A stretch of 64,000 bases of DNA from an uncultured delta proteobacterium (GTDB taxonomy: Bacteria; Myxococcota_A; Polyangia; Polyangiales; Polyangiaceae): assembly GCA_963696385.1 (NCBI GenBank), contig CAVOKF010000001.1, positions 128,001 through 192,000 of the forward strand, read 5' to 3'. Under the pieces are notes generated by a model. That model saw only the letters and a list, made by a program, of their open reading frames with translations, was not told where the DNA came from and did not search any database. The position numbers were made by a program, and so were the translations under genes. Positions 1 to 64,000 of this stretch are shown one piece after another (within the stretch, counting starts at the first letter, position 1; each line of letters opens with the position of its first letter).

Positions 1-178
1 GGCCTTGGTGATCCGGAGCGTAGGCTTAGGCCTTAGCGGAAGCCTAGCGGACCGTGTGCGAGGGCCAAGCATACCCGCGCAAAGGATCAGAGCTTTCCAG
101 ACGGATCGAGCTTGTCGAGCGTTGACGGCATCTCGCGCACGGTGCACTAGGACAGGGATCGAGAGCGCCGGTTTTTTT

Positions 179-961
179 TCAGCGGAATGCCGGCGTAGGT
201 CGCGAAGTGGGCGTCGCGTCCAGGTCAACGGTGACGTTCGCCGTTTCGGCGACACTGGAAAGCAATGCGGTCGTCCACTCGAGGAGCTTTCCCGCGGCAT
301 CGCGCGGCCGAACGTCGTGCTCCTCGAGCCGCACGGCCATCGGCCTTTTCGACCGGACCGTAATCCGCACCGGCTCGGAGTCCGAGGCGGCTCCGGCCGG
401 ATAGCGGAAAGCGACATCGACAACGGCGTCTTTCGGAACCTCGTGTCCGTGAACGAGCAGGTTGCCGTGCACGGTCATGGTGCAGGTTCGGAGAAGATCG
501 GATCCCTCGTGAGTCAGAGCCACCGCGGTGAGGTCCCGAGCGTTCGCAGTTTCGATGCCGCGAATGGCAAAATCGGCCCAGCGCATGTCCTCGTGGGCCG
601 GCTCGCCCGCCTGCACTTCGAGCCAGGATCGTGCGTTTCGGGTCTGCAGCGTGTCATAGAGGCGGTTGCCGAACGTGTGCGTCGAGAACGTGGAGAGATC
701 GACGCGGACCTGCCCTCGCGATTGCGTGAGGTCGTTCGGGACGAGGTCAAGCGTTCCCGTTGCGCCGGTCGCATCCCCCAGGATGCGCTCTTTGACCCCC
801 TGCATCTCGACGTGCACAGCGCCGCTGGCTTCGATCGCGTAGTGCCACACCAGGCGCGTTGGACTCGGTATCGAAGCCGACAGCGAATTCGCGATCGGCG
901 CGCGTTTCGCGGATTCGTGTGAGCGGCTGCACCCGGGCAGCCAAAGGGCCACAACCGCCAT
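179..961 (-). CDS. YceI-like putative lipoprotein
   Basis: C-terminal part of ORF 179..2008; hydrophobic leader ending LPGC, then YceI-like pattern (ATGTLDLVPNDLTQSRGQVRVDLSTF...GNLLVHG). Start 961 or 988. Confidence 0.6.
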   Translation of the reverse strand: MAVVALWLPGCSRSHESAKRAPIANSLSASIPSPTRLVWHYAIEASGAVHVEMQGVKERILGDATGATGTLDLVPNDLTQSRGQVRVDLSTFSTHTFGNRLYDTLQTRNARSWLEVQAGEPAHEDMRWADFAIRGIETANARDLTAVALTHEGSDLLRTCTMTVHGNLLVHGHEVPKDAVVDVAFRYPAGAASDSEPVRITVRSKRPMAVRLEEHDVRPRDAAGKLLEWTTALLSSVAETANVTVDLDATPTSRPTPAFR

Positions 962-1003
962 CGCGAGCGATTCTCGGCCGCACCCCATGCACAAGCAACG
1001 TAT

Positions 1004-1115
1004 CGCACGGCCGATTCGGCTTCGAGCGTGGCGGCGCGGTTCAGTCTTCGAGAATGCCCCCCCTCGCCTGCGGCGCGAAGTTCTTGACAAGGAAGACCAC
1101 GACGATGCCGCCCAC
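1004..1115 (-). pseudogene. Internally deleted relic of the CLC gene at 11700..13484
   Basis: 1004-1051 closely matches 11663-11710 (3' end, stop and flank); about 1059-1115 matches about 13195-13250. Minus strand reads VGGIVVVFLVKNFAPQARGGILED*. Confidence 0.85.
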
Positions 1116-1210
1116 TGCCGGCCGCCTGCCAAGTCTTCGAGCCGGCGACCGGGACCGTTGGCGGATTGCGTTGGCGTTTCGCAAGGCGCCATGGTCTTGT
1201 GCGCTTCGCG

Positions 1211-3256
1211 GTGAGCCACTGGGACACGACCGACGGTTCGCCCACGCCTCTGGGCGTCACGTTCGTCGAAGCTCAGGCCTCGTACAACTGGGCGCTCTAT
1301 TCGAAGGCGGCGACCTCCGTCAGCTTGCTGCTGTTTGCGCCCACCGACCTGACGCACCCGGTCGTGCGGCGCGATCTCGACCCCATCCGCAACCGGACCG
1401 GGCGAACGTGGCACTGCCGCATCAAGGCGGCGGACGTCTTGCCGGCGGCCTACTATGGCTATTCGGTCGACGGGCCGCGCGGGCCGGGCAACCGCTTCGA
1501 CCCGACCAAGGTCCTTCTGGACCCGTACGCCCGGAGCGTGCATGCGAGCACCTTCGACTGCGCCGCGGCCATAGGCACGGGGTCGAACGCGGGACAGGCG
1601 CTGCTCGCCGAGATTCCCGTGCCCCGAGCGCCCTTCGACTGGAATGGGGATCGGCGGGTGCGCCACACACATGGTCTCGTCATCTACGAGATGCACGTGC
1701 GCGGCTTCACCGCACGGGCGAACTCCGGCGTGGCGCAGCAGCGGCGCGGATCGTTCGCAGGTATCGTGGAGAAAATTCCCTACTTGGTCGATCTCGGGGT
1801 CACGGCAGTCGAGTTGCTGCCGGTCTACGCGTTCGTTCCGGGGGTGCGCGGCGACTACTGGGGGTACATGCCCATCAGCTTTTTCGCGCTCCATCCGGCG
1901 TACTCGACGGCGCGCGCCCCCGCCGACCAAATCGACGAGTTTCGCGCCATGGTGAAGGCGCTTCACGTCGCCGGGATCGAAGTCATCCTGGACGTGGTCT
2001 ACAACCACACAGCCGAGCGGGGTGCAGACGGCCCGTGCCTAGCGTACCGCGGGATCGACAACTCGACGTATTACCTCTTGCAGGGCAACCTCGAAACGTA
2101 CCGCGACGACACGGGCACGGGCAACGTCCTACGGACGGGGCACCCGGCCGTCCGAAATCTCGTCGTCGACAGCCTGCGCTACTGGGTAAACGAGATGCAC
2201 CTCGACGGCTTCCGCTTCGACCTCGCGTCCATCCTTTCGCGAGACATCGACGGGCGCATCCGCATGGAGGACGCATCGATCATCAGCGAGATCTCGTCGG
2301 ATCCCGATTTCGCGGACGTGCGCCTCATCGCCGAGCCGTGGGACCTCGCGACCTCCCAGCTCGGACGGTCGTTCCCTGGGTTCGACTGGAGGCAGTGGAA
2401 CGGCCGGTTTCGCGACGACGTGCGCAAGTTCGTCAAGGGCGACCGCGGACTTGTACCGTTCTTGATGCGGCGGCTGTACGGAAGCGACGATCTCTTCCCC
2501 GATGAGGGCGACGAGGTCTACCGGCCGTACCAGGGCGTGAGCTTCGTCGACTGCCACGACGGATTCTGCATGTACGATCTGACCGCTTACGACGTGAAGA
2601 GGAACCGCGCGAACGGCGAAGACAACCGAGACGGCACCGATGCGAATCACAGCTGGAACTGTGGCTGGGAGGGCGATGACGGCGCTCCGCCGCACGTGGT
2701 CGCCGTACGAAGAAGGCAGGTGAAGAATTTCTGCACGCTTCTTTTGCTCTCGGACGGCACGCCTATGTTCGTGATGGGTGACGAATTTTTGCATACGCAA
2801 GGCGGCAACAACAACCCCTACAACCAGGACAACGAGACCACCTGGCTCGACTGGGAGCGGCGAGCGGCAAACGCGGACGTCCATCGATTCTTCAAGACGA
2901 TGATCGCGTTTCGCCGAGCGCATCCGACACTCGCGCGTGGCCGGTTCTGGCGCGACGACGTGCGTTGGTACGGTATCGCAGGACCGCCGGATCTGAGCTT
3001 GGATTCGCGGAGCGTGGCCTATTTTCTCGACGGTCGGTCGGAGCACGACGAAGACCTCTACGTGATGATCAGCGCCTATTGGGAGCCGCTGCGGTTCATC
3101 GTGCAGGAGCCGAGCGTCGAAAACCGCGGGTGGAAGCGTGTCGTCGACACGTCTCTGGACAGTCCGATGGATATCGCCGATCCGGGCTCCGAGATCGCGC
3201 TCAACACGCTGGATTATGTCGTCGGCCCGCGGTCCGTCGTGGTCCTTGTCCGATAG
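1211..3256 (+). CDS. glgX: Glycogen debranching enzyme / isoamylase (GH13)
   Basis: IYEMHVRGFT, YWGY, DVVYNHT, GFRFD, IAEPWD, CHDG, GGNNNPYNQDN motifs; GTG start at 1211 inferred. Confidence 0.93.
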   Translation: MSHWDTTDGSPTPLGVTFVEAQASYNWALYSKAATSVSLLLFAPTDLTHPVVRRDLDPIRNRTGRTWHCRIKAADVLPAAYYGYSVDGPRGPGNRFDPTKVLLDPYARSVHASTFDCAAAIGTGSNAGQALLAEIPVPRAPFDWNGDRRVRHTHGLVIYEMHVRGFTARANSGVAQQRRGSFAGIVEKIPYLVDLGVTAVELLPVYAFVPGVRGDYWGYMPISFFALHPAYSTARAPADQIDEFRAMVKALHVAGIEVILDVVYNHTAERGADGPCLAYRGIDNSTYYLLQGNLETYRDDTGTGNVLRTGHPAVRNLVVDSLRYWVNEMHLDGFRFDLASILSRDIDGRIRMEDASIISEISSDPDFADVRLIAEPWDLATSQLGRSFPGFDWRQWNGRFRDDVRKFVKGDRGLVPFLMRRLYGSDDLFPDEGDEVYRPYQGVSFVDCHDGFCMYDLTAYDVKRNRANGEDNRDGTDANHSWNCGWEGDDGAPPHVVAVRRRQVKNFCTLLLLSDGTPMFVMGDEFLHTQGGNNNPYNQDNETTWLDWERRAANADVHRFFKTMIAFRRAHPTLARGRFWRDDVRWYGIAGPPDLSLDSRSVAYFLDGRSEHDEDLYVMISAYWEPLRFIVQEPSVENRGWKRVVDTSLDSPMDIADPGSEIALNTLDYVVGPRSVVVLVR

Positions 3257-3336
3257 GCGCACGGTGCATCCGGAACCGATTGAGGCATTTCACGTCGAGC
3301 TCTCCTGGTGCCTCGCCGGCGGCGAACGACGCAGGC

Positions 3337-6393
<3,057 letters not shown>

Positions 6394-6394
6394 G

Positions 6395-6664
6395 TCAGCG
6401 GTACCCGTAGGGCCACCATAGGGCAGTCGCCATCCAGAGGAGTCCGACGAAAAAGATGACCCAAACGAAGTCGCCGCCCCACCCCCAGCGATAGTGGTCG
6501 GCCTCGGCGGGAGCTCCGCGGGCGGTCGCCTGCAAGTGCCGGCGACGCTGAAAGTAACTGGGGTAGGGGGGTCCCCATCTCCTGTATCCCCAGCCGTAAG
6601 TAACCGGAGAAGCGAACAGCAAAAGCATGAATACAAGCCACAGCAGCCACCAAGAACCCATCAT
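6395..6664 (-). CDS. Small Trp/Tyr-rich two-TM membrane protein (89 aa)
   Basis: MMGSWWLLWLVFMLLLF...WVIFFVGLLWMATALWWPYGYR; GGAGG SD; abuts the ATPase start. Confidence 0.75.
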   Translation of the reverse strand: MMGSWWLLWLVFMLLLFASPVTYGWGYRRWGPPYPSYFQRRRHLQATARGAPAEADHYRWGWGGDFVWVIFFVGLLWMATALWWPYGYR

Positions 6665-6712
6665 GGGATGCCTCGCTCCTCCGTTGGTGTTTTCGAGCGC
6701 GTGCCCAGCGAA

Positions 6713-6728
6713 TGCAACTATCGGTCCT
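6713..6728 (-). promoter_or_regulatory. Candidate sigma54 -24/-12 promoter (small gene + ATPase)
   Basis: AGGACCGATAGTTGCA, GG-N10-GC, about 50 bp upstream of the start. Confidence 0.4.
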
Positions 6729-7011
6729 ACCCCGGTCTCCACGACCGGACTACTGGACGCGGCCCGGGTAGGGCCCCGAAGGAGGCCGCGTACCCACGCG
6801 CTCGGCATGACGTGTACGCTCGCGGGACACATCTGGGCGGCTTTTGCGAAACGCCTGACGGGGGGTTGGCAGAATGCATGACCGCGCCTGTCTTTTCGGT
6901 GCAGACCCGTCATCACGGACTTCGTGAATGCCCGCGCTGCTCTCTGGCGACGTCAACGGCCAGTGCGGCCGTGCGCAGTCCCAACTGGGCGCGGAAAGTG
7001 ACGGGCGGTGC

Positions 7012-7027
7012 CGGCGCATGGATTGCA
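7012..7027 (+). promoter_or_regulatory. Candidate sigma54 promoter (doxX)
   Basis: CGGCGCATGGATTGCA, GG-N10-GC. Confidence 0.5.
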
Positions 7028-7069
7028 ACATGAATTGCAAAAGGGCAGCTTGCAAACAGGAGCCACCCC

Positions 7070-7540
7070 ATGACCCACGTCGTCGCCGCGTCTGGCCCGG
7101 GAAGTCGCGTATCCATGGATCGAATCGCTGCTTTTCGCCTCTGGCTCGTTCCGATTGGGCGTACTCTTTTCGCCGCCCTGTTCATCGCGGCCGGCCTCGG
7201 ACACTTCTCCGCGTCGACCATCGCGTACGCGGGCTATCGTGGCGTTCCGTTTCCCAATCTCGCGGTCCCGATGTCCGGCCTGATCGCCTTCGCGGGAGGG
7301 GTCAGCATTCTTCTTGGCTACCGCGCCAGACTCGGCGCGTGGCTCATCGTGCTCTTTCTCGTCCCCGTCACGCTCAAAATGCACCGTTTCTGGACGGTGG
7401 CCGACCCGACGATGGCGATGCTCGAACAAGTGATGTTCATGAAGAACGTCTCGATGCTCGGCGCCGCTCTGATCATCGCCCATTTCGGCGCCGGTCCGAT
7501 CAGCTTGGATGGCCATCGAAGTTCGCGGACCGCTTCGTGA
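7070..7540 (+). CDS. DoxX family membrane protein
   Basis: GRTLFAALF, LLGYRARLGAWLIVLFL, HRFW, FMKNVSMLG, GAGPISLD; AGGAG SD. Confidence 0.88.
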   Translation: MTHVVAASGPGSRVSMDRIAAFRLWLVPIGRTLFAALFIAAGLGHFSASTIAYAGYRGVPFPNLAVPMSGLIAFAGGVSILLGYRARLGAWLIVLFLVPVTLKMHRFWTVADPTMAMLEQVMFMKNVSMLGAALIIAHFGAGPISLDGHRSSRTAS

Positions 7541-7882
7541 GGGGCTTCCGAGGCCGGGCACTCGGTAACGACCGTGGGGGCAACCCATTCGAGAATCCGG
7601 CGCTCGCCCGTGCAATCGCAAGTCCACTGCGAAGATGCAAATCGCCACACTCGAATCGCACGATTCACGCAGGCGTGGCAGATTGACTCAGTCGGTAGGG
7701 CGACCACGAGCGTGCGTCGAGTCTCCAGCCTGCAGCGCGGCGCACGGGGTCCCTTTCCCGGCACCGAGGACCACCGCCGGGCTACTTCCCATAACCCATC
7801 GGTCCGCATCACGATGGACGGCTGGTGCATCCCCCGCAGCGACCCGTTCGATTGCGCTGCCGGCCCGACGCCGGAGCGTGCC

Positions 7883-7898
7883 GGGCGTATTCATTGCT
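7883..7898 (+). promoter_or_regulatory. Candidate sigma54 promoter
   Basis: GGGCGTATTCATTGCT upstream of 7944. Confidence 0.45.
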
Positions 7899-7943
7899 TA
7901 TCGCGAGCCGGCCGCCGGCGAGCGGTCGCAAGGAGGTCCGTCG

Positions 7944-8474
7944 ATGGATACGAAGAGTGAACGGAACTGCGTGGCCATTTTCGCGCGGCATCAGGATGCG
8001 GAGGCCGCAATCCAGAATCTGCAACGCGCTGGCTTCGACATGAAGAAACTCTCGATCCTCGGTCGCGACTACCACACCGAAGAGCGCGCCGTTGGCTTCT
8101 ACAACGGCGGCGATCGCGTCAAGCACTGGGGCAAGCTCGGCGCGTTCTGGGGCGGCATCTTCGGCATTCTGTTGGCGCCGGCGCTGTTTTGGATCCCGGG
8201 GGTCGGGCCGATCTTGACCGGCGGCGTCGTTGGGTCCTTCCTGATGGGCACCGTCGAAGGAGCTGCCGTCGGCGCAGTGGTTACCGGCGGCGCGAGCGTG
8301 CTGGTGGCGGCGCTCACGGGCATGGGAATCCCAAAGGATAGCGTCATCCGGTACGAGGCCGCGCTCAAGGCCGACAACTACCTCCTCATCGCGAGCGGAA
8401 CCGCCAGCGAGGTCGAGCGTGCTCGCGCCATCCTCGCGGAGCGTGGAGGCCAGGTGCAGGTTCACGCGAACTGA
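7944..8474 (+). CDS. General stress membrane protein (DUF1269/17M-like), paralog 1
   Basis: GFDMKKLSILGRDYHTEE, WGKLGAFWGG, IPGVGP, GIPKDSVIRYE; AGGAGG SD; paralog at 37131. Confidence 0.8.
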   Translation: MDTKSERNCVAIFARHQDAEAAIQNLQRAGFDMKKLSILGRDYHTEERAVGFYNGGDRVKHWGKLGAFWGGIFGILLAPALFWIPGVGPILTGGVVGSFLMGTVEGAAVGAVVTGGASVLVAALTGMGIPKDSVIRYEAALKADNYLLIASGTASEVERARAILAERGGQVQVHAN

Positions 8475-8477
8475 CAG

Positions 8478-8594
8478 GGCTGTCGGCACGGCTATAGCGG
8501 TCTTGACCGGTTGCTCGGAACGACGGCAGCGCGGATCGTGAATCAAGCGGACCGGCCCGTGCTCGTCGCGCGCCCGCTTTCCGGTGCGCCTTGA
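8478..8594 (+). pseudogene. 3'-terminal remnant of a universal stress protein gene
   Basis: Reads GCRHGYSGLDRLLGTTAARIVNQADRPVLVARPLSGAP*, a USP C-terminal motif, with no start codon. Confidence 0.7.
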
Positions 8595-8742
8595 CGGGGA
8601 TTGGCTTGCTCCAAACTCGTGAACAGACTTCACTGGAAACGTCGGCGATGGCCCCCCGGAAGCTGCGGCGAAGACGACGTGGGCCGTGGCGTCTGCAACG
8701 AGGCCGTCGCGGGGAGCTCGAGCCCACATAGGCGACCGCAGT

Positions 8743-10311
8743 ATGCTGCATTTGTTGCGGAATCCGCCTGCCGTCTTCTGGCCACGCTGGGTCTTTTTGC
8801 GCCTGCTCGGCGTCGTGTTTCTTTCCGCGTTCTACTCGCTTGCTTTCCAGATTCATGGGCTTCTGGGCCCCGAGGGGATCCTGCCGGCGGGCCCGTACCT
8901 CTCCCGCGTGGCGAAGGCCATGCCGGGCCTGCTCCGATTCTGGTACGCGCCCACGGCCCTGTGGTTCGGCGCGAACAATGCGATGCTCACGGCGCTGGTG
9001 GCCGTCGGGATCCTCTCGTCGGCGTTGCTCATCTTGAACGTGTGGCCGCGACTAACCCTGGGCATCGCGTGGCTTGCCTTTCTGTCTTTCGTCGGGGCCG
9101 CGCAGGACTTTGCGTCCTACCAGTCCGACGGGATGCTCCTCGAGGCGGGGTTCATCTCTCTGTTCTTCGCGCCTGCCGGACTTCGCCCCGGCCTGGGCAC
9201 GGCGCACCCACCGTCTCGCGCGAGCCTTTTTTTGCTCAGGTGGGAGTGGTTTCGCATCTACTTCGAGTCGGGCGTGATGAAGCTCGCGAGTGGAGACCCG
9301 TCGTGGCGCGATCTCACGGCGATGGATCACTATTACGAAAACGGGCCTCTGCCGACATGGATCGGGTGGTACGTGCAGCATTGGGGGCACCCGTTCCATG
9401 CGGCAACGGCACTCGGCACCCTCGTGATGGAGCTTGGCGTATGCTGGCTTGCCTTCTTTCCACGCCCTTTTCGGCTCGTCTGCTGCCTTCTCTGCACGTT
9501 GCTCCAAGTGGGCATCATCGCGACGGCGAACTACGGGTTTTTGAATTACATCGTCCTTTTCCTCGGCGTACTGCTTCTCGACGACGCGTGGTTCGCGTCC
9601 GTGCGACGGCGTTTCTCGACGCGGATCGCCGGGTCAATCGCAAGCCCCACTCCGGCAGAGACGTCGCGTCCGAAACCGACCCGGACCTTGACCTCGGGCT
9701 TGCGCCGGATGGTCGCCGTCATTTCCCTCGGCCTGGTCTTCTATTCGACCTTCGCCGTTTTTCTCTTTGCGGCCGTGCCGACGCCCTTCCGGTGGCTTCT
9801 TTGGCCCGCCGAGGCAATCGAGCCCTTTCGCATCGCCAACCGATACGGGCTCTTCGCCGTCATGACGCCCGCGCGTTACGAAATCGAGTTCCAAGGTTCC
9901 AACGACGAAAAGACCTGGACCGATTATCCTTTTCGCTACAAGCCGCAGGATTCGTTGGGTCCTCCGGGCATTTACGCGCCGTACCAGCCGCGATTCGAGT
10001 GGAACCTTTGGTTTGCGTCGCTCGGGTCTTGGCGGAGCTTTCCGTGGGTCGTCCGGACCGAAGCGTGCCTACTCGATGGCTCCCGTAGCGTCCTGGAGCT
10101 TTTTGCGCGCGACCCGTTCCCTACGCCGCCCAAGTTCGTGCGTGCCGTCGTGTGGCACTATCGGTTTACCGACGCGGCAACGAAGCGGGCGACGGGAGCG
10201 TGGTGGCGGCGCGAAGAGCTCGGCCTCTACTGCCCCGAGCTCGAGAAGGACGCAAGGGGCATCATTCGGACGGTCGGGCAGCAACCCCGGGAAGAACCCA
10301 ATCCCGAGTGA
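8743..10311 (+). CDS. Lipase maturation factor (LMF) family membrane protein
   Basis: FLRLLG, GPEGILPA, DGMLLEAG, SGVMK, YYENGPLPT, NRYGLFAVMT, EIEFQGS, YPFRYKP, APYQPRFEWNLWFA. Confidence 0.88.
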   Translation: MLHLLRNPPAVFWPRWVFLRLLGVVFLSAFYSLAFQIHGLLGPEGILPAGPYLSRVAKAMPGLLRFWYAPTALWFGANNAMLTALVAVGILSSALLILNVWPRLTLGIAWLAFLSFVGAAQDFASYQSDGMLLEAGFISLFFAPAGLRPGLGTAHPPSRASLFLLRWEWFRIYFESGVMKLASGDPSWRDLTAMDHYYENGPLPTWIGWYVQHWGHPFHAATALGTLVMELGVCWLAFFPRPFRLVCCLLCTLLQVGIIATANYGFLNYIVLFLGVLLLDDAWFASVRRRFSTRIAGSIASPTPAETSRPKPTRTLTSGLRRMVAVISLGLVFYSTFAVFLFAAVPTPFRWLLWPAEAIEPFRIANRYGLFAVMTPARYEIEFQGSNDEKTWTDYPFRYKPQDSLGPPGIYAPYQPRFEWNLWFASLGSWRSFPWVVRTEACLLDGSRSVLELFARDPFPTPPKFVRAVVWHYRFTDAATKRATGAWWRREELGLYCPELEKDARGIIRTVGQQPREEPNPE

Positions 10312-10677
10312 GCCACCATGCAGCCGTCGCGCCACGCGAGTCCGTCAAGCACCGAACGGCGGACTCTGCCGCTCCTCGGCGCTTGCGCGCTCAGCTCGAT
10401 CTTTGAGCTCTTGGGCGGAAGCCTCAGCTCGCTCCGGGGAAGCCGATTCCAACGAAAGAAGGCAAAAGCACCCATGAAGCACAACGCGCGTTGCGCAGCG
10501 GCGCGACCGGCCGGCGAGGTCGCGGCGGAGCTTTAGCTTGTTGGGCTTCGTCCATGAATGACGGAACGGAGTCGCTCTTGCCGATATCGAAGAAAAGTTC
10601 ATGGGCGCGCGCTAGTCCCGTTCGATGACCTACGGACGCGGAGCCTTCGGTGCTGCTCGTAAAGGGTCTCGCTAGAA

Positions 10678-10693
10678 TGGCATGAACGATGCA
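10678..10693 (+). promoter_or_regulatory. Candidate sigma54 promoter (tandem-HdeA gene)
   Basis: TGGCATGAACGATGCA, close to consensus. Confidence 0.6.
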
Positions 10694-10746
10694 GTGAATC
10701 GGATCGGATAATGCGGCCGTGGCCGCCTCAAAACAAGGAGTCCTCG

Positions 10747-11643
10747 ATGCGCCATTCGATCGTCTTCTATGTTGCGTTGGTCGCCGCTCCTCTCGGTATG
10801 GCGTGTGAGAAGGCAGGCGTAGAGGGACACGCGGACGCCAACAAATCGGACACGACGGTAGGCGCGGTTTCGTCGAATTCTGCGAAGGCGCTCGAAGACT
10901 ACCGCCACCAGAAGCAGACCGACCTCGAGTCGCTCGACAAGAGCATCACGGACCTGGAAGCGAAGGAGAAGGTCGCTGCCTCGAACGCCAAGATGGACCT
11001 GGACCGCTTGCTGCCTGCGCTCAAGGTACGGCGCGACGCGTTCATGAACGATCTGCGCGCGATCGACGCCACGGGCGCCGCGACTTGGGACTCGACCAAG
11101 GCACGCCTCGACAAGGAATGGGATGATCTCAAGGCGGCGACCGACAAGGCGACGAGCGTTGCGACTTCAGCGTTTGCAGCCACTCACAAACCTGGCGAGA
11201 TGACCTGTGCGGACTTTCTTGCGCTCGCTGACGTTGAAAAACCCAAGATCGTTTACTGGGCTGAAGGTTTCAACAAGAATGGCAGGGCGATCGACTCAGC
11301 CTTCGACATCGTTGAAACAGACCGATTGGTGCCCGTACTCGTAGCGGAGTGCGTGAAAACTCCAAAGGAATCGCTGTCGAAGGTAGTCCAGCAGCATCCC
11401 TCCGCGCCGAAACCGGCGACTGCGGCGAAACCGGCAAAAATGACGTGCGAGGAGTTTGTCGCGCTCGAGGACGTCGCAAAGCCAAAAGTCGTCTACTGGG
11501 CCGAAGGTTTCAACAAGGATGGCAAGGCCACCGATGCGGTCGTGGATATCGATGAAACGGATAGGTTAGTTCCCACGCTCATTAGGGAGTGCAAAGAGAC
11601 GCCCAAGCTCACGCTCTGGCAGAAAATCAAGAAATACTTTTGA
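10747..11643 (+). CDS. Lipoprotein: coiled-coil plus two tandem HdeA-like acid-chaperone domains
   Basis: AAGGAG SD; lipobox LGMAC; two repeats KPxxMTCxxFxALxDVxKPKxVYWAEGFNKxG...xECxxTPK, each with the HdeA-type Cys pair. Confidence 0.8.
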   Translation: MRHSIVFYVALVAAPLGMACEKAGVEGHADANKSDTTVGAVSSNSAKALEDYRHQKQTDLESLDKSITDLEAKEKVAASNAKMDLDRLLPALKVRRDAFMNDLRAIDATGAATWDSTKARLDKEWDDLKAATDKATSVATSAFAATHKPGEMTCADFLALADVEKPKIVYWAEGFNKNGRAIDSAFDIVETDRLVPVLVAECVKTPKESLSKVVQQHPSAPKPATAAKPAKMTCEEFVALEDVAKPKVVYWAEGFNKDGKATDAVVDIDETDRLVPTLIRECKETPKLTLWQKIKKYF

Positions 11644-11699
11644 GGTCCGCCGGCCGAGTCACCGCACGGCCGATTTGGCTTCGATCGCGGCGGCGCGGT

Positions 11700-13484
11700 T
11701 CAGTCTTCGAAAATCTCCATACCGTCCGCGATGGCTTCGACGATGTGGGTTTTGGTCACGACCCCGCGAAACCTGGGCGCCCCATCCATCCGCTCGCCTT
11801 CGGTCGTGACCACGACAGCGAGATCGGCCTGGACCCGTTGCATGGCCGCGATGAGATCGAAAAGGGTCGTCCCGCTGCCGACCTCGACAAAGTCGTGGCG
11901 GACAACGTCCGCGAGGGACGTCGCCGCGAGGAGCGCGTCAGGGTGCTCTCGGACCCACTGTCGCGAAATGACCCCGACAATGTTTTCGCCGTCCACGATC
12001 ACCCAGTAAACGGGCCCCTCGGCTTGATCGTCGATGATCCGGAGCTCCGCAGCGGCCGTGGGAGGAAGTGCCGCTGCGGTCGCCATCGCCATGTCTGCGA
12101 CATGATGGACGAGGTACGCGTTCGCCTGGAGCGCTTCGGGCATGACGTGGCCGCGACGCGCGAGTTTCATCGTGTAGATGTTCTGCTGGAGGAGCAGCCG
12201 TCGCAAGCCGTGACTCACAGCCACGGTCAGCGTCATCGGGAGAACGACCGAATAGTCGAGTGTCATTTCGAAAGTCATCACGATCGCGGTCAGCGCCGCC
12301 CCCGTTGCGCCGGCGACCAGGCCCGCCATCCCCGCGAGGGCCAACGCAGCCGGATCGAACGGAAGTCCGGGGAAGAGCCCGTGCAGACATCGGCCGAACG
12401 CCCCTCCAAGCGTCGCGCCCATGAACAGCGAAGGAGAAAAGATCCCGCCCGACCCCCCCGACCCGAGCGTAAGCGACGTCGTCAGGAGCTTGAGCCCACC
12501 GAGAGCGACGAGCATCCACACGCTCGGAAGGGCACCCTTCAGGACATCGCCAATCGTCGCATACCCGACCCCTTCGACATAGTAATGGCCCCAGAACACC
12601 ATCGCGGCCTCGATCGTCAGGCCCACGCCGAGGGTGCCGACGATGTGGCGGGCGTAGTCGCCGCCGATCCACTTCTCGAACAGGTCTTCGGCGCCGTAGA
12701 GGGCGCGGATGAATGCCACCGCGACCCACGCCATCCCCGCGCCCAATACGACGTATGCGGGCAGCACCCCCACCGTCATCGACGCATGCACGGGAGGAAC
12801 CGTAAACGCCGGAGCGTCGCCGAAGAGCCTTTGGCCAATGAACGTGGCCGTTGCGGTCGAGAGCGCCACGGGTACGAGCGTTCGCACGCTGACTTCGTGC
12901 ATCAAGACTTCCACGGCGAAGAGGACCCCTCCGAGCGGTGTGTTGAACGTCGCGGCGATGCCGGCGCCTCCCCCCGCGGCGACCAGCGTCGCCCGCTGCC
13001 ATCGCGAGACGCGCGCGATGCCTCCGATCCACGAGGCGAAGGCCGCACTGATCTGGACAATGGGACCCTCACGCCCGACCGATCCTCCGCTTCCGATCGA
13101 AATGGCCGACGCCACGGATTTGACCGCCGCGACGATGGGTCGGATGACGGCCTTGCCGTAGTAGATGGCGTCCATCACTTCCGGCACGCCATGTCCCCTC
13201 GCCTCGGGGGCGAAGTTCTTGACAAGGAAGACAACGACGATGCCGCCCACGACCGGTGCCAGTACGATCGCCGGTCCCCAAGGACTCGGCGGCGTATGCA
13301 GACTGGTGTCGTAGCGAACGGAGAGATGCCCGAGAAAAAAGAGGTTGTGGATGAGGCTGATCAGCATCCGAAAGGCGTACGCCCCGAGGCCGGCGGCGAC
13401 GCCCAGAAGCACTGCGAGACACGAGAACGCGAACGGGCCCCGGGCCAAATGCGCGTCGGCGACGAGGCGCCTGGGCGCATGCAT
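11700..13484 (-). CDS. CLC (EriC) chloride channel/transporter with CBS domains, copy 1
   Basis: GHGVPE, GREGP, FNTPLGG, GGIFSP, NIYT, C-terminal CBS-like pair; start uncertain (13484-13604). Confidence 0.9.
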   Translation of the reverse strand: MHAPRRLVADAHLARGPFAFSCLAVLLGVAAGLGAYAFRMLISLIHNLFFLGHLSVRYDTSLHTPPSPWGPAIVLAPVVGGIVVVFLVKNFAPEARGHGVPEVMDAIYYGKAVIRPIVAAVKSVASAISIGSGGSVGREGPIVQISAAFASWIGGIARVSRWQRATLVAAGGGAGIAATFNTPLGGVLFAVEVLMHEVSVRTLVPVALSTATATFIGQRLFGDAPAFTVPPVHASMTVGVLPAYVVLGAGMAWVAVAFIRALYGAEDLFEKWIGGDYARHIVGTLGVGLTIEAAMVFWGHYYVEGVGYATIGDVLKGALPSVWMLVALGGLKLLTTSLTLGSGGSGGIFSPSLFMGATLGGAFGRCLHGLFPGLPFDPAALALAGMAGLVAGATGAALTAIVMTFEMTLDYSVVLPMTLTVAVSHGLRRLLLQQNIYTMKLARRGHVMPEALQANAYLVHHVADMAMATAAALPPTAAAELRIIDDQAEGPVYWVIVDGENIVGVISRQWVREHPDALLAATSLADVVRHDFVEVGSGTTLFDLIAAMQRVQADLAVVVTTEGERMDGAPRFRGVVTKTHIVEAIADGMEIFED

Positions 13485-13628
13485 CGCGCGAACGGCACCG
13501 TGGGTCGACTGAACGGTCACCGACGGTGAGACCTTGACGTTACCGGGCACCGCTGGTCGGCCATGCACGGTCGCGCGAGCGAAACACCTCGGGCACGGTA
13601 GCACACCACGTCCCTCCAGCGGGACCGT

Positions 13629-15056
13629 TCACGACCGCGACCGTGCGATGGACTGGCTCGTCGCCCACGCCAGGAGAGCGGCCCCAAAGCATGGCGCGAG
13701 CGCCGCAAGCGATCGCAGCGCGACCCGAAAAACCGTCGTCCCACACCCGGAGTGCGCGAGGTGGACCACAGACCACACCGCATCCACCGCCGCGGCTGCC
13801 GTGGTGCACGCAAGACGCGCCGGGCGGGGACGTACCGCGCTTCGGAAGAGCTGTGCAGCGAGCAGCAGGTCAAATCCGATCCAGGCGATGAGAATGTCGC
13901 GAGAGACCCCCGATTCGTTCGAGTAACCGAATGCGACCAGCCCAGCCAGGAGGCCTATCCATGGCACCAGGGGCAGGGCGAGCACCAAAGGCGGTGCGCT
14001 CGGGTGGCGCGCGATCGAACGCAGGGCAAACGCAAGCAAGGAGCCCCCCGCAAAGGCGCGCAAGGATTCGACGACGTGCGCGGTCGGGCACTCGCCGTTC
14101 GGGAATACGAGCCACACGTCTTGCCAAAGGCAGGGTCGCAGTCGCTGCTTGAAGGCATGAAGCCCGTAACAATCGTAAAGAGGCCGGAAAATGAACCGGG
14201 CGCATCGCAACCAGTACGACACGGGGCCGGCCAATGGCGCGAGCCCGAGCGTGACAAATGCGCTGTCGCGCGATTCGCACATCATCGTATCCAGGAGCAA
14301 CTCGGTCGTGCCGTTCGGCGCTCGCCGGCTCCGCACGATGTCCTCCACCAACCAGCCCCGCGTCGCATGAATCGGCACGGCCGAAAGAAACTCGACGATT
14401 CGCCCATCCCACTCCGCCACGTAGTACCGATGGTCGCAGGGCACGTGAAACGGCTCGACCGAGACCAAGAAGGCCATCGGCGCGATGTGACGCGACGCCA
14501 ACCATTCCTTGGCGAGCGATTCCACTTCGGACCGCAACGGTGAACCGCGATCCAGCTCGCCCGCATCCATGCGGCGAACGCGCACGCCCTTCGCTTTGGC
14601 GCGTCGGATTTGCTCGCGGAGGCTCCGATGCTGGCCCCGTTTGGCGATCCACTCTGCGGGCCGCCAAAGGGGCTGCTGACCGAGCAGAAGGGACGCAAAG
14701 CCCTCGATGTTGGAGGTCTCGGTTGCAAAAAAACACGCGCTCCGGCCGTTCGCCTTCGCGCTGCATAGAAATGCCATGGCCGCATTGGAGACGCACGACG
14801 CATCCACCAGTGGCCGCCCAGCCGCAATCCACGCACGCCCGCTGTCCACGTACGCCACGCACGCTCGGTCCGTACCCATCGAGCCCTCGTCGAACCAGTA
14901 ACGCATGCCCGATTCGACGGAGAGGAACGACACAGCGTCGGCGCCGAACCGCCGCAGCAGAACAAGGAGCCGTTCGCGTTCGCGCAAGCGCGTTTCGAGG
15001 GAACCTCGCGTTCGGATTTCGCCGTCGCCGTTGCCTGAGAAGCCGATCGCGTGCAC
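13629..15056 (-). CDS. DUF2156 / MprF C-terminal-like aminoacyl-PG synthase domain with C-terminal TM helices
   Basis: WIAAGRPL, LREQIRRA, APNGTTELL, VTLGLAPL, YxxxGLHAFK; hydrophobic C-terminus. Confidence 0.75.
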   Translation of the reverse strand: MHAIGFSGNGDGEIRTRGSLETRLRERERLLVLLRRFGADAVSFLSVESGMRYWFDEGSMGTDRACVAYVDSGRAWIAAGRPLVDASCVSNAAMAFLCSAKANGRSACFFATETSNIEGFASLLLGQQPLWRPAEWIAKRGQHRSLREQIRRAKAKGVRVRRMDAGELDRGSPLRSEVESLAKEWLASRHIAPMAFLVSVEPFHVPCDHRYYVAEWDGRIVEFLSAVPIHATRGWLVEDIVRSRRAPNGTTELLLDTMMCESRDSAFVTLGLAPLAGPVSYWLRCARFIFRPLYDCYGLHAFKQRLRPCLWQDVWLVFPNGECPTAHVVESLRAFAGGSLLAFALRSIARHPSAPPLVLALPLVPWIGLLAGLVAFGYSNESGVSRDILIAWIGFDLLLAAQLFRSAVRPRPARLACTTAAAAVDAVWSVVHLAHSGCGTTVFRVALRSLAALAPCFGAALLAWATSQSIARSRS

Positions 15057-15324
15057 GGTCCGCCCTCTGTCTTACCAGCACCATGCGCTGACGCGCCGCT
15101 CGTAACGGATTGCTCGTGGCGGACGCATGCGTCGAGCTTCCCGAGCGATAGCCGATCCATCCGCGCACCAGGCTCGGACAGGTCGTCTCCGCCGTGAGCC
15201 GCGAGGGTGGCCGAGGATGCAGAGGGACAAGAGGCCGCGCAAGCCAGGCGCTCACGAGTTCGACCGGAATGGAAACCTGTTTCACCCGGGACTACGGTGG
15301 GCGCCGATCGCGCATGAGCTCACG

Positions 15325-17254
15325 ATGACGGTGCCTGGAAACGGCGAAGTGCCAGCTCGTTCTGCGGGTCTGCGGCCGTTGAGAGGAATCGTGACCCGGG
15401 CGGTCGATTCGAGCGAGCCACTCCGGTGGCCTCCAACTGCTCGGGCGTACGCTCCTGACCGCGGCGCTCGTGGGGGTCGCGGCCGGCTTGGTCGGATCCT
15501 TCTTCTATGCCGGTGTCGAAATCGTCGAACGGATCGTCCTGGAGCGCTGGTGCGGATACGTCCCGCTGCGCGCCGCAGGTGAGCCGGTCGCGCGAGCGAC
15601 CGCCGAAGCTCCGTTTCGGGGCTGGCTCGTCTGGTTGGTGCCCGCCGTCGGCGCCCTTGGGGCCGGCCTCATCACTCGGTTGGCGCCGGAGGCGCGGGGC
15701 GGCGGCGCGGACGCCATCATCGAGGCCTTTCACTCGCACCGCGGACTCGTCCGGCGGCGCGTTCCGCTCGTCAAAGCCGTCGCGTCGATTCTAACCCTCG
15801 GATTCGGTGGATCCGGCGGTCGCGAAGGGCCGACGATGCAAATGGGCGGCGGCATCGGATCGGTGATTGGCCAATATCTTCGCGCAACCGATCGTGAGCG
15901 GCGCGTTTTGCTCGTGGCGGGGACCGCGGCGGGCATGGCTGCCGTGTTCCGAACGCCGCTCGGCGCGGCCTTGCTCGCGGTCGAAGTGCTGCACCGGGAC
16001 GATTTCGAGGCCGAAGCGCTCGTCCCGTCGGTTTTGGCCAGTGTGGTCGCCTACTCGGTCTTCATTTCCATTTTTGGCGAGTCGACGCTATTCGTACACG
16101 CTGCCAAGTACCCGTTCGTTCCGCAGCACCTGCCGCTCTATGCGCTACTCGCCGTCCTCGTCTCGGCCATTGCGGCGATGTTCCTGGTCGTGCTGCGCAC
16201 GACGCAGGCGTACACCGCAAGGGTGCGGATCGCCGATTGGGCGAAGCCCGCCCTGGGTGGGCTTCTTCTCGGCGCAGCGGCCGTGCCGGTGATCCTCTTC
16301 GTAGGTCGGCAACTCGGGCGCGACGGAATGGGACTCGGAATTCTGGGCGGCGGCTACGGCGCAGCCCAACTGGCGATCACAGGAGCCCCTTGGTTTCCGG
16401 GCGGCTGGCGCGCCGTGGAGCTCCTGGTCCTACTCGGCTTCGCCAAGATCTTTGCGACTGCGCTTACCGTGGGAACCGGCGGAAGCGCCGGGGACTTCGG
16501 TCCATCGCTCGTCATCGGCGGCATCTTCGGGGGAGCGTTTGGTCGAGCGGCCCAACTGTTGCTTCATGACCCGCGAATCGATCCCGGCGCATTTGCGCTC
16601 GTCGGGATGGGAACATTCTACGGGGGACTGGCCCATGTCCCCATCGCATCTCTCGTCATGGTGTGCGAACTCACAGGCAGTTACGACCTGCTCGTGCCGC
16701 TGATGCTGGCCAACGGGGTGAGCTTCATCGCGCTCCGCAATCGCTCGCTTTACCACGCGCAGCCGGCGACGCGCCGGGACTCGCCTGCGCATCGCGGCGA
16801 GCTCATTCTCGACGTCCTGCGCGACATACGTGTCGGCGACGTCTTGGTGAAGGGGCGCCCGTACGCGGTCTTCCAGGCCACTGCTCCTGCCACCGAGGTC
16901 ATTCACGAAGTAGCCGGTGCACAATGGCAAGACGTCTTTCCGGTGATCTCGTCGAACGGAGCGGTCGTCGGAGTGATCACGAGCGACATCCTCCGCACGA
17001 TTGTACAAGAACCGAGCATTGCCGAATGGGCGATCGCGCACGACATGATGCTGGCTCCAGTCATCGTGCACGACAGCGCCGATGTGAGCAGCGCGCTCGA
17101 AATTTTGCTCTCGCACAGCGCCCGAGAAGTCGTGGTCGTGGACGACGATGGACACATCGTCGGCTTTCTCGACGAAGCCGAGATCTCGCGCCTGCACCAT
17201 CGATCGACACACGCCATCGACCTGTCCGACCGATCCGTCACGGGGGCCCCCTAA
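15325..17254 (+). CDS. CLC chloride channel/transporter with CBS domains, copy 2 (probable frameshift near 15425)
   Basis: GGGAD, GREGP, FRTPLG, AGDFGP, SLY, CBS pair. The CLC frame has a stop at 15392 and no ATG/GTG/TTG before 15470; an ATG at 15325 lies in a neighbouring frame. Confidence 0.85.
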
Positions 17255-17439
17255 TGGCGATTTCGGCTGCGGGGACCTGGACGTCGCGTCGGGCGTCTCT
17301 GCGATGGCAGGCGGTGTCTAGGGGGGTCTCGTTTCCGCTGCTGCGGCGTCCGACTCAAGCTTGGCCGGATCCACTCGCGGCGGCTCGCCGGGAAGTTTTT
17401 TTCAGGTTCATCCTGGTCCCAGGCCGATAGACTGCGCGC

Positions 17440-18471
17440 GTGCGACGGGTGGCTCGATACTCCGGTGTCCGCTTGGCTCTGCTGACCGCGACCCTGTGCC
17501 TTTTGGGTTGCGCTGGCCCGGGACGTGTGCAGTACGACGGGGGTGGCTGCCTCAAGGATGGGCGGCGGCTGACGATTCGGGATGTCGAATCGGACCAGGC
17601 CGAGGTGGCCCGCCGAATCGCCTCGCGTCAGCCCTGGTTCGCGGTGATCACGATTGGCGTCGTCCTTCTCGCCGCAGCCGGCAACGCCGAGAAGGGCCTG
17701 CTGCTCGTCCGCGCCCGACACGCCGAGGGGCATCGTCCCCTCACCGATCGGCTCCGGGAAGTTCTTGCCCGGCAGCGGGAGAACCCTGTTCTGTTCTCGG
17801 CGATCGTGGGCGGCTCGTTGGCCCTCATCGGCGTCGCCAGCGTCGCGTACATTTACCTCGACATCGACAAGCGCGCGAGCGAACGAGCGCTCGAGATGCT
17901 TCAGTTTTGCCATCTTGCGCTCCGCACCCAAGAGGAGGAGGGCGTCCTCAACGATCAGCGACACAACCTCGAGTCCATTCAGTCGACCGCCGGCGACATC
18001 CGCTCGCTCGTGGACAAGCTGCCGCCCGACCAGCAGCGCAAGGCTCAGTTGATCGTCGATCAGATGAACGAGGCGCTCGCGAAACAAGGCAAGATCGTGG
18101 GCGAGTACGTGGAGCGTACGGACGAGGCGCAGAAGGACTTGAGCGCCCACACGATGGCGATGGAGAAGGGACTGGCCTCGGTCGACGGCAAACTGGCGGA
18201 CCTCCGGTCGGTACCCACGAACCTGCGGGACTTGGAGAGCGCTGCCCATCGCATCGACGAGACAACCAGTTCGGTGGACTCGCGCTTGCGCGACCTGCGC
18301 GCCGGCATCGCGGACGTGGACGCCAAGCTCGAAACGTTGCTTGCGCGCCCCGCCTGTGCCGCGCCTCGTGTCTCGCCCGAGGCCTCCGCCTCCGCTTCGG
18401 CTGTCGCCGCGCCGGTGCCGCGGTCGCGAACCCGGGACGGCGGCCTGGACGGGGGAAGGAGCTTGCCCTAA
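17440..18471 (+). CDS. Hypothetical membrane/lipoprotein with long coiled-coil
   Basis: Lipobox-like LLGC, two further hydrophobic segments, heptad-rich C-terminal half. Confidence 0.7.
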   Translation: MRRVARYSGVRLALLTATLCLLGCAGPGRVQYDGGGCLKDGRRLTIRDVESDQAEVARRIASRQPWFAVITIGVVLLAAAGNAEKGLLLVRARHAEGHRPLTDRLREVLARQRENPVLFSAIVGGSLALIGVASVAYIYLDIDKRASERALEMLQFCHLALRTQEEEGVLNDQRHNLESIQSTAGDIRSLVDKLPPDQQRKAQLIVDQMNEALAKQGKIVGEYVERTDEAQKDLSAHTMAMEKGLASVDGKLADLRSVPTNLRDLESAAHRIDETTSSVDSRLRDLRAGIADVDAKLETLLARPACAAPRVSPEASASASAVAAPVPRSRTRDGGLDGGRSLP

Positions 18472-18600
18472 CGCCACTGGAGGTACGAACGCGGCTTGCC
18501 ACCCTGCCGTTTTGGGGGGGGCCGGACTGCCGTGGGTGGCGGGGACGAAAGATCGCGCCTTGTCGCCCAAAAATCTGTGTTCATCTCGCCTCGGAACGCG

Positions 18601-20067
18601 ATGACGATCGCCACCAAGTTCACTCTCGCCCTGCTCGCGTGTGTCATCGTCGCGGTGATGAGCTACGCGACTCTGGCGGTGCGGAGCGAGCTGACTCGTT
18701 CGGAGTTGGGCATTGTCGAGCACGAGGCTGCGACCGCTCATGCCCTTCGGCCGGCGATTCGCGACGTATGGCTGCATGACGGAGAGCCTCGCGCCCTGCA
18801 GCTCGTCGAAGAGGCACGGCAGCGCCTCCGTAACGTGGACGTCCGGCTCGTTTCGCTCGACCCCGCCGCGCCTTCCGGGAAGAGGCCACGGATCGACGTG
18901 CTCCGACTGGCGGGGCTTGAGGATGGACACGACGTCGTCGTGGTCGATCGCCACTTCGAAAAAGCCGGTCGAATCTTCACCTATGTCGGGGTGCCCTTGG
19001 CGACGTCGGCGGCCACGGCGATCGAAGTGTCGCAGTCGCTCGCCGGTCACGCCGCGGTCCGCCGCGAGGTCTTGCGCAGCGCGGGCCTCACGGCGCTCGT
19101 CATCGCCGCCGCGGCCGGAGTCGTCACCTCGTTGCTCGGCCTGGTCCTGATCGGCCGACCGCTCGCGGAGCTCGTCGCGCAGGCCCACCGCATCAGTGAG
19201 GGAGACCTGTCGTACCGCATCGCGATTCGGCGGCGTGATGAGATCGCCAAGCTCGGGGATGCCATGAACCGCATGTGCGAGCGTCTTCGCGAGGCGCGTG
19301 AGAGTGAGCGGGCGCAGGCGAACGCCAAGATGCGCGCCCTCTCGCAACTTCGGCACGCCGACCGCCTCGCCACCGTCGGACGGCTCGCGGCCGGCCTCGC
19401 GCACGAGCTCGGGACCCCGCTCAACATCGTCCAGGCCCGTGCCCGGCAGGTGGCCGGCGGCTCGCTCGCCCCTCCGGACGCGAGCGAGAAGGCCCGCATC
19501 ATCGTCGAACAGGTCGGGCGAATGACGAAGCTCATCCGGCAGCTTCTCGACTTTGCGCGCAAGGGCGAGCTGCAGCCGGTCGACGTGGATATTCGGGCCC
19601 TCGTCGACCGCGCCGTGACGCTTCTCGAGCCCATTGTGCGGAAAAGCGGCGTGTCGTTGGCCGTCGCGGGCGGCACGGAGCCCCTTCACGGCCACATCGA
19701 TCCAGAACAGATGACCCAGGTCGTCCTGAATCTCTTGATGAATGCGCTGCACGCGACCGAGTCGGGAAAGGCGGTCTCGATCGCCCTGGGCCGCGGCCGT
19801 GCCATTCCTCCGGCCGATGACGGACGAGGCGAGCAGCCCTGCCTGCGTATCGAGGTCCGCGACGAGGGGGCCGGGATTGCTTTGGAGGCCCTGCCGCGAA
19901 TTTTCGAGCCCTTCTTCACCACGAAAGACGTCGGCGAGGGCACGGGGCTCGGGCTGTCCGTGGCGTACGGCATCGTGAAGGATCACGGCGGGTGGATCGA
20001 TGTGGCCAGCGAGGTCGGACAAGGCAGCACCTTCACCGTGTGGCTGCCGGACGCGGGGCGATCGTGA
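18601..20067 (+). CDS. Membrane sensor histidine kinase (HAMP-HisKA-HATPase)
   Basis: Two TMs, HAMP, LAHELGTPL, NLLMNA, DEGAG, FEPFFTTK, GTGLGL. Confidence 0.93.
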   Translation: MTIATKFTLALLACVIVAVMSYATLAVRSELTRSELGIVEHEAATAHALRPAIRDVWLHDGEPRALQLVEEARQRLRNVDVRLVSLDPAAPSGKRPRIDVLRLAGLEDGHDVVVVDRHFEKAGRIFTYVGVPLATSAATAIEVSQSLAGHAAVRREVLRSAGLTALVIAAAAGVVTSLLGLVLIGRPLAELVAQAHRISEGDLSYRIAIRRRDEIAKLGDAMNRMCERLREARESERAQANAKMRALSQLRHADRLATVGRLAAGLAHELGTPLNIVQARARQVAGGSLAPPDASEKARIIVEQVGRMTKLIRQLLDFARKGELQPVDVDIRALVDRAVTLLEPIVRKSGVSLAVAGGTEPLHGHIDPEQMTQVVLNLLMNALHATESGKAVSIALGRGRAIPPADDGRGEQPCLRIEVRDEGAGIALEALPRIFEPFFTTKDVGEGTGLGLSVAYGIVKDHGGWIDVASEVGQGSTFTVWLPDAGRS

Positions 20068-21419
20068 CTCGGGTCCTCGTCGTGGATGACGAGCTGGCCA
20101 TGGCGCAAGCCATGGCCGAGGAGCTCACGGCGCGGCGCTTGGAGGTCACGGTCCTAACAAGCGCCGACGCGGCCTTCTCGATGGTGACGGAAGGCGACTT
20201 CGACGTCGTGGTGACCGATCTGAACATGCGCGGCATGAACGGCATCGAGCTCTGCGATCGCGTCGTGACCAACCGATCGGACGTGCCGGTCATCGTGGTG
20301 ACGGCCTTCGGGAGCATGGATACGGCGGTCGCTACGCTGCGAGCCGGCGCGTTCGATTTTTTGACGAAGCCCTTCGGGATGGAGCAACTCGTCATCGCGG
20401 TGGAGCGCGCCGCGCAGCACCGATTCCTTCGCGAGGAGGTCAAGAGGCTGCGGGCAGCCGCTACGCCATCCGGGCCATTCGCGGAGTTCGTGGGGTCGAG
20501 CCCGGCGATGAAGACCGTATTGACCCTGCTCGATCGAATCGCCGAGACGGACACGACGGCTCTCGTCACGGGCGAGACGGGCACGGGAAAAGAACTGGCG
20601 GCTCGCGCCATCCACCGCCGTAGCCGTCGCTCGGACGCGCCGATGGTGACCGTCAATTGCGCGGCCGTACCCGCCACCCTGCTCGAAAGTGAGCTCTTCG
20701 GCCACGTGCGCGGCGCCTTCACCGACGCGCGCACCGACCGCAAGGGCCTCTTCGTCCAAGCGCACAAGGGGACGCTCTTTCTCGACGAGGTCGGCGAGAT
20801 GCCGCCGGAGATGCAGGTGAAGCTTCTCCGCGCCCTCGAGGCGCGGACGGTGCGGCCCGTCGGTGGCCAGCACGAGGTGGCCTTCGACGTGCGACTGATC
20901 ACCGCCACCCACCGCGATCTCGTGGCAAGCGTCGAAGAGGGGACCTTCCGGGAGGACCTGTACTACCGCATCAACGTCCTGGAGATCACGATGCCGCCGC
21001 TTCGCGCCCGAGGTACGGACGTGCTGCTGCTCGCGCGGTCGTTCCTCGAGGAGTTTGCGCGTCGGCACGCCAAACCCGTCCAGCGCATCTCGTCGCCTGT
21101 CGCGGAACGTCTGCTTTCGTATGCGTGGCCGGGAAACATCCGTGAGCTCCGCAACTGCATGGAGCGCGCCGTGGCGCTCGCGCGCTTCGAAGAGGTGATC
21201 GTCGAGGACTTGCCCGTCCAGGTGCGCGACTACCGACCGACCCATGTGTTGGTCGCCGCCAACGATCCTTCCGAGCTCGTACCGCTGGCCGAGGTGGAGC
21301 GGCGATACGTCGAACGGGTCATGGAGGCCGTAGGGGGCAACAAGCGGCAAGCCGCCCAGATCCTGGGGCTCGACCGGGCGACGCTCTATCGAAAGCTCGA
21401 ACGCTGGTCGCCGCGGTAG
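20064..21419 (+). CDS. Sigma54-dependent response regulator (REC-AAA+-Fis HTH)
   Basis: GTGA overlap with the kinase; VLVVDD, GETGTGKE, ELFGHVRGAFTDA, LFLDE, WPGNIREL, GNKRQAAQILG. Confidence 0.95.
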   Translation: MTRVLVVDDELAMAQAMAEELTARRLEVTVLTSADAAFSMVTEGDFDVVVTDLNMRGMNGIELCDRVVTNRSDVPVIVVTAFGSMDTAVATLRAGAFDFLTKPFGMEQLVIAVERAAQHRFLREEVKRLRAAATPSGPFAEFVGSSPAMKTVLTLLDRIAETDTTALVTGETGTGKELAARAIHRRSRRSDAPMVTVNCAAVPATLLESELFGHVRGAFTDARTDRKGLFVQAHKGTLFLDEVGEMPPEMQVKLLRALEARTVRPVGGQHEVAFDVRLITATHRDLVASVEEGTFREDLYYRINVLEITMPPLRARGTDVLLLARSFLEEFARRHAKPVQRISSPVAERLLSYAWPGNIRELRNCMERAVALARFEEVIVEDLPVQVRDYRPTHVLVAANDPSELVPLAEVERRYVERVMEAVGGNKRQAAQILGLDRATLYRKLERWSPR

Positions 21420-21420
21420 C

Positions 21421-21560
21421 AGTACGCTCTACCCCGAGCGACCGGCTGGCAACAAGTTCGCGATGGCGGCGCGTCGATCGTCCATGTCGAAGTACGCTCT
21501 ACCCCGAGCGATCGGGCGGCAACAGGTTCGTGATGGCGGCGCGTAGATCGTCCATGTCGA
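21421..21560. repeat. Diverged 70-bp tandem duplication including the 3' end of the minus-strand regulator
   Basis: 21421-21490 and 21491-21560 both run AGTACGCTCTACCCCGAGCGA...GATCGTCCATGTCGA. Confidence 0.9.
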
Positions 21561-22071
21561 ACGGCTTGTCGAAGAAAACGGCGAGCAGGTCCTCGGCGCG
21601 CTTTCGGGTCGCATTGTCGCCGAAGGCCGTCATCAGGATGACCGGCGTGTGCCGGTGCGCCTGGCGGAGCACCTCGAGGATCTGCAGCCCCGTGCAGACG
21701 GGCATGCGGATGTCGGAGACGATGAGGTCGACGGAGTCGTCGTCGGCCTCCATTTTCATGCGAGCGGCGATGGCGACGAGCAACCTGCCGCCGTCGGCCA
21801 CCTCGACCACCTCGTAACCGTCGTCGCGAAGGGCGTCGGCGACGACGCGGCGCATCTCGACGTCGTCCTCCGCGAGCAGAATGCGAAACGGGCGGGTGCG
21901 AAGCCCGGCAGGGTTCCCCGCATTCGAGGTCCGCGCAGCGTCCTTGGGCTCCGCGGCCGTGACTTCTGCCACAGCCGCGACGGAGCGTTCGTTCGGCGAC
22001 GTCTCCGCCTTGCCCTCGTCCGGCCGGATCCCATGCGAATCCGGCGGTCCTCTGGGGGTATTGTTGGCCAT
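21499..22071 (-). CDS. Single-domain response regulator with N-terminal extension
   Basis: ILLAEDD, DLIVSDIRMP, ILMTAFG, KPF. Confidence 0.88.
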   Translation of the reverse strand: MANNTPRGPPDSHGIRPDEGKAETSPNERSVAAVAEVTAAEPKDAARTSNAGNPAGLRTRPFRILLAEDDVEMRRVVADALRDDGYEVVEVADGGRLLVAIAARMKMEADDDSVDLIVSDIRMPVCTGLQILEVLRQAHRHTPVILMTAFGDNATRKRAEDLLAVFFDKPFDMDDLRAAITNLLPPDRSG

Positions 22072-22086
22072 GATGCCGATGCTTGT

Positions 22087-22102
22087 TGCACCCGGTGTGC
22101 CG
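22087..22102 (-). promoter_or_regulatory. Candidate sigma54 promoter
   Basis: CGGCACACCGGGTGCA on the minus strand just upstream of 22071. Confidence 0.55.
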
Positions 22103-22164
22103 TCGAAGCGCGCTCGCGCCGCGAGAGCGCACCACGGAAGGGGCCGGTGTGCCGTTCCATCGCC

Positions 22165-22196
22165 GTCGCATTCTGCAACACGGCGCATCTTGCACC
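22165..22196. promoter_or_regulatory. Tandem imperfect palindromes, candidate enhancer-binding-protein sites
   Basis: GTCGCA-TTC-TGCAAC and GGCGCA-TCT-TGCACC, 65-95 bp upstream of the -24 element. Confidence 0.45.
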
Positions 22197-22457
22197 CACC
22201 AAACCCTGCCGGCTGGCCTGGGCACCCCGGGACGGCGCCTCGACCCACGCCAACGCGTTTTTGAATCAAACGCTCGACATCCCGAGGTGGATTGGCCCGC
22301 CGTTTGCTTTTTTTGCCTAACTAACTAAGGACTGGCCATGCAATCCGAGGAGGTCGGCGGCTGCACGCCAGGGCCCATGAGCCATTGACGCCGGGACCGG
22401 ACCCCTCGAGCAACGACGCGGTTCGCACCCGGCGCAAGTCCACAAGGAGAACCCTGC

Positions 22458-22979
22458 ATGAGAATCTCAGTTACCCTCGGTGTTTGCTCCACACTCGTCC
22501 TGGCGGCGGCGGCCTGCGGCGGCTCGCAACCTCCCGCCGCTACGCCCTCCTCGGGGGTCAGTGCGTCCTCACCGCCGGAGACCTCCGCGCAGGCGGCCAC
22601 TTCCGGGAACGTCCAGATCTCGGTGGACATTCTGAAGGCTTGCGGTCTGACCGATAACGACGCGTACTTCCCATTCGATTCAGCACGACTGGAAAAACAA
22701 GATATCGGGCCGCTCAACACGATCGCGGTCTGCTTCTCGACGGGTGCCCTCAAGGGGCGATCGATGAAGCTCGTGGGTCATGCCGATCCGCGCGGCTCGG
22801 CCGGATACAACATGACCCTGGGGCAAGCCCGGGCCGACGGAGTGGAGGGCTACCTCGAAAAGAGAGGGCTCGCAAAGGCCAAGGTGGAGACCACGTCGCG
22901 GGGTGCGGTCGACGCTACCGGCACCGATGAAGCCGGCTGGGCACACGACCGCCGCGTCGACGTGCTGCTGGGGATTTGA
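22458..22979 (+). CDS. OmpA/Pal-like peptidoglycan-binding lipoprotein, paralog 1
   Basis: Lipobox AAAC; FPFDS, GHADPRG, YNMTLGQARA, DRRVD; AGGAG SD. Confidence 0.9.
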   Translation: MRISVTLGVCSTLVLAAAACGGSQPPAATPSSGVSASSPPETSAQAATSGNVQISVDILKACGLTDNDAYFPFDSARLEKQDIGPLNTIAVCFSTGALKGRSMKLVGHADPRGSAGYNMTLGQARADGVEGYLEKRGLAKAKVETTSRGAVDATGTDEAGWAHDRRVDVLLGI

Positions 22980-23082
22980 AGCCGCACGGTCGACGGCCGG
23001 CGCGGGGGGCGCCCGGCGCCATGGGGGATCGCGGCGTGGGAGGCGGGCGTCCGGCTTCGTCCGAGATTAGGGGCCGAGTGGG

Positions 23083-23976
23083 TTACGGGGTGGTTGGGGG
23101 CGACCCTAAGGTTGGATGGACGCTTTGCATGTACTCGTCGATGACCTTGCGCACGCTCTCATCCTTCGGGACGATCGAGATCTCGATACGGCGGTTGCGT
23201 TGATAGGCCGCTTCGGTATCGGCCGTGTCGATCGGGCGGAACTTCGAATACGCGGCCGCGGCGAAGTAGCCTCCATAGGTGTCGGCGAGGGTCGGGTTCG
23301 TCTCGAAGAGGTAGTCGAGGACGGCGGTCGCGCGTTTCGCCGATAGGTCCCAATTGTACGAGACGGACCCTCGGGTGTCGGTGTGCCCCTGAATGAGGAT
23401 GGTATCGATGTTGTCTCGAACACTGTCGTCCGCTAACGCATGACCGAGAGCCCGGCCCAGAGTGTCGAGGACGGGCTTGGCCTTCTCTTTGATCGTGAAG
23501 GACCCGTATTCGAACACGAGGTTCTCGTTGATCACGATGTTGCCGTTGTCGCCAATGGTCACGAGTGAGGCACCCGCGTCGTTGGTGGCTCCAAGCTCCG
23601 CTTCGATCGCTTGCTTCAGTTTGCTCAAAACGGTCACTCGCAATACGGCGATACTCTGCAATTGGGAACGCAGGCCGCCGAGCTGCCGGTTGCTTTCCGC
23701 GATGACGGCTTGTTGCTCGCGGAGTTGGCCGCGCGAAGCCGAAAGATCGCGCCGACCGCTCTCGATATCCGCCCGGAGCGCCCGCAACTGTTGCTCGGAC
23801 TGGGTCACTTGCCGCTGAAAGGCATCGAGACGCTTGCTGCTGACGAGATTTCGCACGTACGCGAGCAGAACGAGGACAAACAGAATCAGCGCCATCGTCG
23901 ACATGACGTCGGTGAACGCCGGCCAGATCTCGGGGAACCCTTCGGCGTTCGACAGCAGCGGTCGACGGTTGCGCAT
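23083..23976 (-). CDS. MotB/OmpA-family single-TM protein
   Basis: WPAFTDVMS (TM Asp), coiled-coil, GHTD, NWDLSAKRA, NRRIEI. Confidence 0.85.
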   Translation of the reverse strand: MRNRRPLLSNAEGFPEIWPAFTDVMSTMALILFVLVLLAYVRNLVSSKRLDAFQRQVTQSEQQLRALRADIESGRRDLSASRGQLREQQAVIAESNRQLGGLRSQLQSIAVLRVTVLSKLKQAIEAELGATNDAGASLVTIGDNGNIVINENLVFEYGSFTIKEKAKPVLDTLGRALGHALADDSVRDNIDTILIQGHTDTRGSVSYNWDLSAKRATAVLDYLFETNPTLADTYGGYFAAAAYSKFRPIDTADTEAAYQRNRRIEISIVPKDESVRKVIDEYMQSVHPTLGSPPTTP

Positions 23977-23982
23977 GCGCGC

Positions 23983-24774
23983 CTACCGCCCGTCGCGCGG
24001 CTTGGACGCCACGACCTGTACGTGGAATTCCCGCGTGTTCGCCGAGAACGCCCGCAGCGCAGACTCGAAGCAGCCGACCGCGGCTTCGAGCCGAGCGACC
24101 GACTCGCCGAACCCCAACAGCCGTCGTTCGAGGCCCGCACCGGCATCCGCGCTGCGAGCCGGCTCGAGTCGGTCCAAGTACGATTCCATCTGAATCATCA
24201 AGGCCATTCGCCGATCGGTGGGATTGAAGAGCACCGAGAGCACGGTCAGCACGACCGCGGATCCGACGCCGAGAAGGGAGTTCGAGAAAGCCACCGCCAT
24301 TCCGGTCAGCGCCTGGGAAAGTCCGCTCGTGAGGGCTTGGGAAACGTCGGCGACGGCGCCGGCGTCGGTGGACACGAGATGGACGAGCCTGCCGACGGAC
24401 AGGGTAAGGCCGTAAAAGGTGCCGAGAAGGCCCAAAATGATGACCAGGCCCGTGTCCGATTTCACGAAACGTTCCGCGAAGAGCAGCGGCCCCAGTTCGG
24501 ACTGGAAGTTGTCTTCAATGATGGCTTGCGTGCTTCGGTCGGGCGATCGCCGCGAGGCGTCCTCGGCATCCCGACGAATGCGGTTAAGGATCCGATGGGA
24601 GAAGGGCTGATGGTCCGGTCCGTGTTCCCGCAAGTCTCTTTCGAGGCTTGCGTATCGAGCACGAAGGAAGAAGGTCGCACCCACGCCCAGCGAGAGGCAG
24701 CCGAGCGTCGCCGCCAGGATCAGGCGGCCGGTCGTATCGACGAGTGACAGGCCATCCAAAATCGGGTTGGGCAT
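23983..24774 (-). CDS. MotA/TolQ/ExbB proton-channel family protein
   Basis: Three hydrophobic segments; ILGLLGTFYGL and GMAVAFSNSLLG; directly upstream of the MotB-like gene. Confidence 0.8.
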   Translation of the reverse strand: MPNPILDGLSLVDTTGRLILAATLGCLSLGVGATFFLRARYASLERDLREHGPDHQPFSHRILNRIRRDAEDASRRSPDRSTQAIIEDNFQSELGPLLFAERFVKSDTGLVIILGLLGTFYGLTLSVGRLVHLVSTDAGAVADVSQALTSGLSQALTGMAVAFSNSLLGVGSAVVLTVLSVLFNPTDRRMALMIQMESYLDRLEPARSADAGAGLERRLLGFGESVARLEAAVGCFESALRAFSANTREFHVQVVASKPRDGR

Positions 24775-25008
24775 AGCTCTCCGTACCCCCGTCGTGCGCC
24801 CGAAGAGCAAAGCAGGCCACGCGGCCCTCTATTCCAGCAGCCCAGCCCCCTTTCGCCCAAGTTCTCGCATTTCAGTCGCTTCTCGCTTTTCGTTCGCTGG
24901 TCTCGCGCCCGCCCCGTTCTGATCGGGTGCGACCGGGCGGCTCGCTCGTTACGCACGGTCGCCCAGGGTGTAGTCGAAAGCGTCGCGCGCGCGGGCGGTT
25001 TGCTGCGG

Positions 25009-25686
25009 CTAATCGACCCGGAGGACATAGCCGACGCCCCGCAACGTGTGGATGAGCTTCGGAGAAAAATCGCGATCGATCTTGCCCCTCAGACGGCTCA
25101 CGAGCACGTCCACGACGTTGGTCTGGGGATCGAAGTGGTAGTCCCACACGTGTTGCAGGATCATCGTCTTGGAGACGACGCGCCCAACATTGCGCATCAA
25201 GTATTCGAGTAAAATAAATTCTTTGGTTTGCAACTCGATGGCTCGATCCCCGCGGTGAACTCGGCGGGAGACGAGATCGAGCGTGAGATCCGCGACGACC
25301 ATGCGCAACGGGACCTCGGCGCGCGGTGACGCGCGACGCATCAACGCCCCCACCCGGGCCAGCAATTCGGCGAAGGAGAATGGCTTGGTGAGGTAGTCGT
25401 CGGCGCCTGCGTCGAGACCGCGAACGCGGTCATCGACGGCCGCGCGCGCGCTGAGAATGATGATCGGAACGGCGATCTTGGCTTCCCGCAGCGCTCGAAT
25501 CACCGAGAGGCCGTCACGCCCCGGCAGCATGAGGTCCACGATGGCAAGGTCGACCCCAGGCCGACGGGCGAGTTGCAAGCCCTCGTCACCGTTGCGAGAC
25601 CAGGATACGACGTGGGCTTCTTGCTCCAAGCCTTGGCACACGAAGGCGCCGATTCTCTCGTCGTCTTCGATGAGCACCACGTGCAT
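25009..25686 (-). CDS. OmpR/CusR-like response regulator
   Basis: LIEDD, DLMLP, GLDAGADDYLTKPF, NVVDVLVSRLR, TLRGVGY. Confidence 0.95.
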   Translation of the reverse strand: MHVVLIEDDERIGAFVCQGLEQEAHVVSWSRNGDEGLQLARRPGVDLAIVDLMLPGRDGLSVIRALREAKIAVPIIILSARAAVDDRVRGLDAGADDYLTKPFSFAELLARVGALMRRASPRAEVPLRMVVADLTLDLVSRRVHRGDRAIELQTKEFILLEYLMRNVGRVVSKTMILQHVWDYHFDPQTNVVDVLVSRLRGKIDRDFSPKLIHTLRGVGYVLRVD

Positions 25687-25733
25687 GGACGCCGCCGAGG
25701 CTTAGCACGAGCCTGGTGCCTTTCCGCGCGGCC

Positions 25734-25883
25734 TCATGCGTATGAATGGTGCCCGGCACCGCCCGCGCGCTTCTTACGTCGGGCGCCCCAGGCAACAGCC
25801 TGATCCAGATCGTCGTAACCGAAGTGCTTCAGCTGTGCTTTCACGAAGCGCTCCGCAAGCTTGAGGACTGGCCGGTGCCACAT
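25734..25883 (-). pseudogene. 49-codon mini-ORF resembling the C-terminus of a SpoIIAA-like (STAS/SEC14) protein
   Basis: MWHRPVLKLAERFVKAQLKHFGYDDLDQAVAWG...*; GGGAG SD; family recognised by eye only. Confidence 0.5.
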
Positions 25884-26007
25884 GACGGTCTCCCGGCAAC
25901 CCTACCGATCTGTCATGTTCACGAAAGGCCGCGGCATGGATCGCGACTCAGTATGGGCTTGGCCTCTCGATGACGGGGGACACGAGATGGCCTGGAGGTA
26001 CCGCGCC

Positions 26008-26457
26008 ATGAGCCCAGAGTTGACGAAAATGCAGCGTGCCAAGATGGACGAAGAGAGCGCGGCACGTCGCGCCGCCCCCGCGCACCCACCGATGCGCGAC
26101 CCGGAGCTTAGACCGGATCGCCCGCCCGCCCCGATAGAGACGGGCAACGACGCCAAGCCCAGGCGCGCGCGCGGTTTCGCCGCGATGGACCCCAGTCTCG
26201 CCAAGGAAATCGCGCGAAAGGGCGGCATGGCCGCGCATTCGGCGGGCAAGGCGCACGAGTTCACCCCCGAGGAGGCGCGCATCGCAGGACGCAAGGGCGG
26301 GCTTGCAGCGCAAAAAAAGCGGCTACTTCAGGTGCACGAAGATCGGCAGCGTGACCCTCATCCGTCCCGCATGACTGTCGTCGATCCCGAGAACGACGTC
26401 CACGGCCTTCAAACTCTTCCGAAGAGCCCCGCCACCGGAGGGACTCAGGGGAAGTAG
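26008..26457 (+). CDS. KGG-repeat stress-induced protein (YciG/GsiB-like)
   Basis: RGFAAMDP...EIARKGG and HEFTPEEARIAGRKGG; GGAGGT SD. Confidence 0.85.
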   Translation: MSPELTKMQRAKMDEESAARRAAPAHPPMRDPELRPDRPPAPIETGNDAKPRRARGFAAMDPSLAKEIARKGGMAAHSAGKAHEFTPEEARIAGRKGGLAAQKKRLLQVHEDRQRDPHPSRMTVVDPENDVHGLQTLPKSPATGGTQGK

Positions 26458-26586
26458 CGAACGGGCCCTCCATCCCTTCACGCTTGTCTCTCGCCGCAAG
26501 GCTCCCTGAGGTGGCTTGCCGAGGCAGCTGACTCCCGAAAGGCGTGCCATTTCGCCACGCTCGCCGGCTGATCGTCGCGCCGGGGA

Positions 26587-26602
26587 GGGCACGACCATTG
26601 CA
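26587..26602 (+). promoter_or_regulatory. Candidate sigma54 promoter (BON-moxR-bat unit)
   Basis: GGGCACGACCATTGCA, near consensus. Confidence 0.65.
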
Positions 26603-26728
26603 AGGTCTATCCAGAGGTCGTCGTGCAACGGTAGCGGCGACGGAAAAGCGATCATGCACGCCTTTCGCCTGGGCCAGCCATTCGACATCGATGACCCGCT
26701 TCTATGCGACGAGCGGACAGCGGGCTGC

Positions 26729-28288
26729 ATGCCCAATCGCTCCACACTCCTGACGCGTTTTTGGTGCTTTCTACTGCTGCTGGGGGGCGGGGGCACGCTT
26801 CTCGGGGTGCTGCCCGCCTGCGGCCGCGCGGAGCCCTCCGGCGGACCGGCGAGGTCTTCGGCCGTCGCGAGCGGCGCGTCCGCCGAGCCTTCGCTGTCGA
26901 GCGTTCTGGCCGCGCCGCTGCCCGACACGAGGCTCTCGAACGCGATCCGACAAGCCATCCAGCGCGACCCCGAATTGGGCTCGCAGGAGATCCGCGCGTC
27001 GGTCGCGAACGGCGACGTCACCCTGGGCGGCACGGTCCCGACGTTGTCGGCGAAGAACCGGGCGGCACAGCTCGTGAGCCGCTTCAAGGGAGTCTCCGCG
27101 CTCACCAACGGCCTCGTCGTCACCGCGCCGGCGAGGTCCGACGCGGAAATCAAAAAGGCCGTCAGCACCGCGATCCAGCGCGACGCGGCAACGCGCACCG
27201 CGAAGGTGCAGGTGACGTCGGAGGCCGGGGCGGTCAGCCTTCGCGGCTCGGCGGATTCGCCCACGCAGCGCGATCTTTTGGCGGAGGTTGCGTCGCGCGT
27301 GTCCGGCGTCGGTCAGGTGAACCTCGCCGTCGACCTGTCCCAGGGCTCGCCTCGCGGCGACGCGGAGATGGCGGCGGAGGTCCGAGACCGAATTCACGAC
27401 GACGCGCGGCTCGACGGGACGCGCATCGCGGTCGAGGTGAAGGGCCAAAGCGTGGCCGTTTCGGGAGTCGTGGGCAGCTTGGCGCAACGAGACGCGGCGG
27501 TGGAGGATGCCTGGGCCGCTCGGGTGGCGAACGTGGATTCGCAGGCGCTGCGCGTCGACTGGCGCGACAACGAGCGCGGCCGCACCGAGCCGCGAGGGCC
27601 TCCGGCCGACGGGCACATCGCGGACGCCGTGCGTCGCGCGCTCTCGAGCGACGCACGCGTGGGCATCCAACAGCCCACCGTCGTCGTCGACCGGGGCGTC
27701 GTTACGCTCTCGGGCACCGTGATGGACTTCCGAGCCGTGAAGGCGGCCGATCGCGACACGCGCCAAATCTTCGGGGTGGGCGGGGTCGACAACCGGTTGA
27801 CCGTCGGGCCGGCCATGCGCGAGAGCGACGCGACGATTGAGCAGCAGGTGGAGGGGAGCGTGTACCACGACATCGCAAACCCTGACGCGCGCAACGTCGA
27901 GGTCATGACCACGAACGCGAAAGTGACCCTGCGCGGACCCGTCGCGTCGCCCATGGAGAAGACGACGATCGAAGGCGACGTGGAGGAGGTGCCGGGGGTC
28001 GTGGCGGTGCAGGATGACCTGCAGGTTGCAGGCTACGGTCCCCAGACCCACATCGTCGCCGCGAAATCGATTCAGGATCGCGTGACGGAGGCCATCTTCT
28101 GGGACCCGCGCATCGAACCCAGCAAGATCACCGTCGACGTCGCTTCCAACGGGGATGCCACTCTGACGGGCGTCGTCGGCTCATGGGGCGAGGCCCAAGC
28201 GGCTCGCGATGACGCCATCGACGCGGGGGCAGCGCACGTGATCAACCGCATCCGAGCCCCGGGGAGCCCGCAGTCGCAGCGTCTCTGA
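26729..28288 (+). CDS. Six-BON-domain (OsmY-like) putative lipoprotein
   Basis: Leader ending LPAC; six repeats of about 70 aa with GxVTLxGxV. Confidence 0.88.
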   Translation: MPNRSTLLTRFWCFLLLLGGGGTLLGVLPACGRAEPSGGPARSSAVASGASAEPSLSSVLAAPLPDTRLSNAIRQAIQRDPELGSQEIRASVANGDVTLGGTVPTLSAKNRAAQLVSRFKGVSALTNGLVVTAPARSDAEIKKAVSTAIQRDAATRTAKVQVTSEAGAVSLRGSADSPTQRDLLAEVASRVSGVGQVNLAVDLSQGSPRGDAEMAAEVRDRIHDDARLDGTRIAVEVKGQSVAVSGVVGSLAQRDAAVEDAWAARVANVDSQALRVDWRDNERGRTEPRGPPADGHIADAVRRALSSDARVGIQQPTVVVDRGVVTLSGTVMDFRAVKAADRDTRQIFGVGGVDNRLTVGPAMRESDATIEQQVEGSVYHDIANPDARNVEVMTTNAKVTLRGPVASPMEKTTIEGDVEEVPGVVAVQDDLQVAGYGPQTHIVAAKSIQDRVTEAIFWDPRIEPSKITVDVASNGDATLTGVVGSWGEAQAARDDAIDAGAAHVINRIRAPGSPQSQRL

Positions 28289-28398
28289 TCGCTCCAAGCA
28301 TCTCCAACTTGTCATGTTCGCGCAAGGTCACGGCAAAGGCGCGGTCGCATGCTCCGGTCAGGCTCGAAGGTCGAGCCGCATTGGATCGGAGCGAAGCC

Positions 28399-29457
28399 AT
28401 GACGAACGCGCACGCAAACGACACGCAACGAGCGAACGGCCTGCCGGCCCCTTTGCGACCCCTGGTGGCGCCCGAAATACGCGAGCTCGAAGAGCGGATT
28501 GCTGAGGCGTCCTGCTGGGTCGCGCCGCTGAAGCGCGAGATCGGCACGGTGATCGTCGGACAGCATGCGCTGGTGGATCGTCTGATCGTCGGCCTGCTCG
28601 CCAACGGGCACCTGCTTCTCGAGGGGGTCCCGGGGCTCGCCAAGACGCTCGCGCTCAAGACGCTCGCCGGAAGCATTCACGGGGCTCGCTTCGGTCGGAT
28701 TCAATTCACGCCCGATATGCTCCCGTCGGACATCGTCGGGACCACGATCTACCGCGCGCAGACCGGTACCTTCGAAGCCAAGTGCGGACCGGTCTTCGCC
28801 AACTTCGTTTTGGCCGACGAAATCAACCGCGCGCCCGCAAAAGTGCAGAGCGCCCTGCTCGAAGCCATGCAGGAGGGCCAGGTGACGCTCGGCGACGAGA
28901 CGTTCGCCTTGCCCGAGCCGTTTCTCGTCCTTGCGACGCAGAACCCGCTCGAGCAAGAGGGGACCTATCCGCTGCCCGAAGCGCAACTCGATCGGTTCCT
29001 GATGAAAGTTCGCGTGCGCTACCCCGACATGTTCGAGGAGCGCGCGATCCTCGATTCGATGGCGGTCACCGACCCGCGCACGGCCGTTACCCCCGTGGTG
29101 TCGATCGATACGGTGGTGAACGCGCGTCGTGTCGTCGATCGGGTGTACGTCGACGACGCGGTCCGCGATTACATCGTGCGCATCATCTCGGCCACCAGAG
29201 AGCCGGGCCGCTACAAGGTTCCGATCGAAGGGCTGCTGCGCGCCGGCGCCTCCCCGCGCGGCACGATCGGTCTGACGCTGGCGGCGCGCGCCACGGCGTT
29301 TCTCCAGGGCCGAGGCTACGTCGTGCCGCAGGACGTCAAGTCCGTCGCGGCCGACGTCCTTCGTCATCGCCTCGCGTTGAGCTTCGAGGCGGAAGCGACG
29401 GGGGTCGATGGCGACGAGATCGTCCAGCGGGTTCTGCAAACGGTGGCGTCGCCATGA
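28399..29457 (+). CDS. moxR: MoxR family AAA+ ATPase
   Basis: GVPGLAKT, RIQFTPDMLPSD, LADEINRA, ATQNP, EGTYPLPEAQLDRF. Confidence 0.95.
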   Translation: MTNAHANDTQRANGLPAPLRPLVAPEIRELEERIAEASCWVAPLKREIGTVIVGQHALVDRLIVGLLANGHLLLEGVPGLAKTLALKTLAGSIHGARFGRIQFTPDMLPSDIVGTTIYRAQTGTFEAKCGPVFANFVLADEINRAPAKVQSALLEAMQEGQVTLGDETFALPEPFLVLATQNPLEQEGTYPLPEAQLDRFLMKVRVRYPDMFEERAILDSMAVTDPRTAVTPVVSIDTVVNARRVVDRVYVDDAVRDYIVRIISATREPGRYKVPIEGLLRAGASPRGTIGLTLAARATAFLQGRGYVVPQDVKSVAADVLRHRLALSFEAEATGVDGDEIVQRVLQTVASP

Positions 29458-30368
29458 AGCAAACCCACGCGGACGGCGCGACCCAGCGCATGGCAGACCG
29501 GGTCCGGCGAATCGAAATCAGCACGCGTCGGCTCAGCTCCGAAGCCTTCCATGGGGGCGTCCAGTCGCGCTTCCGAGGTCGCGGAATGGACTTCGACGAG
29601 GTCCGCGAGTACGAGCCCGGCGACGACGTCCGCGCCATCGACTGGAGCGCGACGGCACGCACCGGGCACACGTTCGTCAAGAAGTACCGCGAAGAGCGGC
29701 AGCTGACGGTGGTCTTCGTGGTCGACGCGAGTGCGTCGGGCACGGTCGGGTCGGCAGAGTCGACGAAGCGCGAACAGGCCGTCGAGATCGCCGGCGTTCT
29801 CGCGCTTTCGGCCGTCCGCAGCGACCACCGGGTGGGTGTGGCGTTGTTCACCGATGCCGTCGAGCTCTTCGTGCCGCCCGCACGAGGGCGGGCACACACG
29901 TTTCGCCTGGTCCAGGATCTCGTCGACTTCGAGCCTCGGGGACGAGGAACGAACCTCGCCGTCGCGTTGCGGCTGGTGCGGGAGCGTCTGCGCCGCCGCG
30001 CGGTCGTCGTGATTCTGTCGGATTTTCTCCTCGGGCAGGCGGGGTTGGATCAAGCGCGACCGGAGTTACGGGCTCTTGCGCAGCGACACGACGTGGTCGC
30101 GATCCGGATTGGCGACAAGCTCGATCGGCAGCTGCTCGCCTCGGCCGGGCTGCTGACGCTCGAGGATGCGGAGACCGGCGAGATCGTCGAGGTGGACACG
30201 GCGAAGGCCTCGCATCGAGCGCGCGTCGAGGCCATCGCCAAAGAGTCCGACGAGCGCATTCGCTCCCTGCTTCGCGGCGCGCACGTCGACCTGCTGGAAG
30301 TCGACACGGTGCGCCCGTATCTCGGCCCGCTCATCGGGTTCTTCCGAGCCCGCGGAGGACGAACGTGA
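29454..30368 (+). CDS. DUF58 domain protein
   Basis: GRGMDFDEVREYEPGDDVRAIDW, EERQ, ILSDF; ATGA overlap with moxR. Confidence 0.92.
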   Translation: MKQTHADGATQRMADRVRRIEISTRRLSSEAFHGGVQSRFRGRGMDFDEVREYEPGDDVRAIDWSATARTGHTFVKKYREERQLTVVFVVDASASGTVGSAESTKREQAVEIAGVLALSAVRSDHRVGVALFTDAVELFVPPARGRAHTFRLVQDLVDFEPRGRGTNLAVALRLVRERLRRRAVVVILSDFLLGQAGLDQARPELRALAQRHDVVAIRIGDKLDRQLLASAGLLTLEDAETGEIVEVDTAKASHRARVEAIAKESDERIRSLLRGAHVDLLEVDTVRPYLGPLIGFFRARGGRT

Positions 30369-30970
30369 AAAGCCTGAAGCACGGCGCGCTCGCGAGTCCC
30401 ATCGCCGGGGTCGCGGCGACGTGGTCGGCCATCGCCTTTGCGGTGCCGGCGCCCACCGAAGACATCCGCGACATCCGTCCCCTGATCTTGTTTCCATCCT
30501 GGTGGCCCTGGGTGGCCGTCGCGATCGCGGCCAGTCTGCTGCTCTTGGCCACCGCCCTTGCGATTCACGTTTGGAAACGCCGCTCGGCGCGACCTTTGAC
30601 GCCCGAGGACCAAGCCCGACGCGCGCTCGCCAAAGCCGAATCGCTTGCGCGGCAGGGGCGCGCTCGCGAGTGGGCCAACATCGTCGCTCCGACGCTGCGG
30701 ACGGCGCTATCGGCCCGGCTCGGGCAGGACGCTTCGCCGATCACCACGAGCGAGCTCGCCTCCGCAGCCTGGGTGCAATCGCCTCGCGGCGTCGAGGTCG
30801 ATGCTCCACGGCTGATCGACATTCTGTCGACTTGCGATCTCACCCGGTTCGCGATGGCACGCCTCGAGGCCGACTCGCTCGTCGCCTCGACGCAAGCGGC
30901 ACGCGACTGGATCACGCGGCTCTTCGCCGCTGCCAAGCCCTCACCCGCGAGCCCCCCGGTGACCCCATGA
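30365..30970 (+). CDS. DUF4381-like membrane protein of the Bat operon
   Basis: DIRDIRP, single TM, TTSE, CDLTRFA; start and stop overlap both neighbours. Confidence 0.75.
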   Translation: MKSLKHGALASPIAGVAATWSAIAFAVPAPTEDIRDIRPLILFPSWWPWVAVAIAASLLLLATALAIHVWKRRSARPLTPEDQARRALAKAESLARQGRAREWANIVAPTLRTALSARLGQDASPITTSELASAAWVQSPRGVEVDAPRLIDILSTCDLTRFAMARLEADSLVASTQAARDWITRLFAAAKPSPASPPVTP

Positions 30971-31968
30971 TTCATTTCCAGCATCCCGCGGCATTGCTTC
31001 TGCTCGTCCCGTTGTTCCTTTTGGCTTGGTGGTCGGGTCGCTCGGGACGCCCGAGCGCCATCACGCATTCGAATACGGAGCTCGTTCGGTCCGTCGCTCG
31101 GGTGCGGCGGACCCGCTGGGGGCGACTATTGCCGCATCTGCGCTGGATTTGCGCTGCGCTGTTCGTCGTCGCCCTGGCACGACCCGACGTCGAACACAGA
31201 CAGGCGGCGGTCCACGCTTCCGGCGTCGACATCATGCTGGCGGTCGACGTGAGCGGCTCGATGCAGGCCCGCGACATGATCGGGCCCCACGGGGCAACCA
31301 GTCGGCTCGACGCCGCCAAGGACGTCGTGGGTCGATTCGTCCGGGACCGTACAAGCGATCGCATCGGCCTCGTCGCCTTTTCGGGGGAACCGTACCTCGT
31401 CAGCCCGCTCACCCTCGATCACGATTGGGTGTTGCAAGGCCTCGAGCGCCTCGACGCCGCCGAAGCCGCCGACGGCACGGCCATCGGATCGGCCATCGCA
31501 TCCGGGGTGCGCCGGCTCGACGCCCAGGACGCCCAATCGAAAATCATGGTGCTCTTGACCGACGGGCAGAACAACGCCGGAAGGATCTCCCCCGCTGCCG
31601 CGGCCGAGGCCGCCCGCGCGCTCGGTGTGAAAGTCTACACGATCGGCGTCGGATCGGCGGGCGAAGCCCTCGTCCCCGTGACCAACGATCGAGGGCAAGA
31701 GCAAATGGTCAAGGCGCGCGTCGACGTCGACGAGACGAGCATGAAAGAGGTCGCTGCAGTGACCGGTGGCACCTTCTACCGCGCCACGGACACCGCATCG
31801 CTGCGAGACGTCTATGCGGCCATCGACCGATCGGAGAAGACGACGCGCACGCTGCACGCCTTCACCGACCACGAAGAGCGCTTCGCCTGGTTCGCCGCCC
31901 CCGGGCTGTTTTTCCTGCTCGGAGAGCTCGGCCTGTCCGCCACTCGCTTTCGCCGCGTCCCCTCTTGA
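30967..31968 (+). CDS. batA: BatA-like VWA membrane protein
   Basis: ALARP, MIDAS DVSGSM, DRIGLVAF, SPLTLD, LLTDG, YTIGVG. Confidence 0.88.
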   Translation: MIHFQHPAALLLLVPLFLLAWWSGRSGRPSAITHSNTELVRSVARVRRTRWGRLLPHLRWICAALFVVALARPDVEHRQAAVHASGVDIMLAVDVSGSMQARDMIGPHGATSRLDAAKDVVGRFVRDRTSDRIGLVAFSGEPYLVSPLTLDHDWVLQGLERLDAAEAADGTAIGSAIASGVRRLDAQDAQSKIMVLLTDGQNNAGRISPAAAAEAARALGVKVYTIGVGSAGEALVPVTNDRGQEQMVKARVDVDETSMKEVAAVTGGTFYRATDTASLRDVYAAIDRSEKTTRTLHAFTDHEERFAWFAAPGLFFLLGELGLSATRFRRVPS

Positions 31969-31985
31969 CACACGGAGACTGACCC

Positions 31986-34022
31986 ATGCGATTCGCAGAA
32001 CCATTCTGGCTTTGGACCGGAGCCCTCGTCGTAGGGCTCCTACTCATCCTGCGCGTTCGGAGCGAGCGCCTGACGACACGCGCGATCGCCGAGCTCTTGG
32101 GCGCGCGTCTCATCCACGCGCGAGCGATCCCCTCGCTCACCCGTCGAACCCTGCGCGTCGCGGCGGTGTGCTTCGCGGTCGCCATGGGGTTCGTTGCCTT
32201 GGCGCGCCCGCAGAAAGGAATGCAATGGCAAACGTTGGACCGGCACGGGACCGACCTTCTGCTGGTGGTCGATACGTCCAAGAGTATGAACGCGGATGAC
32301 GTTGCCCCCACACGTCTCGAGCGCACCAAGCTGGCCATCCGAGATCTGGTCGAACGATTTCCCGGAGACCGCATCGGCCTCGTCGCGTTCGCGGGCGATG
32401 CCTTCGTCGAGAGTCCCATGACGCTCGATCACGACGCTCTTCTCGAAACGCTCGGTGCCTTCGACACATCCATCATTTCACGCGGCGGGACCGACGTGGG
32501 CCGGGCCATCGACGTCGGACAGGCGGCATTGAACGCGGAGTCGGCCGATGACAAGGTGATGGTGCTCCTGACCGACGGCGAAGATCTCGAGAGCCGGGGG
32601 CTCGAGGCCGCCAAGCGCGCCGCCGAGGCTGGGATCACGATCCACACGGTGGGAGTCGGCACGGCCGCCGGCGAGCTCGTTCCGGCGATCAACGACCGGG
32701 GAGTCGCGGTGGGCCTCATGCGCGACGAGAACGGGGCTCCCGTTCGATCGCGCCTCGACGAAGCAGGCTTGCGGGCCATTGCTCAGGCCGCACACGGCAC
32801 GTACCGGCCGCTCGGTGCCGACGGACGCGGCCTCGATCGGCTCTATGCAGAGACGCTTGCACCGCTTTCCCACACCCAGCAAGGAGCGCGCGTGAGGCGC
32901 GTGTACGCCGAGTGGTTCGCGGTCCCTCTCGCGTTGTCGCTCTTCGGCATCGTGCTCGATGCACTGCTCGGATGGCGACCGCGATCGCGCGAACGCGCGA
33001 AACGCCCCCCCCTTGGATCACGGCTCGCTCGCCGCGGAGCCTCGGTGGCCGCGGTGGCGTCGATGGCGCTCTTTTCAGCCAGCGCGAGCGCGTCGGTGCG
33101 CGACGCGGAGAAGGCGTACGCAGCAGGACGCTTCGAGGATGCGGCGCGCGGGTACGAGGCCGAGCAGGCGCGCCATCCGGGTGACGCACGACTCGCCATC
33201 GACGATGCCGTGGCGGCGTATCGCGCAGGGCACTACGATGCGGCCGAGGCGGCCCTCGGTCGAGCGCTGCCGCTGGCCGACCCCAAACTGCAGCAGCGAG
33301 TCCTCTACGACGTGGGGGATGCTCGGTACCGTCTGGGTGCGACCACGCTCAGCGACGCCCCGGACAAAACGATCGAGCGCTGGAAGGCCGCCATCGCCGC
33401 GTACGACGGAGCGATCGCACTCGCCCCGGCCGACGCGGACGCGCGCTTCAACCGTGACTTCGTGCAACGCAAGCTTTCGGAGTTGGAGAACAAGCAGAAG
33501 CAGCAGCCGAAAGAACCGCCGAAGGACAAACCTTCGAAGGGTGATTCCAAAGGCCAGGACTCGCAGAAGAATTCTCCCGCACAGAGCGAGAAGGATTCCA
33601 CGGGCCAGGACTCGAACAAGGACCAACCCGCACAGAACGGCGGAGCGAGCGGCACGTCGTCGGATGGAACGTCGCATCCGAACGACACGAAGCCGAACGG
33701 CACGTCGGGCGGAGGCGGTTCGCGCGGCCAGAGACCCTCCGGCGCAACACCGGGCGGCGACTCACCCGACGGCCCGCGACCGGACCCTGCGGGCGCTCCC
33801 GGTCCTGGCGGCAAGGACCCCCGCAGCACAACGAGCTCGTCGACGCACGTCGATCCCGGCAACGCAGGAGAGTCCGATGGTTCGGGTGCGGCTCCGGGAC
33901 ATCTCTCGCGGCGCGATGCTCGCGCGCTTTTGCAATCGCTCCGAGGCGAAGAACGTCGCGGCGTGAATTTCGGTACAAGGGCGGCGCCGCCCAGCGCGGA
34001 TTCGCCGCTCAAGGATTGGTGA
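31986..34022 (+). CDS. batB: BatB (VWA)-BatC (TPR) fusion with low-complexity linker
   Basis: DTSKSM, DVAPTRL, LLTDGED, TPR-like helices, DARFN, polar linker, terminal KDW. Confidence 0.85.
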   Translation: MRFAEPFWLWTGALVVGLLLILRVRSERLTTRAIAELLGARLIHARAIPSLTRRTLRVAAVCFAVAMGFVALARPQKGMQWQTLDRHGTDLLLVVDTSKSMNADDVAPTRLERTKLAIRDLVERFPGDRIGLVAFAGDAFVESPMTLDHDALLETLGAFDTSIISRGGTDVGRAIDVGQAALNAESADDKVMVLLTDGEDLESRGLEAAKRAAEAGITIHTVGVGTAAGELVPAINDRGVAVGLMRDENGAPVRSRLDEAGLRAIAQAAHGTYRPLGADGRGLDRLYAETLAPLSHTQQGARVRRVYAEWFAVPLALSLFGIVLDALLGWRPRSRERAKRPPLGSRLARRGASVAAVASMALFSASASASVRDAEKAYAAGRFEDAARGYEAEQARHPGDARLAIDDAVAAYRAGHYDAAEAALGRALPLADPKLQQRVLYDVGDARYRLGATTLSDAPDKTIERWKAAIAAYDGAIALAPADADARFNRDFVQRKLSELENKQKQQPKEPPKDKPSKGDSKGQDSQKNSPAQSEKDSTGQDSNKDQPAQNGGASGTSSDGTSHPNDTKPNGTSGGGGSRGQRPSGATPGGDSPDGPRPDPAGAPGPGGKDPRSTTSSSTHVDPGNAGESDGSGAAPGHLSRRDARALLQSLRGEERRGVNFGTRAAPPSADSPLKDW

Positions 34023-34026
34023 ACCC

Positions 34027-35535
34027 ATGCACCGTCGAGTTGCCGTTGTCGGCGCCGTCCTGATGGCAGGTCTGGTCGCCACTCTCCAGTCGCCCGCGAC
34101 CGCGGCGTCTCCCTCTTCGGTCGCGGCCGTAACGGCTGCCACGCACCGCCCCCGAGCGTCGATTTACCTCACCATCGGGCGCGCCAGCGGATGGGTCGGG
34201 CAGGCCATCCCGATCACGGTGAGCGCCCGGTTCCGAGACGTGGAGGGCGTCACGCTCGAGGGAACCCCTCAACTTCAGTCCGATACCGTGTTCACCGCCG
34301 ATCTCGCTCGAGAGCCGCGCCAGTCGACCGAGATCACCGACGGAGAACCGATCCTCGTCGCCACTTGGGCAGGGACGATCACGCCCTCGACCGCGGGCCC
34401 CCTCGCCCTTTCCGTCGAGCTGCCGGTGCGCATTCGTTTCCACGAACCCGTGGCCCAAGCGCCGGCTGTCCACGACTCGTGGCAGGGGGATCCTTTCGGC
34501 GATCTGGACATCGATCCCTCCAACCCGGCAAGCATCCAGCGCCTGTTCCAGTCGTTTCAGCGGTCGTTCGCTCAGCCCTTCGAACCGTCGCTCGGACGGG
34601 CGCACGACGATGCCATCACGCTGAAGGCCGCGCCCGCCCCGACCGAGATCAAGGCTCTTCCGGGTGCCGGTCAGCCCCCCTCCTTCTCCGGCGCCGTCGG
34701 ACGATTCGACATCCGGGCATCCGTTGCCGCAACCCAGGTCCGCACGTCCGAGCCGGTCACGCTGAGAGTCACGGTCGAGGGTCAAGGCGATCTCGGCCGC
34801 GTCGATTTGCCCGGGATCGAGACGTCCGAGGATTGGAAGGCCTATCCCACGACCTCCAAGGTCGAAGCCCAACGCGGTGGGAGGCTCGGACGAAAGATGT
34901 TCGAGCAAGTTCTCATCCCCTTGCACGGCGGAAAGCTGACGATTCCGTCGGTCGCGCTCTCCGTATTCGACCCGATCGCCGCGCGGTACACGACCCTGCA
35001 GACGGCACCGCTGTCGATCGCGGTCGAGGGCGCACTCGCGCCGGCGCTTTCCGTCGCTTCACCGACGCCCACGGCCTCCCCGTCCCCCGTCGCGGCCACG
35101 GACCTTGCTACGCCGGTCGCCGCGGAGCCTCCGTCGCCACGATCGCTCGTCGAGAGTCCCACAACGTTGGGTTGGCTTCTCACCCCGGCTCTTGCGGCTC
35201 CCTTGGCGGCCCTCGGGATCGGGCTCTGGCGGCGACGCGATGAGGAGAAAGCCCTTCGCCAGACGCTGCGCCGCGCCGCCGCGCAGGGCAAAGTCGGCAC
35301 GTTCTTCGACGCGGCCCGCCGACTCATCGCGGTCCACTTCGCAAAGCGCTGGGGAATCCCGGAGGCCGAAGTGAACGGCGAATCTCTCCGAAAACACCTC
35401 GGTCCGACCGCCGACCCGCTGGTCGCGGCACTCTCGGCGGCCGACGCGTTGCGCTTCGGTCGGCGCACTCTGCAACCAACCGATCTCGACAACGTGTTTA
35501 TGTCCATCGAGGCCAGCCTGAGGAGCGCACCATGA
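34027..35535 (+). CDS. batD: BatD-like protein (short)
   Basis: FSGAVGRF, VTLRVTVEGQGDL, FDP, C-terminal TM; operon position. Confidence 0.78.
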   Translation: MHRRVAVVGAVLMAGLVATLQSPATAASPSSVAAVTAATHRPRASIYLTIGRASGWVGQAIPITVSARFRDVEGVTLEGTPQLQSDTVFTADLAREPRQSTEITDGEPILVATWAGTITPSTAGPLALSVELPVRIRFHEPVAQAPAVHDSWQGDPFGDLDIDPSNPASIQRLFQSFQRSFAQPFEPSLGRAHDDAITLKAAPAPTEIKALPGAGQPPSFSGAVGRFDIRASVAATQVRTSEPVTLRVTVEGQGDLGRVDLPGIETSEDWKAYPTTSKVEAQRGGRLGRKMFEQVLIPLHGGKLTIPSVALSVFDPIAARYTTLQTAPLSIAVEGALAPALSVASPTPTASPSPVAATDLATPVAAEPPSPRSLVESPTTLGWLLTPALAAPLAALGIGLWRRRDEEKALRQTLRRAAAQGKVGTFFDAARRLIAVHFAKRWGIPEAEVNGESLRKHLGPTADPLVAALSAADALRFGRRTLQPTDLDNVFMSIEASLRSAP

Positions 35536-36212
35536 GCCGGGACAAGAATTCTAGGGGTCGAACGAAGCTCGTTGCGTTCATCGCGGCCGCATGCCTCGCC
35601 TTCGGGGGAATCGGTGCCTTGGCGGCTCGCCATCTCTCGGTGGCGAGCGCCCAAGCTCGCAGCTGGGTGAATCAAGGCCAGACCGAGCTTGCCCGAGGCG
35701 ATCGGGCGGGGGCGGTCTTGGCGTTCGAGCGCGCGCGGCTGCTGTCACCCCGATCGGATTTCGTGCGGGCCGCACTGGTCGCGACGGATGCCCGGGACCC
35801 AGAAGCTTCGGTGGACCGCGCGGTCCGCTGGATCAGCCCGCGCGAATGGTTTTCTCTGACCGTGGCCTTCGGATGGGTCGCGGGCGTCAGCATCGCTCTC
35901 GAGATCGTGCGAAGGCGCCGAAGTCCGTTGGTTCGCCGCGTCGCGTTGGGCTCAGGCGTCGCCTTGCTGCTCAGCATGGGCGGCTTCGCGCAATCCAGCC
36001 TCTCTTCACGGGTGTTGGCCGTCGTCACAGGCCCCACCGGCGTTCTCGTCGCCCCCTACGACGCGGCGGGCGCGTCCGCCGACCTTCGCGCCGGAACGGT
36101 CGTCGTCACGGGTTCACGCTACGGTGGGTTCGTGCAGGTGCGTGGCCCCCACGATGCGCATGGATGGGTGCCGTCGAGCGCCGTCCACTTCGTCGTAGGG
36201 GCAAGCAGCTGA
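35532..36212 (+). CDS. BatE-like TPR/SH3 membrane protein
   Basis: AVLAFERARLLSPR, two TMs, C-terminal GWVP; operon position. Confidence 0.7.
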   Translation: MSRDKNSRGRTKLVAFIAAACLAFGGIGALAARHLSVASAQARSWVNQGQTELARGDRAGAVLAFERARLLSPRSDFVRAALVATDARDPEASVDRAVRWISPREWFSLTVAFGWVAGVSIALEIVRRRRSPLVRRVALGSGVALLLSMGGFAQSSLSSRVLAVVTGPTGVLVAPYDAAGASADLRAGTVVVTGSRYGGFVQVRGPHDAHGWVPSSAVHFVVGASS

Positions 36213-36264
36213 AGGAAAGGGGACGCCAAGCCCCCTCCCTTGAATCCTCGAGGACTAAACAGCC

Positions 36265-36699
36265 ATGTACGCGCGAATTTTAGTACCCACCGACGGCAGC
36301 GCATGCAGCGACCTCGCGATCGGCCATGGCGTGGCGATCGCCCGAGCGATGGGGTCCACCGTCACCTTCTTGTTCGTGATGGATACGCTCGGCGCCCGCT
36401 ACGAAGGCGTGGTGAACATGGCCGAAGCGCGCGACGCGCTGACGGCTCAGGGACAGGCGATCGTGCGGCGTGCCGAAGAGACGGCCGCCGACGCGGACGT
36501 ACGCGCGGTCGGGGAGCTGATCGAGGGCACACCCGCCGATGCGATCGCAAGCCGATCCGCGGACTTCGACCTCGTCGTGATGGGCAGCCATGGCAAAGGG
36601 CTCCTGAAGCGGCTCACGGTCGGCTCCGTGACCGAGGCCGTTCTGCATCGGATCGCGCGTCCACTTCTGCTCGTCCGGTGCCCTGAAGAGCGAGGGTGA
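36265..36699 (+). CDS. Universal stress protein (UspA family)
   Basis: ILVPTDGS, DLVVMGSHG, GSVTEAVL, PLLLV. Confidence 0.93.
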   Translation: MYARILVPTDGSACSDLAIGHGVAIARAMGSTVTFLFVMDTLGARYEGVVNMAEARDALTAQGQAIVRRAEETAADADVRAVGELIEGTPADAIASRSADFDLVVMGSHGKGLLKRLTVGSVTEAVLHRIARPLLLVRCPEERG

Positions 36700-36842
36700 A
36701 GCGGCAAATGGGCGTGCGGCATGGGCTCGGAGGCAGGTGCGCCCGATCGCACCGTGATGCATTTCGCCCGCCCTCGCTGCCGCACTCTCGCGCGAGCGCG
36801 CCTGGCCAAGTTGCTCGAGCAGAGCAGACGGACGAACCTGCC

Positions 36843-36931
36843 TCGCGAATTGCGAATCGCAATCTGCGATGGGTCGGATCGCGCGAACGTGTGGCGCGAT
36901 GCCACAGCCGTGACTTGTCGCATCACGCCGC
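36843..36931. promoter_or_regulatory. Cluster of palindromes, candidate activator sites
   Basis: ATCGCA-ATC-TGCGAT (36856-36870) and TGTGGCG-CGA-TGCCACA (36890-36906), plus weaker copies. Confidence 0.45.
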
Positions 36932-37017
36932 TCATGCCGCTTTTCCCGACAGGGTTACGCCGGGGAAAATGGACGGGCGGCCATTCCATGGACCGGTCGC
37001 GTCGATCGTTGTTTGTA

Positions 37018-37033
37018 AGGTACGCGTCTTGCA
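37018..37033 (+). promoter_or_regulatory. Candidate sigma54 promoter
   Basis: AGGTACGCGTCTTGCA upstream of 37131. Confidence 0.55.
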
Positions 37034-37130
37034 GTTTGCGTGTCGAGCCGGCTTGCGCCAGAGGTGAGCTCTGGGCAGTGGACCCGGCCGACACGGCAAC
37101 GAAGCACACACCCAAAGAACGGACGCCCCG

Positions 37131-37646
37131 ATGAGTGACAAGAATGCGGCAGTCGCAATCTACGAGTCCCACGCGCTGGCTGAAGCCGCAGTGAAGGAGC
37201 TTCAGCGATCCGGTTTCAACATGAAGAGCATCTCCATCATCGGAAAGGACTACCACACCGAGGAGAACGTCGTCGGCTATTACAATACCGGCGATCGGAT
37301 GAAGTATTGGGGCAAAATGGGGGCCTTCTGGGGCGGATTCTGGGGGCTCCTCTTCGGAAGCGGTTTCTTTTTCATTCCTGGGATCGGCCCCATCCTGGTC
37401 GCGGGCCCGATCGTGACCTGGATCGTCGCCGGGCTGGAGGGCGCTGCGGTCGTCGGCGGCATGGGCGCGCTGGGGGGAGCTCTCTTCAGCATGGGGATTC
37501 CCAAGGACAGCGTCGTCAAATATGAGACGGCCCTCAAGTCCGACAAATTTCTCGTCTTCGTGCACGGCACTGCCGAGAACGCGGCGAAGGCGAAACAGAT
37601 TCTCGACAAGGCGAGCGCCACGGAGACGACCGTGCATCTTGCCTGA
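37131..37646 (+). CDS. General stress membrane protein (DUF1269/17M-like), paralog 2
   Basis: GKDYHTEENVVGYYN, WGKMGAFWGG, GIPKDSVVKYE; paralog of 7944..8474. Confidence 0.82.
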   Translation: MSDKNAAVAIYESHALAEAAVKELQRSGFNMKSISIIGKDYHTEENVVGYYNTGDRMKYWGKMGAFWGGFWGLLFGSGFFFIPGIGPILVAGPIVTWIVAGLEGAAVVGGMGALGGALFSMGIPKDSVVKYETALKSDKFLVFVHGTAENAAKAKQILDKASATETTVHLA

Positions 37647-37901
37647 GCGAAGCCGTTGGTCGACGTTCGGCGTGCCCCAAGCAGGACACGCCCCTTGCAG
37701 GAGACGCCTTGACGACTGCACTCCAACGAGGCCGCCGCGGCAATCAGGCTCTCGAAGCGGCCGCATAACGGCGAAACACGAGTTCTGGCGAAGCGGGAGA
37801 GGCCGGCCCACAGCTCGCGTGGCCTCTCGGGGTTAGCGTATCCAGCAGGCTCATCCGGCTTTTCAGCCGGTGTGGCCCCTCTCGACGAATTCCGAGGCGT
37901 C

Positions 37902-38441
37902 ATGAACCACTGCATTCCCGTCGTCGTCGTCGCGCTCGTGTCCAGCGTTTTGGGCGGTTGCGCCACGCAACAGCCACAAAGCCCCGCGGCGGGCTTGACC
38001 GAGCCGATTCACCCGCCCGTTCCGCCGAACTTGGGGACGGGGCCTGGGACGGCGGAGATCGAAGACATCGGCGGGCCGTACAACATCTATGTCTCGGAGA
38101 CGATCCGCGTCTGCTCCGGGCCCGATCCCTTCTTCGCCTTCGATGTCTCCAAGCCGATGGGGGGCGACCAGCCGACCATGAGGAATCTGATCGCGTGCAT
38201 GGTCTCCGGACCTCTGCAGGGCAGGACCATCAAGCTTATCGGCCACACGGACCCGCGGGGGACCGGCGCCTACAACGAGCAACTCGGGCTCCAGCGCGCC
38301 GAAAAAGTCAAGAAGTTCCTCGTCGCGAGCGGCACCGACCCGGCGCGCATCCTGATCGCGTCGATGGGTGCGGAAGACGCAGCGACTGGACCGAGTTCGT
38401 GGCCCGCAGACAGGCGCGTTCAAATCGAGCTCGTCCCCTGA
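37902..38441 (+). CDS. OmpA/Pal-like lipoprotein, paralog 2
   Basis: Lipobox LGGC; GHTDPRG, YNEQLGLQRA, DRRVQI. Confidence 0.88.
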   Translation: MNHCIPVVVVALVSSVLGGCATQQPQSPAAGLTEPIHPPVPPNLGTGPGTAEIEDIGGPYNIYVSETIRVCSGPDPFFAFDVSKPMGGDQPTMRNLIACMVSGPLQGRTIKLIGHTDPRGTGAYNEQLGLQRAEKVKKFLVASGTDPARILIASMGAEDAATGPSSWPADRRVQIELVP

Positions 38442-38673
38442 CGTGGACTTCACGGTTCTCGTCTCGCCGCGGCCGCAGCTCGTGGTCGCGCCAGAACGGC
38501 GAAATCGCGACCGACTCCACCGGATGCGTCATCGGCCCATTCCGGCCTCCTATCGAACCGAGCCGTTGCGCGGCCAAATCCTCGCATGGCTGACGGTCGG
38601 CGGCTCCCGCTCTTCCGCCGCGTGCTCGTCCCCTCGAAAAGTTGCGGATCGCGTCGCGACGAGCCGCGTCGAC

Positions 38674-40872
38674 TCAGCTCGCCCCGATGTCGCCTCGTGC
38701 GTTCGGGTGGGTCAGAAGGTCGACGTAGTCCGCCAAGATCCGCTCCCCTTCGGACAAGACGATGTCGTCTGCCGCGGATCGGTCGTTCGGAAGCGGGTCC
38801 AGGTGGCTCGTCGCCGGGGACGACACCGGATCTGGGTCATTCGTCCGCGCGACGGGCGGTGGAAGGCCCGGCTCGGAGGCGTTTTCGAGGGTGATCGCGT
38901 ATGTGGTGGGCCGCGTCTCCCGAAGGCCTCCGTCCGCGCGCTCATCGTGACGCGCCTTGTCCAAGGCGAGCTCGTGGCGCCGGTCCGCTTCGTTCAGTGA
39001 AACGGATTTCGTGGCCAGCCGTTGCCTGAGGCGGGCGATGTCGTCCGCCAGGTAGCGGAAATCCTTGTCCGCCGCGACCCGTCGGGCGGACTCGTCGCGC
39101 AGGCGGGCGACATAGGGCTCCACTCGGTTCAGACGTTCGTACGAGGCGGACGGTACGGCGTCCCACGGCAGCGGGTTCTTCAGGGCCGACTCACTCACCT
39201 CGCTGATGTCGCTCGTCGACGGCAGCACGATGTCGGAGGAGACGCCGCGCAGCTGCGTCGAGGCGCCGCTCGGCCGGTAGAACTTGCTGATCGTGACTTT
39301 GAGGGCACCGGGGTCGTAGGAGTGTGCGAGGCCTGCCTGATCCATGATGCGTGCGAGCGGCAGGATGGTCTGCACCGTGCCCTTGCCGAAGGTCGAGGAA
39401 TCGCCCACAACGAGCGCCCGCCCGTAGTCCTGCAGAGCCCCCGCCAGGATCTCCGTGGCAGACGCGCTGAATCGGCTGGTCAAAAGGACCAGCGGCCCGT
39501 CGTAGGCCACGCCGGGATCGGTGTCGGCACCCACCTCGATCTCGCCGTTCGGGTTGCGCGTCTGAACGACCGGCCCCTGGCGAATGAAGAGCCCCGTGAG
39601 CGTGATCGCTTCCTCGAGCGATCCGCCGCCGTTGGTCCGGAGATCCAACACGATCCCCTCCACGTGCTCCGCCTTCAACTTGCCGAGCAGCCGTGCGACA
39701 TCCGCGGTCGCGCTGCGGCTCCCGGCTCCCGCGCCGTCGCCCCTGTCGGCATAGAACGACGGGAGGTCGATGACACCGAGTCGACGCGTCGCGTCGCCCT
39801 TGCCCGTGGGCAGGTCCACGATGCGGGCCTTGGCTTCCTGATCTTCGAGCTTAACCTCGTCGCGCGCGATCGACGCCGTCTTGAGAGGGAGTGCGCCGTC
39901 CGCGCCGTCCGCAGGCAGGATCTGCAGCGTCACAGTCGAACCCTTCGGACCGCGGATCAATTCAACGGTTCGGGAAAGTGGCATGTTCGTGACGTCGACG
40001 GGCTGCTGGCCGGCTTGCGCCACCGCGACGATGCGGTCGCCAGGCTTCAGAAGACCGCTTCGCGCCGCGGGGCCGCCCGGGACCAGGCTGCGAATCGTGC
40101 AGTAGCCTTCCGCGTTCTCGAGCGTGGCGCCAATGCCGAACAGCGACAATTTCATGCCGATGGCGAAACTCTCCATCTGTTCGTGCCCGAGATAGTCCGA
40201 ATGCGGGTCGTAGACATGAGCGAGTGCGTCCAGGTAGACCTCGAGCCACTCGTCGGGCTTGACAGCCTTCAGGGTCTGCAGCTGCTGCGCGTATCGGTGC
40301 GTCAGCGTGCTCGCGATCGTCTCCGGTCTCCGGTCGCCCAGCTTTTCTTGCAAGTACTCCGCCCGGAGCTGCTCGAGCCAGAGTTTTCGGGCCGCGGTCA
40401 GGTCGGCCGGCCGCGGCGCGTGCCCGCGATCCAACGAGTCGACGTCGTGTCCCGTGAAGTCGAATGTCGTGGTCCGCAGGGTGTCGGCCACATAAGAAGC
40501 CCGCTGATCCATCCGTGTTAGAACCCGCGCAAAGATGGCCTCGGCCGCCCGGGTGTCGCCTGCCGCTCGGGTGGCCTGCGGCAGCGTCGCGCGGTTCGCG
40601 GCGAATTCGTCGACGTCCGTTTGCAGGAAGAGCGAACGCGTTCCATCCAGGGCATCGAGGTAGCGATCGAGCAAAGCGCCGGCCAGATCGCTGTCGAACG
40701 GGTGATGCGCGAATTGGGAGTGTTCGAGCAGACTGGTCGTCAGCCGGGTGATATTGGCCTCCGTCGTGCGCGTGTCTGGCTCGGCGGCCGAACGACGCCC
40801 GAGTCCGGTCGTGGCAAAGACCACAACGAGGGCAAGAGCGACCAGAGGGGAGGCAAACTTTCGAAATTTCAT
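38674..40872 (-). CDS. Carboxy-terminal processing protease (S41, Prc/Tsp-like)
   Basis: Signal peptide, DPHSDY, PDZ (GIGA...IRGPKG), DLRTNGGG, SASATEILAGALQDYGRA, TFGKGTVQ. Confidence 0.93.
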   Translation of the reverse strand: MKFRKFASPLVALALVVVFATTGLGRRSAAEPDTRTTEANITRLTTSLLEHSQFAHHPFDSDLAGALLDRYLDALDGTRSLFLQTDVDEFAANRATLPQATRAAGDTRAAEAIFARVLTRMDQRASYVADTLRTTTFDFTGHDVDSLDRGHAPRPADLTAARKLWLEQLRAEYLQEKLGDRRPETIASTLTHRYAQQLQTLKAVKPDEWLEVYLDALAHVYDPHSDYLGHEQMESFAIGMKLSLFGIGATLENAEGYCTIRSLVPGGPAARSGLLKPGDRIVAVAQAGQQPVDVTNMPLSRTVELIRGPKGSTVTLQILPADGADGALPLKTASIARDEVKLEDQEAKARIVDLPTGKGDATRRLGVIDLPSFYADRGDGAGAGSRSATADVARLLGKLKAEHVEGIVLDLRTNGGGSLEEAITLTGLFIRQGPVVQTRNPNGEIEVGADTDPGVAYDGPLVLLTSRFSASATEILAGALQDYGRALVVGDSSTFGKGTVQTILPLARIMDQAGLAHSYDPGALKVTISKFYRPSGASTQLRGVSSDIVLPSTSDISEVSESALKNPLPWDAVPSASYERLNRVEPYVARLRDESARRVAADKDFRYLADDIARLRQRLATKSVSLNEADRRHELALDKARHDERADGGLRETRPTTYAITLENASEPGLPPPVARTNDPDPVSSPATSHLDPLPNDRSAADDIVLSEGERILADYVDLLTHPNARGDIGAS

Positions 40873-41088
40873 AGCGACTCCAAGGGCTCCACAGATGAAT
40901 GCCGCAGTAGAAATACGGAACGCGCCTCGGGAGGGAGGCTCGACCGTCACACAACGGGTTCCATCCTGGGTCTGGCCGATGACCCGGGCCTTGCGAGGAG
41001 ATGACAAGCGTGAAGGGATGCGGACGGCGCTTTCGTTACATCCCGTCAGTCGCTCCGGTGGCGGGGGGCGTGCTAAGTCTGGGCGGCG

Positions 41089-41293
41089 TCGAGCCATCGA
41101 GTTGCAAACCAAAGAATTCACCTTGCTCGAATGCTTGATGCGCCATGTTGGGCGCGCCGTCTCCAACCACTTCGATCCCCAGACCCACGTCGTGGACGAG
41201 CTCGTGAGCCGTCTGAGCGGCGAGATCGGTCGCGATTTTTCGCCGAGGCTCATCGACACGTTGCGCGGCGGTTATGTCCTCCGGGTCGATTAG
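41089..41293 (+). pseudogene. 5'-truncated, internally deleted copy of the regulator at 25009..25686
   Basis: RAIELQTKEF...HFDPQT...GYVLRVD* aligns to the intact gene with 30-bp and 3-bp in-frame deletions; receiver domain absent. Confidence 0.9.
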
Positions 41294-42689
41294 TCCGCGC
41301 CGGCCGCTGCAGGCCGCCGCGGCCACGCGCGCGACGGGGCCTCGTACGTGGCGATCGTTGGGGGCGCGGCTCGCACTTTGGTACGTGCTCGTCACCCTCG
41401 GCTCGTTTCTCGCCGCCGCGGCCGTCTTTGCCCTGCGCGTGCAGTCCTCGGTGCAACAGCAAGGTCAGCGCTCGGCCGAAAGCGCGCTGCAACGATACCG
41501 CCTCGCGCTTGAGAACGGGGGCGTCGCCGCACTCCAGGCGATGTTCGATTGCTCGTCGGGCCCCGGGCCCAGCATCGCGGTCCGGTTGACCGACGAGCGG
41601 GATGTCGAGTTGTTCGGCATTTCATCGGACGAGGCGTCCCGTCGCGTCGCCGCGGGTTCCTCCGAGCGCGGCGCGCAGGCAGCCGTGCCGATCGAGTGGC
41701 ACATTGCACGAGCCGAAGTGTCGCAGAGGCGACGCCTGTCGCTCGCGCTGCGCGATGAACCGACCCAACTGCTCTGGCGTGAGTTGCGAAAAACCTCCTG
41801 GCTCATTTTCGGTCTCGGACTCGGGCTGTCGATTGTCGGTGCGTTGATCATCACGCGACGAACTCTGCGACCGGTGACCGATTTGATGCGAGCGACCCAG
41901 CAAATCGTGGAGTCCGGTGACCTTCAGCTGCGCGTGCAGACGCGCGCGTCCACGGACGAATTGGCTCAGCTCACGCAGCTGTTCAACCGCATGTTGGCGC
42001 GCATCGAAGCGCTCGTGAAGGCCATGCGCGAATCGCTCGATTATGTCGCTCATGACCTGCGAACGCCGCTTGCGCGCCTCCGCGCGGGCGCGGAGCTCGC
42101 TCTCCGCCGTCCGGCTGAGGACACCCGCGCGCGAGACGCCCTCGCAGAGGTCATCGATGAATCGGACCGGATCCTCCGAATGCTCACCACGTTGACGGAC
42201 ATCGTCGAAGCCGAAGCGGGCGCAATGCGGCTTGACAAGCGCATCGAAGACTTCGGCACGATTGTCCGCGAAGCCGTGGTGCTCTACGATTTCGTCTCGA
42301 AGGACAAGGGCGTAACGGTCGTGACACACATCGCCGGGGACGCCAAAGTCTTCGCGGACCGCCGCCGCCTTTCGCAAGTCTGCGCCAATCTCATCGACAA
42401 CGCCATCAAGTACACCGCGCCAGGAGGGCGCGTGGAGGTCGCCATCGCTCCGGACGGGGATTGGACGATCCTGCGAGTGTCCGATACGGGAATCGGCATC
42501 GCGCCCGAAGATTGAGATCGTGTCTGGGACCGACTCTTCCGGGCCGACCGAAGCCGTGGGGAGCCCGGGCTCGGACTGGGCCTTTCGCTGGTGAAGGCAG
42601 TCGTCGAAGCGCACGGGGGGGAGGTGCGTCTCGAAAGTACGCTCGGCGCGGGATCGATGTTCGAGGTTCGCTTGCGACGCGCGCCCTGA
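41274..42689 (+). pseudogene. Sensor histidine kinase with an in-frame TGA at 42513-42515
   Basis: HAMP, AHDLRTPL, NLIDNAIKY, DTGIG; after the TGA the frame continues DRVWDRLFRAD...GLGLGLS...AHGG to a stop at 42689. Confidence 0.88.
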
Positions 42690-42794
42690 CACGGACTCGG
42701 ACGTGGTCGGGTCCGCTTCTCGTTTGGGCAAGAGGCAAAAGGTCGCGGCCAAGGGGGCGGCGACGCCGGTGATGGCCTCGGCGGTCGATCGCGA

Positions 42795-42810
42795 AGGAAC
42801 CATCCTTGCA
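42795..42810 (+). promoter_or_regulatory. Candidate sigma54 promoter
   Basis: AGGAACCATCCTTGCA just upstream of the M16 pair. Confidence 0.4.
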
Positions 42811-42822
42811 TGAGGCCCAGCC

Positions 42823-44243
42823 ATGTCAGTTGCACATTTTCGATGGGGGGTGGGGGTCACGGCGGCTCTCGAGACGCTGTTCGCGACGGCCTTGGCCAGC
42901 GCCGCCGCGCCTCCCGCGTCTCTGGACAAGCCCGCTGACATCCCCCAGCTCCACCTCGACGTGCGGCGGTCGACCCTGCCCAACGGGCTGCGGATCGTGC
43001 TCTCGGTCGACCACACCTCGCCGACGGTGGCGGTCGACGTCATGTACGACGTCGGCGCGCGCAACGAGAAGCGAGGGCACTCCGGGTTCGCGCATCTGTT
43101 CGAGCACATGATGTTCCAGGGATCGGCGAACGTGGCCAAGGGCGAGCAGATGAAGCTCATCACCGCCCATGGCGGCACCCTCAACGCCAACACGAGCTCC
43201 GACCGCACGAACTACTTCGACGTGGTCCCGGAGAGCGAGCTGCCGCTCGCCCTGTGGCTCGAGGCCGACCGGATGAAGTCGCTCGATGTATCGCTGGCCA
43301 ACTTCGACAACCAGCGTCTCGTCGTCGAGGAGGAGTACCGCATGAGGATTCTCAATGCGGCGTACGCACCCGCCGCGCTCCGCCTCGAAGAGCTCGTCTT
43401 TCAGGGCTACTGGCCGTACGCGCACCCGGTCATCGGGTCGATGACGGACCTCGACACGTCGCAGCTCGACTGGGTCAAGGCGTTCCACGCCGAGTACTAC
43501 GCGCCGAACGACGCCGTGCTCGTCGTCTCGGGCGATTTCGATCCCGCCGTGGCCCTCGACCGCGCCAGCGCCTATTTCGGCGATGCGAAGACGGCGACAC
43601 CGCCCGAATACGATCCCGGCGTGATGCCCGATCAGACGCTGCCGCGCGAGGACATCGTGCGGGACGTGCACGCACGTTTTCCCGCGGTTCTTTATGGCTG
43701 GCCCATCCCCCCCGCGCATACGCCCGATCACTACGCGCTCGAGGTCGCCGCCGACGTTCTCGCCGGGGGGAGAGCTCGCGCCTCTATAGGACGCTCGTCC
43801 ACGACAGGGCGATCGCCATCGACATCGACGCCGAGACCGAGGGGCACCGTGGCCCCGACGCTTTCGAGATGAGCTCGAAGGTCTCGAGCAAAGGAACGGT
43901 GGGCGAGGTCGAGAAGGTGATCGCCGATGCCATCGCGTCGCTCTCCAAGCGGCCGCCGACGGACGACGAGATGGTCAAGGTGCGGAGCGGGCTGGCCTCG
44001 CACTTTCTTTTCGGCCTCGAGTCGAACTACGCGCGTGCCGCAGAGCTTGCGACCTTCGAGACCTACTGGGGCGATGCGGCGCTCCTGAACACCGAGCTCG
44101 ATCGATACCTCGCCGTGACCAAGGAGGACGTCTCGCGCGTGGTGGCGAAGTACCTTGTTCCGAGCCGTCGCTCGCGGGTCGAGGTGGAGCCGGGGTTTGC
44201 GAATCCAGCGGCGGCCGACGCAAGCGAGGGGAGGGCGCCATGA
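42823..44243 (+). pseudogene. M16 zinc peptidase catalytic subunit, frameshifted at a G6 tract (43765-43770)
   Basis: HLFEH motif; one extra G restores LAGGESSRLY and joins ORF 42823..43872 to the frame ending at 44243. Confidence 0.85.
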
Positions 44244-45814
44244 TGCGGGCGAACGTTCGAAACCATGCTTTCGAGGCCTCGTTCGCCTCCTGGGCTGCGT
44301 CCGCGTTGGCGCTGGGCGCTTGCGGTTGCGGGTCGGCCCGTCCGTCTCCAACCCTGTCCGCCCCGCCCACAGGCGCCTATGTCGCGCCTGCGGCGCCGAG
44401 CAAGGAGCTGCCTCCGGCGCCTCTGGAGACCAGGCCGTCTCCCTTTCCTGGCGTGGTGAAGAGCGCCCTTCAGAATGGCCTTCGCGTGTCCGTCGTCGAA
44501 TCGCATGCCCTGCCCGTCATCGAGCTCCGCGTCGTCGTTCACGCGGGAAGGGGGTTCGCTGCGCCCGGGGTGAGCGAAGTCACCGCCAGGATGCTCAAGG
44601 AGGGCGGGACTCGAGCGCACACGGCGACCGAGGTCGTGAAGCGCATCGAGATGCTCGGGTCGAGCCTCGATGTCGCCGTGGGACCGGATGCGACATGGCT
44701 GTCGATGGGTGTCGTTCGAGGACAGCTGGGCGAGGCCCTGGAGATCCTGGGCGAGGTGCTCACGACTCCACGCTTCGATGCCGCCGAGCTCGCGAGAGTG
44801 AAGGCTCGGACAACGGATCAAGCGCGTGACGATGCGCGCTCGAACGGCACGTGGAGCGCGAACCGCATTCTTTTCCGAGCGCTCTTTCCGCCCGCAAGCC
44901 CGTACGCGATCTACGGCCTCGTTCCAGCGGAAATCGCGAAGGTGGACGGCGCCGCTGTTCGCGATTTCTACGAGCGCTTCTACGCTCCGTCGAAGGTCGA
45001 GGTCATCGTCGCCGGCGATGTGGAGGCGCGGGAAGTGGACAAGGCGATCGACCAGGCGCTGGGGCACTGGAGAGCGGCGACGGTCCGCCCATCCGCGCCG
45101 CCCGATTTCCCGCAGCCCACACCCCCCGACGTGACGCGCGTGTTTGTCGCCCATCGACCGAAGAGCGTGCAGAGCGACATCGTCGTCTCGCAGCTTCTAC
45201 CCGATCGGCACTCCCCCGGCTGGCCCACCGATCGCGTCGCGCTCCAGGTGTTCGGCGGAGGGCTCACGGGGCGCCTGTTCCGGGATGTGCGCGAGAAGCG
45301 ATCGCTCGCCTACTCGGCCAGCGCGCACCCGCTCGAGCTCGCGCACGACGCACAGCCGCTCCTCGCCTACGCGGGCACGCAGGCACCGAAGACGGCGGAA
45401 GCGGTGCAGGCAGTCCTGGACAACCTTGCCGGCATGCGCACTGCGCCGCCGACCCCCGACGAAGTGATGTCGGCCCGGCGCTACCTCAGCGATATCTTCG
45501 CCGTGCGCATGGAAACCCTCGGTGCCATTGCGGACATGGTCGCCCAGCTGCGCGAGCTCGATCTCCCGGACGATTACTGGGACACGTATCGCGCGGGGCT
45601 CCGCGCGGTCACGACAGCGGACACGGACGCAGAGGCGGCGAGGGTGTTCACACCCGATCATGCGCTCATCATCGTGGCCGGCGACGCGGACGTGGTGGCC
45701 GATCCATTGACTCGCTTCGGCGAAGTCACCGTCATCGACCCCGAGAACGACTTCCGCGTGATTCGCCGCCTCCCGAGGAGTGCGGCTGCGGCGAACGATC
45801 GCCAAAATCGATGA
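44240..45814 (+). CDS. M16 peptidase non-catalytic partner subunit (putative lipoprotein)
   Basis: LQNGL, no HxxEH, RLFRDVREKRSLAY; ATGA overlap. Confidence 0.88.
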   Translation: MMRANVRNHAFEASFASWAASALALGACGCGSARPSPTLSAPPTGAYVAPAAPSKELPPAPLETRPSPFPGVVKSALQNGLRVSVVESHALPVIELRVVVHAGRGFAAPGVSEVTARMLKEGGTRAHTATEVVKRIEMLGSSLDVAVGPDATWLSMGVVRGQLGEALEILGEVLTTPRFDAAELARVKARTTDQARDDARSNGTWSANRILFRALFPPASPYAIYGLVPAEIAKVDGAAVRDFYERFYAPSKVEVIVAGDVEAREVDKAIDQALGHWRAATVRPSAPPDFPQPTPPDVTRVFVAHRPKSVQSDIVVSQLLPDRHSPGWPTDRVALQVFGGGLTGRLFRDVREKRSLAYSASAHPLELAHDAQPLLAYAGTQAPKTAEAVQAVLDNLAGMRTAPPTPDEVMSARRYLSDIFAVRMETLGAIADMVAQLRELDLPDDYWDTYRAGLRAVTTADTDAEAARVFTPDHALIIVAGDADVVADPLTRFGEVTVIDPENDFRVIRRLPRSAAAANDRQNR

Positions 45815-45859
45815 GCGGCGTTCGCTGCACGCGCGGCTGGCGATTCCGGCGAAACTGGG

Positions 45860-46138
45860 TCAGCCGATGAAGACGCCCTTGACGTTGATGGCGAAAATCC
45901 GATCGAACTCAACCTCGCTGACGTCCTCGATTGCCTTCGTGAACGCCCACGCCGCGTTGTTCACGACGATGTCGATGCGACCGAACTTGTCGAAGGCGGC
46001 CCCGAACATGGCGCGGATCTCCTCCGGGATGCCGACGTCGGCTTTCACCGCAAACGCACGCCCGCCACGCCGCTCGATCTCGACGGCGACATCTTCGGCC
46101 TGCGTAGATGTGTCGAGATAGTTGACGGCGATGGACAC
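45860..46138 (-). pseudogene. Internal fragment of a short-chain dehydrogenase
   Basis: AVNY, KADV, FGRIDIVVNNA, FAINVKGVF; lacks GxxxGxG and YxxxK. Confidence 0.8.
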
Positions 46139-46306
46139 ATCGAGAACCGCAACGGCCTGCTGGTGGACCTGCAAATGGACACCGCCGACGGGTACGCCGA
46201 ACGCCGTGCGGCGCTCGAGATGCTCGACAACAACGTGCCAGGCGTACGGCGCATCACCGTCGCGGGCGACAAGGGCTACGACACCAGCGACTTCGTCGAG
46301 GAGCTC
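46139..46306 (+). mobile_element. Internal fragment of an IS5-like DDE transposase
   Basis: ENRNGLLVD...GYAERRAALEML...ITVAGDKGYDTSDFV; no element ends seen. Confidence 0.7.
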
Positions 46307-46697
46307 GTCCACGTGGCACTTGCCGTACTGTCCAACCTCACGGATCCCAGCGCGATCGCATCACCCCAGGTTCGCTATAGCGTCGCGAGCAACGCGCTCA
46401 TCATTTGCGGGGCGTTCGTACCGATGGGTGCGCGGCCCGGAGCCGGCGCGAGCGGACCGACGTCGCCCAGTGAGTTCGGCCTTTATCCGTACTTGTATCA
46501 CGTCGACTTGAAGGTCTACATGTGAGCCCGCGCGCGCGTGCTGGTGGTGCGCTCCCCGGCGCGGTCTCGGCCCCGCGCGAGGGAGCCGGGCAGGTCTTCG
46601 CCTGTAGTGCGTGCGGTGCAACGTACCGGGATGAAACCTGGGAGAACCTTCTGCTTTCCCGGCGAATCGAGCCGCCGGAGGTGCAACGCCTCCCTCG

Positions 46698-47333
46698 ATG
46701 CATTCCTCCGAGGGGAAGAACCAATGGGTGCGTCGCTGGCGCTACGTGATGGCGCCGACGACGCGACCAGGAATCTGGCGGCTGAAGGATCGGCGATACT
46801 TCGTTCGCGTTCGAGTGACGGACCCGCGTACGGGCCGGCGGGTCCAGTGCGCGCGCGCTCTTCGCGGGATGACCGTTACGGTCCGGGACGCCATCCGGGT
46901 CCGGGACCGGCTTCGGTACGAGGGCCGCGAGCGCATCGAGGGGAAGATCCGGTCGCTGCCGCTTTGGGGCGAGTACGCAGCGTCGTTGCTGGAGGCAAAG
47001 GTCGCTGAAGGAAGGCTCTCGTCCTCGAAGAGCCGCGAGCGTTGGGGCAACGTGCTGGGACGGCTGATCCCGGCGTTCGGGCGTCTGCGCGTCGACGAAC
47101 TGCGGACCGCCGACCTCGTCGCGTGGCGTGACGAGGTTGGGCGCTGGCTCCGCGACGGGATGCCCTCGTCGCGCACGCGCGACAAGGGCAAGCTCGTCCG
47201 GCTCTCGCCCACCACGGCGAACGGATGGATCTCGATCCTCAAGGTGATCTGCGCCGCGATGACGAAGCACTACGAGCTCGCGCGCGACCCAGCGCTCCTT
47301 CTCAGGACACCGTGCTCAAAGATGCTTGGCTGA
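46698..47333 (+). pseudogene. Truncated tyrosine integrase (N-terminal/core-binding part only)
   Basis: PGIWRLKDRRYFVR, LIPAFG..RVDEL, LSPTTANGWISILK...DPA; no catalytic domain; runs into the SDR gene. Confidence 0.7.
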
Positions 47334-48264
47334 CGCCGGAGGCCTTGATGAAACGGTGAATTGCCTCGTTGGCATTGTCTTGAAATGACGTGTTCTTCAA
47401 AGATGTAAAGAAGGTGCTCTGGTCCACCATCTCCCCGGACAGCTTGCCCTCCTTACTGGCGTAGAAGACGCCGCTCTTGTACCGGTCCTCCGAGATGGCA
47501 TCTACGAACCGCTTCACGCCCACTTCAATCCCATGCACTGCTCCCATCAGCGGGAAGACGATGGGCATCATCACGAACTTCAACATGAATCTCATTGGTT
47601 GCGGGAGACTGTCTGGAGCCAGAGTTCCCCGCGTATTCCCGGGACTGACAACCACAAATTTCAGCTCCGGGTGCCTTCGGGCCATGGAGAGCGCCCACAT
47701 CGTTCCCGCATACTTCACGTAGCCGTAGGCTTGCGTTGGATCGAACTTCTTGCCGAAGTATGTTCCGTCGAGAACGGCAGCAAATTCATCAGCAGAATAC
47801 GTCGGCAGTGCCACCGGTTTCATGCCAAGTGGCTTCACTCCTGGCACAGCTTCTGCGCTTACAAACAGCACCGCCTTCTTCAGCTTTCCGCGTTTGATCA
47901 GCTCGTCTACCAAGACGACGTGCCCCAAAATATTGGTAGCAGCCAGTTCATTCATGCCGGAAGGCGTGGGCTTCCAAGCGGTTGCTCCGACCATCCCTCC
48001 TGCATTCAGGATGACGGCATCAATCGGTTGTTTAAGCTTGTCTACGGCCTTTCTGACGGAAGCTTCGTCAGAGACATCGCCGATAACGATGTCAAAGATC
48101 CTCTTCCCCGTTTTCTCCTCGAGATTCTTCTGTGCCGCCTCTGCTTTCGCTTGATTTCTGCAGAAAAGAACGACTTTTTTCGTTTCTTCTCTCAGCGCCA
48201 ACTGCCGGGCAGTCTCTTTCCCGAGACCAATGTTGGCGCCGGTGATCAATATGCTCTCGTTCAT
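47302..48264 (-). CDS. Short-chain dehydrogenase/reductase, lower GC than flanks
   Basis: ITGANIGLG, LNAG, YGYVK, SPG; visibly AT-richer. Confidence 0.88.
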   Translation of the reverse strand: MNESILITGANIGLGKETARQLALREETKKVVLFCRNQAKAEAAQKNLEEKTGKRIFDIVIGDVSDEASVRKAVDKLKQPIDAVILNAGGMVGATAWKPTPSGMNELAATNILGHVVLVDELIKRGKLKKAVLFVSAEAVPGVKPLGMKPVALPTYSADEFAAVLDGTYFGKKFDPTQAYGYVKYAGTMWALSMARRHPELKFVVVSPGNTRGTLAPDSLPQPMRFMLKFVMMPIVFPLMGAVHGIEVGVKRFVDAISEDRYKSGVFYASKEGKLSGEMVDQSTFFTSLKNTSFQDNANEAIHRFIKASGVSQASLSTVS

Positions 48265-48537
48265 GTGGCTCCGGGGGGTGGTGAGGGCGATCGAACCGGG
48301 CGCGTCAGAGGCCGGTCACCTTGCCAATTGTGAAACGATCGGTACCTTATGGAGCGCAGCCGTACGAGGAGTTCAAGACGGCCATCGATCGCGAACTGGC
48401 CAGGAGCGCCGCGACGAGATGACCCGGGCTGCGAAACGGGAGCTTTCCGTCGGTCCTTCGGTACGCGACATGCTTCGAAACTCGTCCGGCGCTCCCAAAG
48501 GATGTCGAGCACCTTCGGGGTTGACTCGCCCCGCACC

Positions 48538-48553
48538 CGGCATGGCCGATGCT
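48538..48553 (+). promoter_or_regulatory. Candidate sigma54 promoter
   Basis: CGGCATGGCCGATGCT upstream of the IS-split ompA-like gene. Confidence 0.5.
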
Positions 48554-48778
48554 AGGTGGGCCCTTGAAATGGAGGTTCCAGTGATGAGCATGATCCATTC
48601 TGAGCACCAGGTCGTCACGATCACCGCTGCCGTGGTCGCCTTGACTCTTGTCGCCTGCGGGCACGAGACGCAGACACAAGCGGCGGCAGCACCGTCCAAT
48701 GAAGTGGACCCCAAATTTCGGACCACCCCTTAAGGTAGTAAAGACGGGCCTGCTCCCCGATGACGAGGAGCAGGATCA

Positions 48779-49072
48779 ATGAAAAATACACGCACGAAGC
48801 ACACGGCAGAATTCAAGGCGAAGGTTGCGCTTGCGGCGATTCGGGAGGAGGCCACGGTCCCGGAGCTGGCGCGTCGATACGGGATTCACCCGACGCAGAT
48901 CTTCAAGTGGAAGAAGACGTTCGTGGAAAACGCAGCACGCGTATTCCAATCCGAGGGGGCCAGGAGCGATGGTGGCGAGGAGCGCGAGCGCGAGGCGGAG
49001 CTACTCAAGAAGATTGGCGAGCTCACGGTTGAACGCGATTTTTTATCGCGCGGGCTCGGGCGGCTGCGGTGA
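48779..49072 (+). CDS. IS3 transposase OrfA
   Basis: EFKAKVAL...HPTQI..WKK...ERDFL; T6 tract near the 3' end. Confidence 0.92.
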
Positions 49073-49911
49073 AGGACCGACGCGCGATGGTGGCCCCGGA
49101 CAGCAAGGTTTCGGTCCGCCGACAATGCGAGCTTTTGCGCGTATCGCGCTCGGGCCTGTACTACGTGCCCGAGCCAACCGAGCCCGAGGAGCTTGCGCTG
49201 ATGCGACGGATCGACGAGCTCCATCTGCGGTTTCCGTTTTACGGGAGCCGCAAGCTCGCAATCGCGTTGCGAGGCGAAGGCCACGAAGTGAATCGAAAAC
49301 ATATCCAGCGACTGATGCGGGTCATGGGGCTGGAGGCCATGGCTCCTCGGGCGCGCACGAGTCGGCCGAGTCAAGAGCACGCGATCTATCCTTACCTCCT
49401 TCGCGGCCTCGAGATCAGCCGCATCAATCAGGTGTGGGCAAGCGACATCACGTACGTGCCGCTGGCGCACGGCTTCGTGTACCTCGTCGCGATCCTGGAC
49501 TGGTACTCGCGGCGGGTTCTCGCCTGGCGCCTGTCGAACACGCTCGATCCCGGCTTCTGCGTGGACGCCCTGGAGCAGGCACTTGCCCACTTCGGTGCGC
49601 CCGAGATCTTCAATACCGACCAAGGCGCGCAATTCACGTCCGACGCATTTACGAAGGTGCTTCGGCGACGCGGCATTCGCATAAGCATGGACGGCAAGGG
49701 CCGCTGCATCGACAACGTGTTCGTCGAGCGGCTTTGGCGATCGGTCAAATACGAGGAGGTGTACCTGCATGCCTACGAAGACGTGCGCGAGGCGCGCGCC
49801 GGGATCGGTCGCTACATGACGTTCTACAACGAAAGCCGCCCGCACCAAGCGCTCGGCTACCAAACACCCAGGGCATTCTTCGACGCACTGTGGTCGGGCA
49901 AGGCTGCGTGA
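49069..49911 (+). CDS. IS3 transposase OrfB (DDE)
   Basis: [35 protein letters not shown]; -1 frame relative to OrfA. Confidence 0.95.
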
Positions 49912-50486
49912 ATTCTTTCCACCGTCGTCCACAGGGTCGCTCACAACTTGCCAGTCTCCCCCCCGCCCCCCCCCTCAATTGCCACCAGACACGTGGAAGT
50001 CTATGTGGACGACCGATACGAAATTCACGACGAGAACAACTACGACTTGACTTTAGATATCCCACGAGCGAGAGAAAGAACGAGAGCAGGCCCTACCTTA
50101 ACTGCCGACCAGTTTGGTCCGAACGAAGGGGTCCACCTCACAATGCCCAGCCGGGTGTGACGAGCATGCAACCGACGCCGTCCAACACGCCGACCGCGTC
50201 GAGCGTTGCAATCTCCGACGAGGTGCTGCGAGCCTGCAACATCCCCGACGGCGACGCCTATTTCGCGTTCGACTCAGCTCACCTGACCGGGTTCGACCAG
50301 GCACCACTGGACGCAGTGGCCGTGTGCTTCACCAGCGGACCGATGCAAGGTCACAAGTTGGATCTCGTGGGGCACGCCGATCCGCGTGGAGCCATGGATT
50401 ACAACATGACGCTCGGACAGGCCCGGTCCGACGCCGTTGCCGCGTATCTCGGCGACCACGGCCTGAATCGGAGCCAAGTATCGACG

Positions 50487-51377
50487 TCATCGCGGGGGGC
50501 GATGGACGCCACCGGTCGCGACGAGACCGGCTGGGCGCATGACCGGCGGGTCGACATCTCGCTGGCCAAGTGATCCAGGTTCACGGGTCACGTGGAAAAG
50601 GGAGTCGACTGCGATGCGCGCTGCCTGCGAAACGCGCGAGATACGTCGATTCCGATGAAAGGCGAGATCTTCAGCGGAGCTTTCAGCCGGAAAGTTCATA
50701 CCCATGTAGGCGACGAACTGTTCCGCGAGGTCCTCATCGCGTTGCCGATCGTAGCCAACAAGATCCCAGACTCCCAGCCGTGAGCTGAGCACGTGCGAAA
50801 TCTCGTGAGTCAGTGTCCGGACGAAGCCCGGATTGGGTTGAAACGATCCATTTGCGCTTTTGATCAATGGGTCGTTGCGAACGAACAGGTGGTTGAGCGA
50901 ATCGACGTACAGTCCCCAATAACAGCACCGTGGTGCGACTGCGTCGAAACGGGATGGCAAATCGTTCAAGGCACGGGCCGACTTGCCGTCCAACAGCGAG
51001 TTGCCCGGCAGAAGGGAGATCGTGGGAAGGTTTTCGGCTTCGTAGCGGCGTTCAGGCAACTTCTTCGCGCTCAGAAACTCGCGATATCGCGCGAATGCGC
51101 TCCGGCAAGTTTCGTCGATGACGGCGAAGGCGTCCGCGCTCGGCGACGTCTCCGCAAGCAGAGCCGACGTGGGGCGCCACTCGACGACCGCCATCCGGCA
51201 GTGAGGGACCCACACTGGTTGAGCGAGGCGTTCGTTTTCGCGAGGCAATGCGTCGAACCGGGTGACCGGCCCGCGTGCAGCGGCGGGCCACGAGATCAGC
51301 AAGACCCACGCGAGCGCTGCGAGCGCGACGAATCGCGTGAGGCGGAACGCCACGGAGCTTTGAGGACAATGTGCCAT
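50487..51377 (-). CDS. Secreted hypothetical protein with HExxH motif
   Basis: Signal-like N-terminus; TLTHEISHVL plus downstream EDLAE; 3' end overlaps the ompA-like gene. Confidence 0.6.
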   Translation of the reverse strand: MAHCPQSSVAFRLTRFVALAALAWVLLISWPAAARGPVTRFDALPRENERLAQPVWVPHCRMAVVEWRPTSALLAETSPSADAFAVIDETCRSAFARYREFLSAKKLPERRYEAENLPTISLLPGNSLLDGKSARALNDLPSRFDAVAPRCCYWGLYVDSLNHLFVRNDPLIKSANGSFQPNPGFVRTLTHEISHVLSSRLGVWDLVGYDRQRDEDLAEQFVAYMGMNFPAESSAEDLAFHRNRRISRVSQAARIAVDSLFHVTREPGSLGQRDVDPPVMRPAGLVATGGVHRPPR

Positions 51378-51498
51378 AAGGCCGCTCCGTCAGGTTAGCG
51401 GACTGAGGAGAGCCGATCACCCTCGCGCGCGCAGCCGGGTTGCTTTAACGATGATACGCTCCCGTTACGACCCCAATAGCGGCGGCCGAAGGGCGGAC

Positions 51499-52890
51499 TC
51501 AGTGCGATCGGCTGGCTGCGGACGCCTGCGCGACCCGAAGGCGGTTCGTCACGTGTGCCGCCCCCGCCAAGACAGCGTCGGCGTTGGCGGCCCGTACCTC
51601 GCCCCAGGTGTCGACGACGCCGGTGAGCGTCACATCGCCGTCGCGATCGACGGCCACCGTGACCGGACCCGTGCCGACGCGCGGATCCCAGAAGATGTTC
51701 TCGTTCACGCGATCTTCGATCGCCTGGGGCGAGCGAAGCGGGGGCCTTGCGCCGCCCCCAGGTCCCTTGTCTTGCACGTCCACGACCCCTGGCGCGCCCT
51801 CGACGTCGCTCGCGACGCTCTCCTCCGGCAGCGCCATCCGAGCGTCCACTCGCCGGACGCCCCAGACACGGTAGGCATCGCGCACGGCCGCTTCCGCGGC
51901 CGGGAAGTCGGAGACCGGGCCGACCAGTGTCACGACGCTGCTTTCGACGCTCACGCTCGGCAACACGGTGCCGACCTCGGCGTCGGTCAGGAGGGCTGTG
52001 CGGACCGCCTCCGCGATGGTCGCGTCGGTCGGAGGCGTCCGCTCCTCCGCTGCGCGAACCTGCTCGTTGGCGAACCAGTCGACGCGTAGGGCGCCGGCGT
52101 TCACGTTGGTGACGCCGGAAACCGAAGCGTCCGCCACGGCCGCGTCGTGTTGGAAAAGACTGCCGACCACTCCCGAAAGGGTGGCCGTTCCGCGGCTCAC
52201 CGCGACCGCGACGGGCGCCCCATCGAGTCGAGCGTCGTGCTCGAGCCTGTTCCGGACATCAGCCGAAACCTGGGCGTCGCCTCGAGATTCCGGAGGCAGA
52301 TCGATGGCGAGCGCGACCCGACGGACGCCTGGAACGCGGGCCGCGACCTCCGATAGCTCCTCGCGCTGGCTGGGCGATTCCGCCGAGCCGCGAATCGTGA
52401 CGGCGCCCCCAAGGGACGACGCGTGCACCTGGGTGCTTCGCGTGACCCGGTTTGCCCGGATCGCGTCGTCCACGCTCGAACCGATCTCCTCGTCGCTGCG
52501 CGCGATGGCGTTCACGACGATGCCGTTGTCGACCGAGGTGGCTCCCTTGAAGGTGCCGGCCACGCGGGAAGCCCGCCACCGGTCGGCGAGGGTCGGCACG
52601 GAGCCCGCGAGGCTGACCTTTCCGTTCAGCACCGACACCTGCACCGGTTGGGCGCCCAGAACGGCATCGCGCTGGATGGCTCGCTGGATCGCGGCCGCCA
52701 AACGCGCGTCAGAAACCGGGACGCGCGCGGGGGCCGACGTGCGCTCGCGCGCGCACGCGGGCGAGACGACCGCCGGGCCGAAGAACAGGAGACACAACCA
52801 GAGGGCGCGCGCTAGGACCGCAGTCAACGTCCGAGCGGTCCGTCCCGGCGCCGAGGTCGATCTGGTTTCCGCCACGCGTGGCTCGGTCAT
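51499..52890 (-). CDS. Multi-BON protein, paralog of 26729..28288 lacking most of BON5
   Basis: Shares AIQRD, FKG, DARLDG, GVVGSL, LRVDW, IFWDPR; start approximate. Confidence 0.82.
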   Translation of the reverse strand: MTEPRVAETRSTSAPGRTARTLTAVLARALWLCLLFFGPAVVSPACARERTSAPARVPVSDARLAAAIQRAIQRDAVLGAQPVQVSVLNGKVSLAGSVPTLADRWRASRVAGTFKGATSVDNGIVVNAIARSDEEIGSSVDDAIRANRVTRSTQVHASSLGGAVTIRGSAESPSQREELSEVAARVPGVRRVALAIDLPPESRGDAQVSADVRNRLEHDARLDGAPVAVAVSRGTATLSGVVGSLFQHDAAVADASVSGVTNVNAGALRVDWFANEQVRAAEERTPPTDATIAEAVRTALLTDAEVGTVLPSVSVESSVVTLVGPVSDFPAAEAAVRDAYRVWGVRRVDARMALPEESVASDVEGAPGVVDVQDKGPGGGARPPLRSPQAIEDRVNENIFWDPRVGTGPVTVAVDRDGDVTLTGVVDTWGEVRAANADAVLAGAAHVTNRLRVAQASAASRSH

Positions 52891-53070
52891 TGCGTGCGTC
52901 GGTTCGTCGCGCGCACCTTGCCGCGACACAATTCCAGCGAAATGTCGAGGCATTGTTGGATCTCCACATTGACGCCCGAGCCGCTCTCCCGGACTGTGGC
53001 CAACCCCGCCGATCCGGGCCGAGCGAACGACGACTCCACCATGCGGCACTTCCCCACGATCGCCTCTGCC

Positions 53071-53205
53071 TCAGCGGACCGTCGTCGTGGTTGGCCCGGC
53101 CGGAGGCCGCTGCCTGAGCCTCCATAAGCTCACCAGGGCCGCGAGAAGGCCGATTCCGAGAATCAGATAGATGACCAGGGATGGGACCGATTCCGGGGGA
53201 TTCAT
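53071..53205 (-). CDS. Small single-TM protein (44 aa)
   Basis: MNPPESVPSLVIYLILGIGLLAALVSLWRLRQRPP...; ATGA overlap with the upstream ORF. Confidence 0.45.
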   Translation of the reverse strand: MNPPESVPSLVIYLILGIGLLAALVSLWRLRQRPPAGPTTTTVR

Positions 53206-53390
53206 CGCGACCTCGTCGGCGAGAAGATCGTCAAGAAACGAGTACTAGACCCGAGTGCGGACCTGCGACCGAGCCCAAAAGCGATCTCTCTCCGGTACTC
53301 CTCGGCGATGCGGATCATCAAGGCAGCGATGACGAGCGGGTGCAACGCGACCGCAGCCCCAACCTGACCCAATAAACCTGCTGCATTCAT
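53202..53390 (-). CDS. Small hypothetical protein (62 aa)
   Basis: AAGGAG SD; hydrophobic N-terminal half. Confidence 0.4.
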   Translation of the reverse strand: MNAAGLLGQVGAAVALHPLVIAALMIRIAEEYRREIAFGLGRRSALGSSTRFLTIFSPTRSR

Positions 53391-53460
53391 GGAAGCTCCT
53401 TGAGCAACGGCAACGGGGATCGCTGAACGCAAGACCCATGCCCGGCCGACCCAAGGTGCG

Positions 53461-54291
53461 CTAGCTCTGCTTCGCGGCGTGATACTCGCGCCGGATGTGC
53501 TCGATGTTCACCGAGGGCTTCGGGAACTTCAGGTGCAGTCCCTCCAAGTGTTCCACGACGATCCGCGCCACCGCCAGGTTCCGGAACCATTTGTGGTCCG
53601 ACGGAATGACGAACCACGGCGCGTGGTCAGTACTGCAACGCGACAGCACGTCCTCGTACGCAGTCATGTAGTCACCCCACAGCTTCCGCTCCTTGTAGTC
53701 CGACTCGCTGATCTTCCATTGCTTTGCCGGTTCGTTGAGCCGTTCTGCGAATCGCTTCAGCTGTTCTTCTTTGGAAATGTGCAGGTAGAACTTCAGAATG
53801 TGCACATTGTTTTCCACGAGCTCCTTCTCGAAGGCGTTGATCTGATCGTACCGGCTCGACCATACTCCCTCGGGAACGAGATTGTGGACGCGGACGATCA
53901 GCACGTCCTCGTAGTGCGAGCGATTGAAGATCGTAGCGACTCCACGAGGCGGAACGGCATTGTGAATCCGCCACAGGAAATCGTGTGCGAGTTCTTCTGC
54001 GGAAGGTTGCCGGAACTGCGCGACGCGACAGCCCTGGGGGTTCATGGCCGCGAGGAAGTGGCGTATCGTGCCATCCTTTCCGCCGGCGTCCATTCCTTGC
54101 AGGCAGAGCAGAACGGAGCACTGCCCGTCGGCATAGAGCAGCTCCTGTAGCTCGAGGAGCTTCTTCCGGTCCTTCTCGATCTCCTCGGCCGCGTCCTTGT
54201 GACTCTCATGGTGCGCCGTGAATCGGGTGTCGATCTCCGTCAACTTCACCGTGCTCCCCGGCACCACTCTGAATCGCTCGATATATTTCAT
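53461..54291 (-). CDS. ppk2: Polyphosphate kinase 2 family protein
   Basis: QGMDAGGKDG, HDFLWR, FNRSHYEDV, KFYLHISKEEQ, APWFVIP. Confidence 0.93.
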   Translation of the reverse strand: MKYIERFRVVPGSTVKLTEIDTRFTAHHESHKDAAEEIEKDRKKLLELQELLYADGQCSVLLCLQGMDAGGKDGTIRHFLAAMNPQGCRVAQFRQPSAEELAHDFLWRIHNAVPPRGVATIFNRSHYEDVLIVRVHNLVPEGVWSSRYDQINAFEKELVENNVHILKFYLHISKEEQLKRFAERLNEPAKQWKISESDYKERKLWGDYMTAYEDVLSRCSTDHAPWFVIPSDHKWFRNLAVARIVVEHLEGLHLKFPKPSVNIEHIRREYHAAKQS

Positions 54292-54401
54292 CGTGGTCTC
54301 CCATCTGTGCGAGCCCTGCCCGACACGAATGCGCGAAGTGTACTGACATATCGGGTGAACCTGCCATTGCACGTGTGATCACCGCGATCCATGGCGAGCT
54401 A

Positions 54402-55596
54402 GTACCTCGAATCCATTGACGCGACGGGTTTTGCTTTCCATGGCGACGAGGGCGTGCTCCATGGTGGGCCATGAAAAAGCGCTACGTAGTGAATCTGACG
54501 GTGGACGAGCGGGCGGCGCTGACGCAGCTCGTGAAGCGTGAGCGCGTCTCGGGCCTGAAAAGGCTTCGCGCAAGCATTTTGCTGAAAGCCGACGAAGGGC
54601 TGACCGATCAGGAAATCTCGGACGACTTGGAGGCCGGGCTCGTCACGGTGGAGCGCGTGCGCAAGCGCTGCTGCGAGCGCGGCGTCGAAGCGTGCCTGGA
54701 GCGCAAGCCCCAAGACACCCCGTCGCGGCCGCGAAAGCTCGACGGGGCCTCGGAGGCGCGGCTGGTTCAGATCGCTTGCAGTGAGCCGCCCGCAGGGCGG
54801 GCACGGTGGACCATCTCGCTTCTCGCGGACCGACTCGTCGAGCTGAAGGTGTTCGACTCCGTCAGCCCGAGCACGGTCCAGCGCGGTCTAAAAAAAACGA
54901 AATCAAGCCCTGGCTTGTAGAGCGCTTCTGCATTCCGCCTGAGGAAAACGCGGCGTTCGTAAAGTGCATGGAGGATGTGCTCGACGTTTACCATCGACCC
55001 TATGATCCGGACCGGCCGCAGGTCTGTCTCGACGAGACCAGCAAGCAGTTGCTCGAGCACACCCGCCAGCCCGTTCCTGCGAGCCCCGGCACACCGGCCC
55101 GCGTCGATGACGAATACAAGCGGTGCGGCACAGCCAACATCTTCGCTGCCGTGGAACCGCTGACCGGGCAATCCGTCGTCGAAGTGACCGAGCGACGCAC
55201 GGCCGTCGACATGGCGCATTTCTTAGCCCGCCTGTCCGACGAGACCTACGCAACCGCGACCGTCATCGTCTTGGTCATGGACAACCTCAACATCCACGAT
55301 CTTTCGTGCCTGTACGAAGCATTCGCGCCCAAAGAGGCTCGTCGTCTGGTCGAGAGGTTCGAGGTTCACCACACCCCCAAGCACGGCAGTTGGCTCAACG
55401 TCGCCGAAATCTTCCTCTCGACCCTATCGATACAGTGTCTCGACCAGCGCGTCGGCAGCATCGGCGCGCTCCACACGATCGTCTCCGCGTGGCAGGCTTC
55501 GCGACCCGACCGCAAGGTCAACTGGCGCTTCACCACGGCGGACGCACGCATCAAGCTGCGCCGCCTCTACCCTTCCATTCCGTAGAATCGGGGTAC
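54402..55596 (+). mobile_element. Complete IS630-family insertion sequence
   Basis: Ends GTACCTCGAATCCA and TAGAATCGGGGTAC, TA duplicated (54400-01, 55597-98), empty site CTAG. Confidence 0.92.
54471..55585 (+). CDS. IS630 transposase in two ORFs joined by a frameshift at A8 (54890-54897)
   Basis: HTH part (GRARWT) plus DDE part (CLDE, VMDNLNIH, HTPKHGSWLNVAE). Confidence 0.92.
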
Positions 55597-55761
55597 TAGG
55601 CCCCATCTCGTGGACGCGCTCGACGAGCTCGGGAGTCGCACGAGCCTCGCCGTGCCCGTGCCTGTTGATGTACCGCTTGGGTTGCGACGGCCTTGTCCTG
55701 GACCCTCTGCGTCAGGTAGGCGCCGTCGAAGGCTTCGTTTCATGGGGTTCTTCGCGGAAAG

Positions 55762-58278
55762 TCACCGCTGCCAGAGAATGGAAGCGACTTCCAGGGGCAC
55801 CGCGACGCCGTCTCGGCGGGGTATCACTCGGGCCGTGTAGTCCGATGAGGGGCGGCCCCCGGACACGGTCGCGCTGTAGATAGAGCCGCCCGGCGTGTCG
55901 TCGCGTCGACCCGTGCGAGTCATCTCGACACGTTCGGGCACACCTCCCGCGATGCCGTCCGCGTAGAGCTCAACCCGAACCGCCTCGGGGGCGATGTCGC
56001 TGAGAACGACCGGCACGTCGAATACATGGTGCGCGCCGCTCGTTTCGACCTTGACATCGCCGAGGCGCAGCCTGCCCCACTTCTCTCGCAGCGTGTGCTG
56101 CCAGTCCACGATGCCCTTGCCGGCTGCGCCGTTATCCGCAGCACGCTTGCGGTAGCGGGACGCGGCTGGAAGGTAGTGTTGTTCGGTGTATTCGCGTACC
56201 GTGCGGTTAGTCGAAAACCGCGGCGTCAGCCGCGCCATGCTCTCGCGCATCCGCCCGACCCACGCGGTCGGAATGCCGTTGCCGTCTCGCGCGAAGAACT
56301 CGGGAATGACCTGGCGCTCGAGCAGGTCGTAGAGCGCGTTGGCTTCGACGGCGTCCCAGGCGGGATCGTCGCCGTGTTCCCGACGGTCACCGAGCGCCCA
56401 CCCCACGTCGGGCGTGTAGGCCTCCGCCCACCAGCCATCCAGTTCCGAGAGATTCACGCCACCGTTGACCAGCACCTTCATGCCGCTCGTTCCGCTCGCC
56501 TCCCAGGGGCGCCGTGGCGTGTTGATCCAGACGTCCACCCCTTGCACAAGGTGCTCCGTCAAAAGCATGTCGTAGTCGCTCAGAAAGATGGCGTGGGAGC
56601 GAGCCTCGGAGTGGCGGATGAAGTGGATCCATTCGCGAATCAAGGCGCGCCCCGCCGGGTCTTCCGGGTGGGCCTTACCGGCAATGATGATTTGCACCGG
56701 GCGCTCGGCGCTGGCCAAAAGGCGCAGCAAACGCGCCGGGTCGTGCAAGAGAAGATTCGGCCTCTTGTAGGTCGCGAAGCGGCGCGCAAAACCAAGGGTC
56801 AATGCGTTGGGGTCAAAAAGATGCTTCGCCCCCGCGACCGCTTCGGCCGAAGCGCCGGCAGCGGCAAGTTCCTTGGACAACCGTTCGCGGGCGTAGTCGA
56901 CAAGAGACTTGCGCGCGGCCGTACGAAGCTGCCAGAGCTTTGCGTCAGGAACGCGGCGAATCTGCTGCTCGAGCGCGTTCGCGTTCCCCAGCCAGCGGCC
57001 CTTCCCGCACGCTTCCGTCCAGAGGTCGTCCGCCGCACTCGAGTCCCAGGTCGGCATGTGGACGCCGTTGGTCACGTGTCCGACCGGCACTTCGGTCTCT
57101 GGCCACTGCGGAAAGAGCGGCTCGAACATCTTCCGGCTGACCTCTCCGTGCAGGCGACTCACGCCGTTCACCGCCCCGCTCCCCCGGATAGCCAGGTAGG
57201 CCATGTTGAAGGTCTCCGACGAGTCGTCCGGGTTCTGGCGACCCAGGGCCAGCAGATCGCGAAGTGGAATGCCGAGCTTCTGCGCGGCATAACCGCCAAG
57301 ATATTGCTCGATGAGAGCGGGAGAGAAGCGATCAAAGCCGGCCGCCACCGCAGTATGCGTGGTGAAAAGGTTTCCCGCTCGAGTGACGGCCAGCGCGACT
57401 TCGAAAGGCTGCCCTGCCTCTTGCATAAAGCCGCAGGCGCGCTCGAGCACGGCAAAGGCTGCGTGCCCTTCATTCAGGTGACAGACCTCCGGCCGGACGC
57501 CCAGCGCGCGAAGCAGCCGCCAGCCGCCGATGCCGAGCAGTATCTCTTGCTTGAGGCGTAGCTCCGGGCCACCGCCATACAGCTCACTGGTGATCGCTCG
57601 GTGAGCCGGGATGTTCGCCGGATCATTGCTGTCCAGCAGATAGAGCTTCACTCGGCCGACCTGGACCTGCCAGGCACGCAGCCAGACGGAATAGCCAGGT
57701 AGGGCGATCTCGAGCCGCAACCACTCGCCGTTCGCCAGGCGGACGGGCGCGATCGGCAACTGTCCGGGGTCGTTATAGGGAAAGAGGGCCTGCTGATCGC
57801 CCTCTTTGTCGATCACCTGGCGAAAGTACCCTTGCTGGTACAAGAGACCGACGCCGACCACGGGTACGCCGAGATCGCTGGTGGCCTTTAGCTGGTCGCC
57901 CGCCACATTGCCAAGCCCGCCGGAATAAATGGGCAAAGCCTCGCTCAACATGAATTCCATGCTGAAGTACGCGACACACGTGAGGTGTTCCGACGAATGG
58001 GTCTCCTGAAACCACGAGCGCGCAGCAAGCGCGTCTCTCCGGGTCCGCACCAAGCCGTCCAATCGTTTGCGAAAAGATGGGTCCGCCGAGGCGCGCGCGA
58101 TCGTGTCGCGCGAGACGGTCTGTAAGATCACCCAGGGGTTATGCGTGGTGTCCCAGAGCTCAGGATCGAGCTGCCGCCAGAGCGGGTCGGCAGCGTGATT
58201 CCAGGACCAACGCATATCCAGCGCAAGCTCCATCAGGGAATCGAATCCTGCGACTTCCGTACGAAGAGGATTGTACAT
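55762..58278 (-). CDS. glgP: Alpha-glucan phosphorylase
   Basis: YFSMEF, YSGGLG, HLNEGH, ARRFATYKR, GKAHP, EASGTSGMK. Confidence 0.95.
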   Translation of the reverse strand: MYNPLRTEVAGFDSLMELALDMRWSWNHAADPLWRQLDPELWDTTHNPWVILQTVSRDTIARASADPSFRKRLDGLVRTRRDALAARSWFQETHSSEHLTCVAYFSMEFMLSEALPIYSGGLGNVAGDQLKATSDLGVPVVGVGLLYQQGYFRQVIDKEGDQQALFPYNDPGQLPIAPVRLANGEWLRLEIALPGYSVWLRAWQVQVGRVKLYLLDSNDPANIPAHRAITSELYGGGPELRLKQEILLGIGGWRLLRALGVRPEVCHLNEGHAAFAVLERACGFMQEAGQPFEVALAVTRAGNLFTTHTAVAAGFDRFSPALIEQYLGGYAAQKLGIPLRDLLALGRQNPDDSSETFNMAYLAIRGSGAVNGVSRLHGEVSRKMFEPLFPQWPETEVPVGHVTNGVHMPTWDSSAADDLWTEACGKGRWLGNANALEQQIRRVPDAKLWQLRTAARKSLVDYARERLSKELAAAGASAEAVAGAKHLFDPNALTLGFARRFATYKRPNLLLHDPARLLRLLASAERPVQIIIAGKAHPEDPAGRALIREWIHFIRHSEARSHAIFLSDYDMLLTEHLVQGVDVWINTPRRPWEASGTSGMKVLVNGGVNLSELDGWWAEAYTPDVGWALGDRREHGDDPAWDAVEANALYDLLERQVIPEFFARDGNGIPTAWVGRMRESMARLTPRFSTNRTVREYTEQHYLPAASRYRKRAADNGAAGKGIVDWQHTLREKWGRLRLGDVKVETSGAHHVFDVPVVLSDIAPEAVRVELYADGIAGGVPERVEMTRTGRRDDTPGGSIYSATVSGGRPSSDYTARVIPRRDGVAVPLEVASILWQR

Positions 58279-58526
58279 GGGGTGGTGGGCGCCTGCTTGA
58301 TCGCTCGGGGAAATCCGGCTGATGTTCGTCGTTGCGTCACGATTCCGTGGTGTTGCCTGCTGCGACGGATGAACTTCGCGGGTGGATCGCCAAAGCCGAC
58401 TGGATATCGCAGCGCGGACAGCCCCTTATCGGCGAAGCCGTCGAGCCTCGGTCATCCATCGTCCGCGGCGACGAGACGGGTTTGGCCTGAACGTGAGGGA
58501 GATCCATTCCGGCTCGTGGCCTAGAA

Positions 58527-58542
58527 TGCAAAGGATATGCCG
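58527..58542 (-). promoter_or_regulatory. Candidate sigma54 promoter (glgP)
   Basis: CGGCATATCCTTTGCA on the minus strand, about 250 bp upstream. Confidence 0.5.
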
Positions 58543-58845
58543 TTTTGCATTTGCACAGGCCGACAGTCGGATGACAACGCGCTGCGGGCGGCCAGAGGTC
58601 GGACCGTTCGCGTCGCGCGAAGTCGGGTTCGCAAGTTGCCCGCGCCTCGTCTTTCAAGCCTCGCATCGCCGCGAGGGTATGCGCACGGCGCGTCTTCTCT
58701 CGCAGCGTGGCTGTATCGGGAAGGCCCCTCAAGAGGGCTGCCGCAAATCCGTGGGTGTGGCGCCAAGCCACATGGCGCGTCGCGCCACACGGGGTCGGCC
58801 GGCCGTGTGCATCCGGGCCTGATTATTGCGTCGGCGTACGGGGCG

Positions 58846-59220
58846 ATGCCGCTCGTCTCGCACATCGTTTACGGCATCGCTGCGGCGGTGGTCGTTCTCG
58901 CGGCGCTCAAGACTGCGTGGGTGAGCGGCGGCCGGAGCGTCGTTGGACCTGCTCTGGTCGTCGTGCTCCTCGGCAGCTGGGCACTGTGTGTATGGCTGAC
59001 TCCCTTGGGCCCTCAGCTCTGGCGTGCATCTTCGCTGGGGCTTCTTGCTGCCGGTGCATTCCTCGTGGTCTCGCTCGACGGCGCGCGGGGAATCTCTCTT
59101 TTCACGCGGCACCCGAACATGCCGGCGCTACGCAGGGCGGCCTGGCTCGTTCTCTTGATGTTCGCACTCCCGGTGATTGCGCATCTCTCCGGTCTCGGTG
59201 GCGCATCCGACCCGAGATGA
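58846..59220 (+). CDS. Small four-TM membrane protein
   Basis: Four hydrophobic segments in the C-terminal part of ORF 58537..59220; start inferred. Confidence 0.55.
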   Translation: MPLVSHIVYGIAAAVVVLAALKTAWVSGGRSVVGPALVVVLLGSWALCVWLTPLGPQLWRASSLGLLAAGAFLVVSLDGARGISLFTRHPNMPALRRAAWLVLLMFALPVIAHLSGLGGASDPR

Positions 59221-59483
59221 CGATCGGCTGCGCGCGCGGCCGTGGAGCATCAGCAGAACGGCAACGCGGTTTGGGTCACTACGGCGTCCGATGAGTGCGC
59301 TGTGCGGTTGCCACCGTTCGATCTTGAGATGGACGTGAAGGCGTCTCTGGATATCCGCGAAGCCCGAGTGAAGCCGGGTTGGCCGACGATCACCAGCTGG
59401 GGAACGGACGGGTCTCCTGTTTGCCGCGCTGGCAGACCCGTACGTACGTGGGGCCGAGACCGCGAGATCCGGCGCGCGAAGAG

Positions 59484-60299
59484 TCACTGCGACGACGCGA
59501 TACCCTCGCGCTGCGACGGCTTCGGGCCTTCCGAGCGGTCGTCGCTGCCCCAGTACGGCGGCCGTCCGTAGTATTCGTGCATGCGGGCTTCGTACTCGCG
59601 CGTGATGAGGGCGTTCCCGTCCCACTCGGGGCTATTCTTGATGGCTTGTCGAGACAGGTCGACATAGACCTTGCGCTGGTCCCAACTGACACGGTTGGCC
59701 CACCGCGGGGCAACCAGGACCCGTTTGCCGAGGCCCCAGTGGCTCGTGTCGATCGCGAGATAGCGTATTTCCCATGTTTCATCGTCGACGATGAAGTCTG
59801 AGACCTTGCCGATCGCGTCGTCACTTCCCTGAATGTGGTAGCCGCGGACTTCGTTTGCGCTCCGCAAGTGGGCGTCGTTCGAGGCTTGCCCCGACGTCTC
59901 GCCGCGCGGCGTCTCGTCCCACCCACCCGCCGCGAGCCAGCCCGGATAGGCACCCATGGCCCAGGCGCCCGAGTAGCCCCAATAGTACGGATAGCCGTAA
60001 TATCGGTAATAGTCGCGCTCGTGTTGGCGGGAGACCGGCTGATCCGTGTCGACGCCGGGGCTCTTCTTGATCTTGTCCATCGTGAGAGCCAGGTGGAATA
60101 GGTCCGTCGACCAGTCCACCCCCGAAAACGAGATCGGCGAAATGAGTACTTTGCGCTCATCGAAGAAGTGTCCCGTCTTGACGACGAGATAACGAAGGGT
60201 CCAGCGTTCGTCATCGAATAAGAAGTTGACGACGCTCCCGAGTTCGCCGTCGGTTGCGGCCACCCGGTACCCGTCGAGAGCTTTTAGACTTCGCAGCAT
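59484..60299 (-). CDS. Double PRC-barrel domain protein
   Basis: GYRVAATDGELG...WTLRYLVV and GYHIQGSDDAIG...WEIRYLAID; GAGGTG SD. Confidence 0.9.
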   Translation of the reverse strand: MLRSLKALDGYRVAATDGELGSVVNFLFDDERWTLRYLVVKTGHFFDERKVLISPISFSGVDWSTDLFHLALTMDKIKKSPGVDTDQPVSRQHERDYYRYYGYPYYWGYSGAWAMGAYPGWLAAGGWDETPRGETSGQASNDAHLRSANEVRGYHIQGSDDAIGKVSDFIVDDETWEIRYLAIDTSHWGLGKRVLVAPRWANRVSWDQRKVYVDLSRQAIKNSPEWDGNALITREYEARMHEYYGRPPYWGSDDRSEGPKPSQREGIASSQ

Positions 60300-60553
60300 G
60301 GCGATCACCTCACCTGCCGGGCTAGCAAGTCCCGGTCCCGGGCAGCCGCACCCCAGCCGTTGGCGAAATGCGAGCCAAGGGATCGAAAAGCGAACCGTCC
60401 CGCGTGCCCGACCACCAGCGGGGCGAGCCACGAGCGCGCTCGCCGCGGGCGGATCTCCATCGGATCGCAGACCGCGAGGAGGGTCCAACGCCATGGCGTC
60501 TTCAGTGGTGCAATCAGCCTGAGCCGAAGGACGCGCCCTCCATTCGGCCCAGA

Positions 60554-60736
60554 TCAGGCAGGCGACCAGACGTGCCCGCGTTTGCACTGGAGGCGAACGA
60601 CGTGCACGTGCTTCTCGGCACCCGGGTTCGCGGCCGCGGGGCTCTCGTGCGCAGTCTCGGCGGTCACTTCGTTAGACCCGCACTCGGGGCAAGGGTCGGG
60701 GCTCGGTTCGGATGGCTTCCACGGGCTGGGATTCAT
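60554..60736 (-). CDS. Small putative zinc-ribbon protein (60 aa)
   Basis: CPECGS...CKRGHVW. Confidence 0.45.
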   Translation of the reverse strand: MNPSPWKPSEPSPDPCPECGSNEVTAETAHESPAAANPGAEKHVHVVRLQCKRGHVWSPA

Positions 60737-60962
60737 GACCGAAGGAGAACGCAGCTTTCGAGCCGGCGTTGGCTCTCCTCGATTGCCGCCCTCTGAGAAC
60801 GGCTATCCAACGGCCTCCCCTCGGGCGCGAAAGCGCGCCATGGACCGCGCGTCCGAATCGCAACGTGCCAAAAGCTATGGCAAAGTGCGGAGGATCGGGC
60901 CCACGCGCGCGGTGAGCTTGGGATCAAGAGTTCCAGGCTCCCGAGTGGTCCGCCGGCGTCGT

Positions 60963-60978
60963 CGGCATGCTTCGTGCG
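60963..60978 (+). promoter_or_regulatory. Candidate sigma54 promoter
   Basis: CGGCATGCTTCGTGCG. Confidence 0.4.
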
Positions 60979-60997
60979 TGCGACCGCCACGAACTTC

Positions 60998-61987
60998 ATG
61001 CGCGATCCGCTCGCTCTCGATCCAGGCGCCCAACGCATGCACGCCGGCCATGGGCTCGGCGTCGCGGCACTCCTCGCGCTCGCCTCGGCCGGTTGTGGCA
61101 GTCGCCCTTCGCAGGCCACAGCGCCCGTCGGGATGGCGCTCAAATCGGAGACGGCCCCTGCCGCGACGCATGCCGACGATGCCGACGAGTCGACCGCCAA
61201 TCTGAGGGAGCACCACCGTCATCACAGTCACGGCGGGTTTGCGATGTTCATAGCCATGAGCCTCGATTCGCTCGGCGCTCCGGCCGGCTCGGGTCCGAAT
61301 TCGGGGATCCTGGATCAGAGAGCCGGCATCGCCACGATTCAGGCGGAGATGCGGGCGAAAATGGGGCCCGCACACGACGCCGAAAAGAACGTCTTGATGA
61401 CGCTCGCCGATGGCATCGCGGCCGGCACGATCGACACGGCTCGGGTGAACGCGGCCCTCGCGCACTTGTCCGAGGTGGCCGCCAGGGTCAACGATACCGT
61501 GGCGGACTCGCTCGACGCGCTGCACGCCATCCTTACGAGGCCGCAGCGCGCCGCGCTGGTCGAAAAAGTCGAGGCGCACTTCGAGGTCTGGAACGAGGTC
61601 AATGCGGCGGACGAGTCCGATCGCGATGCCCGCGGCGGTCACCTCGGCGAGCTCTCGCGGGAGCTCGATCTCTCCCCCGAGCAGGTCGACACGGTCCGCG
61701 CGAGCTTAAAGTCCAAGGCGGGCAACACGCCGCCGGTCCCTTGGGACCGCAAAGAAGGCGAGGAGTACCTCCGAGCGTTCGGCGCGGCTTTCGAAGGCGA
61801 CGCGTTGCACGCGAAGACCCTCCCCACGGCCTCCGCGGTGAACGCCCATCTCGCTGCGTGGGGAGCGACGCGGACCGTGCTCTTCTACGAAGCCGTGGCC
61901 TCGGTACTCACCCCCGAGGAGCGCACGAAGCTGGTCACCCTGATTCGGCGGCACGCGAACTACCACCAAACCCAAACGGGCCCCTGA
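60998..61987 (+). CDS. Spy/CpxP-like helical lipoprotein with His-rich patch
   Basis: SAGC lipobox, HHRHHSH, LTRPQR / LSPEQ / LTPEER motifs; start 60998 or 61037. Confidence 0.65.
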   Translation: MRDPLALDPGAQRMHAGHGLGVAALLALASAGCGSRPSQATAPVGMALKSETAPAATHADDADESTANLREHHRHHSHGGFAMFIAMSLDSLGAPAGSGPNSGILDQRAGIATIQAEMRAKMGPAHDAEKNVLMTLADGIAAGTIDTARVNAALAHLSEVAARVNDTVADSLDALHAILTRPQRAALVEKVEAHFEVWNEVNAADESDRDARGGHLGELSRELDLSPEQVDTVRASLKSKAGNTPPVPWDRKEGEEYLRAFGAAFEGDALHAKTLPTASAVNAHLAAWGATRTVLFYEAVASVLTPEERTKLVTLIRRHANYHQTQTGP

Positions 61988-61995
61988 GGTCGACC

Positions 61996-62283
61996 ATGCA
62001 CCACATCACGTCCATTCCGGCCAAAGCCCTTCTCCTCGCCGTGCCGCTGTGCGTCGGCGCTCCCGACGAAGCTCGGGCGCAGATGCTTTCACCGGCGCCG
62101 CCCGCGGCGTTCATCGCCACGACTCAGCCGGAGTACTTCGAAAATCGGTCGGTCTACTGGTACCAAGACCACTGGTTCTACCGGGACGGGCTCCGCTGGA
62201 ACGTCTACCGCACCGAGCCGCCGTACCTCCGTAGCCGTCGGTCGAACTGGGGCAGTCGCCCGCGCTACCACTACTACCGCTGA
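61996..62283 (+). CDS. Small secreted Tyr/Trp/Arg-rich protein (95 aa)
   Basis: GAGG SD; leader ending ARA-Q; YWYQDHWFYRDG. Confidence 0.65.
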   Translation: MHHITSIPAKALLLAVPLCVGAPDEARAQMLSPAPPAAFIATTQPEYFENRSVYWYQDHWFYRDGLRWNVYRTEPPYLRSRRSNWGSRPRYHYYR

Positions 62284-62321
62284 GTCGGGCCCGACGAGAA
62301 CCACTCCTACCGCTGAGTCGG
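62267..62321 (+). repeat. 22-bp direct repeat copying the gene's 3' end
   Basis: ACCACTACTACCGCTGAGTCGG (62267-88) and ACCACTCCTACCGCTGAGTCGG (62300-21). Confidence 0.8.
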
Positions 62322-62328
62322 CATGCTG

Positions 62329-62344
62329 CGGCACGCGTATTGCG
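62329..62344 (+). promoter_or_regulatory. Candidate sigma54 promoter
   Basis: CGGCACGCGTATTGCG, near consensus. Confidence 0.6.
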
Positions 62345-62383
62345 ACTATGCACCGCTCCGCTCGAGTGAACTCGGAGTCAATC

Positions 62384-62644
62384 ATGAAAAAGCCGGATGA
62401 AGTCATCGGAAGCCTCTCGCCGCACGAGGCGAAGCAGGTTGCAGAACTGGTGAGCGGTGCCGAAAAAACACTGGCGCACGAGGCTGCGGTCACGTTCGAT
62501 GTCAGCGAGACGCGTGCGACGATTCCTGAGCGTGTCTGGGATCACGTCATCGCCCAAGCCAGCGCGGCGGGGTGGCTCGCGGAGGCAAAAGGCGCGACCG
62601 TGACGATCCGTCGCCCGCCAAACGGCAGCCGCACGTCGCGCTGA
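62384..62644 (+). CDS. Hypothetical protein (86 aa)
   Basis: GGAG SD, upstream promoter candidate, protein-like composition. Confidence 0.6.
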   Translation: MKKPDEVIGSLSPHEAKQVAELVSGAEKTLAHEAAVTFDVSETRATIPERVWDHVIAQASAAGWLAEAKGATVTIRRPPNGSRTSR

Positions 62645-62792
62645 CCGGCCGACGCGGCCACGAGCGATCCAACACGGGACAACGCGACGTTTGCCGTCGC
62701 GCGGGAGGATCGCCGTCCGGGTCGCATGTCCACATCCGCCCGACGGATCGCCGTGACCGAGCCCACCCGCAAACCGCACCGCCAACGTGTCA

Positions 62793-62808
62793 CGGCATGG
62801 CTCTTGCG
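62793..62808 (+). promoter_or_regulatory. Candidate sigma54 promoter (SPFH gene)
   Basis: CGGCATGGCTCTTGCG. Confidence 0.55.
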
Positions 62809-62903
62809 CTCGGGGCGCATGTCACGCGCTCCTTCGAGCGCGCGCCCCCCCACTCGATGCATGCGATGCATGCGATGCATCGGTCGCCGTAGGAGATCGT
62901 TCC

Positions 62904-63764
62904 ATGAATGCGGGATATTTTCAGGTCGCAGTCTTGTCTCTACTGGGCATGGGCTTGGTCATGCTTGCGGCGTCGGCCATCCGAATCGCCAAGGAATACG
63001 AGCGAGGGGTCGTCTTTCGGCTCGGTCGCCTCATTCCTCTGCGCGGCCCCGGCCTCTTTTTCATTTTTCCATTCGGCGTCGACCGCGTGCGAATGGTCGA
63101 CCTCCGGGTGATTACGCTCGAGGTCCCGCAGCAGGAGGTCATCACGTCCGACAACGTGACGGTCAAGGTGAATGCCGTCATTTTCTTTCAGGTCAAGGAC
63201 GCGCAGGCGGCCATCGTCCGCGTCTCGAACTACATGGAAGCGACCTCCCAAATCGCGCAAACGACCCTCCGTGCCGTTCTCGGCCAGTCGAGCCTCGACG
63301 AGCTTTTGGGCGGCCGCGACAAGATCAACGGCAAGCTGCAAACGATCATCGATGGCCAGACCGAGCCCTGGGGCATCAAGGTGGGTCCGGTCGAACTCAA
63401 GGATGCGCAGCTGGCCGAGTCGATGGTCCGTGCGTTGGCGAGGCAAGCGGAAGCCGAGCGCGAGAAGCGAGCGAAGATCATTGCCACCGAGGGCGAATTC
63501 CAGGCCGCCCAGGTCCTTGCCAATGCCGCCGAAATCATTTCCACACAACCGGCCGCTCTTGCCCTGCGCTACATGCAGACCCTTCTCGACATGGGATCGA
63601 ATCAAAACTCGACGATCGTGTTTCCGATCCCCGTCGAACTGATCCGGCCGCTCTTGGCCGCTCCGGTGCCCATGAGAGCCGTGGAAGCGCCGCGCGCTTC
63701 CGCAAACGGCGGGGGGGAGTCCTCGGTCGCGAAGCCACTCGCTCTCGCGCCGGTCGTGCGCTAG
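62904..63764 (+). CDS. SPFH/band 7 (slipin/stomatin) protein
   Basis: EYERGVVFRLGR, VDLR, QTTLR, QAEAEREKRAKII, LRYMQTL; AGGAG SD. Confidence 0.93.
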   Translation: MNAGYFQVAVLSLLGMGLVMLAASAIRIAKEYERGVVFRLGRLIPLRGPGLFFIFPFGVDRVRMVDLRVITLEVPQQEVITSDNVTVKVNAVIFFQVKDAQAAIVRVSNYMEATSQIAQTTLRAVLGQSSLDELLGGRDKINGKLQTIIDGQTEPWGIKVGPVELKDAQLAESMVRALARQAEAEREKRAKIIATEGEFQAAQVLANAAEIISTQPAALALRYMQTLLDMGSNQNSTIVFPIPVELIRPLLAAPVPMRAVEAPRASANGGGESSVAKPLALAPVVR

Positions 63765-64000
63765 CCCTACTTTCGCATTCGGGCGGCGAAACAGGTTACG
63801 CCGCCTCGTGAATTGCAGCCCGTTTGCGACGTGACGGCATAGTGGAAAGAAGTGAAGGCATCCAACGTCCAAGCTCGAAGACTTCGATCGCCTGCTTTTG
63901 CCACGGGGTAATGTCGGGCGGGAGCAGCCAGGTCGGGCGACGGCCCATTCCCCCGCCAGTGGCTCTCACCTGCGTTGCCTCAATCTCTGCGAGAGTCTTC
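63765..64000 (-). mobile_element. Probable end of an IS (IS1634-like transposase C-terminus), cut by the window edge
   Basis: Open minus frame 63999..63796 (KTLAEIEATQV...ITPWQKQAIEVFELGRW...*), then a putative IR CCCTACTTTCGCA abutting the SPFH stop. Confidence 0.45.

Follow-up and report, generated by a model that had tools for sequence, protein, structure and literature searches.

The gene at 10747..11643 (+) of the 64,000-nucleotide stretch of DNA analysed here (the window) encodes a 298-aa lipoprotein in which a type II signal peptide is followed by an Sll1863-like domain and two HdeA domains, as assigned by profile searches and structure prediction. This is a real, conserved architecture made from known parts, and apparently an undescribed one. 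The initial annotation had thought it undescribed, and at the level of abstracts we found no description of a tandem or anchored HdeA in the open-access literature; the tandem HdeA unit itself, however, is recurrent. Judged by its sequence, the protein belongs to PF06411 yet is not a canonical HdeA. From sequence, model and analogy, there is roughly an even chance that it acts as a periplasm-facing, tethered, ATP-independent acid holdase, which would open by release of a latch rather than by dissociation.

The reading frame and its assembly were well supported. The start at ATG 10747 is backed by the N-termini of homologues and by a Shine–Dalgarno-like AAGGAG at 10735..10740 (+), six nucleotides upstream; an in-frame ATG at 10711 is a less likely start. 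A contig of run X5, from another study, spans 9240–13239 and shows 20 differences plus one gap outside the ORF, and locus L030 encodes the same protein with 98% identity, indicating that the gene architecture is not an assembly artefact. An RNA-library contig of run X15, whose study is possibly the source of this DNA, covers 10727–11719 without differences; from such contigs neither expression level nor strand is derivable, and genes are not ranked by them. For the peat RNA runs X17 and X18, none of the pieces listed spans the ORF, and the shares of X19 and X20 are small. No sigma-70 promoter or terminator above chance was found at 10250–11800, and no Rfam match was found within positions 1–30000 of the window. 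The domain part had been described as AT-richer than the 5′ part, and the difference is present but modest: the GC content is 0.538 in the 3′ HdeA part and 0.619 in the 5′ part (Fisher p=0.018), with values of 0.66 and 0.78, respectively, at third positions (p=0.028). In some homologous genes, for example L037–L039, this AT richness is less pronounced or missing. Recent transfer, which might be read from the AT richness, is not established, the difference being modest and fading in L037–L039.

Two HdeA domains had been expected from a profile search, and two were found. With the Pfam HdeA profile (PF06411, cut-off 22), domain 1 (residues 147–215; 11185..11391, +) scored 50.8 bits and domain 2 (residues 228–298; 11428..11640, +) scored 66.2 bits; both were also delimited by alignment, and domain 2 by a fold match. 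The linker between them (residues 216–227; 11392..11427, +) doubles in the alignments as the N-terminal tail of domain 2. As had been noticed, the domains are similar, with 41 of 72 residues identical (the maximum in 10,000 shuffles was 14), and each carries an MTCxxF motif (residues 152 and 232) and an EC pair (201–202 and 281–282). The NCBIfam HdeA equivalog NF007576 reached 106.3 bits against a cut-off of 85 for the summed domains only (47.3 and 60.7 bits singly), and the HdeB equivalog NF008599 remained at 59.4 bits, under its cut-off of 124. The best solved relative in the sequence search was E. coli HdeA (E=6.9e-7), with an identity to HdeA of approximately 25%. In the fold search of 48,161 chains, the top match was again E. 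coli HdeA (1bg8; Z 8.4, rmsd 1.7 Å, 73 residues), ahead of the HdeB matches (Z 5.8–6.5), and Foldseek also ranked HdeA first (E=0.015). The HdeA-like identity of the domains was thus borne out by the Pfam profile, the sequence match and the fold match.

Residues were counted over the 34 fusions of alignment A1, with numbering against E. coli HdeA. Besides the two cysteines, the positions D20, E37, D47 and D51 of HdeA have equivalents in both domains: C154, C202, D156, E173, D183 and D187 in domain 1, and C234, C282, E236, E253, D263 and D267 in domain 2. The four cysteines are invariant in 34/34 fusions and in 22 tandems, and from this pattern we strongly infer that each domain forms its own disulfide (C154–C202 and C234–C282); DsbA-like and VKOR genes are present in this genome. 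The E37 equivalent is kept in 34/34 fusions at E173 and in 29/34 in domain 2, and the D51 equivalent in 34/34 at D187 and as 33 D and one E at D267. The D47 equivalents D183 and D263 occur in 30/34 and 29/34 fusions, and the D20 equivalent is acidic in 33/34 at position 156 and in 27/34 in domain 2. The lysines that latch the HdeA tail are distributed unequally. K222 in the linker, equivalent to HdeA K5, is found in 32/34 fusions. Domain 1 is without the K5/K10 latch lysines and without the W82-bearing end of helix 4, and across the fusions Lys is absent from both the K5 and the K10 position of its tail (Arg at K10 in three). With a K5 equivalent only before domain 2 and none in the domain 1 tail, the latch looks uneven. 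The halves also differ in a loop, which reads N-K-x-G-K in domain 1 and N-K-D-G-G in most copies of domain 2. Several positions of the HdeA interface are replaced: G34 by Tyr or Phe in all 56 rows of fusions and related tandems (Tyr in all fusions), F28 by E, D or Q in domain 1, and the D43 lock by Gly, and K10 is not kept.

The AlphaFold2 model of the whole chain, based on 81 sequences, had a pLDDT of 83 and a pTM of only 0.58, with a disordered tether; the tandem alone was predicted with a pLDDT of 87 and a pTM of 0.81, its two domains packed on each other. Strand letters in the full model pair within the domains (153–209 and 233–289, also 175–181). The model output lists no bridge partners, and from the symmetric pairing of strand and bridge letters the cross-domain bridges would be 146/147–266/267 and 227–186. 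Such bridges would bring the N-terminal tail of each domain onto the segment of the other that corresponds to HdeA residues 49–52, which in E. coli HdeA are reported to contact the partner subunit's N-terminus (10.1101/390104). In its pTM and bridge pattern, the predicted packing would fit a dimer geometry of the E. coli HdeA type, with near-parallel helix 2. When the domains were submitted as separate chains, the complex test scored 0.58 (best of three controls 0.00), its runs agreeing in at least 83% of contacts and the partner pLDDT being at least 75; the mark of this test was reached by 116/157 solved and 2/215 mismatched pairs, and scores up to 0.60 comprise 18 solved pairs and both mismatches. 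Both predictions may recall the solved HdeA dimer. The single-chain pseudo-dimer and intramolecular packing proposed in the initial annotation were predicted for the tandem (pTM 0.81), with a full-length pTM of 0.58 and weak support from the separate-chain test.

An arrangement between molecules, with the domains building chains or domain-swapped dimers along the surface of the membrane, would be favoured by the local concentration that a membrane anchor gives, by related soluble tandems that reach 55 residues between the cysteines, and weakly by the two-chain score of 0.58. The single chain closes on itself in the prediction, however, and the spacing from C202 to C234 is 32–36 residues in 34/34 fusions and 33–55 in the 22 related tandems; it never falls below 32 in the 56 rows, as expected of a linker that spans the two halves of one molecule. 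We consider pairing between molecules very unlikely.

A different question is whether the closed pair works like HdeA or like HdeB. Y170-W171 and Y250-W251 are invariant (34/34 fusions) and align with W55-W56 of HdeB, MTCxEF is an HdeB-type motif, and peat is usually only moderately acidic. These points suggest a clamp in which the domains keep their fold and are held together by the Tyr-Trp aromatic cluster, clients being bound via mobile loops at pH 4–5 with neither latch release nor unfolding; the covalent link would then simply make the active dimer permanent. HdeB is reported to be active as a folded dimer at pH 4–5 (PMC4655364), and loss of W55-W56 reportedly monomerizes HdeB, the pair filling a groove that serves dimerization in HdeA (PMC3299563); this alignment is the chief reason to think that the packing may be HdeB-like or new. 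Against this, both domains score higher to HdeA than to HdeB in pairwise comparison (25.2 versus 12.4 bits for domain 1 and 36.2 versus 25.0 bits for domain 2), the model pairs tails and site I crosswise in the manner of HdeA, and K222 is retained, as a K5 latch would lead one to expect. The folded clamp is a possible but improbable reading.

The signal peptide (10747..10806, +) was assigned from homologue N-termini, the lipobox pattern and alignment, with the predicted lipidated Cys20 at 10804–10806. It has the features of a lipoprotein signal, as had been claimed: a basic N-region, a hydrophobic core and the lipobox L-G-M-A-C20, in which position −3 is Gly where Leu is canonical. Cys20 occurs in 32/34 aligned fusion proteins, the remaining two having gaps there. 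Positions +2/+3 are E-K in this protein and mostly D/E-K in the family, with D in 15 and E in nine of the 34 fusions at +2. A relaxed lipobox pattern was matched by 32/37 three-domain proteins, and the strict PROSITE-type pattern by 24/37; of the five that missed the relaxed pattern, two are without the N-terminus and three retain the Cys. With Lgt and LspA genes present in this genome, the protein is probably lipidated. Rules of lipoprotein sorting are reported to vary among species (PMC3222651), so the anchor may lie in either the inner or the outer membrane. Residues 21–36 (10807..10854, +) form a variable, low-confidence tether (alignment; pLDDT <50 for residues 26–34).

The region behind the tether had been described as a coiled-coil of about 100 aa forming a stalk. 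It proved instead to be an Sll1863-family domain (residues 37–143; 10855..11175, +), matched by the NF052504 profile over residues 50–137 at 44.1 bits (cut-off 35; model positions 3–90 of 93). AlphaFold2 predicted helices at 37–76, 79–108 and 111–143 (40, 30 and 33 residues) that fold back as an antiparallel three-helix bundle; a long coiled-coil stalk was thus ruled out by the model. An antiparallel fold of this kind would give a compact spacer of approximately 45–60 Å, and the domain is that of a known stress protein, inherited from a common stand-alone lipoprotein. Its fold matches are antiparallel three-helix bundles, such as 9rgv (Z 11.5, rmsd 2.2 Å, 93 residues), and the best match (Z 12.5) lies inside the unspecific range for helical bundles; from generic bundles no function follows. 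A search of the ESM Atlas with the N-domain returned hypothetical proteins only, under 0.9. Sll1863 itself is reported to be a general stress protein, strongly induced by salt, whose inactivation gave no salt phenotype in that report (PMC8670252).

To place the gene in its family, we collected 87 clusters from a search at 90% identity and, from another at 50% identity, the best 150 of 484 representatives. The 234 distinct proteins retrieved, query included, comprised 37 proteins with Sll1863 and two HdeA domains, 58 tandems without Sll1863, two cut-off versions of the fusion, 60 single-HdeA proteins (some of them fragments) and 77 proteins with Sll1863 alone (a few of them truncated fusions). 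Homologues are named as hypothetical proteins or by generic HdeA labels, and no named family was found for the soluble HdeA-HdeA tandems. Soluble tandems being commoner than fusions (58 versus 37), covalently joined HdeA copies are no peculiarity of this gene. No longer or other fusions were detected among 8000 candidates of 612–2000 aa, which is weak evidence, and 30/30 hits of 274–2000 aa were proteins already in the 90%-identity cluster set. The 518-aa protein P0012, a candidate for a further fusion, combines an unrelated N-terminal part with a complete internal signal peptide and was treated as a gene-calling read-through.

In a tree of the joined HdeA domains (18/37 fusions and 31/58 tandems; 144 columns, LG+G4, midpoint root), the fusions formed one clade (SH-aLRT 88.8, bootstrap 95) nested among the soluble tandems, indicating that duplication probably came first and fusion occurred once. 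The deeper branches are weak, so no donor is nameable. As the origin of the gene, the sequences suggest one fusion event that joined an Sll1863-type lipoprotein of myxobacteria to a soluble HdeA tandem. Two stand-alone Sll1863 lipoprotein genes are present in this genome, and one of them (C1:88827) adjoins genes for glycogen phosphorylase, phosphoketolase and aldolase; both parent types occurring in the same kind of island, probably one for stress and low-energy survival in myxobacteria, the route to fusion may have been simple. A FastTree tree of single domains (72 columns; a 72% redundancy filter left 144 of the 260 unique domain rows) was for the most part unresolved. With a support of 96 it hints at a further, distinct lineage of tandems, which is no proof of repeated duplication.

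All three domains are under purifying selection, with dN/dS values against nine divergent homologues of 0.06–0.28 for the HdeA domains and 0.31–0.67 for the N-domain. The faster evolution of the N-domain, the greater number of soluble tandems with an ordinary signal peptide (58 versus 37) and the patchy, decaying state of the gene are what one would expect if the fusion had only given a transferred tandem an export signal, the tandem being the working unit, which might even leave the membrane. Proteins that are only 46–65% identical, however, retain both Cys20 and the three-helix domain, and the length of the junction is almost fixed. That the anchor is a mere passenger is the least probable of the readings considered, with only a slight chance of being right.

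The fusion is rare, patchy and often lost or broken. We found no second HdeA gene in this genome, no hdeB or hdeD partner gene with this single gene, no HdeA in 150 other genomes of the family and no second full-length match among 400 genomes of the order; 45/400 order genomes match, and among the matches listed, almost all cover the Sll1863 part only. HdeA was detected in 2/31 genomes of the genus, in both as a two-domain match in a frame of approximately 325 codons. These order and genus counts include the unpublished genomes G444 and G390, and many of the genomes being incomplete, gaps in HdeA mean 'not found' rather than 'absent'. The host is most likely a myxobacterium of the class Polyangia, judging by a RecA that shares 75% identity with that of a Polyangiaceae genome. 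A deltaproteobacterial genome whose RecA is 90% identical to that of the host also carries the fusion, and remnants that keep the 3′ part only occur in L146 and L041/L042. Soluble tandems come from Nitrosomonas and further Pseudomonadota as well as from a single Polyangiaceae genome. Near-identical DNA was present in nine peat metagenome DNA runs with nine study codes, each holding at least 74% of the words; this count is apart from three possible source runs, one soil run of the possible source study and one unlabelled run, and study codes of one year may represent one campaign. HdeA homologues have been reported in the genome of an acid-soil Methylobacter (PMC6119699), and a single-domain Methylobacter HdeA gene is among the loci retrieved (L026).

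Of the called genes of the window, 38/53 were annotated in one profile scan and most of the others in another. A plasma-membrane proton-efflux P-type ATPase of type IIIA is encoded at 3337..6636 (−; TIGR01647, 1063 bits against a cut-off of 615.5), its ORF being probably over-extended at the 5′ end. Profile searches identified a CLC chloride channel/antiporter with a CBS domain, convergent on the gene (11700..13604, −), a protein with the MprF C-terminal (lysyl-phosphatidylglycerol synthase-like) domain (13629..15056, −) and a second CLC-CBS protein (15470..17254, +). In L146, a homologous CLC-CBS gene follows the remnant of the fusion. DoxX, YflT and LMF1 also lie within 7.5 kb, and the rest of the window contains isoamylase, KGG, two multi-BON, USP, four OmpA-domain, PPK2, glycogen phosphorylase, PRC, band 7 and transposase genes. 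Among eight other fusion loci of at least 6 kb, we found an ATPase homologue (81–91%) in four, an aldolase in four and a phosphoketolase in three, counts that are inflated by the near-duplicates L041/L042 and L037/L038, the former pair holding a remnant only; the aldolase and phosphoketolase queries were taken from L003. Type IIIA was confirmed for the ATPases of L003 and L041. Phosphoketolase and glycogen phosphorylase occur together in 6/11 tandem loci.

The island is at least as much a kit for dormancy, glycogen and low oxygen as one for acid. The context would fit acid stress. By analogy with the low-oxygen-activated (lxa) locus of Burkholderia cenocepacia, a stress and persistence kit that is reported to cluster USP, cation-transporting ATPase and storage-polymer genes (PMC3721108), it would also fit a wider set of survival functions. 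The protein might accordingly be read as a general envelope-stress or dormancy holdase, or a membrane protector, that serves in starvation, low oxygen or salt with no pH gating. In its favour are the USP, BON, PRC, KGG, YflT and PPK2 genes and those for glycogen phosphorylase, isoamylase, phosphoketolase and aldolase in the window and related loci. Some of the neighbouring gene types, namely USP, nitroreductase and cation ATPase, are also reported from the low-oxygen lxa locus (PMC3721108), and the salt induction reported for Sll1863 as a general stress protein (PMC8670252) points the same way. The acid-sensing residues, however, are among the best-conserved positions, and the closest recurring neighbour is the proton-efflux ATPase. 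We regard a stress role free of pH gating as quite unlikely. Two observations on the ATPase speak against a role as an acid holdase: in the genus it is above the cut-off in 11/31 genomes and HdeA is found in 2/31, and four of the eight fusion loci are without it. The low identity to HdeA, the replaced interface residues, the full-length pTM of 0.58 and the frequent loss or breakage of the gene weigh on the same side.

Enterobacterial HdeA is a small soluble periplasmic dimer with one disulfide per monomer, the textbook case of a chaperone activated by dimer dissociation and unfolding. That the pseudo-dimer of the initial annotation cannot diffuse apart is a smaller paradox than one might think: according to published work, neither the first activation step of HdeA nor the activity of HdeB at pH 4–5 needs dissociation (10.1101/390104, PMC4655364). 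In E. coli HdeA, D51 is reported to pair with K5 of the other subunit, release of the tail to open client site I without dissociation, and HdeA lacking its first nine residues to have partial activity at pH 4 (10.1101/390104). For the acid holdase that opens by latch release, we propose the following course of events. The protein would very probably be exported, lipidated at Cys20 and given one disulfide per HdeA domain. At neutral pH the domains are predicted to fold together as a single-chain mimic of the HdeA dimer, with the N-terminal tail of each covering client site I of the other. If E. coli HdeA is a guide, falling pH would protonate the D47/D51-type acids, release the tails and loosen the interface, and the hydrophobic patches thus exposed would bind envelope proteins as they denature and retain them close to the membrane. 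With the halves joined by the linker, closing and client release should be independent of concentration. More speculatively, the site of domain 1 may be held by K222 of the linker and that of domain 2 lie under a tail without K5/K10; with such an uneven latch, one site may respond already to mild acid (pH ~4, as in peat) and the other may require a lower pH. What the Sll1863 bundle contributes would mainly be the lipoprotein signal and some 5 nm of spacing; it may also act as a holdase itself.

A bolder proposal, which we hold to be unlikely, groups these proteins as single-chain HdeA pseudo-dimers in a class of their own, with soluble members in several groups of bacteria and lipid-anchored ones in myxobacteria of peat and soil. 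Their halves would have specialised to form a two-step pH sensor, with the unlatched site responding to mild acid and the linker-latched site to lower pH, and the Sll1863 bundle would offer a second holdase surface next to the membrane. If this were true, one protein would span the ranges that are shared out between HdeB and HdeA in E. coli, and HdeA-type activation would be shown to need no monomer release.

Judged from its sequence, the protein would be a natural locked version of one thought to need falling apart to work. The share of dissociation in the HdeA switch, and why HdeB works intact, are reported as matters of debate (10.1101/390104, PMC4655364); natural single-chain forms, anchored and soluble, separate dissociation from the other activation steps without engineering. 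They would also extend HdeA-type protection from gut bacteria to peat and soil bacteria and give a first functional hint for the Sll1863 stress family. These points have their limits: every part comes from a known family, the gene is accessory and rarely met with, and its function is inferred.

Compared with known systems, the N-terminal part is closest to stand-alone myxobacterial lipoproteins of ~140–165 aa, with which signal peptide, lipobox and Sll1863 domain align end to end (48% identity over 161 columns to P0091). The fusion is approximately 25 residues shorter than the ~163-aa members in the helix after the lipid Cys, and it continues from the Sll1863 domain into the tandem HdeA. The C-terminal part shares its two-domain unit with soluble HdeA-HdeA tandems of 170–200 aa (50–65% identical in the nearer group), which adjoin similar glycogen and phosphoketolase genes. 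These tandems differ in having mostly ordinary signal peptides (a strict lipobox in 3/58), longer and more variable linkers and a higher median pI (8.4 in the 22 nearer ones versus 5.3 in 34 fusions). E. coli HdeB (NF008599; 2xuv, 2myj) is similar in Pfam family, monomer fold (Z 5.8–6.5), MTCxEF and the aromatic pair at the W55-W56 position, and is known to act without dissociation, whereas the present protein is a single anchored chain that falls below the HdeB cut-off and has higher pairwise scores to HdeA. E. coli HdeA (PF06411, NF007576; 1bg8, 1dj8, 5wyo) shares the fold, the C18–C66 pair and equivalents of E37, D47, D51, P30, P60 and K11-P12, together with a putative K5 equivalent in the linker, probable periplasmic export and a predicted tail-over-site-I cross-pairing. 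HdeA itself, however, is small and soluble, and its single-domain chains associate as a non-covalent homodimer, whereas here a 298-aa three-domain lipoprotein of a soil and peat myxobacterium carries two HdeA domains per chain, with G34 changed to Tyr, W16 to Met, F28 and the D43 lock lost, and the two halves diverged from each other.

Soluble tandem HdeA–HdeA proteins, which carry two HdeA domains in one chain and no Sll1863-family domain, accounted for 58 of the 234 proteins retrieved (P0039–P0063, P0067–P0087 and others) and formed at least two sequence groups. Their genes were located at the DNA loci L004–L010, L025 and L043–L047. No description of soluble tandem HdeA–HdeA proteins was found in the open-access literature searched. 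These soluble tandems represent the simplest material for testing a single-chain HdeA. Another retrieved protein, P0193, contained one HdeA domain preceded by an additional N-terminal segment, LysM-like as judged by eye; from its sequence, this combination is possibly a second mode of envelope anchoring for HdeA.

Remnants of the fusion gene, truncated at the 5′ end and devoid of signal peptide and N-domain, were detected at three loci (L146:1123–1650, L041:295–765 and L042:4256–4726), and in L146 the downstream CLC gene was still present. Two stand-alone Sll1863-type lipoproteins were identified in the source genome G000 (C1:88827–89306 and C4:966570–967052), and this family is frequent in the genus, with matches in 11 of 16 genomes.

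A large stress and low-energy survival island extends over window positions 182–63761 and, on G000:C1, over about 88–240 kb, including genes for isoamylase, glycogen phosphorylases, phosphoketolase, aldolase and PPK2, together with USP, KGG, YflT (two), BON (two), PRC, OmpA (four) and band 7 genes, a MoxR/VWA/BatD cluster and transposases. In the peat sequencing runs X5 (DNA), X17 and X18 (both RNA), 570 bases at 7858–8429, comprising most of a YflT-domain gene, were missing, indicating that the island content varies between strains. In the type IIIA proton-efflux ATPase (3337–6636, minus strand), the C-terminal tail is long and built from repeats of the Pro-Lys-Pro-Glu-Gly-Lys-Ala-Glu type.

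The protein encoded at 13629–15056 (minus strand) consists of the C-terminal synthase domain of MprF, followed by a short hydrophobic C-terminus, and lacks the usual N-terminal flippase part; at locus L033, a homologue adjoins the fusion gene. Two CLC-CBS proteins are encoded at 11700–13604 (minus strand) and 15470–17254 (plus strand), both retaining GREGP and the Glu of the [FL]AVEVL motif. At the position of GSGIP, the usual CLC motif, they carry GHGVP and GGGAD, replacements that may alter their anion selectivity.
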